From Hyphochytrium catenoides (lineage: Eukaryota > Protista > Hyphochytriomycota), in contig FLMG01000513.1 in NCBI GenBank assembly GCA_900088475.1, positions 1 through 60,021 on the forward strand: 60,021 nucleotides of DNA. The letters run 5' to 3'. This document shows, one piece after another, positions 1-60,021 of this stretch. Numbering within the stretch: the first letter of the stretch is position 1; the number at the start of each line of letters is the position of its first letter. The notes under the pieces were generated by a model that was not told where the DNA came from, made no database searches, and saw only the letters and a program-made list of their open reading frames with translations. The translations under genes and the position numbers were made by a program.

Positions 1-260
1 AACCAGATGTGCATCCTACAAAGTAGTGCACGTTGGTGGGAAGGTTTACGAGCGGAAGGTAACCGGTCAAAGCCGTAACCCCAACAACTAACCACCACAT
101 GTAAGGGCTGCTTCCTCATCTACCGCTAGTGCTTGTTGACAAAAGCCAAGTGCTCTGGGATATACAGGGACTCTTCACATCAGGACGAGCTGATGATTAG
201 AAGTGTTGTTGTACATTCTCGGTCCTTAGGACCAGGAGTCATGATGAACGTCATCAGGAT

Positions 261-1151
261 TTACTCTTTAAAGTGCCTCTTGGAGTGAGTCTAATGGGCA
301 TCAGAGTCCCACACAGATCAAACAGGAAACAAACGAAGGCGTGATGTGATGGTGGCGGTGACTAAGGGGCAACCAGACCGTCTTGCCGGTTGCTAACCGG
401 ATAGGTTGGAGACAAAGTCATAATTCTGTGCTAGACTAGTCTTGCAAAACCCTCCTTCATAAGCTTACGTCCTCTGCATGTTGCTTCGCTGCCTCGTATC
501 GATCGAAGTAGCCCTACATGGCGGTCAATAGGCTGTCATTTGCCAGTTTAATGACGGTTGCCTTACCTTTTTCTGCTCGTCCGAAAGCTTTGCCCAGCGC
601 ATCCCCGCGATCTTCTTGATTTCAGCTTTGGTGGCCTGACGGGTAGTAGCTCAACGTCAGTATGCCAGCCATCTGGTCAATACTACCAAGAAGCCAAGTA
701 AGCAACTCGTCACCTTCGGAAACTCCTTGCGGATTATGTCTCGTTGTTCCTGAAGATTGTGCCAGCGTCAGAGCCTATCTATAAGTAAATGTCAGGTGCT
801 TCCGGGACTGACCTGAGTAAATAGCGCTAGCGGGTTCCTCGGTGCTGCTTCTTTATCAAAGTCAATTCTCTTTCTCTTGGTCGGGTTCACACCGACGGTC
901 TGCGAGGTCTTGATTAGCAGTCTCACCTCTTCTGGTCTCTCTCTCGACATTAATCTCCCAACAGTCTTCGTCCTTCGCGGGTCTAGCTCTTCTACCGGGG
1001 CTGCTGCACTTACCCACTTAGAATTCTCTTCATCGCCATCGGTGTACTCAGCGGCAAATATTTCGGCTTCGCTGAATTTTGCAATCTCTTCTAGTAGTTG
1101 ACTAGGACGGAGAAGAAAATGGCTATAAGGCGGAGTAATTGCCACGGACAT
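261..1151 (-). CDS. HMG-box protein (spliced)
   Basis: Manual splicing at GT-AG sites (exons ~1151-813, 749-714, 635-567, ~513-471, ~290-261) gives APRNPLALFTQ-EQRDIIRKEFPK-ATKAEIKKIAGMRWAKLSDEQKK-GYFDRYEAAK, an HMG-box pattern. The last exon is tentative. Confidence 0.8.
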
Positions 1152-2289
1152 GTTAGGTCGGCGCACCTTCTCTCACTTCTAAGCTTCAGGATCTTCGTCT
1201 TCGCTTTAGCTAGCCGCAAGGACAGCTCAAAATTGTCCTAAGGTGGAGTTAGACTTTGCAGGCAGTGCAACGCAAGAAGGCAAATCTTTGATGAACCTGC
1301 TCCAAAGCGACGTAGTTCCTTTTCAGCTCTGCATACTTATCAGCCACCGATGGCGGTGATGACATCCTGACAATTGCCGCCGTGGCAGTAACTTCTTGCT
1401 TATTCCAGCCAATGTTCCAGGTCTGGAGCCCTAGCGCCTTCTTCAGTTTTGTCGGACAAGTCGCTGAGGTTTATGGCGTCACCGTTCCGTCATGTGCTCT
1501 CGCTTTGCTATGTTGGCAGCTCTGGTGAGCTAGCTTGAGAAACGAACAGCCGGCATCCCTCACATCAGATGGGATGAACGGTAAGCAGCCTCGGAGGGTC
1601 ACTTAGGTAATGCCGACTATGAAGGTCTTGCTGCTCCTCCGGGTGAGTGTTCAATATTGAAGAGCTGAGCTGCCGCCGCAACAGCGACACCAGTAGAACT
1701 AGAAGGAAGTGTATTCGTTATTGAGCTGAGAGCTCGTACTACGCGATGCCAGAGAGATCAGAGATCAGAGTTTCATCCCTTGCCCTGTTGTAGTTGTTAC
1801 GCTGGCGGCTGTACTCACCTCTGCGCTGTACTTGTGCCATTCTGTGTTTGCTACAATGTGAGTTTGGTTCCTGTTACAGTGAAGAACGGGTGGAGAGGCA
1901 CGCCAGGGAGCCTCATGGGTTTGCAACGATACCTTGACAAGCTCTTCACTCACCAGTCTTCCCCTTGGAGCTGGTTGCTGGCTTGGTTCTGCCTTTCTTC
2001 CACTGATAAAGTCGTCCCAACTCCCCATCATCTCGAGGCCTCCGGTCCATAAGTCACTGCATCAACACTGCTTCACAGCTTCTACTCCTTATTTCTCATG
2101 TCTTGATAGCAAAAGCATGTTCCAATAGGAAGATAGGCTTCCTCATGCTCGATTAATCGATATATCAACAAGGAGTCATCATCTGGCAAGAGGGCGACGC
2201 TGAGTTTTGAGGAGGAAATGAGCTAGCTATATACTGACGAGCCCTTATGCCTCTCGTTGAGGTTAACTGCTGAGTAAACCATAGGAATT

Positions 2290-2709
2290 ATGGCTTCCGT
2301 GAGCAAAAGAGATATATTAAGGCTCTATCGAGCTTGTCTTCGATCAGCAAGGCGGTGCCCTTCACCAGAGCAGCAGCTGCTTATGTAAGCCTACTCAGCT
2401 ATCATAGGTGTAACCTTTAAGAGGACACGAACTAATCTACCGTGCAGGGCAGTTTACACCAGGAAACGGTTTGATGCTGATCGTCATTTAAGCGATCCGA
2501 GAGCTATCAGGTCTTCGTATGCTCAGGGCTGCGAAGAGCTGCAGCAAATGAATCACTACCACTACATGTTCCAGTTGAAGCAGAGTGAGGAAAGCAAAGT
2601 CACACGTATAGATGATCAGGTAAAAGCACTAGGCAAACCCAACGTCACAGGGCTTAACACCTCTAACGATTCTCTGTCTGTAGTCATCCGCTGCAGCAAC
2701 CCCAAATAG
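2290..2709 (+). CDS. LYR-motif (Complex1_LYR/LYRM) protein, 2 exons
   Basis: Exons 2290-2384 and 2448-2709, intron GTAAG..ACTAAT..CAG. Reads MASVSKRDILRLYRACLRSARRCP...YTRKRFDADRHLSDPRAI, with the LYR motif and downstream R..F. Absent from the ORF track. Confidence 0.8.
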
Positions 2710-2861
2710 TAGCCCACTCCCAGGGCCTTCCAGCGGGCTAGCAAACTTCTGCATATCTTGTGGTACCAAGTTCTTGGAGACGGCAAAATTTTGTCACCAG
2801 TGTGGAGCTCGAAGGGAATATGCATCATGACGCCGTACAATTGCCGCCTCAAGTAGCTCTA

Positions 2862-4164
2862 TTAAATCTTGAGGTCTATCGTCGTCGCGTCTTGAAGACC
2901 CTGGCAAAGAGCTCTTAAGCGCTCAGGGGTGGCACACTTGACAACAAACTCTGTGTCCGAATCGTTGATCTAGGTCCACAGAAACAACTGGAGATGAGGT
3001 CTACTTAGCCAGACGAGATATTGAAGGCGCTCTGAAATTCACCTTTTGGCCTCCCATGAAGATGCTTTTAGTTGGACGGAAGACCATTTGGCTGACGAAT
3101 GTGTCCCTGCCTATATTCGTCCGAAAAGCAGGCCAAGGCGAGCTCAGAATAATCTACATCAGAGAGTAGTTGTTGGCACCGCTTACCTGAAGCATGGCAC
3201 TCTTTCACTCCGGTCCTTGACACTATTTCTCTGATGTTAGATGGGTTGATTCCTGCTCCAGGCATTATTATCAGGCGATCGCCGGCTTGGCGCTGAAGTT
3301 CTGCCAGTAATGTGACCCCTTCCAGAGCAGTAGCCTCCTATCACGGTAACCTTCAGATAATGTGTCCTTCTCGCCGTGCTCATTATGGGGACATCATACA
3401 TACTTGTCCAGACGTCAGTATTCTGTCAATTCCTAGTTGGCAGCAGATCTAGCCAAAGCTGTTACGTGAAAGTACTCATAGGACAGTCATGGCGGGCGCG
3501 GGAAGGAACATGAACACACCTCGAGTGCATGAAATGGGTTAGGGGTCATGTCGAAGGCCCGATGGAACGTAACGCTGCAACCACAGTGTTAACAACAACT
3601 CCTCTCTAATGCATGATCAAATATTATTGTGGTCTTACCTCATAGGCCTAGCCAAATCGACCAGTAGCTTGGTTCTTTGCCTATCTATTGTGCCATCCGG
3701 GGAAAGGATTCCTAGCACTACCCCACTTGACAGGAGAGAGTTATTCTTTGTGACAGTGAGAGCCAGAATTGCATCAGAAGTTCATACTCTACTCCCAAGG
3801 TCTTGCAAGCCTTGATATCCTCCTGCATAACAGCGAACTAGGGTGGCAGTGTTGATCAAAAGAGGTGGCGAGGTTGTGTGTGTTTCATTGCATGAAAGTA
3901 CGAGCACCTCGTCTTCGGAGTATAGGAAGTCGCCTCCTCGGGGCCGAATGATAACATTCACTTTTATTCTCACGTGACTCCGGACTATTTTAATCATCCC
4001 ATAGCTTGGCGTCGTCCCGCTGCTAAGCACCTTAGTGACTCAAACGGAAGTCCCAATCCTGTGCGCTCTTACCCCTCTAACAGGTTATCACAAAGTTCCA
4101 CTCGAATGGCTCCTCCTTTCTCGGCCGCTATACTGGACGCCACAGAATCGGCACAGATCTCCAT
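2862..4164 (-). CDS. cutC: Copper homeostasis protein CutC (multi-exon)
   Basis: Spliced motifs [79 protein letters not shown]. The 5' start is uncertain. Confidence 0.93.
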
Positions 4165-4415
4165 TTTTACCCTCTCTAGTGGGCGTCGCGCTAAAGCCGT
4201 TTACCCCGAGACAACCCCATCAAGGACCCAGGAGAAGCTTCAATGAAAGAGGACCTTAGGCGAGAAGGTTGAGCCGCTGATGTTGATGTCATATGAGCAT
4301 TCCTACAAGTACCCGGAATACACCATACATTTCCTATTATTATGCAGCTGAAAGTTCATCCATCACGAACTTGACTCCTCAGCACCCTCAGAGCTCACGA
4401 TGTGATTCTTGATCC

Positions 4416-4440
4416 TTAAGGGTTAGGGTTAGGGTTAGGA
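4416..4440 (+). repeat. Short interstitial telomere-like repeat (TTAGGG)n
   Basis: TTAAGGG-TTAGGG-TTAGGG-TTAGGA read directly, between the divergent cutC and oxygenase genes. Confidence 0.6.
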
Positions 4441-5013
4441 TCCTGAGCGTTAACGGCTACAGGTCCCAGACAAGTTCCAGATCAGGATGTTTCTGCCTTC
4501 AACCAAGGAGCTTCTTATTCTGATTGCATAATCAGATCTGTAGATAATCTCATACTTAGATCAGTACATAAAATCCTTGTTTGCAGAGGAAGGAGACAGT
4601 GGTTCTAGTTTATGTGATAATCATTCGGTGAGTGATTCAGTCACGACAGTTTGGTGCGGTTGTGCATGGAGGGAACAGGAGCTTGGTGGCAGTGAACGTA
4701 TGGGCACGTGACCCAGATCCTAAATCTTGGTACATAATAACAGAAACAAGTGGAGTGACCTTTGCATCTCGATCCTAACCTAAATCTCTAAAATGTGTCA
4801 AATCGCACTTTTGGCCGATAATCTTCGAAGCTGCAGCTGGGCAATCAGAAGGCCCAGAACTCAGGAAATTTGTGTCAGCGGACACTTCTCAACGTTCCAC
4901 CCAGGCCACGCTGGCGGCTCAAAGACTTAGCAGAGTTCTCCAGACCTGTGCATCACTCTGAGGGGCTCAAGAAGTGAGAGACACGGGAGCAGAGTTGGTG
5001 TCATCAAGAAAGA

Positions 5014-7095
5014 ATGGCGCCCAACGATACTGACGAGACAATTGGACGCTCCCTTTCTGCTGAGTCTTCATGGAAGATGGCAGACTCCAACCTCTGGGTG
5101 GACAGCAAGACTGCTAAAGTGAGACCACATGAGCCTCCTGAGACCTATCCGGCCACAAGGAATCCCCTTTTCCACGTCTTCAAGGAAAACTTTGCCAGTG
5201 ATTATCCAATTCCTGTGACACCGTTCGGCACACCAGTGGAACACGCCAAGCCAGCGAAGACATGGTTACCTTCAGAACTTGATCCTGACGTGGAGCCAGG
5301 AGATCGTGTGTACAGGCTAGGAGCTTACTTCACCTGGACAAAATATCACCGGAAAGGCAGGTCGTTGGAGGCCTTGCGTCAGATAGGTGATGACCTTGCT
5401 GACGATGTATTAAACGAGGTACGCGTTCACCAAGAGTCACTGTCTCTCACTCTTGCTTTAGCTGAGCCTGCTGTTCACTGCAGACGGACATCAAACCCAT
5501 GGAAGACACATTGGAGACGATACTAAGACTGGGTTCAGGACAAAGTCCACCAGAAAGCGTGGTGCGCTTGCTGAGGCAGCTCAACTCCATTCCTGAGTGG
5601 TTGGAGGAGGATCGAATAAGACGTGGGCAGCAGTTCTTTATGAAGCGTTCCGGAGCCTGTCTAACCTCTCTTCTGTACTATTCGCTCATCGGCGGCTTCG
5701 CAGCGCCAAAGATCAACAAAGGTGAGCCAAGGGACACTTCGTTCAAGTGTTTACACCCAAAGCGTTTTAAGTCTCTAATGCTGATGGCCTCCTCAGTGCT
5801 AAACTCAACGGGGTATCTCAGTAAGAACAAAGACGCTACTTTTACCCGACTCTTGGAGACGCTCCAGATGATAGTTGATTGCATGGAAGAGGGCGCTTTG
5901 GTTCCTGGAGGCAGCGGATGGAAGTCCGTCATTCGGGTCAGTTTTCTTGTCCGTTTTGCATGGGCTTGTCAACTTTGATACCTCTGACACCCCCAAACCC
6001 TTGATAACAACTCTTCCTTGTGACAGGTGCGATTCCTGCACGCCAAAGTACGCCGTCGGCTGTTGCGGATGCCCCAATGGGACGTTGAACAGTGGGGCAT
6101 TCCGATTAATCAAGAGGACATGGCGGTCACTCAGATGGCATTCACAGTCATTATGATGGGAGGCGTGTCGGCCATGGGCATTCCAATCTCTCGACAAGAC
6201 GCGGAAGATTATTGTCATTTATGGCGCTACATTGGCTACCTTATAGGCGTCAAGGAGGAATATAATCCGAGTGTCTCCCTGGAAGTGGCCACCGCCTGGT
6301 CGGAATCGTCCGTAATGCACCTTGTGGAGCCAGACGCATCCGGCACACTCCTGGCGATCAACAATCTAGAGGCGGTCGCACACAAACCCCCTCATTGTAA
6401 GCCCATCGGTTCCACCTTTTCCCTTGACTACGCATTCCAGTCCGTGTGTTTCGACCATTTCTCCCCCGTTGCCTGTGATTGCCTCTTAGTGGGCTATTTT
6501 ATGGCCCTTTGTCTCCAGCCCGTATCTACCTGATCTCCGTAGGCTCTCCAACCCAAAGAGATAAGAATGTCTGGCTACTTTGGTGGAAATCCCTTTTCCT
6601 TTGAAGCTGCGTCACCTAATATGTTTCCTCGCTGCAGACCTGTCGCCGGAGTTCCATAGCGCGATGGCCAGATGGTTTTGCAACCCCTCCTTAAGCCATG
6701 GATTGGGCTTTCCCCAGTGCTCGAAAAGTAAAGCCATGGGAGCAAAGCTCTACCTCTTTCTCATTGCCTTGGGCGATAGAGTACTTGGGGACTTTCCTGT
6801 CCTTGGGCCCATTCTATGCAGCTCCAGACTCAGAAGGATAAGAAGGGGAATTGAAGTCTTGCTTGGGGGCAAAGCGACTAAATTTCAGATGAAGCACTCG
6901 CCAGGGACGGAGGGAAGTGAAGCAATTGAGGAGGACGGGGTCTTAACGCTCCAGCGTCTTCGGGAACTGCAGCGGTCCCCTACGTTGCGACTGCTTTCTA
7001 TCCTCCTGTTCATCGTTATGTTGCACAACCTTCGGAAGAGAAGATTCCGCTCCTATGTTCGCAGCTGGCTCCTAACAGTTACTGGCAGGGTGTAA
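5014..7095 (+). CDS. MpaB/rubber-oxygenase-like (DUF2236) ER-bound oxygenase with C-terminal TM
   Basis: Exons 5014-5418, 5484-5721, 5797-5936, 6027-6396 and 6638-7095 join in frame. Motifs GDDLAD, PEW..EDRIRRGQQFF, RLLETLQM, VRFLHAKVR, WGIPINQED, YCHLWRYIGYLIGV; hydrophobic C-terminal anchor. Confidence 0.88.
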
Positions 7096-7470
7096 CTAGC
7101 CTGCCGGCTGCCGCACGATGTAGTCTAACATCAACCTTTCCGTAACTTCGGTGTCTTCGCCTCCCCTTCTCTCCACGTTAGGTCAAAAGCCGAGGCGTGG
7201 TTTGAAGGTTACACTAAGCGCCAGGAAACGATGAGAGGGTGACAGAGAGCTCAAATAGCGGAGGCCTCTATTCGTCTATTATTAATCTATCAGTTCCATG
7301 TCAGCGAGCTTACAGGTGTTAAGTGAGTTTATCATCAACAAAACAGCTAACTCTCTGTTGTTTCCTAGTCCGCACTTGTAACTCCTTTGCGGGGAGAAAA
7401 GAAGAGAGAATGGATTGAGATGCGTCTCCACCTAGAACAATCCCCGCTTCTAGTCTGGCGTTCGGAAGAT

Positions 7471-10400
7471 CTAAAGCTCATCGTGTACGGAACCCTCTTC
7501 ACTCTTTTCTTTTGAATGGGTAATAGTCTCTTGCTTCAAACTGTCCTCCTTGTTCCACTGTCCATTTACAGTCTCCGGCCATGATAAATGCTGTGGCGCT
7601 TGGACTCCATGAAAGAACGGCTTGAAAGAAATTTCGTGGTTTGCACCTGAGGCCGCGGTGTCCCTGAGCCACTGATTGTAAGCCGTCTGCCACCCTGCTC
7701 CGTAATCTATTGTCAGCTCCTGTCCAGTCTTTATTGGTTGCAACGCTCTGAACCCAAGATACAATCTGCCCCCTTCGAGCTTGTGTTTACCAAGGTCCAA
7801 GATCTCTTTCTGGCTCTCAGGGGTCGTCCAGAAGTACTCCAACAAGGGTTTGGAGGCATGATTGTACAGCGCGCCGTAACCGAGGGGAAACACGGCGACT
7901 TCGCTTCCTTCCTTCACAAAAGCATAATTCAGGGAGTAGTGCAGTTGCAGATCACTCTTATGAGCTAACAACACTGGAACGACCTCCACGACCTCTCCAG
8001 CCCTAAAGTCGGCTGTAGCAAACACGCCACGACCTGCGCCAGCGATCCTTGACGGCTTCAATTCCAATTGTGGGCAGCCAAATAATGGCTCAGGAGGAGT
8101 GTTACCTAGAACGGGGTGGACTCCAGGCAAGCCTCTAGCATCCGCCCAAGCATCGCCAAAAGTGACCAGGAGTTCCTGTCCCTTGAGAATCCCAGGCTTC
8201 GTTGTTTTGAACAGAACATGGGGCGACCGGACAAACGGAAGAGCAAAACCGGAGGGATAGCTCGCATTACTAGGTAAGACGTTATCATTCACGTTCGGGC
8301 TTTCAGCTTCCATTTGGTAGAGCAGGTTCGATGCATCCAGAGAAGAAGAACCATGATTGACCATGACGCAATAACCCAGCATCAGCATCTGCTCGGTATC
8401 AGAGTGGTGCAGCACGTGATCCAGGAGTTCTGTATCCGAACACGCCGCGTATGGGACGAGGATGTTCGGACAGGAGGCAACCACCTCCCCTTCTCTCAGG
8501 TCTCTTCCCGCAAAGATACCTCGGTGTGCTCCTGGGATGCTGGATAGCCCCACATACATGCTGCAGTGAGGGCTGTAGCCAGGATCGTGGACCTCCTCCT
8601 CCATCCCTACCGCATACGTAGGCCACTCCAGTTCCGCAGGCACGCCGATTGTATGATAGAAATTTGGAGAGTCACAGCTGTCTGGCCCCGCGGGGACGCA
8701 ATTCCTTAGATAGGCCCGGTAGGTTTCCCATGCTTGCTCCCAATCTTTTCCATAAGTTATCAGTAGCTCTTCGCCAGCTGCAATGTCCCTAGAAGCCACA
8801 AAGGCTAAGTGTGGCAGCTCTGGAACAGAGTGAGAGAGTTTCATCTCCTGCAGATCAAACCACTGCAATCGAAGATTGTGTCCTGATAGATCATGATTGT
8901 AGAAGGCGCCAAAGCCTGCAGTCAAGACCGTGACTGGAGAGGAGCCCTTCCTAAAGACATGATTTTCCACTGTGGATCCCTTCAGGTGCTGATAGGGTAA
9001 GATACGGGTGGGAGCGATTTCAACGATTTCTCCTGCTCTAAAGGTTCTCTTGGAAAACACTCCGCGCCCTGCTCCAGGAATCGTGGAGGTGTTAAGGTAG
9101 ACTTGAGGGTAAGCAACAGCACGAGTGGTCGGTCTCTTAGGCTTTGCTTGTGAGACTTCTTCAGTTCCCTCGGCTCCAAGGTCACGGCTTCCAAACCAGT
9201 CATCTCCGTACGAAACAAAACCTTCTTGGTCCTTCTCCAACTCTGTCGTGGCCAGCATCACATAGTCCTTCTCCACCGAGAAGGGGAGGATAAGTCCTGT
9301 AGGGACCTCTGCTCCTGCTTGCCCTACTATTGCCTCTATAAAGCTTTCTCTAGACATTACATCCGACTCTACCAGAACATGCTGCAGGGTAGGCTTCTCC
9401 TGATGATTCCAGATCATGCAGAAGCCCAATGTGATGCAGACAGAGCCTTCAGAAGCCTCCCATACATTGTCAAGGAGTACATTTTTAGACACCGCTCTAT
9501 TGGGGGCCAGGATGGTTGGGCATCTCTCTACAGGCTCCCAGACGTCATAGTTCCGGCCAAGAAAAGCTCCTCGGCCAGCTCCAGGGATCGTAGAGTCATC
9601 AAGGTATAGCGAATGGTCTATCGTTGTGGGATCTGCTTCCACACGTCGATAAACAGTGGTGCTGTTTAGCCCCTTCACTCCACTCTCCGGCCACCTCTCA
9701 AGAAGTTCTGGAGGTGGCCTAATGGGACTAAAGAATTGCGGAATATCTTTTGACAAGGATGGCCCATTCGTCGCGGAATGCGACGCCAGGTTTGCTGTGT
9801 ATAATGCCCAATCGCGTTCCCAGTCTTTGCCATAGTCCAGTGTAAGCTCTTCTCCCTCTAGAATATCCCTCAGTGCTTTGAACTCTAGATAGTATGGGCC
9901 ATCGCCAGACGAAGCGCTGCTATCGGGAGTGTCATGATCAGGATGATGGGGCGTTGAAGCCCAGCGCACCACTAGGTTGGGATTCTTGGAGTCATGGTTG
10001 TACATAGTGGCATAGCCTAGAGCCAGCAAAGCAATGCTCTGCCCCTTACCTCTAAACACGTAATTGGCAGCCAGGGACCGTGCTATATGCATGTAGGGGA
10101 CCAACAGCACTAGCACCTTCTCCACTAGCTCGCCGGCTTTTTTGGGTTGAAGGAGAAACGCTCCACGTCCCGCCCCTGGTATCTTGGACCTGCCAATCCT
10201 CACTGGAGGCTTCTGGATGCCAAGCGAGCCATCCACAGGTGTACATTTGCCTAGCTCTGTAGCTTGCTCTCCTTCCTGACATCTTGAGCCTCGATTCTCC
10301 AGGCCCGTCAAGGGCTGAAGAGCTTCGATACCTCGATCCTTTAGCCAATCGGCCCCATAGCTGACATATAGTTCCTGTCCAGGTTCTATATCACGGTTCG

Positions 10401-10935
10401 CCACAAGGCGATGGTCTCCGTTCGTTGTGAAAGGATAGGGGAAGCCCTCTGGCAGCTCCTGACTCGTGCCCGGGCCTAGAATGTCTCCGTTGAACTCAAA
10501 CGGGAGCAGTGTCTCTGTGACATTCTGCACGAAGTGTGGCAGATTCTGTTGGGGCACTGCAGGTGGCATCCATAGATTATACAATGAGTTGTCTTGCTGA
10601 TGATTGTACACAGCGCAATAGCCGAAGCTCTTTGAATCATACGCGGTGTCATACGCCCATACATAGTCCATCATAGCGTTCGGCCGCGCAGCCCCCAAGG
10701 GAATTTTCACAGTCCAGCAGCTTTCAACCACTTGTTCAGCTTTGATTGCCTCGGCCGCGAAGACGCCCCTCCCAGCACCGGGAATGTTTGACTTATCTAC
10801 GAAAAGCCCCGGGAAAATTAGACTTCCGCTAGAGGGCCCAGAAAGACTGTTTTCTTGCTCGCCGGAGCTCCATGGCAAGCAATAGAGAGTGACGCAGAGG
10901 ACTGCGAGCCCATGGAGCACCGGTGACGAGGTCAT
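7471..10935 (-). CDS. Intronless secretory-pathway protein with six tandem SET domains, signal peptide and HDEL ER-retention signal
   Basis: Single 1154-aa ORF. N-terminal hydrophobic stretch VLHGLAVLCVTLYCLPWSSG. Six copies of S.I(P/A)GA(G/H)RG(V/A/I)F ... NH ... (G/D)(Q/E)E..(V/L/I).(Y/F)G..W. Ends ...SVHDEL*. Confidence 0.9.
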   Translation of the reverse strand: MTSSPVLHGLAVLCVTLYCLPWSSGEQENSLSGPSSGSLIFPGLFVDKSNIPGAGRGVFAAEAIKAEQVVESCWTVKIPLGAARPNAMMDYVWAYDTAYDSKSFGYCAVYNHQQDNSLYNLWMPPAVPQQNLPHFVQNVTETLLPFEFNGDILGPGTSQELPEGFPYPFTTNGDHRLVANRDIEPGQELYVSYGADWLKDRGIEALQPLTGLENRGSRCQEGEQATELGKCTPVDGSLGIQKPPVRIGRSKIPGAGRGAFLLQPKKAGELVEKVLVLLVPYMHIARSLAANYVFRGKGQSIALLALGYATMYNHDSKNPNLVVRWASTPHHPDHDTPDSSASSGDGPYYLEFKALRDILEGEELTLDYGKDWERDWALYTANLASHSATNGPSLSKDIPQFFSPIRPPPELLERWPESGVKGLNSTTVYRRVEADPTTIDHSLYLDDSTIPGAGRGAFLGRNYDVWEPVERCPTILAPNRAVSKNVLLDNVWEASEGSVCITLGFCMIWNHQEKPTLQHVLVESDVMSRESFIEAIVGQAGAEVPTGLILPFSVEKDYVMLATTELEKDQEGFVSYGDDWFGSRDLGAEGTEEVSQAKPKRPTTRAVAYPQVYLNTSTIPGAGRGVFSKRTFRAGEIVEIAPTRILPYQHLKGSTVENHVFRKGSSPVTVLTAGFGAFYNHDLSGHNLRLQWFDLQEMKLSHSVPELPHLAFVASRDIAAGEELLITYGKDWEQAWETYRAYLRNCVPAGPDSCDSPNFYHTIGVPAELEWPTYAVGMEEEVHDPGYSPHCSMYVGLSSIPGAHRGIFAGRDLREGEVVASCPNILVPYAACSDTELLDHVLHHSDTEQMLMLGYCVMVNHGSSSLDASNLLYQMEAESPNVNDNVLPSNASYPSGFALPFVRSPHVLFKTTKPGILKGQELLVTFGDAWADARGLPGVHPVLGNTPPEPLFGCPQLELKPSRIAGAGRGVFATADFRAGEVVEVVPVLLAHKSDLQLHYSLNYAFVKEGSEVAVFPLGYGALYNHASKPLLEYFWTTPESQKEILDLGKHKLEGGRLYLGFRALQPIKTGQELTIDYGAGWQTAYNQWLRDTAASGANHEISFKPFFHGVQAPQHLSWPETVNGQWNKEDSLKQETITHSKEKSEEGSVHDEL

Positions 10936-13067
10936 TGAAGCCGCGCTTTTCGTAGCGGCGGCAGCAGAGCCTTAAATCTATTTCTTTCCTTCTTCTTCTT
11001 TATCACTGCATTTACTAGTGTCCTCGCTCCCGTGATGCTCTCTGTCTGCACCACTCGCGAGAGGAGGATGCAAGAGTAACTCACTTGAAACTCACAGCGT
11101 GATTGACCTGAACAGGAGCACCACCAACAACCACGGGTTTAAGCTGTAGCCTATGAAGCAATAATGGGCAAACAAACAGTCCAAGCGTGTCAGGGCCTCG
11201 AGCGGAGCTTCAGAGCACTCCCAGGCTCAGACCTCGGACCAGAGCTCAGAGCTCAGAGCTCATCAGCTGTTAGTCCAGCGATGAACGAAGGTCCCAGTCC
11301 GTGGAAACTAGAGGAACCGCAAGAAGGGAAACTGCGCGAGAACTGAACGCATTTGAAGATCTTATTCTGTAATATACAACATGGCATAAGCTTCTATTAG
11401 GAATAGGAAGGAGGATCGGGAGGATCGGGCTGTGATGTTTCTGGTCCAGGATCGCCAGGTAACGCACGAGACAAATAACGGACAGTCGTTGTCATGATCA
11501 CAGACAGAGAAAGGCTTACTTTATCCAGGCTCCAGTGCTTATTTCTTGCCTTCGACGAGTGTGCAATCCTCTAGCATTCGAAGAGAAGTTGGCGGAGCTC
11601 CGGCCAGTGGCGCTTGCTCTGGGTGTATCAGAGAGCAGTCTGATGGCTCAGTCACCGACGACCGAGGCAGGAAAGCCTCAAAAAACAAGCAATGCCACGA
11701 ATGGGTGGTCACATCACCAAACGATGGCGGAAGTAAGAAGTCGATGTGTTAGGAGCCACCTGCCGCCAAGGCTGCAGGGCATCTAAAGGATTATAAACAA
11801 GGGGCGGCGCCATCGGAAGGTGCATGATCTAGCTGCGCAGCAGGAGAGCGATGCCTGGCAAGCTGTCGCTGGCAGTGTCAGCGGACTGGCCACCTCTCTC
11901 TGTCTAACGCCGCTCTCATGCTTAGTTTGAGGCAGGACCGAGCGGAAGATCAGCTATGGTAGCAGATGTGGGATACTCGAACTAAAGTGGCTACAACTTC
12001 AGACAAGAAACTATGTTTACAAACAAGTAGCGGCAACGGCATAAAGTTAGGGCCGCGTCGTTCGGCACCTAGCACGCATTCAACGGAGGAAAAGGACGTG
12101 GGGGCTGAGGAGACAATGGCACCTAGTCCGACCTCTCTGCTAGAGTGGCATGCTGTACGTAGGATCTTGTTAGTTGGCTTCTCTAAGTGTCAGATATGCA
12201 CTCCATGCCTATTAGAGCTAGAGCTACTTTTCTCACCCCGGTCCGCGCCCACTGTAGCGTCCATGTAATAATTACGGCTCCCTGGCGTCCCCTCGTCTCA
12301 ACGCCCTCTTCCTCCGTTAAGGGGTCGGGGGTTGCGTTGTTCGCGGTCCCAAGTTAAAAACTTGCGACGCCCAACTTCTCTCAAGATGCTAGAGAATCGC
12401 ACTCAAGGAAGGGAAAACTGAATGGTCGAGTGAGGAACCAAGGAACTGCTCCATAGCGAGTAGAGGTTTTGGCAGAGGGCCGTAACAGACATATGAAAGG
12501 CCGTAGTCGGGAAGCGGCTGATAAAATAAGCAGAGACGGCCGTTCAAAACGCCACGTCGCTTGGAGGGCGCAAGAGCGAGAAGATGGAGGTGCTTTTATA
12601 GGAAGAAAGTTCAAGAGACAGCTTGTGTGTGAGTTCCCCTTTCTATGACCAAGCAAGTTATTGGCAACGAGAAGATGTACAGAAGCAAAATTGGTAAGAG
12701 GACGGCGGTGCCTGACATATAAGGAGTTAACATCTGAGTATGACTTCAGCCTCATTGGATGAGAGGAGCTCTCCTTAGAAAAAGAAACTGGCTCCGACAG
12801 AGAAACTCTCAGGACGATCATATATCAACCCATGGATCCAATAAGTAGGAACTCCATCACTACTATGGACAATGGCGCCTTGTCAGCTTTCCCTCGAGGA
12901 CTCAGCAACTGTCATGATGAAGTGATCACCAAGAGTGCAAATAGTTCTTCGCATTCTCCTCACTCGGCCCTACTATTACACTTACAACCAGATGCCCAAG
13001 CTTCTCGATTGAGCACGGTACTCTCTTTCAACTTGTGCGATTCGTTCAGTAAGCTTGTCCATGTCCC

Positions 13068-14665
13068 TCAAATGTAGCGCTCGGCAACAGTCAGAAGTTG
13101 TACAAGCTCGTTTGGACGTAGACAGTAAACAAACGAGCGCCCTTCCCCGATAGTCCAGAAGTCATATCCTCGTTCTGGTACCACAACTGAGGAAGTGTAG
13201 ATCCACGAGAGCAGTGCCTTGATAACGTTAGGCGGATCCTCTTGTGAAGATAATACAGAGTTCATGTTCTCCTTCATCGGAGACTTGAACATCACATCGA
13301 TGACGTCCGATGCAGACATGAGTATCGACTTGTGCGCCTTCACGCTAGTGCCATCCTGAAGGTGGATTGTCACCATCTGAGACTTGTTCAAAGATGAGAC
13401 AGAGACACGTAGTAGCGGCCAAGGAGGCCTTGCGTCGCGGTAGCCCGTTTCGATAGAACACAGCCGTTTGGTGAGGCCAGCTTCAACAAGGACAATGAGG
13501 TCACCATCGTTGTTAAAATGGAGCTGCCTGGCACACATATTCTCGACGTAAAACATCTGCCAGCGCCTGGATGTACCGCCGTAGTGGCCGACAGAACCCA
13601 ACCAGATATACGAACTAGAGCAAGAAGTTTTAGAACTATAGACGTATTCCCAGGCGTAGAGGTAGAACGAAGAAAGGAGGCGCTGGTGCCGGGGATAGCG
13701 TGCACGACCCAAGATGCTGTTCTCAAGGTGAGAGATATCCACTAAGACCTCATATTGGCGTGTCTCGCGAACCACACGAACGCAATCATAATTATGATGC
13801 AGGTCTTTTGCTCGGATCATAGCAAGGGTGTAAGACTTCTTTCTCAGAGGATATAAGGATACACCCTCATCCCGACTCGATTCCACGATGAGCTGCCTCA
13901 TATGACCTTGTACATGTGCAATCTCACGTGTACGCTTCGTCCTCAGGTTGATCTTGATGAGATAACCGTCTAACACCCAAAGTATAGACACAGGTCTGAT
14001 CTCTTATATCCGTGGCATTCATACAGCGATAAACCATGAATTAGCTGCCCAGGTTTGCTTTGGTACACTTTATGAGCACGCCTCCCATATATACCATGTA
14101 TTTCGTAGTGATTGTCTTCAGAAAAGTGTTCAAGGACGTAGATATCGCCATTGCGGTGGTTGACTTCCATTCCCACCGGTGAACTGAGCGTTCCCCGATC
14201 CTCTCTAGCGCCAGTATCTAAATTGACCTGCCAGAGGTGGAGGAACCTCGTCTCGTCGAGTTTGATCTGCCGTTCTCCAGAAGTAGGACAGTCCCATCCG
14301 GGTGCCACTTCACGTCAGTATATCTACCATCTGGAAGGCTAAGGTACTTACGATGACCATACGCCGGCATCTGGTCTTTGCACGAACCGTTGTCTGGAAG
14401 ATGAGAGACTGAATGCAGAGTCCGCAAGCTTCAGAAAGGATCTGATCCATAGTGATAAGCAACCAGGACCAGGAGGACATACATTCGCATCATACCAGTC
14501 GATTGGGGGTTCGTTCTGATGATTATATAAAATAATACCGTAAATAATGGGAGGATTCAGAGACATTAGAGGCTCTATTCCGAATGAACTGTGTTCGCGC
14601 AAAAAGCTTGGATCCTTTCGCCGCCGAAATTTCTTCTCACATGATGTCTCTTGGACTGATGACAT
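13068..14665 (-). pseudogene. Frameshifted gene: beta-propeller-like N-terminal region plus C-terminal BTB/POZ domain
   Basis: BTB motif VTIHLQDGTSVKAHKSILMSASDVIDVMFKSPMKE...IKALLSWIYT...QLLTVAERY. The upstream part is split over overlapping ORFs in different frames (14348-14665, 14218-14427, 13970-14308) with no obvious introns. The propeller call is weak. Confidence 0.6.
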
Positions 14666-14699
14666 CTATGAAGGTCCAGACAAAGCAACAGGTGGGAAG

Positions 14700-16026
14700 A
14701 GAAACGGAGTGATGGTGGAAGAAGAGTGAAGAACAACAGCCGAAGGGGAAGGCAACGACAGTTGCGGGAGGACTCTGTCTACCCAGAAAGGGAGCGGCAG
14801 GCAATGGGGATGTGATGCGCAATCGGAGGATACAGATTCGCAGTTCCAGCAGGCAGAGAAGAGGCCAAAAGAATCCAACGATCAAGATATTTCGTTGAGG
14901 AATATCGTGAAAGGAGAGAGACAGGCCAATATGATCAGCAAGCAACCAACGCGAGACAACCAACAATACCTTGAAACAAAGGGAGCCAGAATGCTATACC
15001 AAGGAGAAGCAGACGCATTCGGTGAAGCAGAGAAAGAGCAGCAGACGGTCAGGAGAGACGACGAGCCAAGCGCCAGAAGGTAGCAAGAAAGACATGTATT
15101 TCTCAGGAGGCAGACGAGAACAGAAATAGAGCAGTATAGCTTGGCAGGAGTAGGTGACGGGTCCGAAGAAGAAGATGGATATGGTCAAAAGTAATGCCTA
15201 TCTACCATGACTCTCTTCATCCACAATAGGGGCGGCAGGTACTCAAGTCTCCTGCTATGCAGTAGCCAACACATTAGGCCCCATGGCAACGATGCTACCA
15301 ACGAGCGCAGTGGGAATCATCCGCGTGATCCTTGCGGGTGCAATGACAGCAGAGCGGAAAGTTGTGGCAAAAGAGCCATATCTAGCAGGAATGCCTGCTG
15401 ATACGGCGGCGTTGTAGTTCTTGAAAGGCCAAGACAGACAAGACTGTCCTCTTAATAACCGTTCCTACAGAGCGGTCGAACTCGGAGAGGCTCAGAGAGC
15501 TTTTAGAACAGAAGGAAAGAGACTGGACCGCTGTTGCCTATAAATTTCGTCTGACACTTATGCATTTGTCCGTATGATAGTTGACAGGACGCGAAGGACA
15601 GTAGCGCCCCCGTACCTCCAAGGGTCGTGGATGAACTGGAAGAAGCTGGATACAGCGATAGGAAGCAGCGTGACCAAAACACTACTTCTCTCATCACGTC
15701 CCACACGACTTGCTCCAGAACAGAAGAGACGTATGTCTTTCGAAGGTCCAATCTTTTTCTTGACAAGTAACGCGACGGTGGTGGCAGATATTTTCCGAAC
15801 TCCACCGCCGTGGGGAATAGGAGGTCCGGATGAGCGAAGAAGAACTCCTATATCGTTGAAAGCTTGGGTGTGTCACGTTCTAATGTTATCGAGTAGACAG
15901 TTCCCAAGACACCATTCATTTTCCCTCGTCATGTTCAATTGGCTGGCTCGCTCATCTTCTTGCGATAGCAGCCGGGTTTCCAACCACCGGGCACTGAGTG
16001 AGAATGCAGAAACAAAGGATCCCTAG
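14700..16026 (+). mobile_element. Degenerate Helitron-type RepHel fragment (DUF6570 and Helitron_like_N regions), left copy
   Basis: Broken translation includes GPMATMLP...VILAGAMT...AAL*FLK (DUF6570-like) and PWGIGGPDERRRTPISLKAWVCHVLMLSSRQFPRHHSFSLVMFNWLAR (Helitron N-terminal P.G.GG...RF.RH..F...FN motif). Contains stops and frameshifts. Confidence 0.65.
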
Positions 16027-16168
16027 TACGATAGCGCAGCTCCTCAGTAGTAAAAGCTGGGGTCAACCTTGCTCTCTGCAATGAAAGGATAACCAATGTC
16101 CTGAGGCAACTTCCCAAGGTCGGTTAGTGCCGCGAGACCCATTTCCTGGTGCGGCCTGCCGCCGAGCT

Positions 16169-16212
16169 CCACCACGGTCAGGAGTTCACTCCACCACGGT
16201 CAGGAGTTCACT
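16169..16212 (+). repeat. ~21-bp tandem duplication (CCACCACGGTCAGGAGTTCAC)x2 in the spacer between the inverted arms
   Basis: Read directly from the sequence. Confidence 0.8.
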
Positions 16213-16339
16213 TCGCTTCTAAACGTGAAAGCTGCTATACAGAGTTCCGCAGAACAGAAGCTATTCAACGGAGAGTGGTGCGCATCAACGCTGAGGTTGT
16301 GAATGCCGAAAGACTTGGATTTCCCAATAAGCCAGCCGG

Positions 16340-18230
16340 GTGTCTTGCGAAATGTCTAGTTGATAGCTTTAAAACATGAGAAGACACCAAAGCTTTCAAC
16401 GATATAGAAGTTCTTCTTCGCTCAAGCATCCGAACCTCCTCCTCTTCCCCACGGCAATAGAGTTGGGAAGAAATCTGCAACCACCGCCGCGTTACTGTTC
16501 AGAAAAAGGTTGGACCTCCGGAAGACGTACGTCTCTTCTGTTCTGAAGCAAGTGGTGTGGGACGTGATGAGAGAAGTAGCTGTTTGGTCACCCTGCGTGC
16601 TATCGCTGTATTCAGCTTGTCGCCAGTCCATTTACGACCCTTGGAGGTACAGGGACGTTAATGTCCTCTGTCCTGTCAACTATGACACCTACACATCATG
16701 TACCAATGTCAGACTAAAATCTAAGCAACAGCGGTTCAGTCTCTTTCCTTCTGGTCTACAAGCTCTCTGAGCCTCTCCGAGTTCGACCGCTCTGTAGTGA
16801 TGGATATTAAGAGGACAGTTTTGTCTGTCTTTGCCTTCAAGAACTGCAACGCCGCCGTAACAGCAGGCATTCTTGCTAGATAGTATAGCTCCTTTCCCTC
16901 AAGTTTCTGCTCTGCTGTCATTGCACCTGCAACGCTCACGCCGATGCTCCCCACTGCACTCGTTGGTAGCATTGTTGCCATGGGGCCCGATATGTTGGCT
17001 ACTGCATAGCAGTGTGACTTTAGTACCTGCCTCCTCTATTGTGGATGAAGAGAGTCATGTTTGATAGGCATTACTTTTGTGCTTCTTACCGAAGTGGACG
17101 GTGGACTTGAGGACAGCTGGTGATATATAACAAGTCTTCTTCCGTCCGAGTCAGGACTGGCAGCTCTGCAGGCCAGTGATAGCAACAACGACGAACTTGG
17201 GAGTCTTTGATCCTTCACAGGTGAGCGAAGCACGGCCTGCAAATGATTGCTTCTACCTGGACTATTCCCGTCCTCAAAGCTTTCTAGAGAAGCCTGTGAC
17301 ACCACATTGTTTTCTTAGTGCGTGGAATTAGTGAAAGTCTGGCCTTCCTGTACCTTGCTTCGATGAACAGAAAGGCTTCAGTCGTAAGTCATGAACTGAT
17401 GCATCGTACTGTTTCAACAGGGAAGGTCCTCTGAGGGCCGCAGCACGTCAAACTTCTGGACAGACCACGAGTGTTACTATTATGTGGATGAGCATATCAT
17501 AATAACGAACAGCCTCACCTTATTGCAAAGTTCATGCACTACATGTGGTTGGCACTCCTGAAAAGAAGAATTTGCCCGACACAGAGCATCAATCCCATAC
17601 ACAACAGAATCCCATACACAACAGGGTTGCGTATGATAGTCGACAACCTCAATTCGTAGTGCACGAACCGATGACACGGTTCTGATGCTCTGATGATGCA
17701 TCAAGAACTAAAGCCGTTCAGAAGAGGTCCATGACGATATCTACCTTGCTCATTATCTTCTTCGGACCCGTCAACTAACCCTGCCAAGCGATAGTGCTCT
17801 ATGTCTACTTCTTTGTCGCCGCCTTCTGACAAACGCTCTGCTACTGCTCCATCTCTGCTTCTTCACGGAATGCCTGTGACTCTCGGTGGTGTTGCTTCTG
17901 ACCCTTCTTTCCTCACAGTAATGCTGGTTCGTTGTCTCGTCGCTGATGCATTCTGGTCGTAGTATCGCCTCTCTTTCTGTCACGAAAGCTCTCCCCATGT
18001 TGTGTCCTCTTCTCTCTTCCTGCTGGAACTGCGTCAGCGACCCTCCGATTGCTAATCCTCGCCCTGGTGGCCTTTCCCTCTGCCTGCTGGAACTGCGGAG
18101 GGTCTGTCATTCTCCGACTGCGCATCCTATCCCTATCATTGCTTTGCGCACCACATGCTGTCCTCTTTCATCTCGATAAGAAGCAGGATCCTTCCGCCGC
18201 CGGCGCAACTCATGTCGTTTGCTTGCGTTC
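16340..18230 (-). mobile_element. Degenerate Helitron-type RepHel fragment, right copy (inverted relative to the left copy)
   Basis: Its reverse complement aligns by eye with 14700-15915. Translation includes SHCYAVANISGPMATMLP...ARMPAVTAALQFLKAK, DFFPTLLPWGRGG and ISLKALVSSHVLKLSTRHFARHP. Confidence 0.65.
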
Positions 18231-19400
18231 TGACTCTTCTCCACGCTGCAAGAGCTATCAAGGATCATGCTCTTAACGTGCTTGCTATCTACGATAGGTG
18301 AGAGATATCTAGGATAGCGCTCATTGTATGCTTGCTATTTACGATAGACGAGAGCTAGATGCAGAAGCAGTACCATGCTGGGAATGTAACGGACACAGGA
18401 AGGAAGGAACCCCTCTCATGCCCTCCTCCTTGTGCTGTCAGGCCTGCCAGCCATTGTGTCGACCTGTGGCAAGGAATCCTGCCCGATCTGCCTGAGACAG
18501 CACCTCCACACTCTTTCTTCCCACCTGCCTCCAGTGGCCAGTAGACAGTGGCAGGTAGTAGCCAGCAAGCAGCAGATCCCGCCCTCGCTTCTCCTCTGAC
18601 GCCAAAGAGTTGGCTGGCTGGTTAGGTTGCTAGGAACTAGTAGGCTCCCAGTCATGGTGCTATGAAGCTCTTTAGTGTCAAAGATGGCGTCCTTCTCGAT
18701 GTGCACGAACGGTCCCACAAGCCCTTCTTCTTGCTGCTGGTCTACCTTCTAGTTTACTAGTATTGGATGCCACTCTGGTTGCTGCTGCCATCTGGGGGAG
18801 GCCCATCCTAAGGGGCAAACTCATGAAACATCTTCCTTCTCATATCATGGCATCCTCTCTTTGTTGTTTCCCTCTCTCTAGACAAAAATGCCCTTCCAAC
18901 GGCTAAACATAAGGATGGGCTTGCACTTCTGCTATCTGAGGGATTACTTAGCTCCTCTCCTTGTGATGCAGCTCTGGCAGCTCATTGTCTTGTTGTCCAC
19001 CGGTAACTCTCTAGCGTCCTGCTATTCTCAATCGGTAGCACCTTCTTGGCTCTTGATGCAGACATGACCTTTAGCAGTTGTTTCTTAGAGCGTTCCTCTC
19101 CTATCCTTCGCCTAGCAGCACTGCCCTTGCTAGAAAAAAGCATGAGATAGACACCCATAATTAGCCTTCTCGGTCTCTACTACTGCTGATTACTCGTCTT
19201 TGTTGATGCAAGAAGTAGTAGAGAAGAAAGAAGAAGAGCTGGGTTTCAGTGTGGTCCTGACTCCTCTCAATCAGGCCTTCCTACGTTCTTTGGAGTTAGC
19301 AGAGTGTAGCACCGATGATTGCGCCTGTCTAGTCTGATAATACCTGGGACTATGTAGCCAGTCATTGATTGCACTAACGACGGCGAGGAGGGCGAGAGCG

Positions 19401-21421
19401 ATGGGAAACGTTAGGCAACGGCTTTGGGAGCTATGCTCTCTGATGACCTTTTGCCTCTGGGCACTGGTTTATTCCTTCATTGTAGCCATGGGCATTCTCT
19501 TCACGTTCAAGCTCTTGGTCTTCACCTATCCACACTGTTCCAACCACAACGAGTCACAATGTTCAGACCAATCGCCAGCTGCCCCATTTGTCTCCTCCTT
19601 ATCAACGTCCTCTGCACCTAGCCCTCTCCCGTCCTTAGATCCTATAGAACTAGTCCATCGGATGCAGAACTCGCTGGGCGGCATCCTCTACCAGATTCTC
19701 CTAGACGGAGGGGCAGCTAACTGCTGTCCATCAGTGTACGTCATCATCACAGCGGGATACCGAGTAAGGAGCTTACTGCAGAATGCGAAGTGGACTCTTC
19801 GAGCCAACGTCTCTGCCATAATCTTGCATGCTTTAATAGGGCTGATCATGATCTACGTGCATCATCTGGCCGCCCTTGGAGGGCGCCTACTGGTGACAAT
19901 TCTGGTCGTTTTCGACTCTTACTCTTTGGCCGCATATCTACGCAAAGAAAGAAAGGCTCTCCTCAACATGCTGGATGAGGATGCGTCTGACTCTCCAGCT
20001 TGTAACCCTGCCGAGACACCTGTCCAAAGCCAACAACCTTCTTCTTCGAATCCTATCACCCAGACCGCTGCCCCAGGTCCAATGGTTACGGAAAAGCAGA
20101 GGAGGAGAAAGGGAACTTCAGGCTGGCGTCTGGTAGGGTTGGTCCTCCTGCCCGTGCTTTTTGGCTTCAGCGGTGCCATAATCCTTGCAGAGGTGATCTT
20201 TCCTTTACACGTCAGGCTCATGGCATCCTCCTCCATTCCTCCGTGGGTGAAGTTCATCCTTACGAGTGTGTTACTACCCTTCGGGGCCATGGTCTCCCAG
20301 ACCGCCATCCGTCTCCAAGGCTACATTCTGCACGATCAGGACTACTTTCAGCGGCGAAGAATGCGCACGAACTGGTTTCCCTCTGCCGTGTTGGTGGTAG
20401 TTGTCTTAAGCTGCGGGCAGCGGATGATGGACATCTCCGACGACGCAAACTTTCTCTATCTCACTGTCTTATCTGCGGCCATTTCTGTGGCTGGCCTGAT
20501 CTCTGTTTCTGTGCGCGATGCTGTTTCTGAGCGCTCGTGGCGGATAGTGCTCACCCGGCGCGGGGCTTTCAGTGCCAGAGGCCAGAAGGTGCAGGCACTC
20601 ATTGTGACCAACAACCTATGCACTCCTACACCAAGGACCGGGCCTCCCCTTCCTTCCTCCGATGGCTTTGCTTTGGCAAAGGCAGAAGTTAAAGATCCAT
20701 CCGATTTGCTATTTGCGAAGGAGAGGCAAGACTCGAATGCTGCCCGTGCTGAGAAAGCTGGTAGGAAGANNNNNNNNNNNNNNNNNNNNNNNNNNNNNNN
20801 NNNNNNNNNNNNNCCGCTGCCCAAGATGACGGGAACGGCAAGATAGGTAGAGACAAGCAAGAGAAGAGGACAGAATCGGGACTGCTGCATTGCTCCAAGG
20901 GCATTTTTGGGCAACTGAAGATGCGAACAGGACGCGAAGTACATTATACGAAAAGCTTTCGGTGTTCTTCCCTGCAGGAGGTTTGGATTCTCTACGTCTT
21001 TGCCGTGATGTTCTCTAGCTATGTCAGCATAGGGGTTGTCGCGGGTGTTCGGGTGATGTCCACTTTGATCCTGACTGCCATCTCCCCCTCCTGCTCGTCG
21101 CTGATGGAATCCGAGGTTGAGCTTATCCTTCATATCTTGGTGGCCGCATTGCCGAGAGTTCTGTTTCAAGCTCTGGTTGCCTGGGTACAGTCTCTGTTGG
21201 TGATGGGGATCCTTCGCAAGGCCTATGATATCAACCTTTTGGCGGAGTGGAGCGCCACGCCGAGGCATTATTTCTGGCCTACCATCGCCCTTGTGATGTT
21301 GCTTGGTGGGGCTTACTTTTGTCCTTGGTGCTTGATCTATGCGGTAGAGCGGATGGTAATGATAGCCGGAGGAAATCCTGCTATTAGGTGTGAAGGAGGC
21401 CTCCTTCTCCTCAACGATTAG
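19401..21421 (+). CDS. Multi-pass (~11 TM) membrane protein of unknown family, paralogue A; spans an assembly gap
   Basis: Colinear with the 727-aa ORF at 23086-25263. The frame is open from just after the N gap (20816) into ORF 20921-21421. No introns. Confidence 0.8.
20770..20813. other. Assembly gap (44 N)
   Basis: Run of N in the sequence. Confidence 1.
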
Positions 21422-23085
21422 TAGTAGGAGGTAGTAGTGCGTAAGCGAAGAGAAGATAGGAGAGGTTCTGAGGGCGGACTAGAAGGTTACGGTCTTCTGC
21501 CAGATGGAAAGGGGTTGCCTTCTGTTCCTGGGATTGAGAGGACAAAGCAAGAACCTTGGCAAGGCTTGGAGACGTCAGTAAGCTCACCTTAGCATCGACA
21601 GTACCCTGCCATTGCTGGGCCGTGAGTGGCTTCTTCTCTACAGTTGTGACCTTCAGCGCTGTCAAATAGAGAAGCAGCATCAAAAACTGCTGTACATTAG
21701 CGTGAACTGCACAGCACCCTGATGGTACCAGTGGTCAATCGGTCGCAGCACGCGGTGGAGTCGTATAATAGATGATGTCCTGGCGAGCAGTATATCATAT
21801 TTAGTGTCTAGGCTAGGCCATTATAATAGTAGCAGATCTACCATGAAGGGGTTAGCTGCAAGAGCGAAGTGCACACTATGAGGACAAGTCCCGACGCGAG
21901 CATCACTTGGGAATCCACGGCTTATCTAGAAAGCGAATATCATAAGGAGAGTGTCCCCATTCTCTGTTGATCAGGTTCATATTTTTTTTCTTCTGAAATG
22001 TGGCCAGACTACAGCTAGGCAGCACGGCCTGGCCTGGACCCGTACGCCCTCTTATTTCTCTTAGAAGTTGTTTCACAAGTACAGGCGCTGCAATCCCTAG
22101 CATGTCTTCTAGCACTTGATGTCCGTCATTAGTCCACATAAGCAGCTTCACCAGTTCTTCACCCATGACAATAAAACCTCGCTTGACGCTTTTCCAGCAC
22201 GTGAGCCAACGGTTAGATGAGTCTCCAGCCCTTTGTTCAAGTATGCTGAAAGGCAAAGCTGCTGCTCAACCTATCACTGCCAAGCATTGCATTCCCTTGG
22301 CCCCTGCCTCTCTTGGCAGCTCCTCTTCAATCCCCTTCGCCTATGTATCAGTGCTTGGGCTCTTCTTCACACAAGTATCGCCTTCCCCATCTTGGTAGAA
22401 CCACCTCTGCTTCTGATCCGGGTCTCCTTTCAATGATCTCCTCCTTCTTGCACCTAAGCTATGGTCCCGCGGGCCCCGGGTCCCTATTCCCAGATTTAAT
22501 GGGTGCGCTTGTGAGGTTCTTCAGTTCCTCTTTGTCATGCAGCTTATCATGCTGTCGGTTATCGTCAACCTGCTGCAACAGCAGCACTGAGAAGAGAGCA
22601 ACGGACGAGCGAACGAAAATAGTGGTGGACGCCAGTCCCGCAGTCAACAGACGCTAGTGCGCCATCGCTAAGCTGTTGCTTATGGGTCACTTAGAACGCC
22701 CAGGCTGGTGAAGCTTAAAGAGGAAGTTCTCGACTGAGTTTTGTGCCCTCCTCAAACCTCCTGCCTGTCGATAAAGTAGTAGTAGCTCTGCTCCGGGGTC
22801 TTGGTGTCTTCAACGATGAATCCATTGTCCAGCCAGGCATGTCGTGAATAGGTGCTACCTCTCGTCTCGGCGCCCTCTAAATCAAGGACTGTCAGGAAAT
22901 CATACCCTGAACCTCTAGTATCCAAACCATTGGGAGTAAATAAAATGCCCAATCCTCAAAGGGTCCGGATTGTCCCCTTCACTGTGGTTCTTGGTGAGAG
23001 AAGGAGTGCCATTTCTTCTCATTTCTCCCGCTCATGACCTTCCTTTAGATAGGTAGCACCAGACAGTTGCAGCTCTTGATTATAT

Positions 23086-25263
23086 CTACTCTGTCCAGCT
23101 GATGATGACTTGCCCTCCTTCACAGGTAACAGGATTCCCCCCGGCTATCATTACCATCCGCTCTACCGCATAGATCAAGCACCATGGACAAAAGTAAGCG
23201 CCACCAAGAAACATCAGGGTGGCGATAGTAGGCCAGAAATAATGCCTCGGGGTGGCTCTCCACTCCGCCAACAGGTTGATATCATAGGCCCTGCGAAGGA
23301 TTCCCATCACCAACAGAGACTGTACCCAGGCAACCAGAGCTTGAAACAGCACTCTCGGCAGTGTGGCCACCAAGATATGAAGGATAAGCTCAACCTCGGA
23401 TTCCATCAGCGAGGAGCAGGAGGGGGAGATGGCAGTCAGGATCAAAGTGGACATCACCCGAACACCGGCTACAACCCCTATGCTGACATAGCTGGAGAAC
23501 ATCACGGCAAAGACGTAGAGGATCCAAACCTCCTGCAGTGAATAGCGGTAGAAGCTTCTTTCTTCCCCAGCCGTTAGGCTCTTCCCTCGTTGCTGCTCGG
23601 AAACTCTACTGGTTCTCAGCACCAGTATAGGCGCTGGTTTATTCTTTATTTGATCTCTAGAGTCTGTGGGGGTGTCTTTGCGTTGACCTCCGTCATCTGT
23701 CTCTGCAGAGTTCACTTGCTGCTTTACAGGATCTACAGGGTAGGCAACTGGATCAGCGGTTACGGTAGGAGCTCTTTGGTGGTGGTGCTCTCTGACGGAA
23801 GATCGCGTCGATTGGCCCAGCTTCACCTGACCGCAATAACCATAAGCACTCTCATTCTTCAATGTAGTTGTTGAACCGTTGTGAGCTGCGGTTAGTTCAT
23901 TATCTCTGATTGGCACGGAGCCAATCTCTGGCCCGCTTTGCTTAACAAATGAGCCATCTTGGCGGGGGGAGATGGGATAGTTCTTTCGTGCCTCGGAAGG
24001 GAGATTATCGACCGTCTGCACCTTCTTACGACTCGGTTGGTTAAAGAGTGTTGTTCGTCGCCTTCTGAGCACTGTCTTCCAGGAGCGCTCAGAGAGGGCA
24101 TCTCGAACAGAGACAGAGATCAGACCAGCCACAGATATTGCAGCAGACAACACAGTGAGATAATGAAAATTTGCGTCGTCGGAGATGTCCATCATCCGCT
24201 GACCGCAGCTTAAGACAACCACCACCAGAAGCGCAGAGGGAAACCAGTTCGTGCGCATGTTTCGCGGCTGGAAGTAACCCTGGTCGTGCAGGATGTAGCC
24301 TTGGTGACGGATGGCGGTCTGGGAGACCATGGCTCCGAGGGGCAGCAACACACTGGTAAGCATAAACTTTATCCAGGGAGCAATGTTGGACGCCATGAGG
24401 TTGACGTGTAAAGGGAAGATCATCTCTGCAAGGATGATGGCACCGCTGAAGCCAAACATCTGTGGCAGTAGGACCAAGCCTACCAGGCGCCAGCCTGTCG
24501 GCCCGCTCTCCTTTCCATCTGTCCCCGCCTTCGCAGGAAGGGGTCGTGGACCCGCAGCGGATTCCCTAGCCTTGGGAATGGGTTGTGACTTGACAAGCTG
24601 CTGCTCTGCTGCCGTCAAAGATCCTCCAGGCAAGGATTGAGGAGATTTCTCTAGCTCCTGAGCGTAAAGCTTCTCCTTCCTCAGATACTCCGCCAAGCAA
24701 TAGGAGTTTGAGATCACTACCACTGTCACCATCAGACGCCCTGCAAGTCCTGTTAGGTGGTGGACGTACACCATGGCCATGCCGATGAAGGCGTGCATTA
24801 CGATGGCCGCCACATTCGTTCCAATTGTCCACTTTGCGTCTTGCAGGAGTGTCTTCACTCTGTATCCAGCGGAGATCATGGTGTACGCTAGAGGGCAACA
24901 ATTAGCCGCTCCGCCGTCTACAAGGACCTGATAAAGTATTCCGCCCAGAGAGTTCTGCAGCCTGTGGACCACCTCTATGGCGTTCAGCATTGGGATAAAG
25001 CTAGTTCCGGAGGCAGTCGAGGAGGAGGAGGAGGAGAAAGAAAGACCATGATGGTCCTCTCCTGGTGAGGTTGATCGGTCTGCGGATCTGTCCGTACAAT
25101 CTGACTCGTTGTGGTTGGAGCAGTACGGATACGTGAAGACCAACGTCTTGAGGGCGTAAAGGATGCCCAGTGCGACGACAAAAGAGTAGACCAGGGCCCA
25201 AAGACAGAAGATCATCATAGAGCAGACCTCCCAAAGCCGCTTTCTGATCTTCATCCCTACCAT
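23086..25263 (-). CDS. Multi-pass (~11 TM) membrane protein of unknown family, paralogue B
   Basis: Intronless ORF of ~725 aa with ~11 hydrophobic segments and two long low-complexity loops. Clear paralogue of 19401-21421. Confidence 0.85.
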   Translation of the reverse strand: MVGMKIRKRLWEVCSMMIFCLWALVYSFVVALGILYALKTLVFTYPYCSNHNESDCTDRSADRSTSPGEDHHGLSFSSSSSSTASGTSFIPMLNAIEVVHRLQNSLGGILYQVLVDGGAANCCPLAYTMISAGYRVKTLLQDAKWTIGTNVAAIVMHAFIGMAMVYVHHLTGLAGRLMVTVVVISNSYCLAEYLRKEKLYAQELEKSPQSLPGGSLTAAEQQLVKSQPIPKARESAAGPRPLPAKAGTDGKESGPTGWRLVGLVLLPQMFGFSGAIILAEMIFPLHVNLMASNIAPWIKFMLTSVLLPLGAMVSQTAIRHQGYILHDQGYFQPRNMRTNWFPSALLVVVVLSCGQRMMDISDDANFHYLTVLSAAISVAGLISVSVRDALSERSWKTVLRRRRTTLFNQPSRKKVQTVDNLPSEARKNYPISPRQDGSFVKQSGPEIGSVPIRDNELTAAHNGSTTTLKNESAYGYCGQVKLGQSTRSSVREHHHQRAPTVTADPVAYPVDPVKQQVNSAETDDGGQRKDTPTDSRDQIKNKPAPILVLRTSRVSEQQRGKSLTAGEERSFYRYSLQEVWILYVFAVMFSSYVSIGVVAGVRVMSTLILTAISPSCSSLMESEVELILHILVATLPRVLFQALVAWVQSLLVMGILRRAYDINLLAEWRATPRHYFWPTIATLMFLGGAYFCPWCLIYAVERMVMIAGGNPVTCEGGQVIISWTE

Positions 25264-25741
25264 CCGCAATCCTTGACACCCTACAACGTCTCTTTCATAG
25301 CCACATCACCAGAAAGCGAAGAGCATAAGAGTCCGCCCTGGACGACCCTGAGGAGAGGCGTCATGAGGAGCTGTAAGCCCAGTAGTAAGGACCTATGGAG
25401 GGCATCATCCTCCGCAAGGACTCCTCTCCTCTTGTTCAGTTTTTATATTTTTCTTCATCACCGCAACTCGACAAAGTCCCGCCAACAAGCCAAAGGCCAG
25501 CTCACGATCACGTGGCGGTTATCCCCATAAGGCCAGCGGTGGTACGATCTAAGAAGAACAGCAAGGAAGCAAAGGCCATGAGGGATATAAAGGTGGACCC
25601 AAGCAGAGCTGGCTCTAAGAGCTTGACAACAGTCCCTCCTCACTTTGTTGCCTGCTTGTTACTGCTTATCCCAGCGTGCCATTGAGAGTAAGGAGGTACT
25701 TTATTAATCACAAGGACGCTAAAGAGCTGTGTTGGCCTTCT

Positions 25742-25829
25742 CCTGCCTGGAGTACATCTTTATTTTCTTCCTCGATTCATTGTAACCTGCCTGGAGTACA
25801 TCTTTATTTTCTTCCTCGATTCATCGTAA
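25742..25829 (+). repeat. 44-bp tandem duplication (one mismatch)
   Basis: CCTGCCTGGAGTACATCTTTATTTTCTTCCTCGATTCAT(T/C)GTAA x2. Confidence 0.9.
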
Positions 25830-27156
25830 CCTCACCAGGGAACTGGCTGGTGGAGGTGTATGGCCCACCAGACGGCGGAGGACAGATCACAAGGCAAGCT
25901 GCTTGACTCTATCAACAACGAGGGCAGAACAACAACACTGGCGACGTGCTTCTCCCTCCTCTCTTCTTCACATCCCGGGCAAGTAGACCTCACCACTCAT
26001 CAAAGACCCGGAGCAGCACCTGAGCTACGTCTGTCTCACTTCCTAGTCTAGAGAGAGCAAGGCGGTAAGGGAAGAGGAAGGTTGGAGAGCAAGAGGAGAG
26101 GGGAGAGAGATAGGAGGAGCACTGGTTGGAGTCCGTGATGAGGGTCGTTACACTTGCCACACTAGTCGTGAGGATTAGTAATATCCTTAGTTATTATGCC
26201 GCAAGATGACTCAAATTGGGACGCTTTGTTCCAAATAACACACCTTGGCGGGACATGGCTTGATAACGGGCTGAATCTTGGCAGATCTTGCGGTTTGCCT
26301 CCCTCTTCCCCTCATAGATGTCACGACGATCATCCTCGTGTCTGTCTGTTGGCACCGTCACCGGCTCACTTACTGAACCAGTGGTAAAGGTAAGGGCGAC
26401 GGTACTGTCCAACAGAGAGCTAATAGCATGGTGATGACCGCGTCTCCCGATAACTGTTCCTTCTCTTGATTGGTCACTCTCAGCCTATTATCATCATCCC
26501 AACCCGCAGGAGGCCCCTGCTGCTGCTGCCTTTCTAGCTGTCTCTTCCTCCTCCTAGTAGTGGTTCAGATAGGAAGAGAAGAAGCTTCCTCCCTCCTGCT
26601 GCTGTTGTGCTCCCTAGATCCCCTCTCCTATCCCTTTGTATACCTCCTCCTGCTTGTGGTGACCGTGCTTCGCATGGCGTTGTCTACTTCTTCCAGTTGT
26701 CTCTTCTGATGCTTTCGGCTTCTTGCAATTGTTTGATACGTCCCTGTTCACCCCTCTCTCTGGGTTGGACCATGATCATTTTGTACTCTCCGGGTCGTGG
26801 CGGCTATCCTCATCCTGCACTGTTCCCGTTTAATCGCGCAGCGCTACTGGGAGCTCAGGAACCATTCCATTTGTCAGATTATAGCTACGTTTTTATTCAG
26901 CCTAATGCTCATCGGTCCCAGATGGAGCGGCCATAGCAGAGCACGCAGGCTATTCACGAGGAGATACTCGAAGAGTCGTCAGAGATGTAATTGAGAAATC
27001 AAGAGCTTCTCTGCTTAGTGTTGACATCACCAGTGTTAGTGAACATAATCGATGCGATGTTGTCACAATCCTATGTCACACTGTGACTGTACCAAGGACT
27101 TACACCATACTTCGTTAGGATAGTCGACGAGGTGGTGCGGTGCTGAAGCATCGGCT

Positions 27157-28493
27157 TTATTCTCGCTTCTTGCCATTCAGTTTTTGTCTAAGTCTATCTA
27201 CCGTCTTTACCACTGACGCAGCCACCAGAGCAGAGATCATGAAGATCCATATGTAGAAGATCTGCTGATCGCAGGTGATAGCTGAGGACACTTGAGCTGG
27301 ACTACAATCACTAGGAGGCACAAAGACTGGGATTGATGAGGTGTCTTCGGTCTTCTGCGTGGGTTTGCATCGCGTGGGACAGTTGGTCTTATGATAATGA
27401 TAGCCAAGAAAAGCAAGAAGAGCGACCACATAGCAGGAGACCGCGAAACCTTGGGTCCAATTCGCGGTCAGACGTTGCCTATCATCATCTTTTTCCTGGG
27501 AGTGCTTCCACATCACAAATCTGAACTTGCCGCACTTCACGTTCATGAAGTTTCCACCTTCATAGACGACTTTGCATTTGAGGTCTGACTCTGAAGCTAC
27601 GACGTGCCAAAGAGGGCCAGACAACGCCGTCAATTGGTTCTAGAGGGGCCAAAAAGAGGTTGCAAGAGTGAGAGAGAAGGTCTTCAGGCGTGGTGCTACA
27701 TTAGCTTACCTTAAGGAGCTGGGCTGCTTGTTCATCACATGAGGCCCGTGATGAGACACTGCGGACGAGCTTCAAGACCTCTGCCATCCGCCCTGGCCCC
27801 ATATCAGAGAAAACTACCTTAGGCGTCCTAAAGATTGTGGAGATGCTTCGTAAATTTTTCGCACGGTTAAGTCTGATCTGGGTGAGCTTACAAAGTGTCT
27901 TCCTTAGTATGAATTTCGGGAATGACTTGTTTAGGCAGTGTGCCGAACTGGGCTGGGGCACTTTTGAATAACAGCACCTTGACGCCAGCCTTAGCATCGT
28001 TCATCACGACACAATAGCCTTTGCGCTGATTGACAAGGATTGGAGAGATCACAATGGGTGCCGGGGAAGTTGAAAAGACAAGGATAACTTACGAAGCGGA
28101 TGTCGACAGAGAAGTCCGTTCCGATGACGCAGTGCCACTCCAGGCCAAACTGTGAGATACCGATTAAGACAAGGCAAGTGATTGGGTGTCGGTCGTGATA
28201 GTGAAGATCAAGTCACAAACCTCTTTGTCAAACTCTTCTTTGAGCTGTGTGACGAAGTCACCAACCTTAGGCCTCGTGGATTTCCAAAGTCTATCTGCTG
28301 ACTAATTGCACGCGCCAGGGTTAGGAAGTTGCTCATCGTCACGAGGCTGTTCTTGGGGCATGTACGTGGGACAGCCTACCTCCTTTGCGAATGTTGCGAT
28401 GGCAAGGTTAACTTGAGGGACAGTTCCAACGACGAAGCCTTTGTACTGATTTCCTGAGCCTGAAGCTCTTTTGGTTGCCCTCTTGGCACTCAT
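27157..28493 (-). CDS. Protein with two dynein light chain LC8-like domains and two C-terminal TM helices (6 exons)
   Basis: Exons 28493-28380, 28301-28221, 28149-28093, 28025-27892, 27827-27710 and 27639-27157 splice in frame. Domain 1: QLKEEFDKEFGLEWHCVIGTDF...VLLFKS. Domain 2: VVFSDM...AAQLLKNQLTALSGPLWHVV...FVMWKH. Two hydrophobic helices follow. Confidence 0.8.
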
Positions 28494-29399
28494 GTTTATA
28501 GCCTAAAATATTGCTACGTCTTTTACGTCGTTGCAGCGTCGTCTATCGCACTCGGCAGCCTCCAAGCCCGCGGATGCTCTCACTAGCAGCCAGATTCTGA
28601 TGATTGGCTGATGCCAAGCGGGGTCGCCCTTCAAGATACCTGGTCCTACCGGTATTACCGGTAGAGTTAAGAGCTGACCTATCTCCAAGACCGGAGGAGG
28701 AACCACAACTCCCTCTCCCTTCCAGGGAAGGGCAGATGGCCTGAGTAGAGCCTGGCGAGTCAGCCCAGTGCACCTCTATTGTGGCGAGCTCTCACGTTGA
28801 TGGTCCCGTACCTATCAACCGATCATCAGTCTGTCTCAAGAACTGCTAACATCAACCTTGGAGCCTGTGAGGCCCATCAACCTGGCTTCGCCCTTTCACT
28901 CTCAGGCATACAGTTCTGCTCAAGCTACTCGAGTGAGTGCCTCAGAGGAGCGATCTATCCAACCACTGACCAGCCCAGCCTCATCAGAATCACAGAACAG
29001 AAGAGCCAGCAACAGAAGAAGAGAGGGTAAGGGCTCCCTGTCGGCCCCCAGGACTTCCGGGTCTTCCACAGATCGACCCCAGTAGTTGGCTTTGGTTGTC
29101 CTTTGAAGAAGCGAAGCGGCAGCGACGCCCAGCAGCGCAACGCCAACTTCCTCGTTCACATCGGCAATGTGAAGCTTAAGTCGGCCAGTGGTCTCCTCTC
29201 GAGCTCTTTGAAGACTCTTTCCTAATCCTTACGGCTGCGCCTGTCATCCACGGAGCAAACCAAGCAGTACCTTATTGCAAGCTTGTGAAAATGGTGGTTT
29301 GCTAAGACGTGGTGGAGCATCTAGCAGCGGACAACCATGTCTTGCTGTCGCCGAGCAAACGGGATATCGCCCAAGATCTTGGCGTCTCTGACGGATAAG

Positions 29400-30250
29400 C
29401 TTCGCGCCATAGAGAAGTATTATCCTGGCACTTCTTTTGCGGCGATCTTGACTACATCAGGAGAGTTAGTGTGAGTGAGAAGGCTAAAGGTGCCACATTT
29501 GAATCTGTAGTGACAATTGTTCTCCCTCTTCGGGCTTCCTTTACAGTGTGTCCAGCAACAAACAGTCGGCCAAGCAGGACGAGCTCTTCCGAGTAATTGC
29601 TTCTTTAAAGCGAGCGGCAATACAATTTGGTAGGCAGCCTCTTTCCTAGTGGACTCGATGTTCGCGGAGAAACGTTAGATTGACTCCTTGCATTGATTCC
29701 CTATTAGCAAGTACTTTGGATCAATCAGATTGTCCCGTCATGCATATTGCCGGCGAGAAGACTCTATTTTCTTGCTATGACATCACCACGCAACTTCCAG
29801 ATGCCGAAAGATTTGTAAGTTGCCAGGGTCTATCTTATCGCGATTCATGCTTTCCCTGATATGTTGGCTTACTTTGTTCGACACAGCTCCTTGCCTTCTT
29901 CACAGAGTTCACGGACACACCGCCATCCGACTTTTCTGGTGCAGATGAGCAGATGGCAGGCGTTGTCGAAGACCTTCGGCAGCTGCTGCGAAATCTGATG
30001 ATATGATCTCTCTTCAGGGAGAGTCACGACCGTATATCCTAGCACTATCTCAATCTATTTATTAAGGCTTTAGCGCCTTCTCCACAATTGACAGGATATG
30101 GGAAGTCCAAAGGGATAAGAACCAACTCTTTAAGAAGTTCATTTTCCACGCTTGTCAATGCCTAAACAGAGACGGGCAGTGTCCTGCATTGACACTATGC
30201 CTGCCTTAAATGAGGGAGAACATGAAAGGTGTCAGAAGTCAGAACAGCTC
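29400..30250 (-). mobile_element. Possible highly decayed Mutator/MULE transposase relic
   Basis: Frame-broken fragments ALTSVENE..(K)SWFL and KVFDNACHLLIC resemble MULE E-N..SW.WFL and VFP.A.H..C motifs. Many stop codons. Confidence 0.3.
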
Positions 30251-31760
30251 CTTGGTGCAGTCAAGGAATGGAATGGGACTTTGCCGGACAGATGAACGCT
30301 ACCTGCCTCTTTATGAAGCTTCCCAGTACTTAGTCTTGGCATCTTCTTTCGTTCTTCTTTAGGCCTCATCGATGTTGCTTCACTCTCATTGCTCCTTTTA
30401 AACTTCTCCGCCCATCGTCGTCAAGAATTGCGGCCCTCGTCCCTGAAAATTTCAATCCGTCTTGATGTTGGGCAGAGCCATGGATCCGGTCAATCACGCT
30501 TCTTTTTATAGTCCTGAGTCATATGACATAAGCCTCGTAGGTGATTGAAGATGTGGCCTTATTCATCACAAGAACAAAGAAGCTGACCTCTCTTGCGTAA
30601 GGGCATTTCTTTTATTGCCTTTAGAGCAAGTAGTACCGCCATTATGGTTGCTGCTGCAGATGAATGGACCGACGCAAACCCGGTTGAATATTCAGAGAAC
30701 CAGATTGTTCCCTTAAAGCTCTTCCATATAGGGAAAGTCTCACAGCCAACAATGAACGATCGGCATACAGAACAACAGTCCTAACAATAACCGGGGACCA
30801 ACAAGGTAGACGGACCAGCCTAAAGCGTCACCAAAAAGGCAGGCAAACAAGCGAGCATGTCGGGGTGCAGAGGTCAACACCGCTGATGGCTTGCAATGGC
30901 CAACAGCAAGGACGCAGATGGTTGGTCTTGAAGAAGCCTCAGATAACCACTAGCAATTCATAACTTTCTCAGACTACGAGATCAGAATAAGCGCTGTCCC
31001 TGACAGCTCTCATGTACTTGAGTGAGATAGAAAGACTCAAGCTTAAACCGGCATACGAGATTCCAGGCCTGTATGTACACCAGCCGATTAAACTCTCCCT
31101 CAAGGGGCTGACTTGTTGCTAATGCTCGCACTCATGTATGGCTATCGAGGCCCAGTCGTATACTTCTCTAGAATAAAACAATCTCTTAATGTGTTAATGC
31201 AGGGCTTCTTCGAACGGCCCCTTAGGCTCCTAACAGAAGCGACGATACTTCGTCGCTGTAGAGAACATTCTTCAGGTGAGATGAGAAGAAATGTGTCCTT
31301 GATGGTCACTGCTACTCCCCGGTCAGTAACAGACATGTACTTTGTCTTGGCTGGGTGTAAAAGCATCACGTGTGGTCCGGTTACCAGTTCCTATTGATCA
31401 GAGTCAAGTCCATGCTAGTAGGCAGTGGATTCTCACGAAGAAGGCTGAAGGGCTTGCCCAGTCATAGAAAAGCAGGTACAAAATAATCTTCAGCTTGAAC
31501 CTTTCCTACTCCTTCGTACGCTCAGTCAGAGTGGCTGCAAGTCAACCTACCAACGCGCTTGGTGACACAATAAACTGGCAAACGGGATATCGGATTTTAT
31601 TGCCTCCTTCAAGGGCTTTATTGACGGTAATAAGCTACTCCTATAGCAGTTCTACTACTGCTACCTGCTTCACGACCTCTGCCATTCAGCCGCTATTATA
31701 TATTACCTCTATAACCTGTTTCATTGAACTGGTCTCTGTCTAAGACTTCCTTCGTGTCAG

Positions 31761-32609
31761 CTACCTGAGAAGACACATAGCCGTTAGTAACAACGCCACC
31801 ATGCCACCCCAGTTCTGCACCCTTAGTACTGGTGCATTTGAAGAAGGAATCGGCTGAGACGAGGGTAAGCCTGTATCGTCATTAGGCTGAGCTGTCAACG
31901 ATGAGCCGTTGTCCTGTCCCTCTTCGGTTGGGGTGACGGTCGTGGCCGTAGGGGCTGCAGTCTGCGCAGTTATATTAGCTGCTGTTGACGGCAGCGGCGC
32001 CACAGTTGCTGTTGCTGGGGAGCGAGTCGTTGGACGGGTCGTGGATGGCGAGGGTGTTGATGTTGGAAGAGGAGAAGGAGTCGTGACCGCAGTGGGCTTC
32101 GTCGAAGGCTCTGGCATAGCCGTTGTTGGGCTGGGAGTAGGTGTTGCTTGTGGCGGCGGGGCGGTGGATGGCTGCTGGCTTTGAGCCCACCCCTGCGGGT
32201 ACTTTATGTATTGTGGCTCATTGGGACCCCCCGTTGCCAGAATCGCTTGCTCTGCTGCCGGATATTCAGGACATTGTCCAGCAGGTAGGAAGACCTCTTT
32301 TCCATCTTTTGTCATGCAGCAGTCTTCCGTGGTCTGACTATGCCTCAACTGATCTCTGCAGCAATAGATATACTGTGCATACTCGGAGTTCCCTCTTGTA
32401 TACCGCATATAGTTCAGAGTGTCGACAGAGACTTGGCGATATTCTGTGTAATCATAGCGAAGATTAACGCATTTGTAAGCAGTCCCACAGCAGCCGGAAA
32501 CACCTGGCGGTGCCGCGAGAAGAGAGACCGCTGCCACAAGAAGGGCTGACGTTAGGAAACTCCTTGCCCCTTCTCCAAGTCTTAGAAACGACGATGCCAT
32601 TGTCACCAT
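31761..32609 (-). CDS. Secreted, probably GPI-anchored surface protein (Cys-rich head plus Thr/Pro mucin-like stalk)
   Basis: Hydrophobic signal segment, Cys-rich domain (CC, C, CC, CC, C), TPTPSPTT-rich stalk, SS followed by a hydrophobic C-terminal tail. Intronless. Confidence 0.75.
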   Translation of the reverse strand: MVTMASSFLRLGEGARSFLTSALLVAAVSLLAAPPGVSGCCGTAYKCVNLRYDYTEYRQVSVDTLNYMRYTRGNSEYAQYIYCCRDQLRHSQTTEDCCMTKDGKEVFLPAGQCPEYPAAEQAILATGGPNEPQYIKYPQGWAQSQQPSTAPPPQATPTPSPTTAMPEPSTKPTAVTTPSPLPTSTPSPSTTRPTTRSPATATVAPLPSTAANITAQTAAPTATTVTPTEEGQDNGSSLTAQPNDDTGLPSSQPIPSSNAPVLRVQNWGGMVALLLTAMCLLR

Positions 32610-34255
32610 TGTATGTTAATATTGCCAGGGGTGGCGTTTGCTGAAAGAGGATATGCTTTTATAATGCTCTTACACAGTGGCATCAACCTAGGAGCTTCTC
32701 CTTTCTTGGAAACAGGGAGAAGAAACCTGAGCACTGGAGGGCTCTTGCTAGGTTGTGAGGCACAGAGACGACCCATGATCACCGCGGACGACCAACCAAG
32801 TGCTCCTTCCTCTTCTCCTTCCTCTACACAGTTGCCCATCAACACTCTCAAGCAGTAGCAGTTCTATCAAGCAGAAGTTACCCTCTTCCGTCTTTGACAG
32901 ACAGAGCCTAGCAGCAGATGAAGGACAAGTGCAAAGCTGTCCTCGTTTTCGCCATCAGTGGCCAGTCCCACTCTGTGGTGGGTGAGGAGGTGACGGAGCG
33001 AGCTGCTAATGGCCAAAGGTCATCCTTGAGTGGACAAGGTCCCGGAATTACGACGGAACATTGCCGAAAGTAAAAGGAAGGTCGTTTTCACTGAGGGTCA
33101 AAACCATCCCCACTACAGTTCCTACCCAAACTGAGCAGTAGAACCCGAAATGCTGTGAGGATGCAGACTGCTCTTCAACACCAGCAACTGAGAAAGGTCA
33201 GACGCATCATCACCGAGCAGGAACATCAGCAGCAGCTGCAAGCTCTCTTCTGCAGACCTCTCTCAAGCAATGTAGAGAGAGAGAGAGGAAGAAGCTGACT
33301 CGACTGCCATGATGTTGTCCGCTATTCTAGCAGCAGGAGGACTGACTGCATGTACTTAGCTCTACGGGGAACGACCAGCATGGAGTGAAGGGAAAGGGGA
33401 CTCTTCCCTCTGACATCATCATAATAGCTGCAACACTCCTATAGTGAGCGCCATCCTCCCGTCTCAGAAACCAGATCTTTACGTCGTTACCTTCGTCTGT
33501 TTCTTTGGAAGCTACGTCAGGAGTTCTGTCCACCGAGCAAACGCTGTGCGGGCGGTTGATGTGAATACACGAGGGTGATACAATGGGAACAGGCGGTCAC
33601 AGAGCCAGATCAAACGCGGTATCAGGGTCAAGGGTGGAGTAGGGAATCCATGGAGGCTATCAGAAGGTAGCCTAATGAAGATCAAATGGCCTCGCGCTAA
33701 CTAATAGTGGCGCTCCTTATACCACTCTTCTTCTCCGTCTCTTCAATCCCTCTTTCCACTTGAACTTGCACTGGTTAGTCTATTATATAGAGCTTGTCTC
33801 CCTGCCGCAGGGGTTATCAAATTAGAAGTAGGACTAGGTATCTGGCTTCTCTAATCACACTAGCTGTCCCAATTGGCCTCGTACTCTTCGAAGTCTTGAT
33901 GTTTATGAACCTTCTCTTCCCTCCATCTTTTTTTGGCGTTAATGCCCTCAGTCCCTTGTCCATCTGCCCCAGATCGCTCCTTTAAGTGGTTGATCTTTGC
34001 TCTTTGGCTCTCAATAACTTTTATCTATACTCGGTTGCTAGTCTTGTCCTTCAACCCATCAGTAGCCGCTGGAACAACCTAAAGAAATCAAGCACCACTA
34101 CTGGTGACTAGCACCAGTCCTCTGATGCCATTAATGCCCTTCTTCTTAGATGTCAGGGTCCTGGGTTCTTTCCTCCACCAAGAGTTCCTAGATGCAGGAT
34201 GAAATCCATCTTCAGCCTCTTTTGTGTCTTGGCCCTTAGTTATCCTCTGAGCAAA

Positions 34256-37200
34256 TCAACTCTCTGCTTCCGCTGAGGTGCTATAGTCCTCGTGGATCTG
34301 TTTCTCGGCTACAGAGTCAGCCCACAATGGAGTTCTGGCTGAAGTCTGGCGCGCGAAGAAGTTCTAAAAGCAGACAAATAATGGGGAAGGCCTCGTAAGT
34401 AAGCTGTCAACGACATAGCATCACCCATGTCTCTTGTTGTCTATCCATCAACATACCTTAAAAGGTTCATCATCAGTGATGAGCACCGGGTCACGGTAAA
34501 GAGATGGGTCTAAGTCTTCCTTCTGGAAGTGAAGGTAAAAGGTTTTAGAACTCGTTACGACGCGCATGGGCAAGAATCTTCACTCACTGGGTTGCTGGTC
34601 AGCAAGGGTGTCTCTTCATCATCTGCATAGTCCATGGGAAGAGAAAAATGTCGTCTCTTGTCCTGCACATACCTACAAAGAGGTCCTATCAGTACCGCAG
34701 CTGCACTACCTTTGCCTCGTTCTTTGTAGCTGCTCCTAGCTTAGCTGTCCTATTCTGCTAAGCATCATTTCTCGTCGTATGTTGGCGTAAGTCTAAGTCA
34801 CTGCCTATCGCTGCTTGAGATAGGATACCAGCTTCGCTCAAGTGAACAGATGTAGTGTATCCTACCAGGAGATGCTAAGGGTCTGAGTGAATAGAGTCAA
34901 AATGGTCACAGCAATCCACTGTGACTTCCTGCCCTGAATCAGGAAGTATGCTGTCATCACGATCTGCATACGGCATTGTCAGCAAGAAAGCCTGTCGTAA
35001 CTGAGATTGGGACCAGTGTACCTGATATATGGCTAGCGGCACCAACATGCCATGTAGGGCTGTTCGGCCCACAAGTCCTCGGCCTGGTACCTTTGGTCGG
35101 ATATAGAGCAGCTGATACCTACACGAGGAACAGCCGCGAGTAAGAAGCGCTCCAAAACTTAGAGAAAAGCAGTGTGGGGATAAAGGCGAGCATAAGTTTT
35201 TTCTTACTTATCCATATTGTGCTTAATATACGAGTAGAGTGTCCCAGCCAGAACAATCAGCGGTATCATCGTGCTGAAAACTGTCACGACGGCGATGACG
35301 CTGCGGACGGAAGAAAGGCATGTTATGAGCAAGGACGAGGGATGCTAAGTTAGCAAAACAGCCGCAGGCACTATATACCTAATAAACATTGCATATTGCA
35401 TGCCGAGATAGAAAGGATCCGCAGAAACGGCCTCGTCTTCCTCTTTCCTGGTTACAGCTCTCGAGCTGAGCCAACAAAACTTACTGGCTTCACCTAACCT
35501 TAGCATCTCCACTGCGCAGCCAAGTAGACCTCTCTGTATGACTGTGTAATATAGCCGTGACACACTGGGGGAAAGGCGATAGTGAGAAGAACAAGGCACT
35601 CACCATAATTGATGTAGAAGATTCCTGAGCTGCTGAAGAAGACACCTCCGATGGTGCTCAGAACCTATGAGGGAGGCAAAATAAAATGAGGAGGGCTTTC
35701 ATTGCCTCACTGACACTGTCAAGAAGAGCGATGCCTAGAGATACACATGCAACATGGAATCCCAGACAAGAGAAGGCGAAAGTTTGCTACGCAGCACCAC
35801 TCACATGCGACGACTCCTGGTTGATATACTTCAGAAAGGCGTCAACAGAACCAAATGCCAGCGATGGCAGAACAATTGTGTTAAAGATAAGATCTGGAGA
35901 AAGCACTGCTGGTTATTTCATAGATTCTCCATTAAGAAGGAGAGAGAAAGACGTCCATTCGAAGAGAGCAGGCACCATGCAAACGATGTGTTGGGGAAAA
36001 GAAGACTTACATATGGTGCAAATTCGCAAGACTTTCCTTTCACAGCCTGAGTAGGTAAGAATGGGCTCCAGGCGAGTGATGGACCAAAGGCTCTGAATCA
36101 GAGCCGCGTTGATTATCATCAGCCTGGAGAGAGACAATACAAGCATCAATGCTAAGTGTTCATGCGTTCTATATATCTCGGAATAAGACACGCACGTTAG
36201 GGTTGGCAGGTAGGTAAATAGAGCACTTGACATCGAGGGTGAGAATTTTGCCGTTGTATGCAGGACTTTATCGATGAGGCTCCAGGCACTTTCCTCCACA
36301 TCTATATGAGATAGCGCGCAAAAGGGGAAATCATTTCTTTTAGAGCCCATACAGAGATCAGGAGACGCCAAGAAGGGGTGTCTGAGTCTTGGTGGTGGAG
36401 ATAGAATGCACTATAGAGCATAGATGGGGAAATGAGCTAAAGAGAAGCGGTCACACACGTCCGGGGAGGAGAAGATCCTCGGCATCGGAGTCGGCATAAA
36501 CTAATACTGGATGAACATCGTACCTTTGAAGACAGTGACGCTGCCCATTGTGGAGACAACAGCAGTTGGCGAGGTAAATAGGATAAGGACGATGGCGATA
36601 AAGATTGAGATAAGCATTCTCCAAAGGAAACGGTAAACGGTGTGATAGGACATGCTGCTCCATTGAATGTCATGAGGATCAGGAGCGACCTGCAACTTCC
36701 AGTCATATACCTTCAGCTCGTTAGTGATGTTGCTAACTAGCAAAGGAAGGCACCGACGGAATAGAGGTTAGAACCTGACAACAAGTAGGTGATCTGTATC
36801 AAGAAGACTCTTTTTCTCTCTCCCCCTTTTGTCCTTGATGGCTCCCATATTTTGACCTTCTTTCACCCAGTCTTATAGTTGCGTATGCTCTCCCCAAGAT
36901 CCGCTACCGCATGCAATTGACACTAGTGACAGATAGCCGCCTCTCCGCCAGTATCGCTCGTTCTTTGTCATCTGCTACATCTCACCTTGCTCATTATCAA
37001 TACGTCGGTCCCCAGCGTAACCCAAGCTCTTGGCATTCCATTGACGGCAGAACTCTAACTTCTTAGTGTATGAAGAGAAAACCACGAAAGCTCGTCCGGT
37101 GCCCTCATGTGCCTTCACTACTCGGTGACGCTCAAGTACTTCATCACCGAAGGTTTGGTGGATGTTCTGTCGAATCTTGATCTCCCTAGCCAAGTGGCAG

Positions 37201-38504
37201 AAAGATTGAGTGTTAAGTCGTAAGGCGTTATCAGCGCTGGGGTTCGAACCACCGCACGAGGACCATACCTTTCCACGCAGCCCTCAAAGTGGCAGTAGTA
37301 AGAGTTTGGCTGGGGGAACAAGGCGTTGCCGGGACATAGTAAAACAGCCCAGGGCACACTTCCGTCATCTATCCTCTGCCTGAGCACTAAGAGGCGGTCA
37401 AGCTCGTCTTCATGCCCCTCTCGTACTCTCTTCAGCTTCCTGAGTTGATTTAGCTTGGGAACGAGGATGACATGCTCAGCCATCCGCGGGGACAACTGCA
37501 TAGACAAAGAGCCGGATGGTTAAAAGACGAGAAGAGCGCGCCAGCGAGATAGAAGTTAAATCCGCAGACGAGCTCGTGAAAGAGTTGAGAGGAGGGAGCA
37601 ACGTAGGGAGTGTACACCGTTCACACAGGGATCCAGGACTAGAATGGGAGGAGAATAGGCGCTCCAGGGCACTATCCGCATCAAGTACTAAAGCACCACT
37701 CTGGAGAAGTGACATTCTATCCCCAAAATTACCTGGTTCAGCAAGTGCCTAGCGCGAGACTCAGAAAGGTCCGTCGGTACACCAGACTTCACAAAAAGCG
37801 AGAGCGCTTGGAGAGAAGAGATTTTTGGAGAAGTAGCTGCATAGTCCCGCTGTTCCACGCTGGTGAGCTTCTCATTGAGCTTGAAGAGGTAGTAACCATA
37901 GCAAAGAGTGAACAGATAGAAGAAAGCAATGGGAAACCACAGCACTTTGGATTGGCGTGGGATGTCCCGAATGGTTGTCACAGCAAAACTCCCCATATCG
38001 CTGTCTTTCTTATGAGACTGCAGGATGTACACAGGCATCAGAAGTATGGATCCCAGAAGGCTTGTCACGCTTAGAAGACGAAAAGTGTACTCCTGGAACA
38101 CCAGGTAAAAGGCACCTTCAGTCCCAGATCTACGCTCTACCTCCATGCTTCTACATAGCACAGTGTCAGAGATGTCAGCGGGGGGAACAACTTCATGTTG
38201 GGCATAAAGAAAATGCTTGCCTCACGTCCAGCTTTCTAAAGTTCTGAAGCTTCTCTCTGAGCTTATGACCCGGCATGCCAGGAGTTCCTCTGCCAAAGCA
38301 GAATAGCTGCCTCCTCCCACTACGGGAGGTGATCAAAATTGTCAGAGTGACCACCAAGATCAGAACATCCAACAGGAAGATACTCAAAGTTCCTCGCCAG
38401 CCATGGGCTTCTGCTATTTGGACTTCGCGCGAACGGCCATGCCAGGGATCAGACATATTCCCCTGAATCGCAAGCCCAGCGAGTTGATCCTCCATGGCTT
38501 CCAC
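34256..38504 (-). CDS. OSCA/TMEM63 (CSC1-like) calcium-permeable mechanosensitive channel, multi-exon
   Basis: N-terminal TM; RSGTEGAFYLVFQ...ILLMPVY; FAVTTIRDIP..SKVLW; TGRAFVVF; APDPHDIQWSSM; further TM exons. The stop at 34256 comes from manual splicing of the last exons. Confidence 0.88.
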
Positions 38505-39047
38505 ACGCCTTGCAGCGACTTGTCAGCACTCCTCAGGGCTTCATCTGTAAGCTTCTGGGGCGGTATGCTGCGGGCAGAGATGACCATGAACGCGCTTTCT
38601 TGGCGCAGCCTTGTTCCTCGGAGAGAAGATAGTTCACTGGAAGAACATGGAAACTGTAGCCGAGGCGACAATCAGAACAAGCAACCAGACCTACTCCTGG
38701 GGTATTTCTGTACCTGATCAGAGAGCCAGAACTCATCAAACATCACCAAAGCTCTGACTCACACGCTTCTTTTCTATGGTACAGGAGCAGATGACGGCTT
38801 GCGGCGGCTCAGTGAGCGAAGCTGCAGTTTCTTCAATGTGCTCGTCCTGCGGCATCCTGCATCGTTAGCCGATGTAAGGTATGCGCTAAATAACGCTGTT
38901 CTCTTCCACGCGAGTAGAAGCACCTACTACTACTATGTGGTGTCTTGTTTGTAGAGGGAAACTGTCCATAGAGATTGAATGATGAGACGAGGAGAGGCCA
39001 TCATCCGAGTGCAAAGACCAGTAGGCATTAAGCTCATTTTCCAGGTT

Positions 39048-39805
39048 CTATAATATTAGGCTCTCATCGATAAGAGAGAAGATCGGCACCGAGGGGTATG
39101 TGGCCTGAATACGCTCTCTCCCTTTCAAAGCACTGAGCTCAATAACACAAGCGCACTCGACCACGCTGCCACCTAGGGCACGGACAAGAGATATCGCAGC
39201 CAAGAGAGTACCACCCGTGGCTATTAGATCATCTATCAGAAGGACCTTATCTCCCGGGGAGATTGCGTCGCGAGACACCGCTAACGCGTCTTCACCTTGC
39301 GCATCATCCCCTTTATACTCCTGGTATCACGGAGGATGCAAATTATTATAGAAGCAGTGACATTAGAGGGTCAGATGCGCCTATCGTTTCACGCAAGGTA
39401 CTGGTGATAGACGGTATGCTTTACCTTTGTATAGCTGGCACCAATGATGCAGTTAGGTAGCTTTCCTGCTTTTCGCATCATAAAAAAGGGAACGCCTAGA
39501 GCGAGCGCTATCGGTGGCCCAAAGAGGAAACCCCTGGCATCTAGGCCGCCTATAGAAGAAAGTGGCCGGGCGGGCTTAGAGGACTTTGGTTGTAAGTCTC
39601 CGTACAGGGTGTCCTAACCTATGCTTTGTATGTCCATTGCTTTATAGCGCTGAATAAATAATGTTATGCACTCCTTGAATTCAATAGGGCTTCGAAGCAG
39701 ACCACTGATGTCATAGAAGCGATCTACGCCCTTGAACGGAAAGTGTGGAATAGTCCCTGCAATGCGTGAGAGAATCTCGCGAGGCTCCTCACTGGCAACA
39801 TCCAT
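39048..39805 (-). CDS. APT: Adenine phosphoribosyltransferase (3 exons)
   Basis: FPFKGVDRFYDISGLL, GGLDARGFLFG, MRKAGKLP, and the PRPP-binding motif VLLIDDLIATGGT. Confidence 0.95.
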
Positions 39806-40632
39806 TTCAGAGCCTTTCTAACCTTGCAGGTAAAACTTTGTCGACCGCTTTGCTGGACAAGGCAATCTGCAAGGTGATCAGAATCTGCAATAAGTCTTCC
39901 TCCCCAGGAGACCTCAATCTCCGTCTGAGTGATCGATCTTCAGAATGCACCAAACCCAATAAAAATAAATCTCCTTTCAGGCATTCCAGACCTCCTCCAG
40001 TGTTGGATCAAACTACGGATATCAATGAGCACCTCGCTTTAGTTACCAGAGACCCTTTCAACTGCCACCTCCCACAACGCTGTTTGTTGCCCTTTCGAGT
40101 TTAGGAAGGATTCCTTATTCACTATCAGTATATTCATGATAGACCATATGGACGTTCCTTGGATTCAGAACCACTGGGGTCTGGAGGAATATCTCTGAGG
40201 AACTTCAACGCCGTTCAGATGCTGAGCCGCAGAATGTGATGGCCGCCGGGCTCAGGCAGCACAGCCATCGACAGAGCTGAGCTTCTGTTATTATTAGGAT
40301 GGAAAGAGGAAGGACAGCGTGCGAGGTGAGAGGAGGTAGAGGATAGGAAAGGACGGTCAACGGTGAAACAGGGCGGGAGGGCCAGTAAGAGATAGAGGTG
40401 ATCAGGCCCAGCACCTCGCGGAGTGCATGGCCAAAAGCTTCGAGCTTGAGATAACGGATCACGCGATACGTTCAGCCAACCGGGCCACACTGTCATTTTC
40501 AAAGTCCTGAGCACTAGCAGTCCTATTTCCCCTACAAAGGCCAGACATTGCAGCATACGAAGCCCATCCCCACCGTGGCTTCATTAGCTGGAGTTCCAAG
40601 GCCCTACAAGGGGAACATTGACGACAAGCAAG

Positions 40633-43600
40633 ATGGGTCGGCTTACCTGTTCTGCAGCTATTATATGGCTCGCACTAGCACTTGTGGCTCTGGGAGCTGT
40701 AAGTGCTGTCGATTCTGAAGCGGTCGCAGCAGGAGACCTTCTCCCATCTGAAAGTTCATCGGGGCAGGTAGGGTGCTTGGACTGCGACGGGTATGAGCCC
40801 CACGATGTGGCGATTGAGGTGCAACAGCCCGAAGAAGCAGAGACGGAGAAGGTCGATTTGATAGACCATCTACATGATGAGCCACTCCTACCTGCCGCGG
40901 ACAATGAGACCACAGCGTGTAGTACTGGATCACCTGGAATGCACTGCACGAAGCACGAACATGCGGCACGAAGTGATGTTATTGAACAAGATGCGTTGGC
41001 AATGGATAGTGGCCTGTCCTCAGATTCCCAGGAAGGACCTAGCGCTACTCTTTTAGTACTCGGTGGCCCTGATGTCTGCGCGCATGACCTCATCCGTGTG
41101 GAGCTTTCTTTCAACAAGGAGTCTGACATACAGTCAGCCGCAGAGCTCCCAGTGCATTGGCTCGAGGTACACAGAGGACGAGAAGTGGCAGCCCGCAGTC
41201 GCGTTCTTTCTTCTGTACCTCTTCACAGAGAGCTGGCGCACGATACCGCAATGAGATCTAGGCCTTCAATTCAGTGCTTTTTCGACAAAGAGCACTGCGT
41301 GCCGCGCGTGGTTCTGGTTGAACTTCTTGAGACAGACATGCATGAGTTCGACCCTACATACTTCTCGGCATCCACCCTCAGGATAAGCTTCAGTCAGGTG
41401 AGTTTTGCGTATAATGCTTCATCGAGTTGTCAGACCGCGTCATCTGATCGTCTTAAATTGGCAGGAAACAAACACACCGGCTGTTGACAATCCTGAGCTC
41501 GTTGCAGAGCTTCTGGATAGCTCTCACAAACTGCAGAAGGGCGCCTGGCTGGACCGCAAGACCCTCATCATGGGGACTATGACCCCTATCAGTCGCTCTG
41601 ACGTGGTGGAGGTAGCCGTGAAGTCCGTTAGCTTTGTGGCGAGACCCGACAAGCACAAATTAAGCGCTGGGATTCGAATTATCACGGAAGGAGAGTATCT
41701 TCTTCGAGCAGTAGGACCCAAGAGCAATGTTCTGGATGCCACGTCTCTTACGGTCAGGAGGTGCGCAGACGTTATCATCTCCAACAGTGGGATGGACACG
41801 CCAGCGCCGTTGCCCACCGTCCTACCTCCACAAACGTAAGTTTCACTACTTCTACGTTGTTCCTTGTCTTCTTCTTCCAAGGCGCCAGTGACCACAGAAG
41901 CGAGACCCAGGATAGTTGTTTTTGCCTCCTTGCCATTTCATACAATCTCTAGAGGTTGTAAACATATGTGCATTGCACTCATACTGTCTACGTACCTCTT
42001 GCAGCTTCTCTCTCAAGGGGAATGTGGCTTTCACGGGCTCAAAAGAGCATGCTCTCCGGCTTCCTGAGTCAGAACTTCCTGCTCGTGGGCGTAAAGACTG
42101 GAGTATGGCGTTCTGGGTCTTCCTATTGGACGAACAGCAAAGAAACATGGACGTAGAGAAAGCAGGTCCCTTGCGGATACTTTTTTATAAGGTGGCCGCT
42201 TTTTTTTCCATTAAATTTTAGATGCCTCCGGTAGCTGCGACTTATATACTGTTCTGCTGCTCCACTCTGGTGTCTCTGCCCACCTCTCTTTTTACATAGG
42301 GTGAGGATGTGGAGAACAGAACTCCGACCTGCTGGTTGGCGCCTGAAAAAGGAACACTGGACGTTAGGGTCACCTCTGCTAGCGAGATGAATGCTGGACA
42401 CTCAGGCTTTGAAAAGCTCAGCCCAGGCCGTTGGACTCATCTGGCCTTCACCTTCGCTAACCTCTCTGAAAGGTCAGTCCGACTACCGCAGTGGCTCTCT
42501 TATGTGCAAGACTCTTCTTCCCTCATGTTACCAGTCCGTTACTTGCTTTCTTGGGCTTGCCTATTACCCCTCCATAATCCTCTCCACGCCTGAGGTCAAT
42601 ACTGCCGCGTTCGTTTGTCATTAGTTCTTAATCAAAATTTTATCCATTGTTGGACTTTTAACAGCTATCCGGAATCAGAGTTCAAGTACGAAGTCAGGCT
42701 CTTCGTAGATGGTCGTCTGGACATCTCGATGGGCTTTCGCGATGCCGTGATCCCGAACGGCGGTGATCTGTGGATTGGCGGCTCGCCGCGCTGGGATTGG
42801 GGCATCAAGGGCTTCATTGCAAATCTTAGGGTCTTCGAAGGTGTGCTCAGTGGCCAACAGGTGAAGACATTGGTGGATATTGAGGGACACGCAGTGCGGT
42901 ACGATGTTGGTCAAGCAGGAAGCAGATTCCTTGTGCCCTTGCGCAAGAGGCAAACCCCTAGTGTTGCCTCCGATTGTCAACCTTCAGGTAAGAGTTTGAA
43001 AGGGCAGATCGGTGGATATGCATTGTGTCATGGGTCCTTTAGCTAGAATGAGGCCGTAGGAATGTCCATTATAGATAACAGAAGCGGGAGAGAATAAGAG
43101 AGCGAAAAGGAGGAGAGTGGCTAGAGTCAATATTTAGTTCCCTCCTTCCCTCATGGCAGATCCCTCTTGTTGCTACGGCGATCACTGCCCGGAACCTGAA
43201 GCTACGGAGATCCTTTCTGTCATCCAGAAGGAGCTGTACGCTACGGCCAAGGACATGTGGGCTAAGTGTGCTCCCGTTACGGAGGTGGTCGATGCCCTTT
43301 TAGAGGCGGGGGAAGAAGGCTCAGCAGATGTAAGTTCTTGGCTCTATAATTGAGCCTTCCTGCTAGGCCTCTTGGCCGTTCTTTCTCTCTCCTGTCTCCT
43401 GTCTGAGCATCATCATCATTCTGACCACTTTCCTCTAGGCGTATTATGACGCAGCCAGAATTCTTTTAGGGAAGACGAGAGGAGAAGTTACAAGCTCCTG
43501 TGCAGAGTCGCGAAACACTCTCCGCGCTCCTGTAGACGTAGGTCGCGCTATTTCCTATTTAGAGAAAGCAGCCGCGGGGGGAAAAGGAGCGGCTTTCTCT

Positions 43601-45331
43601 CTCCTTGCTTCTCTAACGTCGGGCGGTCTCCGGGCGATACAGCTTGGCCGCCATGAACAGCACGCCGTGGCCATGTCAGCTAGAAGAGGGGAAATAGCGG
43701 GTCATATGTACCAAGTGGCCGCGCTAGAGGCTGTACCAACGGCCTGGCTAGCCCTAGCCCACCGCTATAGTAAGGGACAAGGAGTGGTGAAAGACCCCGA
43801 AGTAGCTGCACATTACTATTACTTGGCAGCACTTGAGTCTCAGCGTTTCTATCATACCACGGGCAAACAACCCCGTCATGAGATGCACCAGCTCTCTGAA
43901 AGCACGGAAGAAACCATAGAGATTGGACAGAAGGGCGATGATGATGAGCAAATCCAGTTCCTGACTCTACAGGCAGAACATGGGGACGTAGGAGCCATCC
44001 TCACACTAGGAGATTGGTACTACTGGGGCTCTCACGGCCTTCCTAGGGACCATGGGCGTGCCGCTCAGTACTTTTCAAGAGCCGCACAGCTGCAGAGCGA
44101 CGTTGGAAGGAGCTGCTTGGCTGGCATGTACCGGAGAGGAGAGGGCGTGGAGAGAGACGATTTGAAGGCAAAGGAACTATGGGAAGCAGCTGTCAATTCG
44201 TCGGATAACGTAAGAGGTTTGAACGGGCTTGGGCATCTATACTTCTACGGCGTGGAAGGGGTGATCGAGCAGAACCAAACTAAGGCCCTAGAGTACTTCC
44301 AGAGGGCAGCAGACAAGGGAGAGGAAGCGGACAGTATGTTTAACACGGCCACTTGCTACCAGCAAGGCATAGGAACAGCAAAGAACCTCACCGTCGCCCT
44401 ACATTACTTCAAGAGGGCAGCTGCTGAGTTTGCGCACTTTGACTCTGTGTTGGAGCTTGGAAAGATGTACCTCTTCGGCATCGGCGTCCAGCGTTCTCTG
44501 TCTGCAGCAACAGTCTATTTAAAGCACGCTGCAGAGCAGGGAGAGTGGGGCGGGCTCCTGAGGGAAGGCTTCGACTACTATATCAAGAGGAATATCAACG
44601 CTGCGGTCCTTCGGTATATAGAGGCAGCAGAGTACGGATACACGGTAGCAGAGGGCAATGTCGCCTTTCTAGCGAACAAGAAGATCTCTGATCCTTCTAC
44701 TCTCTTTCAACAGAAGAGTAGAGGGAGAGACGCCGAAGCGGTTGACAGCGATGAGAGTAACGGAGAAAAGCTTGGCCGAGATCGAGAAGGATCAAAGCGC
44801 CAGAGTGAGCATCTGGCATTCAACTACTTGCTGAAAGCTGCAAACAACGGAGACACAGAGGCACTTATCCCGCTGGGAGACATATTTTACTATGGGAAAG
44901 CAGGCGTTGCCATCGACTATGCACGCGCTCTCTGGTGGTACAGCCGCGCCAGTGCTGCTGGCGTGTCTCAAGGAGCCTTCTACGTTGCCTCAATGTACGA
45001 AAGCGGTCAAGGAGTCGAAAAATCGCTTAATCGAGCTGTGCGGTACTATCAGCGCAGTAGAGAGCTGGATGGGTCACTTCCGAATCGTCTCGCTGTGCAG
45101 CTTGCATTGGTCAGGATGGAATTCTGTGAGACCCTGGAAGTCCAGACCGGATGGAAGTGCTTTGGCCAGGATGGGGCTAAGGGAAGTGGTCCTCGCCCAC
45201 AAAGTAATGGAAGAGGAGGAGAGACAACAGACGTGGACAGTGAAACAGTAGGCATCCTGACACTGACGGCTGTGTTGATGACGCTGCTCTACCTCCGAGG
45301 ACGTATGGGTGTCAGGCACCAGGAAGGCTAG
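40633..45331 (+). CDS. SEL1L3/Hrd3-like type I membrane protein: signal peptide, LamG/ConA-like domain, Sel1 repeats, C-terminal TM (multi-exon)
   Basis: Signal peptide. LamG-like motifs WSMAFWVFL, PGRWTHLAFTF, LFVDGRLD, LWIGG...GFIANLRVF. Many Sel1 repeats (LGDWYYWG, ALEYFQRAA, ALWWYSRAS). TM VGILTLTAVLMTLLYL. Confidence 0.82.
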
Positions 45332-46134
45332 ACGTAACAGTCGTTCCTGCTCCACATGGTTACGTCCCTGAAGCTCTACATATCTGTCGCTGTACGCTAC
45401 CTTCTGTCTATCTTGTGCATTTCCTATTGTTAGCTTCATCAGCGCTCAGACCTCTCTCTCTCCCCTTCTCTCTGTGTCTACTCGACACATTATAGCTGCG
45501 CCGTGTACAAAGCTCTCATCTCTACAGTCTCGCTTTCACTTTCTGCCTTATGGATGGGCTCCTCTCATCCCAACAGTCTTGGGATATGTACCAATCGTCT
45601 AATCATGCCATAATAAAGCTCAGTATAGCTCTTTGTAAGGGTGTGCCTCACATTCTTCCTTGATCACGTATCACTTTTATGCTATCTCCTTCGCCCATCC
45701 TTCTCTCACCGCTATGGCTGCGACACCGACTGTAGCCGGCAATCTCAAGACACAAGGGTAGCGGCGGGCAAAAAGTCCCAAGTTGTTAGAGGTCAAGGCC
45801 GGCCTCCCGGCAAACATTGAAAGGAGAAGTGCGCATCATGAAAGCTCTTCGTTTCTCGTCCCATATTTAATACGTTAGAGCCAGTTGGCAGAGACAGACC
45901 GGAGTACCAGCGAAGCGCTGATGTGCCTCTTGGCTCTCTCTCGCTCGGTGCTGTTGTCCGTCAGAAGATAAAGCTCATCTATGAACGGCCTGATCGTCCG
46001 CAGATGGAGAAGGAGATGAGCTCAAAGGATGTGAGGCTAGTGTCTCTTTATTCCTTGGCACTTGGGAGGCCAAGGAGCTGAGGAGTTGCGAGAGCGGGTA
46101 AAGTGCATGAGGCTTGGAGACGCAAGTGACCTGC

Positions 46135-46138
<4 letters not shown>

Positions 46139-46170
<32 letters not shown>

Positions 46171-46275
46171 GTAGGGAGTGAGAGCGAGAGAGAGAGAGGT
46201 GTAGAGGGACAGAGAGACTGAGACAGAGAGACTGAGACAGAGAGACTGAGACAGAGAGACTGAGACAGAGAGACT

Positions 46276-46319
<44 letters not shown>

Positions 46320-46336
46320 CAGAAAGGGAGAGAGAG
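46139..46336 (+). repeat. Compound (GA)n / (GAGACAGAGAGACT)n microsatellite
   Basis: Read directly from the sequence. Confidence 0.95.
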
Positions 46337-47044
46337 CTTATAAAACGCACAACCAATCCAACTCTGAAGCTTCTAACGGCTAGCTATAGCCTACAATGAT
46401 GTGAGATGCCACATGGCCTCCCTCCCCTCTGTGTCGTAGTTGTGGGCTGCGTCCATCTAACATCCTGTAACCATCTTCAGCCCTAGGATGAGGAATAATA
46501 GCCATCCTATTATAGATAAACATCAACAAAGGCCTAATTATTCTCAATCCGTTGAATCAGTGAACGTCAGACAGCACAAGGCAAAAAACGCAGCTTCACT
46601 TCTTTGACACGACATTCAGAAGACCTACATTCCTGATTTACAGAGAAATAGTAGCAGACATTCCAAATAGTCTGCCCTTTGTGACATCAGGATCGTGCAG
46701 ATGAGGAACCGAGGTACAGTTCTGAGGAAGAAAGAGCTTGAAGCTCTGTAGCAAGCCAAAGAAGCGACGAAGAAATTTATTTGCTGCCAAAGCTCAGGAA
46801 CGCTGCCTCCTGCCCGATGGCCGAAGGCTGGAACAGCGCCGCGGCGGCATTACCTTCCCATTGTTGCTACATCATAGCGCTCTCACAAGCTTCATCTACA
46901 CTATAAGGCTCCAGAAAGCTATATGAGAATATCTCTGTCTACCTAGCCAGCCACCAGCCAATTCATGACCTCGTGTTTCATCGCCATTTTTAGGGGGAAT
47001 ATACTACGTGAAAACAAGCGTTCTCAGGTTTCTTCCCGATACCA

Positions 47045-47350
47045 ATGGCCAGCCTGAATCCGTCAGCAAGCCCCTTCAGGCCCACTCCATCTCCTTCCTA
47101 CTACGAGAGCAGCGATTATGACACTAGTGGTGGCAGCTCTTTCTCTTCTCAAGACTCGGGAGACGACGAGGAGGAGCTGTACTGCAGCCGCTATCACGTT
47201 ATTCCCTGCAAGCCGACACCAGCCGCCCTGTCCATGTATGAAGGCATGAAGACTCCTTCTGGAATCCTTCTAACGACTTACGGGGGCCAGAAAGTTGAAT
47301 TATATACGACTGCGCATGTGCCAGAAAGGTTCTATCAGGGCAACTCATGA
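47045..47350 (+). CDS. Small protein with N-terminal PAM2-like motif; may splice to a second exon ~47451-47550
   Basis: Begins MASLNPSASPFRP, fitting the PAM2 consensus LNPxAxxFxP, followed by a Ser/acidic tract. Confidence 0.5.
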   Translation: MASLNPSASPFRPTPSPSYYESSDYDTSGGSSFSSQDSGDDEEELYCSRYHVIPCKPTPAALSMYEGMKTPSGILLTTYGGQKVELYTTAHVPERFYQGNS

Positions 47351-47772
47351 GGAAGATGCTGGCCCTCGCTCATAAAACCTTTAGGCTGTTGATTATGTAT
47401 ATCTGGATGTAAGGGGAAGGAGATTGTCTCATCTCCTTCACTTATTATAGGCTGTATCATAGCAAATATCACTTTTCTATACCTTTTGACGTCCGTCCAT
47501 TTGCTCCATTTGCCATGATCGAAAGTTGGGCCAACAAAACAGTCCTCTAATAGCTCTTAAAGACCACCTGCTGGTGCAGACTCTTACCGGCCCACGATTT
47601 CTTTGACAGGTCAAAGTCTGCCGTTCGTAGAGCCGAAAGACAGGTTGTAGAGCTTCCATGAGAAGAAGTAGTGTCAGCAACATTTCCGAAGTCAAGCCGA
47701 AAGGCTAAACCGCTACCTAGGATTAGCGCGTCGGCACGGTCCCATACAGCGTCTTCAGAGACGCGCAGTCTC

Positions 47773-49540
47773 TCAGAGAGACCATCCTAGATTATTTTGT
47801 TGCTGATGTTGGAAAGGTATTTTGAAAACTTTGTTCCCTATGATGGCGATGACTTCCACAGCTTCCACACGGACGGGATCTGTGAGCAGCCTCTTCTCTA
47901 GACTCTCAATCTCGTGAGTCTTGATCTTAGAGAGAACATCGCCAACGGCAGACGCAATGGAGACGTGTGGTTGAGGGTTCTAAGTGTCAGGAAGGAAGAA
48001 GAGGAAAAACGAGCCAGTTAGTGCTATTCCGACAGCGTCTTGGAAAGATGGCCAGACGGCAGCAGAAGAGACATCGTGGGAAGGAAAAACAGCCGAGTGG
48101 AATCATTTGGGAAAGAAGAAGGAGAGAGGGAGAGAGAGAGAGAGAGGGAGAACAACCTGTGGGCGAGAGAGAGAGAAATGAGAGAAGGGGAGTGAAAGAC
48201 ACATACAAACACTTGGAAAGACAGTAGGCTATCCTAGACCTCGTACCTCATAGTATGTAGGCTGCCGAAACTTGAAAAGACATTGATCTATTCTATCTAT
48301 CACTCCGATGACCTTAGAAAAGGAGAATCAGGTAGCAATGAGTAGGGGAGAAGTGAGTTGACAAGAGTCAGACTGAGTGACGTCTCACCTCTTGAGATCC
48401 AAAGGTGACTGGAATTGCTACGAAAGATCGGGTCCGCTCATCGTTGATGAACAGCCGCAGGCCATGCAGGACAAAAGTAAACCTAGGAAACGGCGGTCCA
48501 GCAGACATGATTAGGCTTTATGAGGTAGAGGGGAAGCCTTATTGGCATGTTTCCGTCAACTATTGGGATCTTAAGGGAGAGAGGATTCTAAGGAGATCAT
48601 TGAACTAAAGGTGATAGAGACCGGAAGGGTAAGAGGCAACCAACCGCAAGCAAGAGCTGGTGTAAGACGAGAATGGAAACCTTACCTCTTCTGCCTCCGG
48701 AGCGCCAAGCTGACGTCTTCCACGAACTCGTTTATCTGATTATATCTCAGAACGAAAGTTCTAGACAGGCTCAGGTGCAGACTGTTATCTCCATAGGAGC
48801 ACGGTATGAGCTCCGATCCATTTTGATCCAAGAAGTTCCTTACGAGCTTCCTGCTTCCGGACAGTATCTCCGCCTGTTTCGCTCTTAAGCTCTCGGAAAG
48901 AGGAACTTCATTCGACATGTTAGCCTAACCTTCAGAAAAATGACAAGACTCAGGCAGGAATAACCATAAGAACTCCACATAATTGGTAACACGAGTGCTG
49001 CTGCTGACGTGAGGCGAAGCTATCGCACCTCTAATAAAGAGGTGAGAAGGCCAGTTTCCTTTTACGTGTGCAAAACTCCGGACCCAGGGCACCTTGTTGT
49101 CTGCCTCCGCTCGAACTCTGACCTTCTCAATCTGCTCCTCTAACAGCGGAAAGACCAGAGCAACAGCTTAGAAGATACTCTGTGTAGCTCTGCAGGCTGG
49201 CCATTAAAGCAAAAGATGCCTTTCTCCTGTATGCCTATACCACAAACTTAATGCCCCCTGGCCCTCTATGTCTGAGCTATTCACTTCCCCACCCAGAGGG
49301 TTACAAGGCTCACAGATTAGGTCGCTCACCTTCTTCAGCAAACATAGACCGGACACCTTCTGGGACTTTCAGGATCTTGGTTGCTCTAAGCTCTACGGTG
49401 TTCACAACGTCTGCCAGAGCTCGTTTTCTTGCATCTTTGCTCTCTCTCTCTCGACTGGGTTCGTCGTCTTCCTTGCTCTCCAATAGAACCTCCTCCTCAC
49501 TCTCACTGCTCTGGGCGTAGTTGGCGAAAATGCTATTCAT
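47773..49540 (-). CDS. USB1: U6 snRNA phosphodiesterase Usb1 (2H family), multi-exon
   Basis: VRSFAHVKGNWPSHLF, LHLSLSRTFVLRYNQI..F, FINDERTRSF, FRQPTYY, PHVSIA; two H-x-S motifs. Confidence 0.92.
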
Positions 49541-50456
49541 GGCACCTATCCAGGTCATTTTGCCTCGAAGACTGAGTACGCTAGGCTCCGCCTTGTCTCC
49601 CAAACACCCTGATTGCTCCACAAGGCGAAATCCTTAGCGCCATGCCTTTTAACCTGCCCACGTTTGATTCAGGGAGTTTGGCTTAATGCAGTGAACACAA
49701 TTGGCAGTGACGGAGAGCAGCATACCACCAGCTAGCAGAGCTGCCTCGTCTCCATCAATCTTCAATAGCCGCTGTTGTTGGCAGTCCTGCGATCCTTGGT
49801 GCGCTCTTCCTTCTTCCGCTATTCCTCAGATGCTCATGAGCTGCATGAGCTCGCTGATCGCTGATGAGCTTCTTGCTGTCATGTCTCAGCCTGCTTTGGC
49901 ACTTCTTTTCATTCTCTCTCCTCGTTCCACAGCCCAGACACCCCCATGGACACAAAGACACAAACCGAATATTCCAGGGGTACAGGTTTGAGGATGACCC
50001 TATAATACAGAGAGTATGTTGGGCGCAAGCATACCGGGAAGAACGAAAAATATACTCGGACAGATTGGAAGGAAATATGACGCTATGCGAATATATTGGG
50101 TTGAGTAGAGGATGATAGCTGCTAACGGCTCCGTGTAGTAGTGGCTTGAAGATCATCTAATGATGGAGTTTATCGGCTCGGAAGATCATGCGTCTCCTTT
50201 CTTGGATGTCTCTACATGGCCGCCGCGGCCGCTCCGCTCCCTACATTCGTCCATTATTGCGAAAGATTGGTCATGCCCTGAGCATCTGGAGCTGCAATAT
50301 TAGCTCTGGAAAAGGAGAGATGGCAAGGGTTCTTGCGCGAGGTCTAGGTTGAAGCAGTGCCAGAGAGATAGTGATCCGCAAGCGGTTCCTCTTTTCTGAT
50401 TCTGCCCATATGTGGACTGGAAAACTTCGTCAGACTGACTCAGAGCTCCGCTTAAC

Positions 50457-51994
50457 ATGGAACCAGCAGGTCCACGTACCAGTCCTAGGCCTGTGACTCA
50501 GGCTGTGGGTAAGTTCATAGTCTGCAGAGTAGAACTAAGGAGGAACTACGACGAACTCTTTAATGGCATACAAAGTAACGATTCAGCTGTATGGCTCTGT
50601 AAATAGCACAACCTGGGGATGGCGGTTCCGGAGAGATCAAGGCGGTCCTCCTGCCCCTATCAAGACGGCGTCAACCCCCGTTCGCTCCTCGTGGTCTGAC
50701 TGAGATACGACGCTACACTGTCGACACTGAGAGTAACCTGCCTCAACAGGGACTAGAGGCTAAAGGCGTAGACGATGAATACGCCAGCATTAGCTCCTTT
50801 GTTTCCTTATATCAACCCGACCCTATCGCCACACCTAAGTCTGAAGTAGGTGATGAAGATGGCAGAGCTAGCTACGACGTCATCCGTCATGATGCCCGAG
50901 TCCTCCATTCAGGAGATGACTCTACTCCTAAAGCCGATGGAAAATCCAACAAAGGAGTGAAGGTAGGGTTCGATGGAGGAAGGAGATTAGCTAAAGAACA
51001 GCTTAAGGAAGGTACACAGAGACAGATGTCAAGGTTTGAGGATCACCTGAATTGAGGGAGGAGCCAGCCAGAAGTGGATAGAGGGGATACCTCCGAACTA
51101 TAGTGTTCCTCCTCCCACCCTGACGCTGATATGTGTGGGCAGAATGAGAGCAATGGCTCAAACCGCAGCACTCCTTCCTCCATCAGGGGAGCTCCAGGGC
51201 AGCAAGCCTCCTTCTATAGAGCCAGCAGCTCCAACGCCCGGTATATGACCTGTGGCACACTCTTTGAGACAAAGACTTCATGGCGTGCACTTCGCCGATC
51301 TCTTTGCCTTCTTATTCTTCCTTATCGCCTTCAGATAAACTCTACTTGTCGAATTCGTTCTTCTGAGACAACGCTTACGTTCATCGAGGCTACTCCGTCA
51401 CCAGTCCTACAGTGGCTGTTTGGAGGCGGCTTCCCAGTTTCGTCCTCGGCAGTCTCTCTCCTTCTGTATGCTGCTTTGTCTACAGCGAGTAACTCTTCTG
51501 CACTTGTTGGACTCAGATTTAAACGCGCTACGCGTGAGATAGCAGCGTTGGACTTTCTCTTGAACATTCCTATGAAGAATGAAGCAAGAATGCTGCGGAG
51601 CTCCATCGCTCAGACAGAGAACCAGAAGCCGGCCTCTATGAAGCAAGCCTCCGAAGCACAAGGTAGGTACAAACGAAGAAGAACTAGTGGCCGACAAACC
51701 TTGGTGAACTGCCGTAAGCAGACGAGAAAAATTAACCTCAGCTTTCTATTCTCTATAGGCGCCATTGTCATAGATGCCGAAAGTGGTGCTGCGAATGGTG
51801 CAACCTCCTCTTCATTTTTGCTGGACGGCAGAGTCCCTGGCATTCGGTATCGCACGCACTTCACTATCTCTTTATCGTTATCAGACTGAGGAATGATTTG
51901 TCTCATCACGGTTTTCGTCCCCTTCTCCCTCTGTCTTTTTCCTATCTCTCTCTCTCCTTCCCTCTCTCTCTCTCTCTCTCCCTCTCTCTTCCAC

Positions 51995-52030
<36 letters not shown>

Positions 52031-54134
52031 CCTCTCTCTCCTTGTGTGTCTTTTGCTTACTTACCATGTCCTCTTGTCTCCATCTCTCGTTCTCTTGGTG
52101 CTTCGCCTGACGGATGGATCTTCGGGATCTCTTCAGCTTGCCAGGCAAGACGGCAAAAATTATCCACATTCCTGGCGAGTTCCGGCATCGACTGATGACA
52201 AAGTTTCCAGCTCAGTCGACGGTAGTGGGTCGATGGGAGGCCAGCGTGATCAGCGAGGGCCTAATGGACTCCAGAATATACTTCTCAGGGATGCAGGGCT
52301 ATCCGACGGCGGTCTTCTCAGTAATAAAGGTGAATATCTCTCCCTCAACTTTATCTCCATCACTGGTATATCTATCATCTTTCTCGACTTCCTTACTCTT
52401 TGTCGCTTGCGCCACGCCCTTGCCAAATATCCTCACGTCGCCCTATCTTATCCTCCAAGTACGAAACTCCCGCTGAGCAAGCGCATCGCAAGCGCGGGCT
52501 TGGGTCGAGCCAAGCTAATGAGAAGAAAGACGACAAATATGACTGGAGGGGCAAGTCATACTTTCATCTCCTACACGCAAGGTTGTCCGCCAAAGAACGA
52601 GAGATGATTGTACTCTACGAGCGGTTCTTTATCCATTCTATGGGGTCTTCATTTCTCCCGTCTCTAGGATACGGTCTTCCTTCTATTGCTCTCTCTTATC
52701 TGCTTGCAGCTTCTTGGCTTATTGCTACCATCGTGGCGTTCTTGGCAGTCTTCCACCTATGAAGTTCCATCTTCACTCACCCGATGCCCTCCCTGTAGGT
52801 GGACAAAGTGCAATGCCGCACGGGACGCGCGGGATCCTCATCCCGATCGGGGGATGCTGTACGACCCAGTCTTTCTTGATGATCCGGATATGCGGCAGGG
52901 GAAGCATCGGAAGGTTATTCGAGGAGATAAAACCATGGGTGGGAACATCTCTTCCTCACTCTGCCTTCAGCAATACCTCACTGACCTATTTTTAGACTAT
53001 CCTGCGCCGTTTAACTCTTGTTCTCAGCCCGCAGTCTTCTCTTTCTGTAGCTCTCTTTGTCTGTTTGTCAATGACTGATTGAGAAGGAATGTAGGCCCAG
53101 TGATGACAAGTGTGATCCTCTTCGTTCGCCCCGAGGATTTAAAGGAGGAGCTGAACAAAAAGTTCAAGGAGAAACACCCGACAATCCCATCATCACTTTC
53201 TCTGTCAAAAATCCGCGCTCTTAAGCGATCTGCTCTGTCTCTTTCATTAAGGAACCGAATCAACGTCGCTACTGTGGCGCTAGCCTGCGTCTATTTTGAA
53301 AAGTTGGTGCTGAAGGGCGTGGTGACCAAGGCTGATAGGAAGCTAATGATGGCATCCTGCCTTCTGCTGGCCTTCAAATTTAATGAGCCACTCAGCAGCG
53401 AAGAATATAAGATTGTCAGGAAGAAGTTATTGGAAGACGTAGACAGGTGAGCGCCTTTCTCTCTCGGCTTGATAATATTGCTTGCCTCCAAGCACCGCTA
53501 TTGTACGATGTGACCCTTCTTATGGATACTAGATTCGCATCTCCTCACTCTTTTCGCTATCTGCCGTCTGTTGGTCTCTATATTGCTCTTGCCACCGGCT
53601 TTGTCCTTGAGTTCTCTTGGACAGTTGTAAGGTCTTCTCTCTCCCTCTATTGGTTGCCCCATCTCGGTTCTTAGTTCAATGCTGACAGTTCTTAAGTCAG
53701 CCGTGCTCCTCCTTCCCTCCTTGATGCTCTGCGCGCTGGCCATCTGTCTCTCTCACTGTGCATCTATTTCTTCTCTGCATAGAGTGTTTGCCGTTCCTGC
53801 ATCCGAGGTTCTGAAGAACGAGTTTTCAGTTTGGGCCGCCCTCTCCTTTGGCCTTCACATCCAGCTCTATGAGCTGGTTCCACACTTCAATCGCTTACTG
53901 AAGATGTGCGACACCAACCCAGAGAAGTACCTATGCCAAACTATGTTTTTCCAGTATATGGAGAATTGCTATGAGGAGCAGCATGGAGGGGAACTGCCAG
54001 AGAGGAAGGAAGGCGATCTACTAGAGGATGATGAACAAGAAAGTGACAGGGAAGATGAAGAGGAAGAAGAGGAGAGGGAAGCCGAGAATGACTTTATGAG
54101 CGGCTTCAAGTGGATCAACTTCTGGAAGCGATAG
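50457..54134 (+). CDS. CABLES-like cyclin-box protein, multi-exon
   Basis: REIAALDFLLNIP, YDPVFLDDPDMRQGKHRKV, LKEELNKKFKEKHP, SLSKIRALK, VALACVYFEKLVL, KADRKL, EFSVWAALSFGLH. The start exon is tentative. Confidence 0.85.
51940..52040 (+). repeat. Intronic (CT)n microsatellite
   Basis: Read directly from the sequence. Confidence 0.9.
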
Positions 54135-55268
54135 CACTGATGCTTACTATACGACCTCGCCTATCCTGAGCCATTCTCTCTACGTCTGGCATCGTGAGTT
54201 CTCTTTTGTACAATCAACGTAACAGTGACCCTTCAACGTGCCAATGCCCCTTGTACTATCGCGTTCCCAGTAGGGTTCGCTTTCTTATCAGAGCTTTGGA
54301 TGTATCTCTAGGAACGATTCAAGTCTTGCTGTTCTTCCATTGCTTCTTCTAATGCTTGAGCGAGCGGCGCAGTGCTCCTACTAGGCAGCGAGAGCGCTCT
54401 CAAAGCCTTCCACGATGGTTTTATAATAAAAATAACACAAAGAGGCGTGCGTCCAAAGACAAAGATCGCGCATGAAGCACCGCAGTGTTCTCAACAGAGA
54501 GAGAGAGAGTCAAACCGTTCAGAACTGCTTAAAATTAACCAGCGGAGGCCCCGCCGCCCGCCAAGAAGCATCGCCAGAGCTCTCAAGAGTCAACAGAAAG
54601 GCAGCCAGAGCGCGCTGGTGAGGATGAGAAGCTGATGATCTGATGATTACCTTGACCAGCGGGGAGCCGTTACGAGGCTAGCCGTTATAAGAAGCTTCCA
54701 GAGGTGAGAGACAGAGTGAATAATTTAGTTGCTGGAATTGATCTCGAGGTGCGAGACAGAATAGCTCATGTAGAGACAGAGTGGGAGAAGGGGAGGAGGG
54801 AGAGAGATACCGCGCCTGTCAGAAAGAGATGCAGAATTCGCATAATTCTTTTTCCTCAAATCTGCAGATCGGCTGCACTTGGCATGGGCGCTTGCGGGCA
54901 GCAGCACCGCGTCGCCTCTTAATGCATATCTCTATCTCTGTTGCTCCTGATCCTCAGTCCTTGCTTGGCATCTGCGCTCTCCTCCCTCGCTACTGCTGCA
55001 GAACACGCGGTGTAGACTCTCCTCTGCTCTTGGGTTGACATTTCTCATCTAGTGTTGGTCTCTGTTCCTTTTCCTACCCGCTACCTAGCGATCCTTAGAA
55101 CTAGGATGTACTATGCGGAGGAAGCAGAGCTTGAGTCTTAGTAGTGCTTAGCGCCACAATCCAGCCGAAGGGGAAAGAGAAGGTCGCTCTTAACCCTTTC
55201 TCGACTTTAAGCTTTACTCCTCCTTCCCTCTCCGTGACCTCTGACATGCGCAAACCCTGACTTTGAAA

Positions 55269-55471
55269 ATGGACACTCCGGTTGCCTTGTCAACCCGTCT
55301 TCATCGCCTTGTGAAGACGAAGGCAAAGGCGGATGAGCTAGTTCCCGTCTTGGAGATGCTGCAGAAGGCGCCAGTAACTATTCAGATACTGAAGGACACT
55401 CAAGTCGGCAGGTGAGGAAGAAGCGAGAAAGGGAGAGAAATGAGGAAGAGAAAGTTGTGCGTGAGTGTGTC

Positions 55472-55506
<35 letters not shown>

Positions 55507-58500
55507 CGTGACTTGCTTGACATGAAGAGCAAAAGAGACCTCAGAACGAAAGAGACGTACACGGGGAAGAGAGCTAAACGATAGATAAGCGAGGAGATGG
55601 AGTCAAAGAGAGTGAGAGTGTGTCGATAGAGAAGGACGTCTACCTGGATAATAACGCTTGCTTTGGGGCGGCAGGGTGGTAAATGGACTTCGTGGGCACG
55701 ATAGCGAGAGTGTCAAGGGTCTGGCAAGTAAGTTAGTCAAGCAATGGAGAGACCTGGTGCCTCGCAAGCCTTCCAATAACTCAGGTATGAGGTCAAACTA
55801 TGCGCGCACTCTCCCCCCCTCTCTCTCTTCCCCTCTCTCTCTCTCTCTCTTACTCTCCCTCTCTTGCTTTTTTGTCCAGTCAGTCCGTTCGATGCCACTT
55901 CGATGTCAGTTCTGGCTCTACCACTTGGCCTTATAGCTCACGCTTCTAGTCACTCTCTCTCTGTTTCTTTTCTTCCTTTCCTCTCTGACCTTGCGCTTGT
56001 CACTCTCTCTCTATGGCTATATAGAGATACCTAGTGTCCTAAGACCTGGCTAACCAACTGCCTTACATTCTTCTGCAGCTCCTGGACCCAGGTCCAACGG
56101 TGAGAATGACGATAGAAAAGCCCAGGTTGCAGAGAAGATCAAGGCGCGGTATGAAGAGGCCAGGCAGCACAGAAAGCAGAACTCATTAAAGGTGCGACGC
56201 GTCTTCGCTGTCTTCCTACGTGTCCCTAATGTTCCCTATCACCTGTTGTCCTCCTTGTCCCTTAGAACCTTGCCTCTCTGGCCATGACATCTCCTCACCT
56301 AACAGAGTGCTCTCCTTCTCCTCTCCCTCCACTTCTCTTTCTCTCTAATTTTCTATTTGCTTTGCTGCCCTTCCTCGCATTCGTCTCTCACTCTCTTTCG
56401 TCCCTATTCTCCTTGGCTCCTTTTCCATTTGGCCTTGCTGCAGGTGGTCAACAACCTTGTCGATCAAGGGGATAGGAAAAGAAAGAGACCAGACTCAAAG
56501 GGTCTTACTAAAGGAACACCACCGGTAGCTATGCAATTTTCTTAGCTTCCGCTTGCTCGTATCTCTGATCAACTCGCTTGTTTCTTCTTCTGATCTGCTC
56601 ATATGCCTCCTTGTCTGCTCTCCTATCTTGGCTATTCTACTCTTCGTCGTGCTTTTCCTCTCACATGTGACCGCACGCACTTGCCCAGGTGAGGAGTCCC
56701 GCAGTCTCTCCCGCAAAAGGCGGTGGGGCCTACTCCTCAATGAAAGCTTCCATTCCTGTTAGAAGATCCCAAACGTAAGTCAATATTCTCCTAGGCCGTC
56801 CTTCCTCTAGGCCTGTGCGTCTCTTCCTGCGGATCTGCGGCCTTAGTCCTTCGTCCTTCTCTCTTTTCCTCCAATGACTTAGTGGAATCGAAGACAGTGA
56901 TGAAGAGCTGCGAAGAAAATATTTGGAGAGACGAAAGAAACTAGCAGAAAGAGCTAAAAAATTAGAGAATGGCTTTACAAAGTTTTCCAATCCAAGCGGC
57001 CCCTCTCACCCGAGCAAGTCCCTAGTGACGACTAGCAAGGACAAGAAAGAGAAAGGAAAGGAGAAAGGAGCAGAAAGAGCCAAGGCTTCTCCACCTCAGC
57101 CAACCGCCACCGTGAATCGCGGATTTCAGCGCATTGTCTATAGAGATAGCTCAGGAAAGGCCATAGTGCCTGGGACTGAGGGAAGCGTCCCTTCTCTCTC
57201 TCCTTCCTCCTCCGCTGGCAAAAAGGCTCCACCAGGTGCCATCACTAGAGTTAAGGACAAGCCCACGACACAGAAAGGAAATGGCGTGCCATCGTCTTTA
57301 GGTCCTCTTTCTACGGCGGCAGACTCAAAAGGCGCACAGGAAGTTAAGAAGTGGCTACAAGGTAAGGCATAAATCAAGCGGGAAAGAAAGCTTCCCAAAA
57401 GAGGAAAGGCCTTGGGCAAGACTCTCTGTTTCTCCTCTTCCCTGGTCATCTGATGAAGGAGCCATACAGGTTTACTCTTTTGCTTTTGATCTCGCTCGCT
57501 TTACCATCCTTCTTTCTGCTACACTCTGTCATTGACTGACACCCTTCCATTCTCACCTTCTCCTCTCTCTCTCTCTTCTCCTTTTACGTCCACGATAGGT
57601 TTGACAGGAGATATGAGTCGCTATGCGAGCACTATAATTGAGCAAGGCTTCGACAGCTTGGAGCTATTGAAGACTCTACAGAAGGAAGATCTAGAGAGAA
57701 TCGTGCCAAAGATCGCGCACAATAGAATAATATACGAAGCGGTCCGGCAGCTGCAAAAAGGAGGAAGGTAAGCAAAGAAAGGAACAGGCAAAGAGCCCAC
57801 GACGCTCGAAAGACAACGAGAGGAGTTGAAGCGAAAGGAAGGCATGAGTGAATCTACATGGAGAAAAAGCCTGCAGAGTAGAAGAGTTTTCTCTTTGAAA
57901 CCCCGCTCTGCACTTTCCTGGCTAATTATCCATCTCCTCACAGCAAAAAGCACTCTGTTGGGATGGCTGACAGCGGACGACGGAGATCTGAAAGAGCAGG
58001 AGGAGGAGGCGGTGGAGCGTACAGCCGGCGCTACGATGAGGAAGAGGAAGATAGCGAAGACTCATTCATTGTGGATGATGAGGATGAGTTATCGGGTGAA
58101 GACTATTATAGGTGAGCAAATCTTGAGGGCAGGAAACCAAGGAATGGGAGAAGGGTCAGTCAGGGCGGCACAGTCGCTCTCAGCGAACTCAGAGGCACAG
58201 CTGTGTACACGTGAAGCACAGAAAAAGGGAAGGGAGAGAGAGATAGAGAAAGAAGAGAGAGAGAAGACAAAGATAGAGGACCAAGCGAGAAGATGTCAGC
58301 TGGTAAAAATTGATGCACGCCGATTATCTACCGTCGGTGTTAAAAGCCCAGGCAGAGACATCTACGGCTCGTCAGGGCCGCTTGGGCGGACAGGAGCCAG
58401 AGAAGGGTAACAGACAGCGAAGAGCTCAACACGAGAAAGTGAAGAGGAACAACGGGAGAACGGGTTGGAGACAGAGTTTCCTAGCTAATGCTTGCTCTTC

Positions 58501-58745
58501 CTCTTCATAGCCGCAACTACAGCTCAGAGATCCAAAAGCTCTTTGGTCCAAGAGGTCGGTCCCGCTACGCGAACGACTATTCGGATGACAGCGCCAGTGA
58601 TATGGAGGCAACCTTCGAGGACATCCAAAGAGAAGAAAGGAGGAGGTAAAGCTTCTCCAGTCTTTCCTCGATCTTGACTGCTTTATATCTCCTCTGATTA
58701 GCCAACTGAAGTCCCTTATTCCAGGCTTCCTCTTTCTGCAATCAC

Positions 58746-58778
<33 letters not shown>

Positions 58779-59096
58779 TCGCTCTCTCCTCTCTCTCTTT
58801 CTTGCTCTCTCCTCCTTCCATTCTGCATTCATTAGTCCTATCTTGCCATCTTTGTGCACTGAGTGTCTTCAGGACTATTGCTTGGCTTATGAGCAGACTA
58901 TCCGTTCTCCCACAACTCAATGGTTGATCATGCCCTTTCCTTCTCCTGTCTTTCCTTCCTGAACTACTCGCCGCTGACAATCTCTTTTCTCGTGTCCGGC
59001 AGCGCTCGCATCGGAAAGGCCGAGGATGACGCAGAGCTAGAAAGAGAGTTGGCGGAGTTGGAGGCGAAGAAGCGGAAGAAGAAAAAGAAAGGCTGA
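55269..59096 (+). CDS. SPT2-family chromatin protein with N-terminal TFIIS-N (TND) domain and a central SAM domain, multi-exon
   Basis: TND: VTIQILKDTQVG/RVVNGLRGH...LASKLVKQWRDLV. SAM: EVKKWLQGL..DMSRYASTIIEQGFDSLELLKTLQKEDLERIVPKIAHNRII. SPT2 C-terminus: DSFIVDD...SSEIQKLFG...SDMEATFEDIQREERRSARIGKAEDD. Confidence 0.82.
58746..58815 (+). repeat. Intronic (CT)n microsatellite
   Basis: Read directly from the sequence. Confidence 0.9.
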
Positions 59097-59453
59097 AGCT
59101 TGACCGACCTCTTCTATAATAAAGAATTCACATGCTGTCAGAAGACAGCCAACTGTAACTCAAACTCTCTCTCTCTCTCCTCTCTTTTGCTCTTTGGTTT
59201 CTTCTCTCTACTTCTCTCTATTCTGCCGATCACCCTTTCTTCCTTCAGTCTTGCTCTGCAGAGGCCCACCAAACATTTTCCGTCCAAGTGGACAGCGTCA
59301 GCTGCCTGACGTGATGAAGACGCTATATATTAATCTCTCTCTCTCTGTCTCTCTCTCTCTCTCTGTGCTATGTCCCATTCTTCTATCAAGTGCTGGCGTT
59401 GTGTTCAGATGATGCAGTGGTCATCATCCTGTCAACCCTCTAGTTCGGGCTTT

Positions 59454-59456
<3 letters not shown>

Positions 59457-59492
<36 letters not shown>
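59457..59492 (+). repeat. (CT)n microsatellite
   Basis: Read directly from the sequence. Confidence 0.9.
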
Positions 59493-59495
<3 letters not shown>

Positions 59496-59695
59496 CCTTC
59501 CGACCTCTTTCTTTCGCGTCTTGTTTGTCCTATTCGGTAGTTTGTCATGGATTCCTTCCTCTCCACCTTCTCGTCATGATGGCGGGCACCAAGTGATTGG
59601 CAACAACAAACAGAATGGTTGTCTTGGGGAGTAACAGGGGAGAGAGTAGAGAGAGAGAGAAAGGAAACAGAGTAGTTTAAAGACACAGAGAAAGG

Positions 59696-59726
<31 letters not shown>

Positions 59727-59974
59727 AGTTCCAAGCCCCAGAAGAACAGCCAATCCTTATTCACCCGAAAGTAACCTTGAATATGAAAGGTTTCGCTCTG
59801 CCACGCTCTGTCGCGGTACTACCATAACCGATAGCATGGTTTCAGTACGGCTCATTCGGAAATATTCATATTCTTCATGAAGGCAAAAAGGCAAGGTTCC
59901 TTAACACTTGAAAATAGGGAGCGTAGAAAAGTACCGAAAGAGAGAAACAGAAGAGAGAAAGAGAGGAGAGACAG

Positions 59975-59987
59975 GGTGTGTGTAAGT

Positions 59988-60021
<34 letters not shown>
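59975..60021 (+). repeat. (GT)n/(GA)n microsatellite at the window end
   Basis: Read directly from the sequence. Confidence 0.9.

Follow-up and report, generated by a model that had tools for sequence, protein, structure and literature searches.

A predicted ER-resident protein with three tandem pairs of minimal SET domains in Hyphochytrium catenoides, and its candidate secretory family in stramenopiles

The stretch of DNA analysed here (hereafter the window) comprises 60,021 nucleotides of contig FLMG01000513.1 of the hyphochytrid Hyphochytrium catenoides, and the gene under consideration occupies positions 7471..10935 on its minus strand as an uninterrupted frame of 1154 codons plus stop, starting with ATG and ending in ...SVHDEL. 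We estimate that, at about 50% GC, 1154 sense codons in a row would arise by chance with a probability near 1e-24, and an exact-sequence look-up with the protein retrieved none on record. The first-pass annotation had described an intronless ORF of this length among intron-rich neighbours, and both parts of the description hold: a single frame stays open from ATG to stop, and the genes on either side appear as several short ORF fragments in differing frames, which fits multi-exon genes (the average reported for the H. catenoides genome is 3.64 introns per gene). Upstream of the ATG the open frame reaches just 12 codons before an in-frame stop is encountered. The reads that cover the locus are from DNA runs, the gene model and its 5' end being set from genomic DNA, and over 5.6 kb around the gene they contain allelic SNPs alone and no splice joints. 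Those within the CDS are heterozygous, 13 of them synonymous and 9 not (pN/pS about 0.21); the frame is unbroken and evolves under purifying selection. The GC content of the gene is 51-53%, compared to 47-53% across the window. The features of the gene are as follows.

7471..10935, minus strand: six-SET CDS, intronless, 1154 aa plus stop (ORF translation)
10861..10935, minus strand: signal-peptide-like N-terminus, residues 1-25, with h-region 6-20 and S-S-G, then E26 (hydropathy heuristic)
10327..10812, minus strand: SET A1, aa 42-203 (Pfam 31 bits; family A profile 99 bits; GAGRG, NH, SYG..W)
9772..10224, minus strand: SET B1, aa 238-388 (Pfam 32 bits; family B profile 118 bits)
9688..9735, minus strand: post-B tail motif 1, FFS..P..WP type (motif position)
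9178..9618, minus strand: SET A2, aa 440-586 (no score with Pfam alone; family A profile 106 bits; modelled fold)
8692..9126, minus strand: SET B2, aa 604-748 (Pfam 43 bits; match to vSET 1n3j; modelled fold)
8620..8661, minus strand: post-B tail motif 2, FYH..VP..WP (motif position; pLDDT about 96 in the model of unit 2)
8128..8568, minus strand: SET A3, aa 790-936, GAHRG and Phe for Tyr (Pfam 18 bits, below cut-off; family A profile 102 bits)
7642..8082, minus strand: SET B3, aa 952-1098 (Pfam 45 bits; modelled fold)
7576..7617, minus strand: post-B tail motif 3, FFH..AP..WP (motif position)
7474..7485, minus strand: C-terminal HDEL ER-retrieval tetrapeptide, after an acidic/polar spacer (translation)

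The six compact SET domains carry GA[GH]RG motifs at nucleotides 10765-10779, 10162-10176, 9568-9582, 9061-9075, 8518-8532 and 8026-8040, matching all six positions proposed in the first-pass annotation, but they are arranged as three A-B pairs, i.e., an (A-B)x3 layout, and not as six equal repeats. A conserved tail, F-[FY]-H..P..WP, comes after every A-B unit, and pairwise identities among the domains are 28-33% for A-A, 34-40% for B-B and 23-30% for A-B comparisons. While the NH and [YF]G..W motifs occur in all six, the complete SAM-binding and catalytic set (GxG, NH, ELxxxY(G)) is kept in five, and the earlier statement that each domain has GAGRG-type, NH and ELxxxYG.xW-type motifs stands for these five. 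The exception is the fifth domain, A3, where GAHRG costs one Gly of the GxG and Phe takes the place of the catalytic Tyr, the sole Tyr-to-Phe change among 76 aligned units. Searched against the whole protein, the Pfam SET profile (PF00856) scored 143 bits (E 4.2e-42) in 5 stretches. Repeat by repeat, four domains exceeded the gathering score on their own (31, 32, 43 and 45 bits), domain 5 reached 18 bits and domain 3 gave no score, and with family-specific A and B profiles all six scored 99-123 bits. The 16 Cys of the protein are dispersed and form no CxC-type cluster, as expected from the earlier claim that pre- and post-SET zinc clusters are absent, and domain and motif inspection did not reveal a chromatin-reader, pre-SET or post-SET domain.

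Units 2 and 3 were modelled confidently with AF2 (pLDDT 88.3 and 86.8, pTM 0.88 and 0.87), and the SET fold that had been anticipated for the repeats is borne out for the modelled A2, B2 and B3, whose best PDB matches are minimal SETs. A2 matched PFL0690c (4rz0) with Z 10.2 and rmsd 2.0 over 110 aa, and vSET with Z 8.9; B2 matched Schizosaccharomyces pombe Set7 with Z 8.3; B3 matched Set7 with Z 12.4 and vSET with Z 12.0 at 31% identity. The model of A3 is also confident and has a secondary-structure order identical to that of A2; the SET assignment of A1, B1 and A3 comes from homology and model layout only. The best PDB sequence match, obtained with B2, was likewise vSET (1n3j, E 6e-6). As modelled, the A-B unit brings two minimal SET domains compactly together, both zinc-free and of the vSET, Set7 and PFL0690c kind. 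These best sequence and structure matches, i.e., PBCV-1 vSET (1n3j/3kma), S. pombe Set7 (5h6z) and Plasmodium falciparum PFL0690c (4rz0), share with the H. catenoides domains a zinc-free core of about 110-120 residues, but they are single-domain nuclear histone enzymes, whereas the domains described here are paired, tripled and accompanied by predicted secretory and ER signals. Both vSET and Set7 act as homodimers, and by analogy the fused A-B pair may imitate such a dimer.

A paralogue with 46% identity to the six-SET protein is present in the H. catenoides genome, and both the GAHRG and the Phe-for-Tyr of A3 are shared with it. In phylogenetic analysis all six units and those of the paralogue make up a single clade (SH-aLRT 100), with unit-by-unit pairing supported at 98-100, and the triplication of the A-B unit is lineage-specific. 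The paralogue has one clear intron, at a site that is uninterrupted in the six-SET gene. Its E/R/K-rich inserts were considered as further introns and rejected, no in-frame GT..AG boundaries being found. The lack of introns in the six-SET gene, set against the genome average, the resemblance of its domains to viral and bacterial minimal SETs, and the intron of the paralogue could together be taken to indicate a recent viral or bacterial gene acquired horizontally, or a processed retrocopy in decay. We regard such an origin as most improbable: the units share a strongly supported clade with those of the paralogue, the nearest relatives outside H. catenoides are proteins of stramenopile eukaryotes, the GC content resembles that of the surroundings, and the SNPs are heterozygous, with the low pN/pS given above. 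Moreover, relatives are commonly single ORFs as well, the paralogue itself has just the one intron, and a single-unit scan of viral contigs (IMG/VR), sensitive to close relatives only, found no close viral relative. The horizontal transfer that the first-pass annotation had entertained is thus not upheld, and retroposition, its other suggestion for the missing introns, is conceivable but gains nothing from a paralogue with a single intron and from the many single-ORF relatives.

An A-B unit profile search recovered 423 cluster representatives at E<=1e-30, with named members in diatoms (including Seminavis and Cyclotella) and chrysophytes. The family layout consists of an A-type SET, a B-type SET and a F-[RFY]-H..P..W tail, which the H. 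catenoides protein contains three times; of the compact A-B proteins from chrysophytes and metagenomic eukaryotes, about 15-20% of representatives have two units and the others one. Across the 76 aligned units, which share <35% identity, the GxG, N-H, Y-G and W positions are near invariant in A and in B, as are F, I and P of the tail motif across the family, and the A-B unit model superposes on a Bacillariophyta protein cluster with a TM of 0.79 over 320 residues. An ESM Atlas feature search with the whole six-SET protein returned generic single-SET clusters only.

SET proteins targeted to the ER have been proposed in diatoms under the name "BacSET" (Nemoto et al. 2020, Mar Biotechnol 22:551-563, as cited in bioRxiv 10.1101/2020.11.23.393678 and PMC11151724), as the first-pass annotation had correctly stated; the family definition used here follows those citing papers. 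The diatom members are true homologues, both by sequence and by the structure of the two-domain unit. Like the H. catenoides protein, diatom BacSETs have a signal-like leader, A-type and B-type SETs and a tail (F-R-H..I.P..W), and the role proposed for both is methylation in the secretory pathway. They differ in their length of about 600 aa, in the long insert that separates B from the tail, and in the -EL end that most of them lack, against three compact units and HDEL in H. catenoides, whose genome, searched for a silicon transporter (SIT), gave no match. The family extends beyond Bacillariophyceae, as H. catenoides and chrysophytes both carry A-B proteins, and it is not diatom-specific given its occurrence in a hyphochytrid genome without a silicon transporter match. 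Owing to this genome and to the chrysophyte members, we place the protein in the wider A-B family and not among BacSETs in the strict sense. The family is a large one among stramenopiles that has received little study, and its likely targets are cargo of the secretory pathway, not histones.

The targeting signals of the six-SET protein point to the secretory pathway. Residues 6-20 are its sole strongly hydrophobic stretch (KD19 1.5), the small residues S-S-G come next, and no TM-like segment lies past the N-terminus; by this hydropathy heuristic, the leader noted earlier is a putative signal peptide. The terminal HDEL, also noted earlier, is the tag of H. catenoides BiP (C3024), which has a signal peptide as well, and it is identical in the paralogue, where the ~30 residues before the tetrapeptide are not conserved. 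A GRP170-like protein of the same genome (C4018) ends in KEEL, and an ERD2 receptor gene was found (G000:C3328). Family-wide, a C-terminal -EL terminates 41 of 149 representatives against a dipeptide background of 0.7% (P about 1e-51); among compact A-B members the share is 37 of 115 (32%). A strong hydrophobic leader occurs in 86 of 141 Met-starting members. Thus, the six-SET protein probably resides in the ER lumen in soluble form. Given that histone methyltransferases are its best PDB relatives and that the 5' end is known from genomic DNA alone, it might be supposed that this is a nuclear or cytosolic histone-type enzyme with a coincidental or mis-annotated hydrophobic N-terminus and HDEL. 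We consider this very unlikely, as the HDEL is kept in the paralogue inside an otherwise unconserved tail, leaders and xxEL ends are enriched throughout the family, the in-frame stop lies 12 codons ahead of the ATG, and chromatin-reader, pre-SET and post-SET domains were not found.

We infer, with a probability of roughly 60%, that this selectively maintained gene encodes an ER-lumenal (A-B)x3 SET protein that methylates lysines of secretory-pathway proteins using imported SAM, its localisation, catalysis, substrate and SAM route being read from sequence and models. The N-terminal signal peptide would bring the protein into the ER and HDEL would ensure its retrieval by ERD2; the body of the protein would be an ancient two-SET unit (A, B and conserved tail) in three tandem copies, transferring methyl groups from SAM to the lysine epsilon-amines of proteins in the secretory pathway with up to five active sites per chain. 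Lysine methylation is the most likely activity because five of the six domains retain the full SAM-binding and catalytic motifs. Counting against this reading are A3, which has neither the catalytic Tyr nor one Gly of the GxG, and the family-conserved Cys that precede A and B domains, which are mostly missing from the H. catenoides protein.

The degenerate state of A3, conserved in the paralogue, could alternatively mark a catalytically silent SET-fold ER resident that binds Lys-rich cargo or acts on it in a chaperone-like manner, and the accessible literature (Nemoto et al. 2020 through the papers citing it) contains no biochemical evidence of enzymatic activity for A-B family members. Such a protein would still have every SAM and catalytic motif in five of six domains, and the near invariance of these positions over 76 units of <35% identity is hard to explain without catalysis, which makes a silent role quite improbable. 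A lumenal SET enzyme acting on long-chain polyamines, other amines or small molecules in place of protein lysines is rather unlikely, though it has some precedent: small-molecule SET-fold enzymes exist, the BurB-SMM-SAM entry 9l4v being among our structural matches (Z 7.5), and PMC11151724 describes the diatom members as suggested regulators of wall proteins as well as long-chain polyamines. However, the catalytic Tyr, NH and lysine-channel motifs are of the protein-lysine SET type, protein KMTs are the best structural matches, and no context of polyamine synthesis was seen around the gene.

For methylation of protein lysines in the lumen, SAM would have to be imported, a need that the first-pass annotation had pointed out and for which MFS_5 transporters (plant GoSAMT1-3, Caenorhabditis elegans SAMT1) set the precedent in the secretory pathway. 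One MFS_5 (GoSAMT-family) gene is present in the H. catenoides genome (G000:C2211), and its product is the candidate importer. Like the system proposed here, the known MFS_5-dependent ones carry out SAM-dependent methylation in the lumen and rely on the import of SAM, but their known lumenal enzymes methylate glycans and are not SET-fold, and the connection of MFS_5 to the six-SET protein is a proposal only.

No silica structures are known from H. catenoides, although silica formation was the setting in which the A-B family was originally proposed, and this mismatch also counts against our preferred reading. Owing to this and to the lack of a SIT gene match, wall or scale proteins as substrate of the H. 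catenoides enzyme are speculation.

SET enzymes are textbook chromatin writers, and lysine methylation occurs on secreted proteins too, e.g., diatom silaffins. Full-text literature searches retrieved nothing relevant on ER-lumenal SET lysine methyltransferases and, in the accessible literature, no demonstrated enzymes of silaffin methylation, for which diatom SET proteins are candidates. The present analysis unties this candidate secretory SET family from diatoms and silica, and identifies its basic unit as a conserved SET pair, with many members bearing ER-retrieval signals. We tentatively postulate, as a scenario that is possible rather than probable, that lumenal lysine methylation by fused minimal-SET pairs could be an old and widespread stramenopile pathway independent of silica, in which the A-B unit would be a covalent vSET-type dimer with two sites, the compact members would be xxEL-retrieved ER residents, and the hyphochytrid protein would be a five-to-six-site 'assembly line' fed by MFS_5. 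The compact units of 350 aa are single ORFs, hence directly expressible and assayable, and they offer a direct route to ask whether the stramenopile ER lumen hosts protein methylation and how SAM enters it. Compact A-B proteins of chrysophytes (Pedospumella, Paraphysomonas, Mallomonas) and of many metagenomic eukaryotes match the A-B-tail unit over its full length (about 350-450 aa), have a hydrophobic leader and frequently end in xxEL (FDEL in Mallomonas annulata, KPEL in Paraphysomonas), with one unit, sometimes two, where the H. catenoides protein has three.

The gene on the minus strand reads without interruption into a terminal HDEL beside intron-rich neighbors, as the first-pass annotation had described, and six glycine-rich motifs lie where it had placed them:

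7471-10935, minus strand: predicted coding sequence of the SET protein, uninterrupted, 1154 codons, ATG start, end ...SVHDEL
10765-10779, 10162-10176, 9568-9582, 9061-9075, 8518-8532 and 8026-8040, minus strand: six GA[GH]RG motifs (motif search)

Upstream of the ATG the frame stays open for just 12 codons (open frame 1166 aa in total). Downstream of each GA[GH]RG come an NH motif and a [YF]G..W motif (6/6 domains), and the 16 cysteines are scattered, so that pre- and post-SET zinc clusters are lacking, as had also been claimed. Pfam SET matches the whole protein in five stretches (E 4.2e-42, 143 bits). The earlier picture of six SET repeats stands as to number, since family-specific A and B profiles (trained on 76 units, three of them from the SET protein itself) score 99-123 bits for all six domains, but the domains are unequal and alternate between two types (A1, B1, A2, B2, A3, B3); taken singly, domains 1, 2, 4 and 6 exceed the curated Pfam cut-off (31, 32, 43 and 45 bits), whereas domain 5 (A3) reaches 18 bits and domain 3 (A2) has no score. 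Identity is 28-33% among A-type domains (1, 3, 5), 34-40% among B-type domains (2, 4, 6) and 23-30% between the types; A domains carry a G-F/L-x-L-P-F insert, and downstream of each B domain, after a helix, comes a tail motif F-[FY]-[SH]..P..WP (aa 401-416, 759-772 and 1107-1120). From these identities and tails we read the layout as putative signal, (A-B-tail) x3, acidic spacer and HDEL. Residues 6-20, followed by S-S-G, are the sole strongly hydrophobic segment, and the predicted mature protein has ~124 kDa and a pI of 5.2.

The A-B-tail unit is the building block of a large family. When 1.84 billion representatives were screened with a profile built from six A-B units, 7069 proteins passed E<=1e-3 and 423 passed E<=1e-30. 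Most are ~350-450 aa long and align with the whole unit from about residue 20-35 on. Among 212 collected proteins, 142 have the architecture AB and ~25 ABAB, while ABABAB is limited to the SET protein and the paralogue described below. P0029 carries ABABA in truncated form, and a 2237-aa Epithemia model resembles an array of three long units. Named members come from diatoms (Seminavis robusta, Cyclotella cf. meneghiniana, Epithemia clementina) and chrysophytes (Pedospumella encystans, Paraphysomonas, two from Mallomonas). In an ESM Atlas structure search the whole unit aligned over 320 residues (TM 0.79) with a 610-aa cluster of eukaryotic members (100%), predominantly Bacillariophyta; bacterial SET clusters matched one domain of the unit only. 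The closest outside relative, P0001 (L001:5815-8277, a JGI metagenome contig), has two units and ends in RSEL; it was called from an internal Met, and the frame upstream is open to a Met with a hydrophobic, signal-like leader. The diatom two-SET protein P0016 (Seminavis robusta, NCBI/UniRef) is labelled 'Guanylate cyclase', probably an annotation error, and its recorded domain is SET only.

Conservation of SET motif residues in the 76-unit alignment (A domain; B domain)
GxG glycines: 69/76 and 74/76; 73/76 and 75/76
Asn of NH: 76/76; 76/76
His of NH: 68/76; 72/76
Tyr-Gly: 75/76 and 73/76; 76/76 and 76/76
Trp: 74/76; 76/76

Judged by this conservation, both domains look catalytic family-wide, which speaks against the rival reading of the SET protein as a pseudoenzyme. 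Domain A3 speaks for that rival, as it reads GAHRG and has Phe at the catalytic Tyr position, the sole Tyr-to-Phe and one of two Gly-to-His changes among the 76 aligned units. Elsewhere, the Cys that family members have ~12 residues N-terminal to each GxG (conservation 86% and 97%) is mostly lost in the SET protein. Two Cys in the family C-terminal region, seven columns apart (762 and 769 of the alignment named A3), occur together in 30 units, are both missing from 41 and occur singly in 5, a co-occurrence that suggests a disulfide.

AlphaFold2 models of units 2 and 3, built from the 76 unit sequences, gave pLDDT 88.3 and 86.8 and pTM 0.88 and 0.87, respectively, values that for a two-domain chain point to a confidently packed A-B pair. 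The SET fold proposed earlier was borne out for A2, B2 and B3 (Z 8.3-12.4), and the top Foldseek ranks were the minimal zinc-free enzymes PFL0690c, vSET and S. pombe Set7:

A2 model (residues 4-146): PFL0690c 4rz0, Z 10.2, rmsd 2.0, 110/110 residues; vSET 3kma, Z 8.9, rmsd 1.9
B2 model (residues 170-336): S. pombe Set7, Z 8.3
B3 model: S. pombe Set7, Z 12.4; vSET, Z 12.0, 31% identity

PDB matches for unit 3 all came from B3, which filled the list; A3 has the secondary-structure order of A2 with pLDDT >90 along most of its length. The tail motif of unit 2 is modeled at pLDDT ~96.

Where the protein would act is indicated by its ends. The host assembly contains the KDEL receptor gene ERD2 and a BiP orthologue (G000:C3024; L013/L018) with signal peptide and HDEL end, and HDEL is therefore the host's own ER-retrieval signal; with a GRP170-like Hsp70 (G000:C4018; L016; signal peptide, KEEL end), at least two retrieval variants are in use. 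The cytosolic Hsp70 ends in EEVD. Across the family, 41 of 149 representatives end in -EL (11 DEL, 8 EEL, 4 NEL, 4 SEL, others; dipeptide frequency 0.74%, binomial P ~1e-51), including 37/115 compact members, and among the 141 members that start with Met, 86 are strongly hydrophobic over a stretch within the first 40 residues. Ends in -EL are mostly absent from diatom long forms, whereas the SET protein and its paralogue end in HDEL. It is against these ends that a non-lumenal histone enzyme, a rival reading suggested by the histone methyltransferases among the best PDB relatives, has to be weighed.

A 3.5-kb single exon is unusual for this genome; both flanking genes consist of short ORF pieces in several frames, giving the appearance of multi-exon genes. 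Horizontal transfer or retroposition had been suggested as possible reasons for the lack of introns. A transferred gene or a decaying retrocopy is the corresponding rival reading, and of the rivals horizontal transfer is the weakest. The assembly (61.0 Mb, 4759 sequences) holds one other family member, on G000:C1919, collinear across six domains (46% identity over 1147 aligned residues) and sharing GAHRG and Phe in A3; the ~30 residues before its HDEL are not conserved. Its several E/R/K-rich inserts yielded no splice boundaries, and one intron was found:

L008:6651-7082 (G000:C1919): paralogue intron, 432 nt, canonical GTAAGT...CAG, within domain 6

This CT-rich intron contains no stop and has a length divisible by three, so that six-frame reading yields a false 1552-aa frame in which SET domain 6 is interrupted by a long S/L/F-rich insert. 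In a quick-search IQ-TREE phylogeny the six units of both proteins form one clade (SH-aLRT 100), which argues against horizontal transfer, and pair U1/U1, U2/U2 and U3/U3 (98-100), placing the triplication in this lineage prior to gene duplication; other multi-unit proteins cluster by protein, i.e., units were duplicated independently and recurrently elsewhere. A search for sequencing runs containing the locus yielded no RNA run. Source-organism DNA runs from 2011 and 2017 cover the locus with heterozygous variants, 22 of which are listed in the ORF (13 synonymous, 9 non-synonymous; 814 and 2648 sites; pN/pS ~0.21), arguing against both transfer and decay. The Hyphochytrium catenoides assembly, for which a GAIIx and a HiSeq data set were combined, is diploid with abundant SNPs (PMC5795050).

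The most economical reading of the sequence is a soluble ER-lumenal SAM-dependent N-methyltransferase, in which up to five predicted active sites would methylate lysines of secretory cargo; non-protein amines are the rival substrates. SAM would have to be imported into the lumen. The plant GoSAMTs and C. elegans SAMT1, MFS_5 proteins, set a precedent (bioRxiv 10.1101/2021.07.06.451061), and the single host MFS_5 gene (PF05631; G000:C2211:5609-7196; L019/L020; five collinear exon matches) is by analogy a candidate importer, as a lead only. The kind of protein is known, yet still hypothetical: the ER-targeted diatom SET proteins mentioned earlier were indeed proposed by Nemoto et al. 2020, according to citing papers (bioRxiv 10.1101/2020.11.23.393678, PMC11151724). 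In the accessible literature we found no functional study of them and no description of the two-SET unit as building block, of members beyond diatoms (chrysophytes, hyphochytrid), of family-wide xxEL ends or of the triplicated HDEL form. A search of the host assembly for a silicon transporter found none.

Other genes in the window are as follows:

5014-7095, plus strand: gene in several exons, encoding the catalytic domain of an MpaB/Lcp-type 'ER-bound oxygenase' (PF09995, E 6e-10) and converging on the SET gene with a gap of ~375 nt
13068-13991, minus strand: ORF the size of an exon, encoding a BTB/POZ domain (E 8.5e-11); the multi-exon gene to which it belongs lies upstream of the SET gene
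43667-45331, plus strand: 554-aa ORF, strong match to Sel1 repeats (PF08238, E 1.9e-49)

Follow-up and report, generated by a model that had tools for sequence, protein, structure and literature searches.

The window, a stretch of 60,021 nucleotides from Hyphochytrium catenoides contig FLMG01000513.1, carries on its minus strand, from 28493 to 27157, a gene for a predicted protein with two LC8-like domains followed by a two-helix membrane anchor. This is probably an intact, single-copy nuclear gene of this stramenopile, for an integral membrane protein whose tandem LC8 domains would form a single-chain pseudo-dimer that captures partner peptides. Few eukaryotic hub proteins are as conserved as LC8, which to our knowledge has always been treated as a free, symmetric homodimer.

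Gene structure

The gene has six exons and five introns of 78, 71, 67, 64 and 70 nt, all with GT..AG borders (5/5). The spliced coding sequence comprises 987 nt, which correspond to 328 codons and a stop, and begins with the ATG at 28493, which has an in-frame stop just upstream. Each of the six exons is translated without a stop and the exon phases fit, with a Leu codon divided between exon 4 (2 nt) and exon 5 (1 nt). The protein is ordered as LC8-like domain 1, a linker of ~25 residues, LC8-like domain 2, a first hydrophobic helix (TM1), a loop, a second hydrophobic helix (TM2) and a basic tail, and its parts are placed as follows:

28380..28493, minus strand: exon 1, 38 codons; basic N-terminus, then β1 and most of α1 of LC8-like domain 1
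28221..28301, minus strand: exon 2, 27 codons; end of α1 and α2 of domain 1, with the C-terminal sequence ...LKEEFDKE
28093..28149, minus strand: exon 3, 19 codons; FGLEWHCVIGTDFSVDIRF, β2-β3 of domain 1
27892..28025, minus strand: exon 4; β4-β5 of domain 1 (RKGYCVVMNDAKAGVKVLLFKS, 27960-28025), then the start of the linker
27710..27827, minus strand: exon 5; end of the linker, then β1, α1 and the start of α2 of domain 2 (KVVFSDMGPGRMAEVLKLV...)
27157..27639, minus strand: exon 6, 160 codons and stop; remainder of domain 2, TM1, loop, TM2 and tail
27499..27639, minus strand: exon 6 residues 1-47; end of α2 and β2-β5 of domain 2 (...GPLWHVVAS...FVMWKHS)
27400..27456, minus strand: TM1, exon 6 residues about 62-80, TQGFAVSCYVVALLAFLGY
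27262..27399, minus strand: inter-helix loop, 46 residues, with four conserved Cys (CX3C and CX10C)
27208..27261, minus strand: TM2, exon 6 residues 127-144, IFYIWIFMISALVAASVV
27157..27207, minus strand: basic C-terminal tail and stop, KTVDRLRQKLNGKKRE; the last four residues are KKRE

The first-pass annotation had assembled this arrangement of two LC8 domains and two transmembrane segments by splicing, and the strings that it quoted and the architecture are all present on the minus strand at this place. The string that runs from EFDKE into FGLEWHCVIGTDF crosses the junction of exons 2 and 3, and both CPTRC...C...C and the terminal KLNGKKRE are in exon 6. The N-terminus encoded by exon 1 has no hydrophobic signal segment and resembles the brown-alga N-termini MGKATKEK... 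and MGKTSKGK....

Relatives in brown algae

Exon 6 was run by exhaustive phmmer over 1.84 billion representatives and gave three matches (P0001, P0002 and P0003). P0001 (213 aa, from a JGI metagenome) aligns to exon 6 residues 2-159 and P0003 (423 aa, from Undaria pinnatifida) to residues 2-95, and the two take in the LC8 half and both hydrophobic helices with the cysteine loop between them. P0002 (766 residues) was rejected as spurious: it is a repeat protein that carries CP-x-PC motifs and resembles neither the LC8 nor the TM part. A word search with exon 6 gave no match in a length window of 88-280 residues, a filter that would exclude full-length relatives. Profile word searches added full-length proteins from Pylaiella littoralis (P0005, 360 aa), Ectocarpus (P0007) and Scytosiphon (P0008), the EukProt proteins P0004 (362 aa) and P0006 (328 aa), with entries named g3063.t1 and g19138.t1, and orthologue fragments from Choristocarpus and Hapterophycus. 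Annotated orthologues are present in at least seven brown-alga entries, all of them unnamed in the source records.

In the brown-alga proteins, an N-terminal basic stretch is followed by domain 1 (…GPEWHC.VGKVKAFSVHVRYWRGKSF…LRI.VFQSAPP), a Pro-rich linker, domain 2 (…IKVLRSEME…GPVWHVVA…WKHAQ), TM1, the cysteine loop, TM2 and a basic tail. They have the same end-to-end architecture as the window protein, including WKHxQ, C-x3-C and C-x10-C, and are ~24-30% identical to exon 6; they differ in their longer Pro-rich linkers, an extra Cys pair in the loop (CxxCC, GC), a weaker TM2 and the lack of KKxx at the C-terminus. The short exon for HGPEWHC…VHVRY, found in every other brown-alga orthologue, is missing from the Undaria model P0003, which also has about 120 extra C-terminal residues after TM2; both oddities are probably annotation errors in the public model.

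The exons of the window follow the orthologues along their length. By tblastn, exon 3 is 55% identical to P0005 residues 69-88 (E 0.001), exon 4 aligns to P0005 residues 99-110, the exon 5 sequence KVVFSDMGPGRMAEVL is matched by P0006 residues 126-141, and exon 6 aligns to P0005 residues 184-348. When a profile built from five brown-alga proteins was run over the six frames of 26000-30000 of the window (4 kb), the best three matches were E6 (profile positions 166-288, E 9e-12), E3 (48-69, E 0.002) and E4 (71-99, E 0.13); they lie in the order E3, E4, E6 on the minus strand, with E4 directly after E3 in the profile. Spacing is also kept: the W of WHC and the F of LLFKS or VFQS are 34 residues apart in the window and in the brown algae alike, and β1 and WHC are 46 residues apart in both the window and P0004.

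Metagenome relative

The sole relative found outside the brown algae is P0001, which is encoded on contig Ga0620614_005726 of JGI metagenome 3300071654 (L009), an intron-bearing, eukaryotic contig of 57% G+C. A domain-1-like exon sequence (…GPAWHCIVGPEDFTINIRY…) lies upstream of the ORF for domain 2 and the TM part, and the domain-1-like exons (…QHGPAWHCIVGPEDFTINIRY…, …CFIFKSADESLKLLVFQ…) share the strand of the P0001 ORF and lie a few hundred bases upstream of it. The position of the intron between exons 3 and 4 is not exactly common to this contig, where it lies ~3 codons further downstream. An argument that domains 1 and 2 form one uninterrupted exon there was dropped; the frame is open, but there are plausible splice sites inside it. 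Prokaryote-style gene calls on the contig cut the tandem-LC8 gene into pieces, and a Glyco_transf_90 gene is found downstream of the P0001 ORF.

One gene or two

The homologue survey that the first-pass annotation had proposed as a check thus gave brown-alga orthologues and a metagenome contig with the same layout, and the presence of this layout in three separate lineages is the main argument that the exons of the window form one gene. The join between the LC8 and TM parts, which the annotation had put forward, is borne out by the colinearity of the exons with full-length brown-alga orthologues at the same spacing. Comparison of sequences confirms the predicted six-exon gene for a 328-residue protein with tandem LC8 domains and a two-helix anchor as real and more than chance, because exon 6 matches PF01221 and because E3, E4 and E6 are the best matches of the orthologue profile and are colinear.

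It is very improbable that the architecture is an artefact that joins a soluble single-LC8 protein (exons 1-4) to an LC8-TM protein (exons 5-6), as neighbouring genes or as alternative transcripts. Retention of intron 4, which would give an in-frame TAA at the donor and a soluble product of 129 residues, and the ATG codons within exon 5 speak for such a separation. However, a terminator and a promoter would not fit into the 64 nt between exons 4 and 5, several brown-alga genomes have independent annotations of the fused architecture, the metagenome contig has the same order, and the exon phases of the gene in the window fit. As to the intron itself (27828-27891, 64 nt), the frame that reads into it meets a TAA overlapping the donor (ctttGTAAgc), and the resulting soluble protein, with LC8-like domain 1 only, may be a putative regulated isoform.

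LC8 character of the two domains

When the exons of the window were searched one by one against Pfam, exon 6 residues 3-45 matched positions 44-85 of the 86 positions of Dynein_light (PF01221; E 3.2e-5, 24.6 bits). This score is below the gathering score of 29.1 bits because exon 6 holds only half a domain. No other exon, searched singly, reaches detection, so that exon 6 alone matches Dynein_light. The junction of exons 2 and 3 restores the motif FDK-x5-WHC (…KKEFDKKYNPTWHC…) at the spacing of solved LC8 in the sequence alignment, and both this motif and LLFKS are kept in domain 1.

Domain 1 of the orthologues reaches 29.8-35.5 bits against PF01221; their domain 2 reaches 42.4-44.9 bits, and 45.8 bits in Undaria. 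All these values are above the cut-off of 29.1 bits, and both halves also match solved LC8 chains by sequence. Pfam had been named as the check for the LC8 nature of both halves; both halves of the orthologues lie above the gathering score, and the window itself offers the half-domain of exon 6.

The fold was modelled with AlphaFold on the Pylaiella orthologue P0005. Its full-length model (7-row alignment, pLDDT 59, pTM 0.39) has two β-α-α-β units, and residues 236-273 and 311-355 form two long helices towards the C-terminus. The model of residues 1-232, made with a 12-row alignment that includes the exons of the window and of the metagenome contig, has pLDDT 78.7 and pTM 0.72, and its DSSP assignment gives β1-α1-α2 and four β strands twice. 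Domain 1 has the LC8 order of elements in the model, with pLDDT of about 90 at residues 31-80, and the linker is disordered (pLDDT <50 at residues 110-137). Domain 2 (residues 135-230) can be superposed on LC8 chains of known structure with Z 13.3-13.5 and rmsd 1.5-1.9 Å over 84-89 residues, which is the entire target chain, and with a Foldseek TM of up to 0.86. The possibility, raised beforehand, that the second domain might not have the LC8 fold is therefore not supported, domain 2 of the Pylaiella orthologue reaching Z 13. Sequence scores and predicted models together show the LC8 homology and the LC8 fold of both domains in the orthologues.

Pairing of the two domains

Canonical LC8 is an obligate strand-swapped dimer with two peptide-binding grooves. 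The dipeptide Trp-His at the start of β2, which we take to be W54-H55 in canonical LC8 numbering, with His55 at the dimer interface, is present as WHC in domain 1 and as WHV in domain 2, and is invariant in all relatives. In the first-pass annotation the two domains had been proposed to form a single-chain pseudo-dimer, and this part of the proposal gained indirect support from model scores: the tandem part of the orthologue has pTM 0.72, and both β3 segments are ordered as strands in the model of P0005 residues 1-232, although not in the full-length model. Such a pTM, in a chain of 232 residues with ~45 disordered ones, suggests that the domains are confidently placed against each other in the model, which fits an intramolecular pseudo-dimer as support and not as proof. 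Domain 2 of P0005 fits chains from dimers with rmsd 1.5-1.9 Å and monomeric NMR forms with 3.2-3.6 Å, and the better fit to dimer chains also points towards intramolecular pairing.

The LC8 domains could instead pair between molecules, which would give membrane-bound dimers or daisy-chain arrays with a role in clustering or zipping membranes or membrane proteins, rather than a single-chain hub. This mode of pairing, which we judge distinctly unlikely, would agree with the obligate dimerisation of canonical LC8 (solved dimers are among the structural matches), with the lack of confident inter-domain packing in the full-length P0005 model (pTM 0.39), and with the long disordered linker (pLDDT <50, residues 110-137), which permits either mode. 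Against it, the pTM of 0.72 for the tandem part would be hard to obtain with two unpacked domains and ~45 disordered residues, and a tether of 25-45 residues would create a very high local concentration that favours pairing within the chain.

The peptide-binding edge

In LC8, β3 is the edge strand that pairs with ligand peptides. In the alignment this strand reads DFSVDIRF in domain 1 and DLKCKVVYE in domain 2, against NFGSYVTHE in solved LC8. The canonical groove for TQT peptides presumably includes residues Y65, T67 and H68, which read D, R and F in domain 1 and C, V and Y in domain 2, so the groove residues are not kept. Domain 2 of the brown algae retains V-x-H-E in β3 (SVAHE). Since both domains have altered groove residues, it is doubtful, as judged from the alignment, that the window protein binds classic TQT clients or the dynein intermediate chain. 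The β3 strand of domain 1 is strikingly conserved in the brown algae, the window and the metagenome relative, with the pattern [AD]F[ST][VI]x[VI]R[YF].

The LC8-like domains may also be a structural or dimerising module that has nothing to do with dynein or LC8 clients, for example in a hairpin protein of the mitochondrial outer membrane with a CX3C/CX10C loop that undergoes oxidation in the intermembrane space, with domains like the DLC-like ones of trematode tegument proteins (TAL/CaBP). We regard this reading as unlikely. It would account for the diverged groove residues, as seen in the alignments and with the canonical residue roles as assumed above, and the best structural matches include the DLC-like domains of FhCaBP2/4 and CsTAL3. 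The unusual conservation of β3 in domain 1, however, suggests a conserved binding edge, and the dimer-interface residues W54-H55 are kept in both domains.

Membrane anchor, cysteine loop and tail

Kyte-Doolittle 19-mer averages in exon 6 have maxima of 1.55 near residues 61-80 and 2.11 at residues 126-144. A hydrophobic segment is found at the place of TM1 in all relatives and is modelled as a long helix in the Pylaiella orthologue, while TM2 is conserved but less hydrophobic in the relatives, with moderate Kyte-Doolittle values of 1.4-1.6 in the brown algae. Four Cys columns are invariant across Undaria, P0001 and the window, and correspond to C87 and C91 (CX3C), just past TM1, and C112 and C123 (CX10C), just ahead of TM2, of exon 6; the brown algae carry two further Cys. 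The pair of hydrophobic helices with a Cys-containing loop, as described in the first-pass annotation, is accordingly conserved among the relatives.

The annotation had also likened the tail to a KKxx ER-retrieval signal, and this likeness stands for two of the proteins: the C-termini KKRE, in the window, and KKLV, in P0001, follow the KKxx pattern, and the motif is absent from the C-terminus of all six full-length brown-alga models (6/6). ER retrieval is therefore weakly supported as a possibility in Hyphochytrium catenoides, judging from its C-terminal residues, and not as a trait of the family. The CX3C...CX10C loop would suit the ER lumen and the mitochondrial intermembrane space equally well. 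These features bear on the structural module considered above: twin-cysteine helical-hairpin motifs are typical of the Mia40 pathway, which would favour it, as would the lack of KKxx conservation in the brown algae, but the window protein and its metagenome relative do end in KKxx. N-myristoylation, for which the brown-alga MGK starts could be considered, was rejected for the window protein, which starts with MSAK and has neither Ser nor Thr at position 6.

The N-terminus is likely to be in the cytosol, the loop in a lumen, outside the cell or in the intermembrane space, and the tail again in the cytosol; this topology follows from the lack of a signal peptide and from the folded N-terminal part of ~230 residues ahead of the anchor.

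Copy number, distribution and genomic neighbourhood

The tandem-LC8 gene is single copy in its own genome. A family scan of the whole genome (4759 contigs, 61.0 Mb) found the exon 6 piece and at least seven other Dynein_light loci (L001-L007), several of which are diverged, with WNC, WQC or WHV instead of WHC; the fully canonical strand NFGSYVTHE is in none of these scored loci. Two weak matches of exon 6 in the same genome, L011 and L012, were rejected as paralogues, having no LC8 part. L012 (G000:C1850:22004-22126, minus strand) is within a 216-codon coiled-coil ORF whose C-terminal hydrophobic sequence …LAICLLAFQGYHYYQHRRPSTC… resembles the TM1/juxtamembrane sequence …VVALLAFLGYHYHKTNCPTRC…, a likeness that may be due to chance or to a shared sorting motif. 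Near the gene, the window has an ORF of 727 codons for a multi-pass membrane protein (23086-25269, minus strand) and one of 282 codons (31761-32609, minus strand) for a protein with a signal-like N-terminus and a Cys-rich head, followed by a mucin-like stalk rich in Thr and Pro and by a hydrophobic C-terminus.

The family is small and is distributed among brown algae, Hyphochytrium catenoides and one environmental eukaryote. Relatives in oomycetes, diatoms and other groups were not found in the protein searches, in which sequences of ~30% identity could be missed. In a literature search no membrane-anchored or tandem LC8 was found described, and searches of the ESM Atlas by features and by shape gave no cluster of tandem or membrane LC8 proteins. 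The verdict is a new domain architecture of a known fold, in a family that was not found described, with a function that we infer.

Proposed protein

For its topology, intramolecular pairing, ligand binding and target membrane, the following arrangement is proposed. The first ~230 residues, with the two diverged LC8/Dynein_light domains and no signal peptide, would lie in the cytosol. The loop of 46 residues in the two-TM hairpin, probably with two disulfides (CX3C...CX10C), would face an oxidising compartment, and the short basic tail would lie in the cytosol again. The two LC8 domains most likely pair with one another in the manner of canonical LC8 monomers and form a single-chain asymmetric pseudo-dimer. 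The terminal WKHxQ of domain 2 is only ~15 residues before TM1, which places the LC8 module close to the membrane, and would keep the pseudo-dimer no more than about 15 residues from the membrane surface. There, extended peptide segments of at least one partner protein would be captured in its two non-identical edge grooves. The favoured function is thus that of a membrane-tethered asymmetric LC8-type dock for extended peptide segments, in which a dynein partnership is not assumed.

A broader role is possible, though we hold it to be doubtful: an undescribed membrane LC8 hub that dates from the common ancestor of ochrophyte algae and pseudofungi, in which the asymmetric heterodimer sits on an organelle or flagellar membrane and recruits dynein or linear-motif partners without an adaptor, its two unequal grooves each reading a different motif.

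If the membrane-tethered dock is real, a natural single-chain membrane LC8 would be a ready-made asymmetric LC8 with two different grooves, and a lineage could hard-wire an LC8 binding site to a membrane without adaptor proteins. The patchy spread of the family makes it a useful marker of gene loss in stramenopiles, and the annotation alone is useful, as the family is unnamed in every source record seen.

Comparison with known LC8 proteins

The window family shares the β1-α1-α2-β2-β3-β4-β5 fold of the LC8/DYNLL proteins, such as human DYNLL1/2, Chlamydomonas LC8 and yeast Dyn2. Canonical LC8 is a soluble, symmetric homodimer of chains of ~89 residues, whereas the window protein has 328 residues, two diverged copies of the domain, a two-helix anchor and a Cys loop. 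The nearest described multi-domain LC8 proteins are the trematode proteins with EF-hands and a DLC-like domain. Among these, FhCaBP2, FhCaBP4 and CsTAL3 also have an LC8-like domain within a larger protein and are among the top structural matches (5fx0, with Z 13.5, 9voa and 5x2d), of which 9voa is also a sequence match. Pfam scans of the window exons and of the orthologues gave no EF-hand family. The trematode TAL/CaBP proteins are soluble, with N-terminal EF-hands and a single DLC-like domain, while the window family combines two LC8 domains with a membrane anchor.
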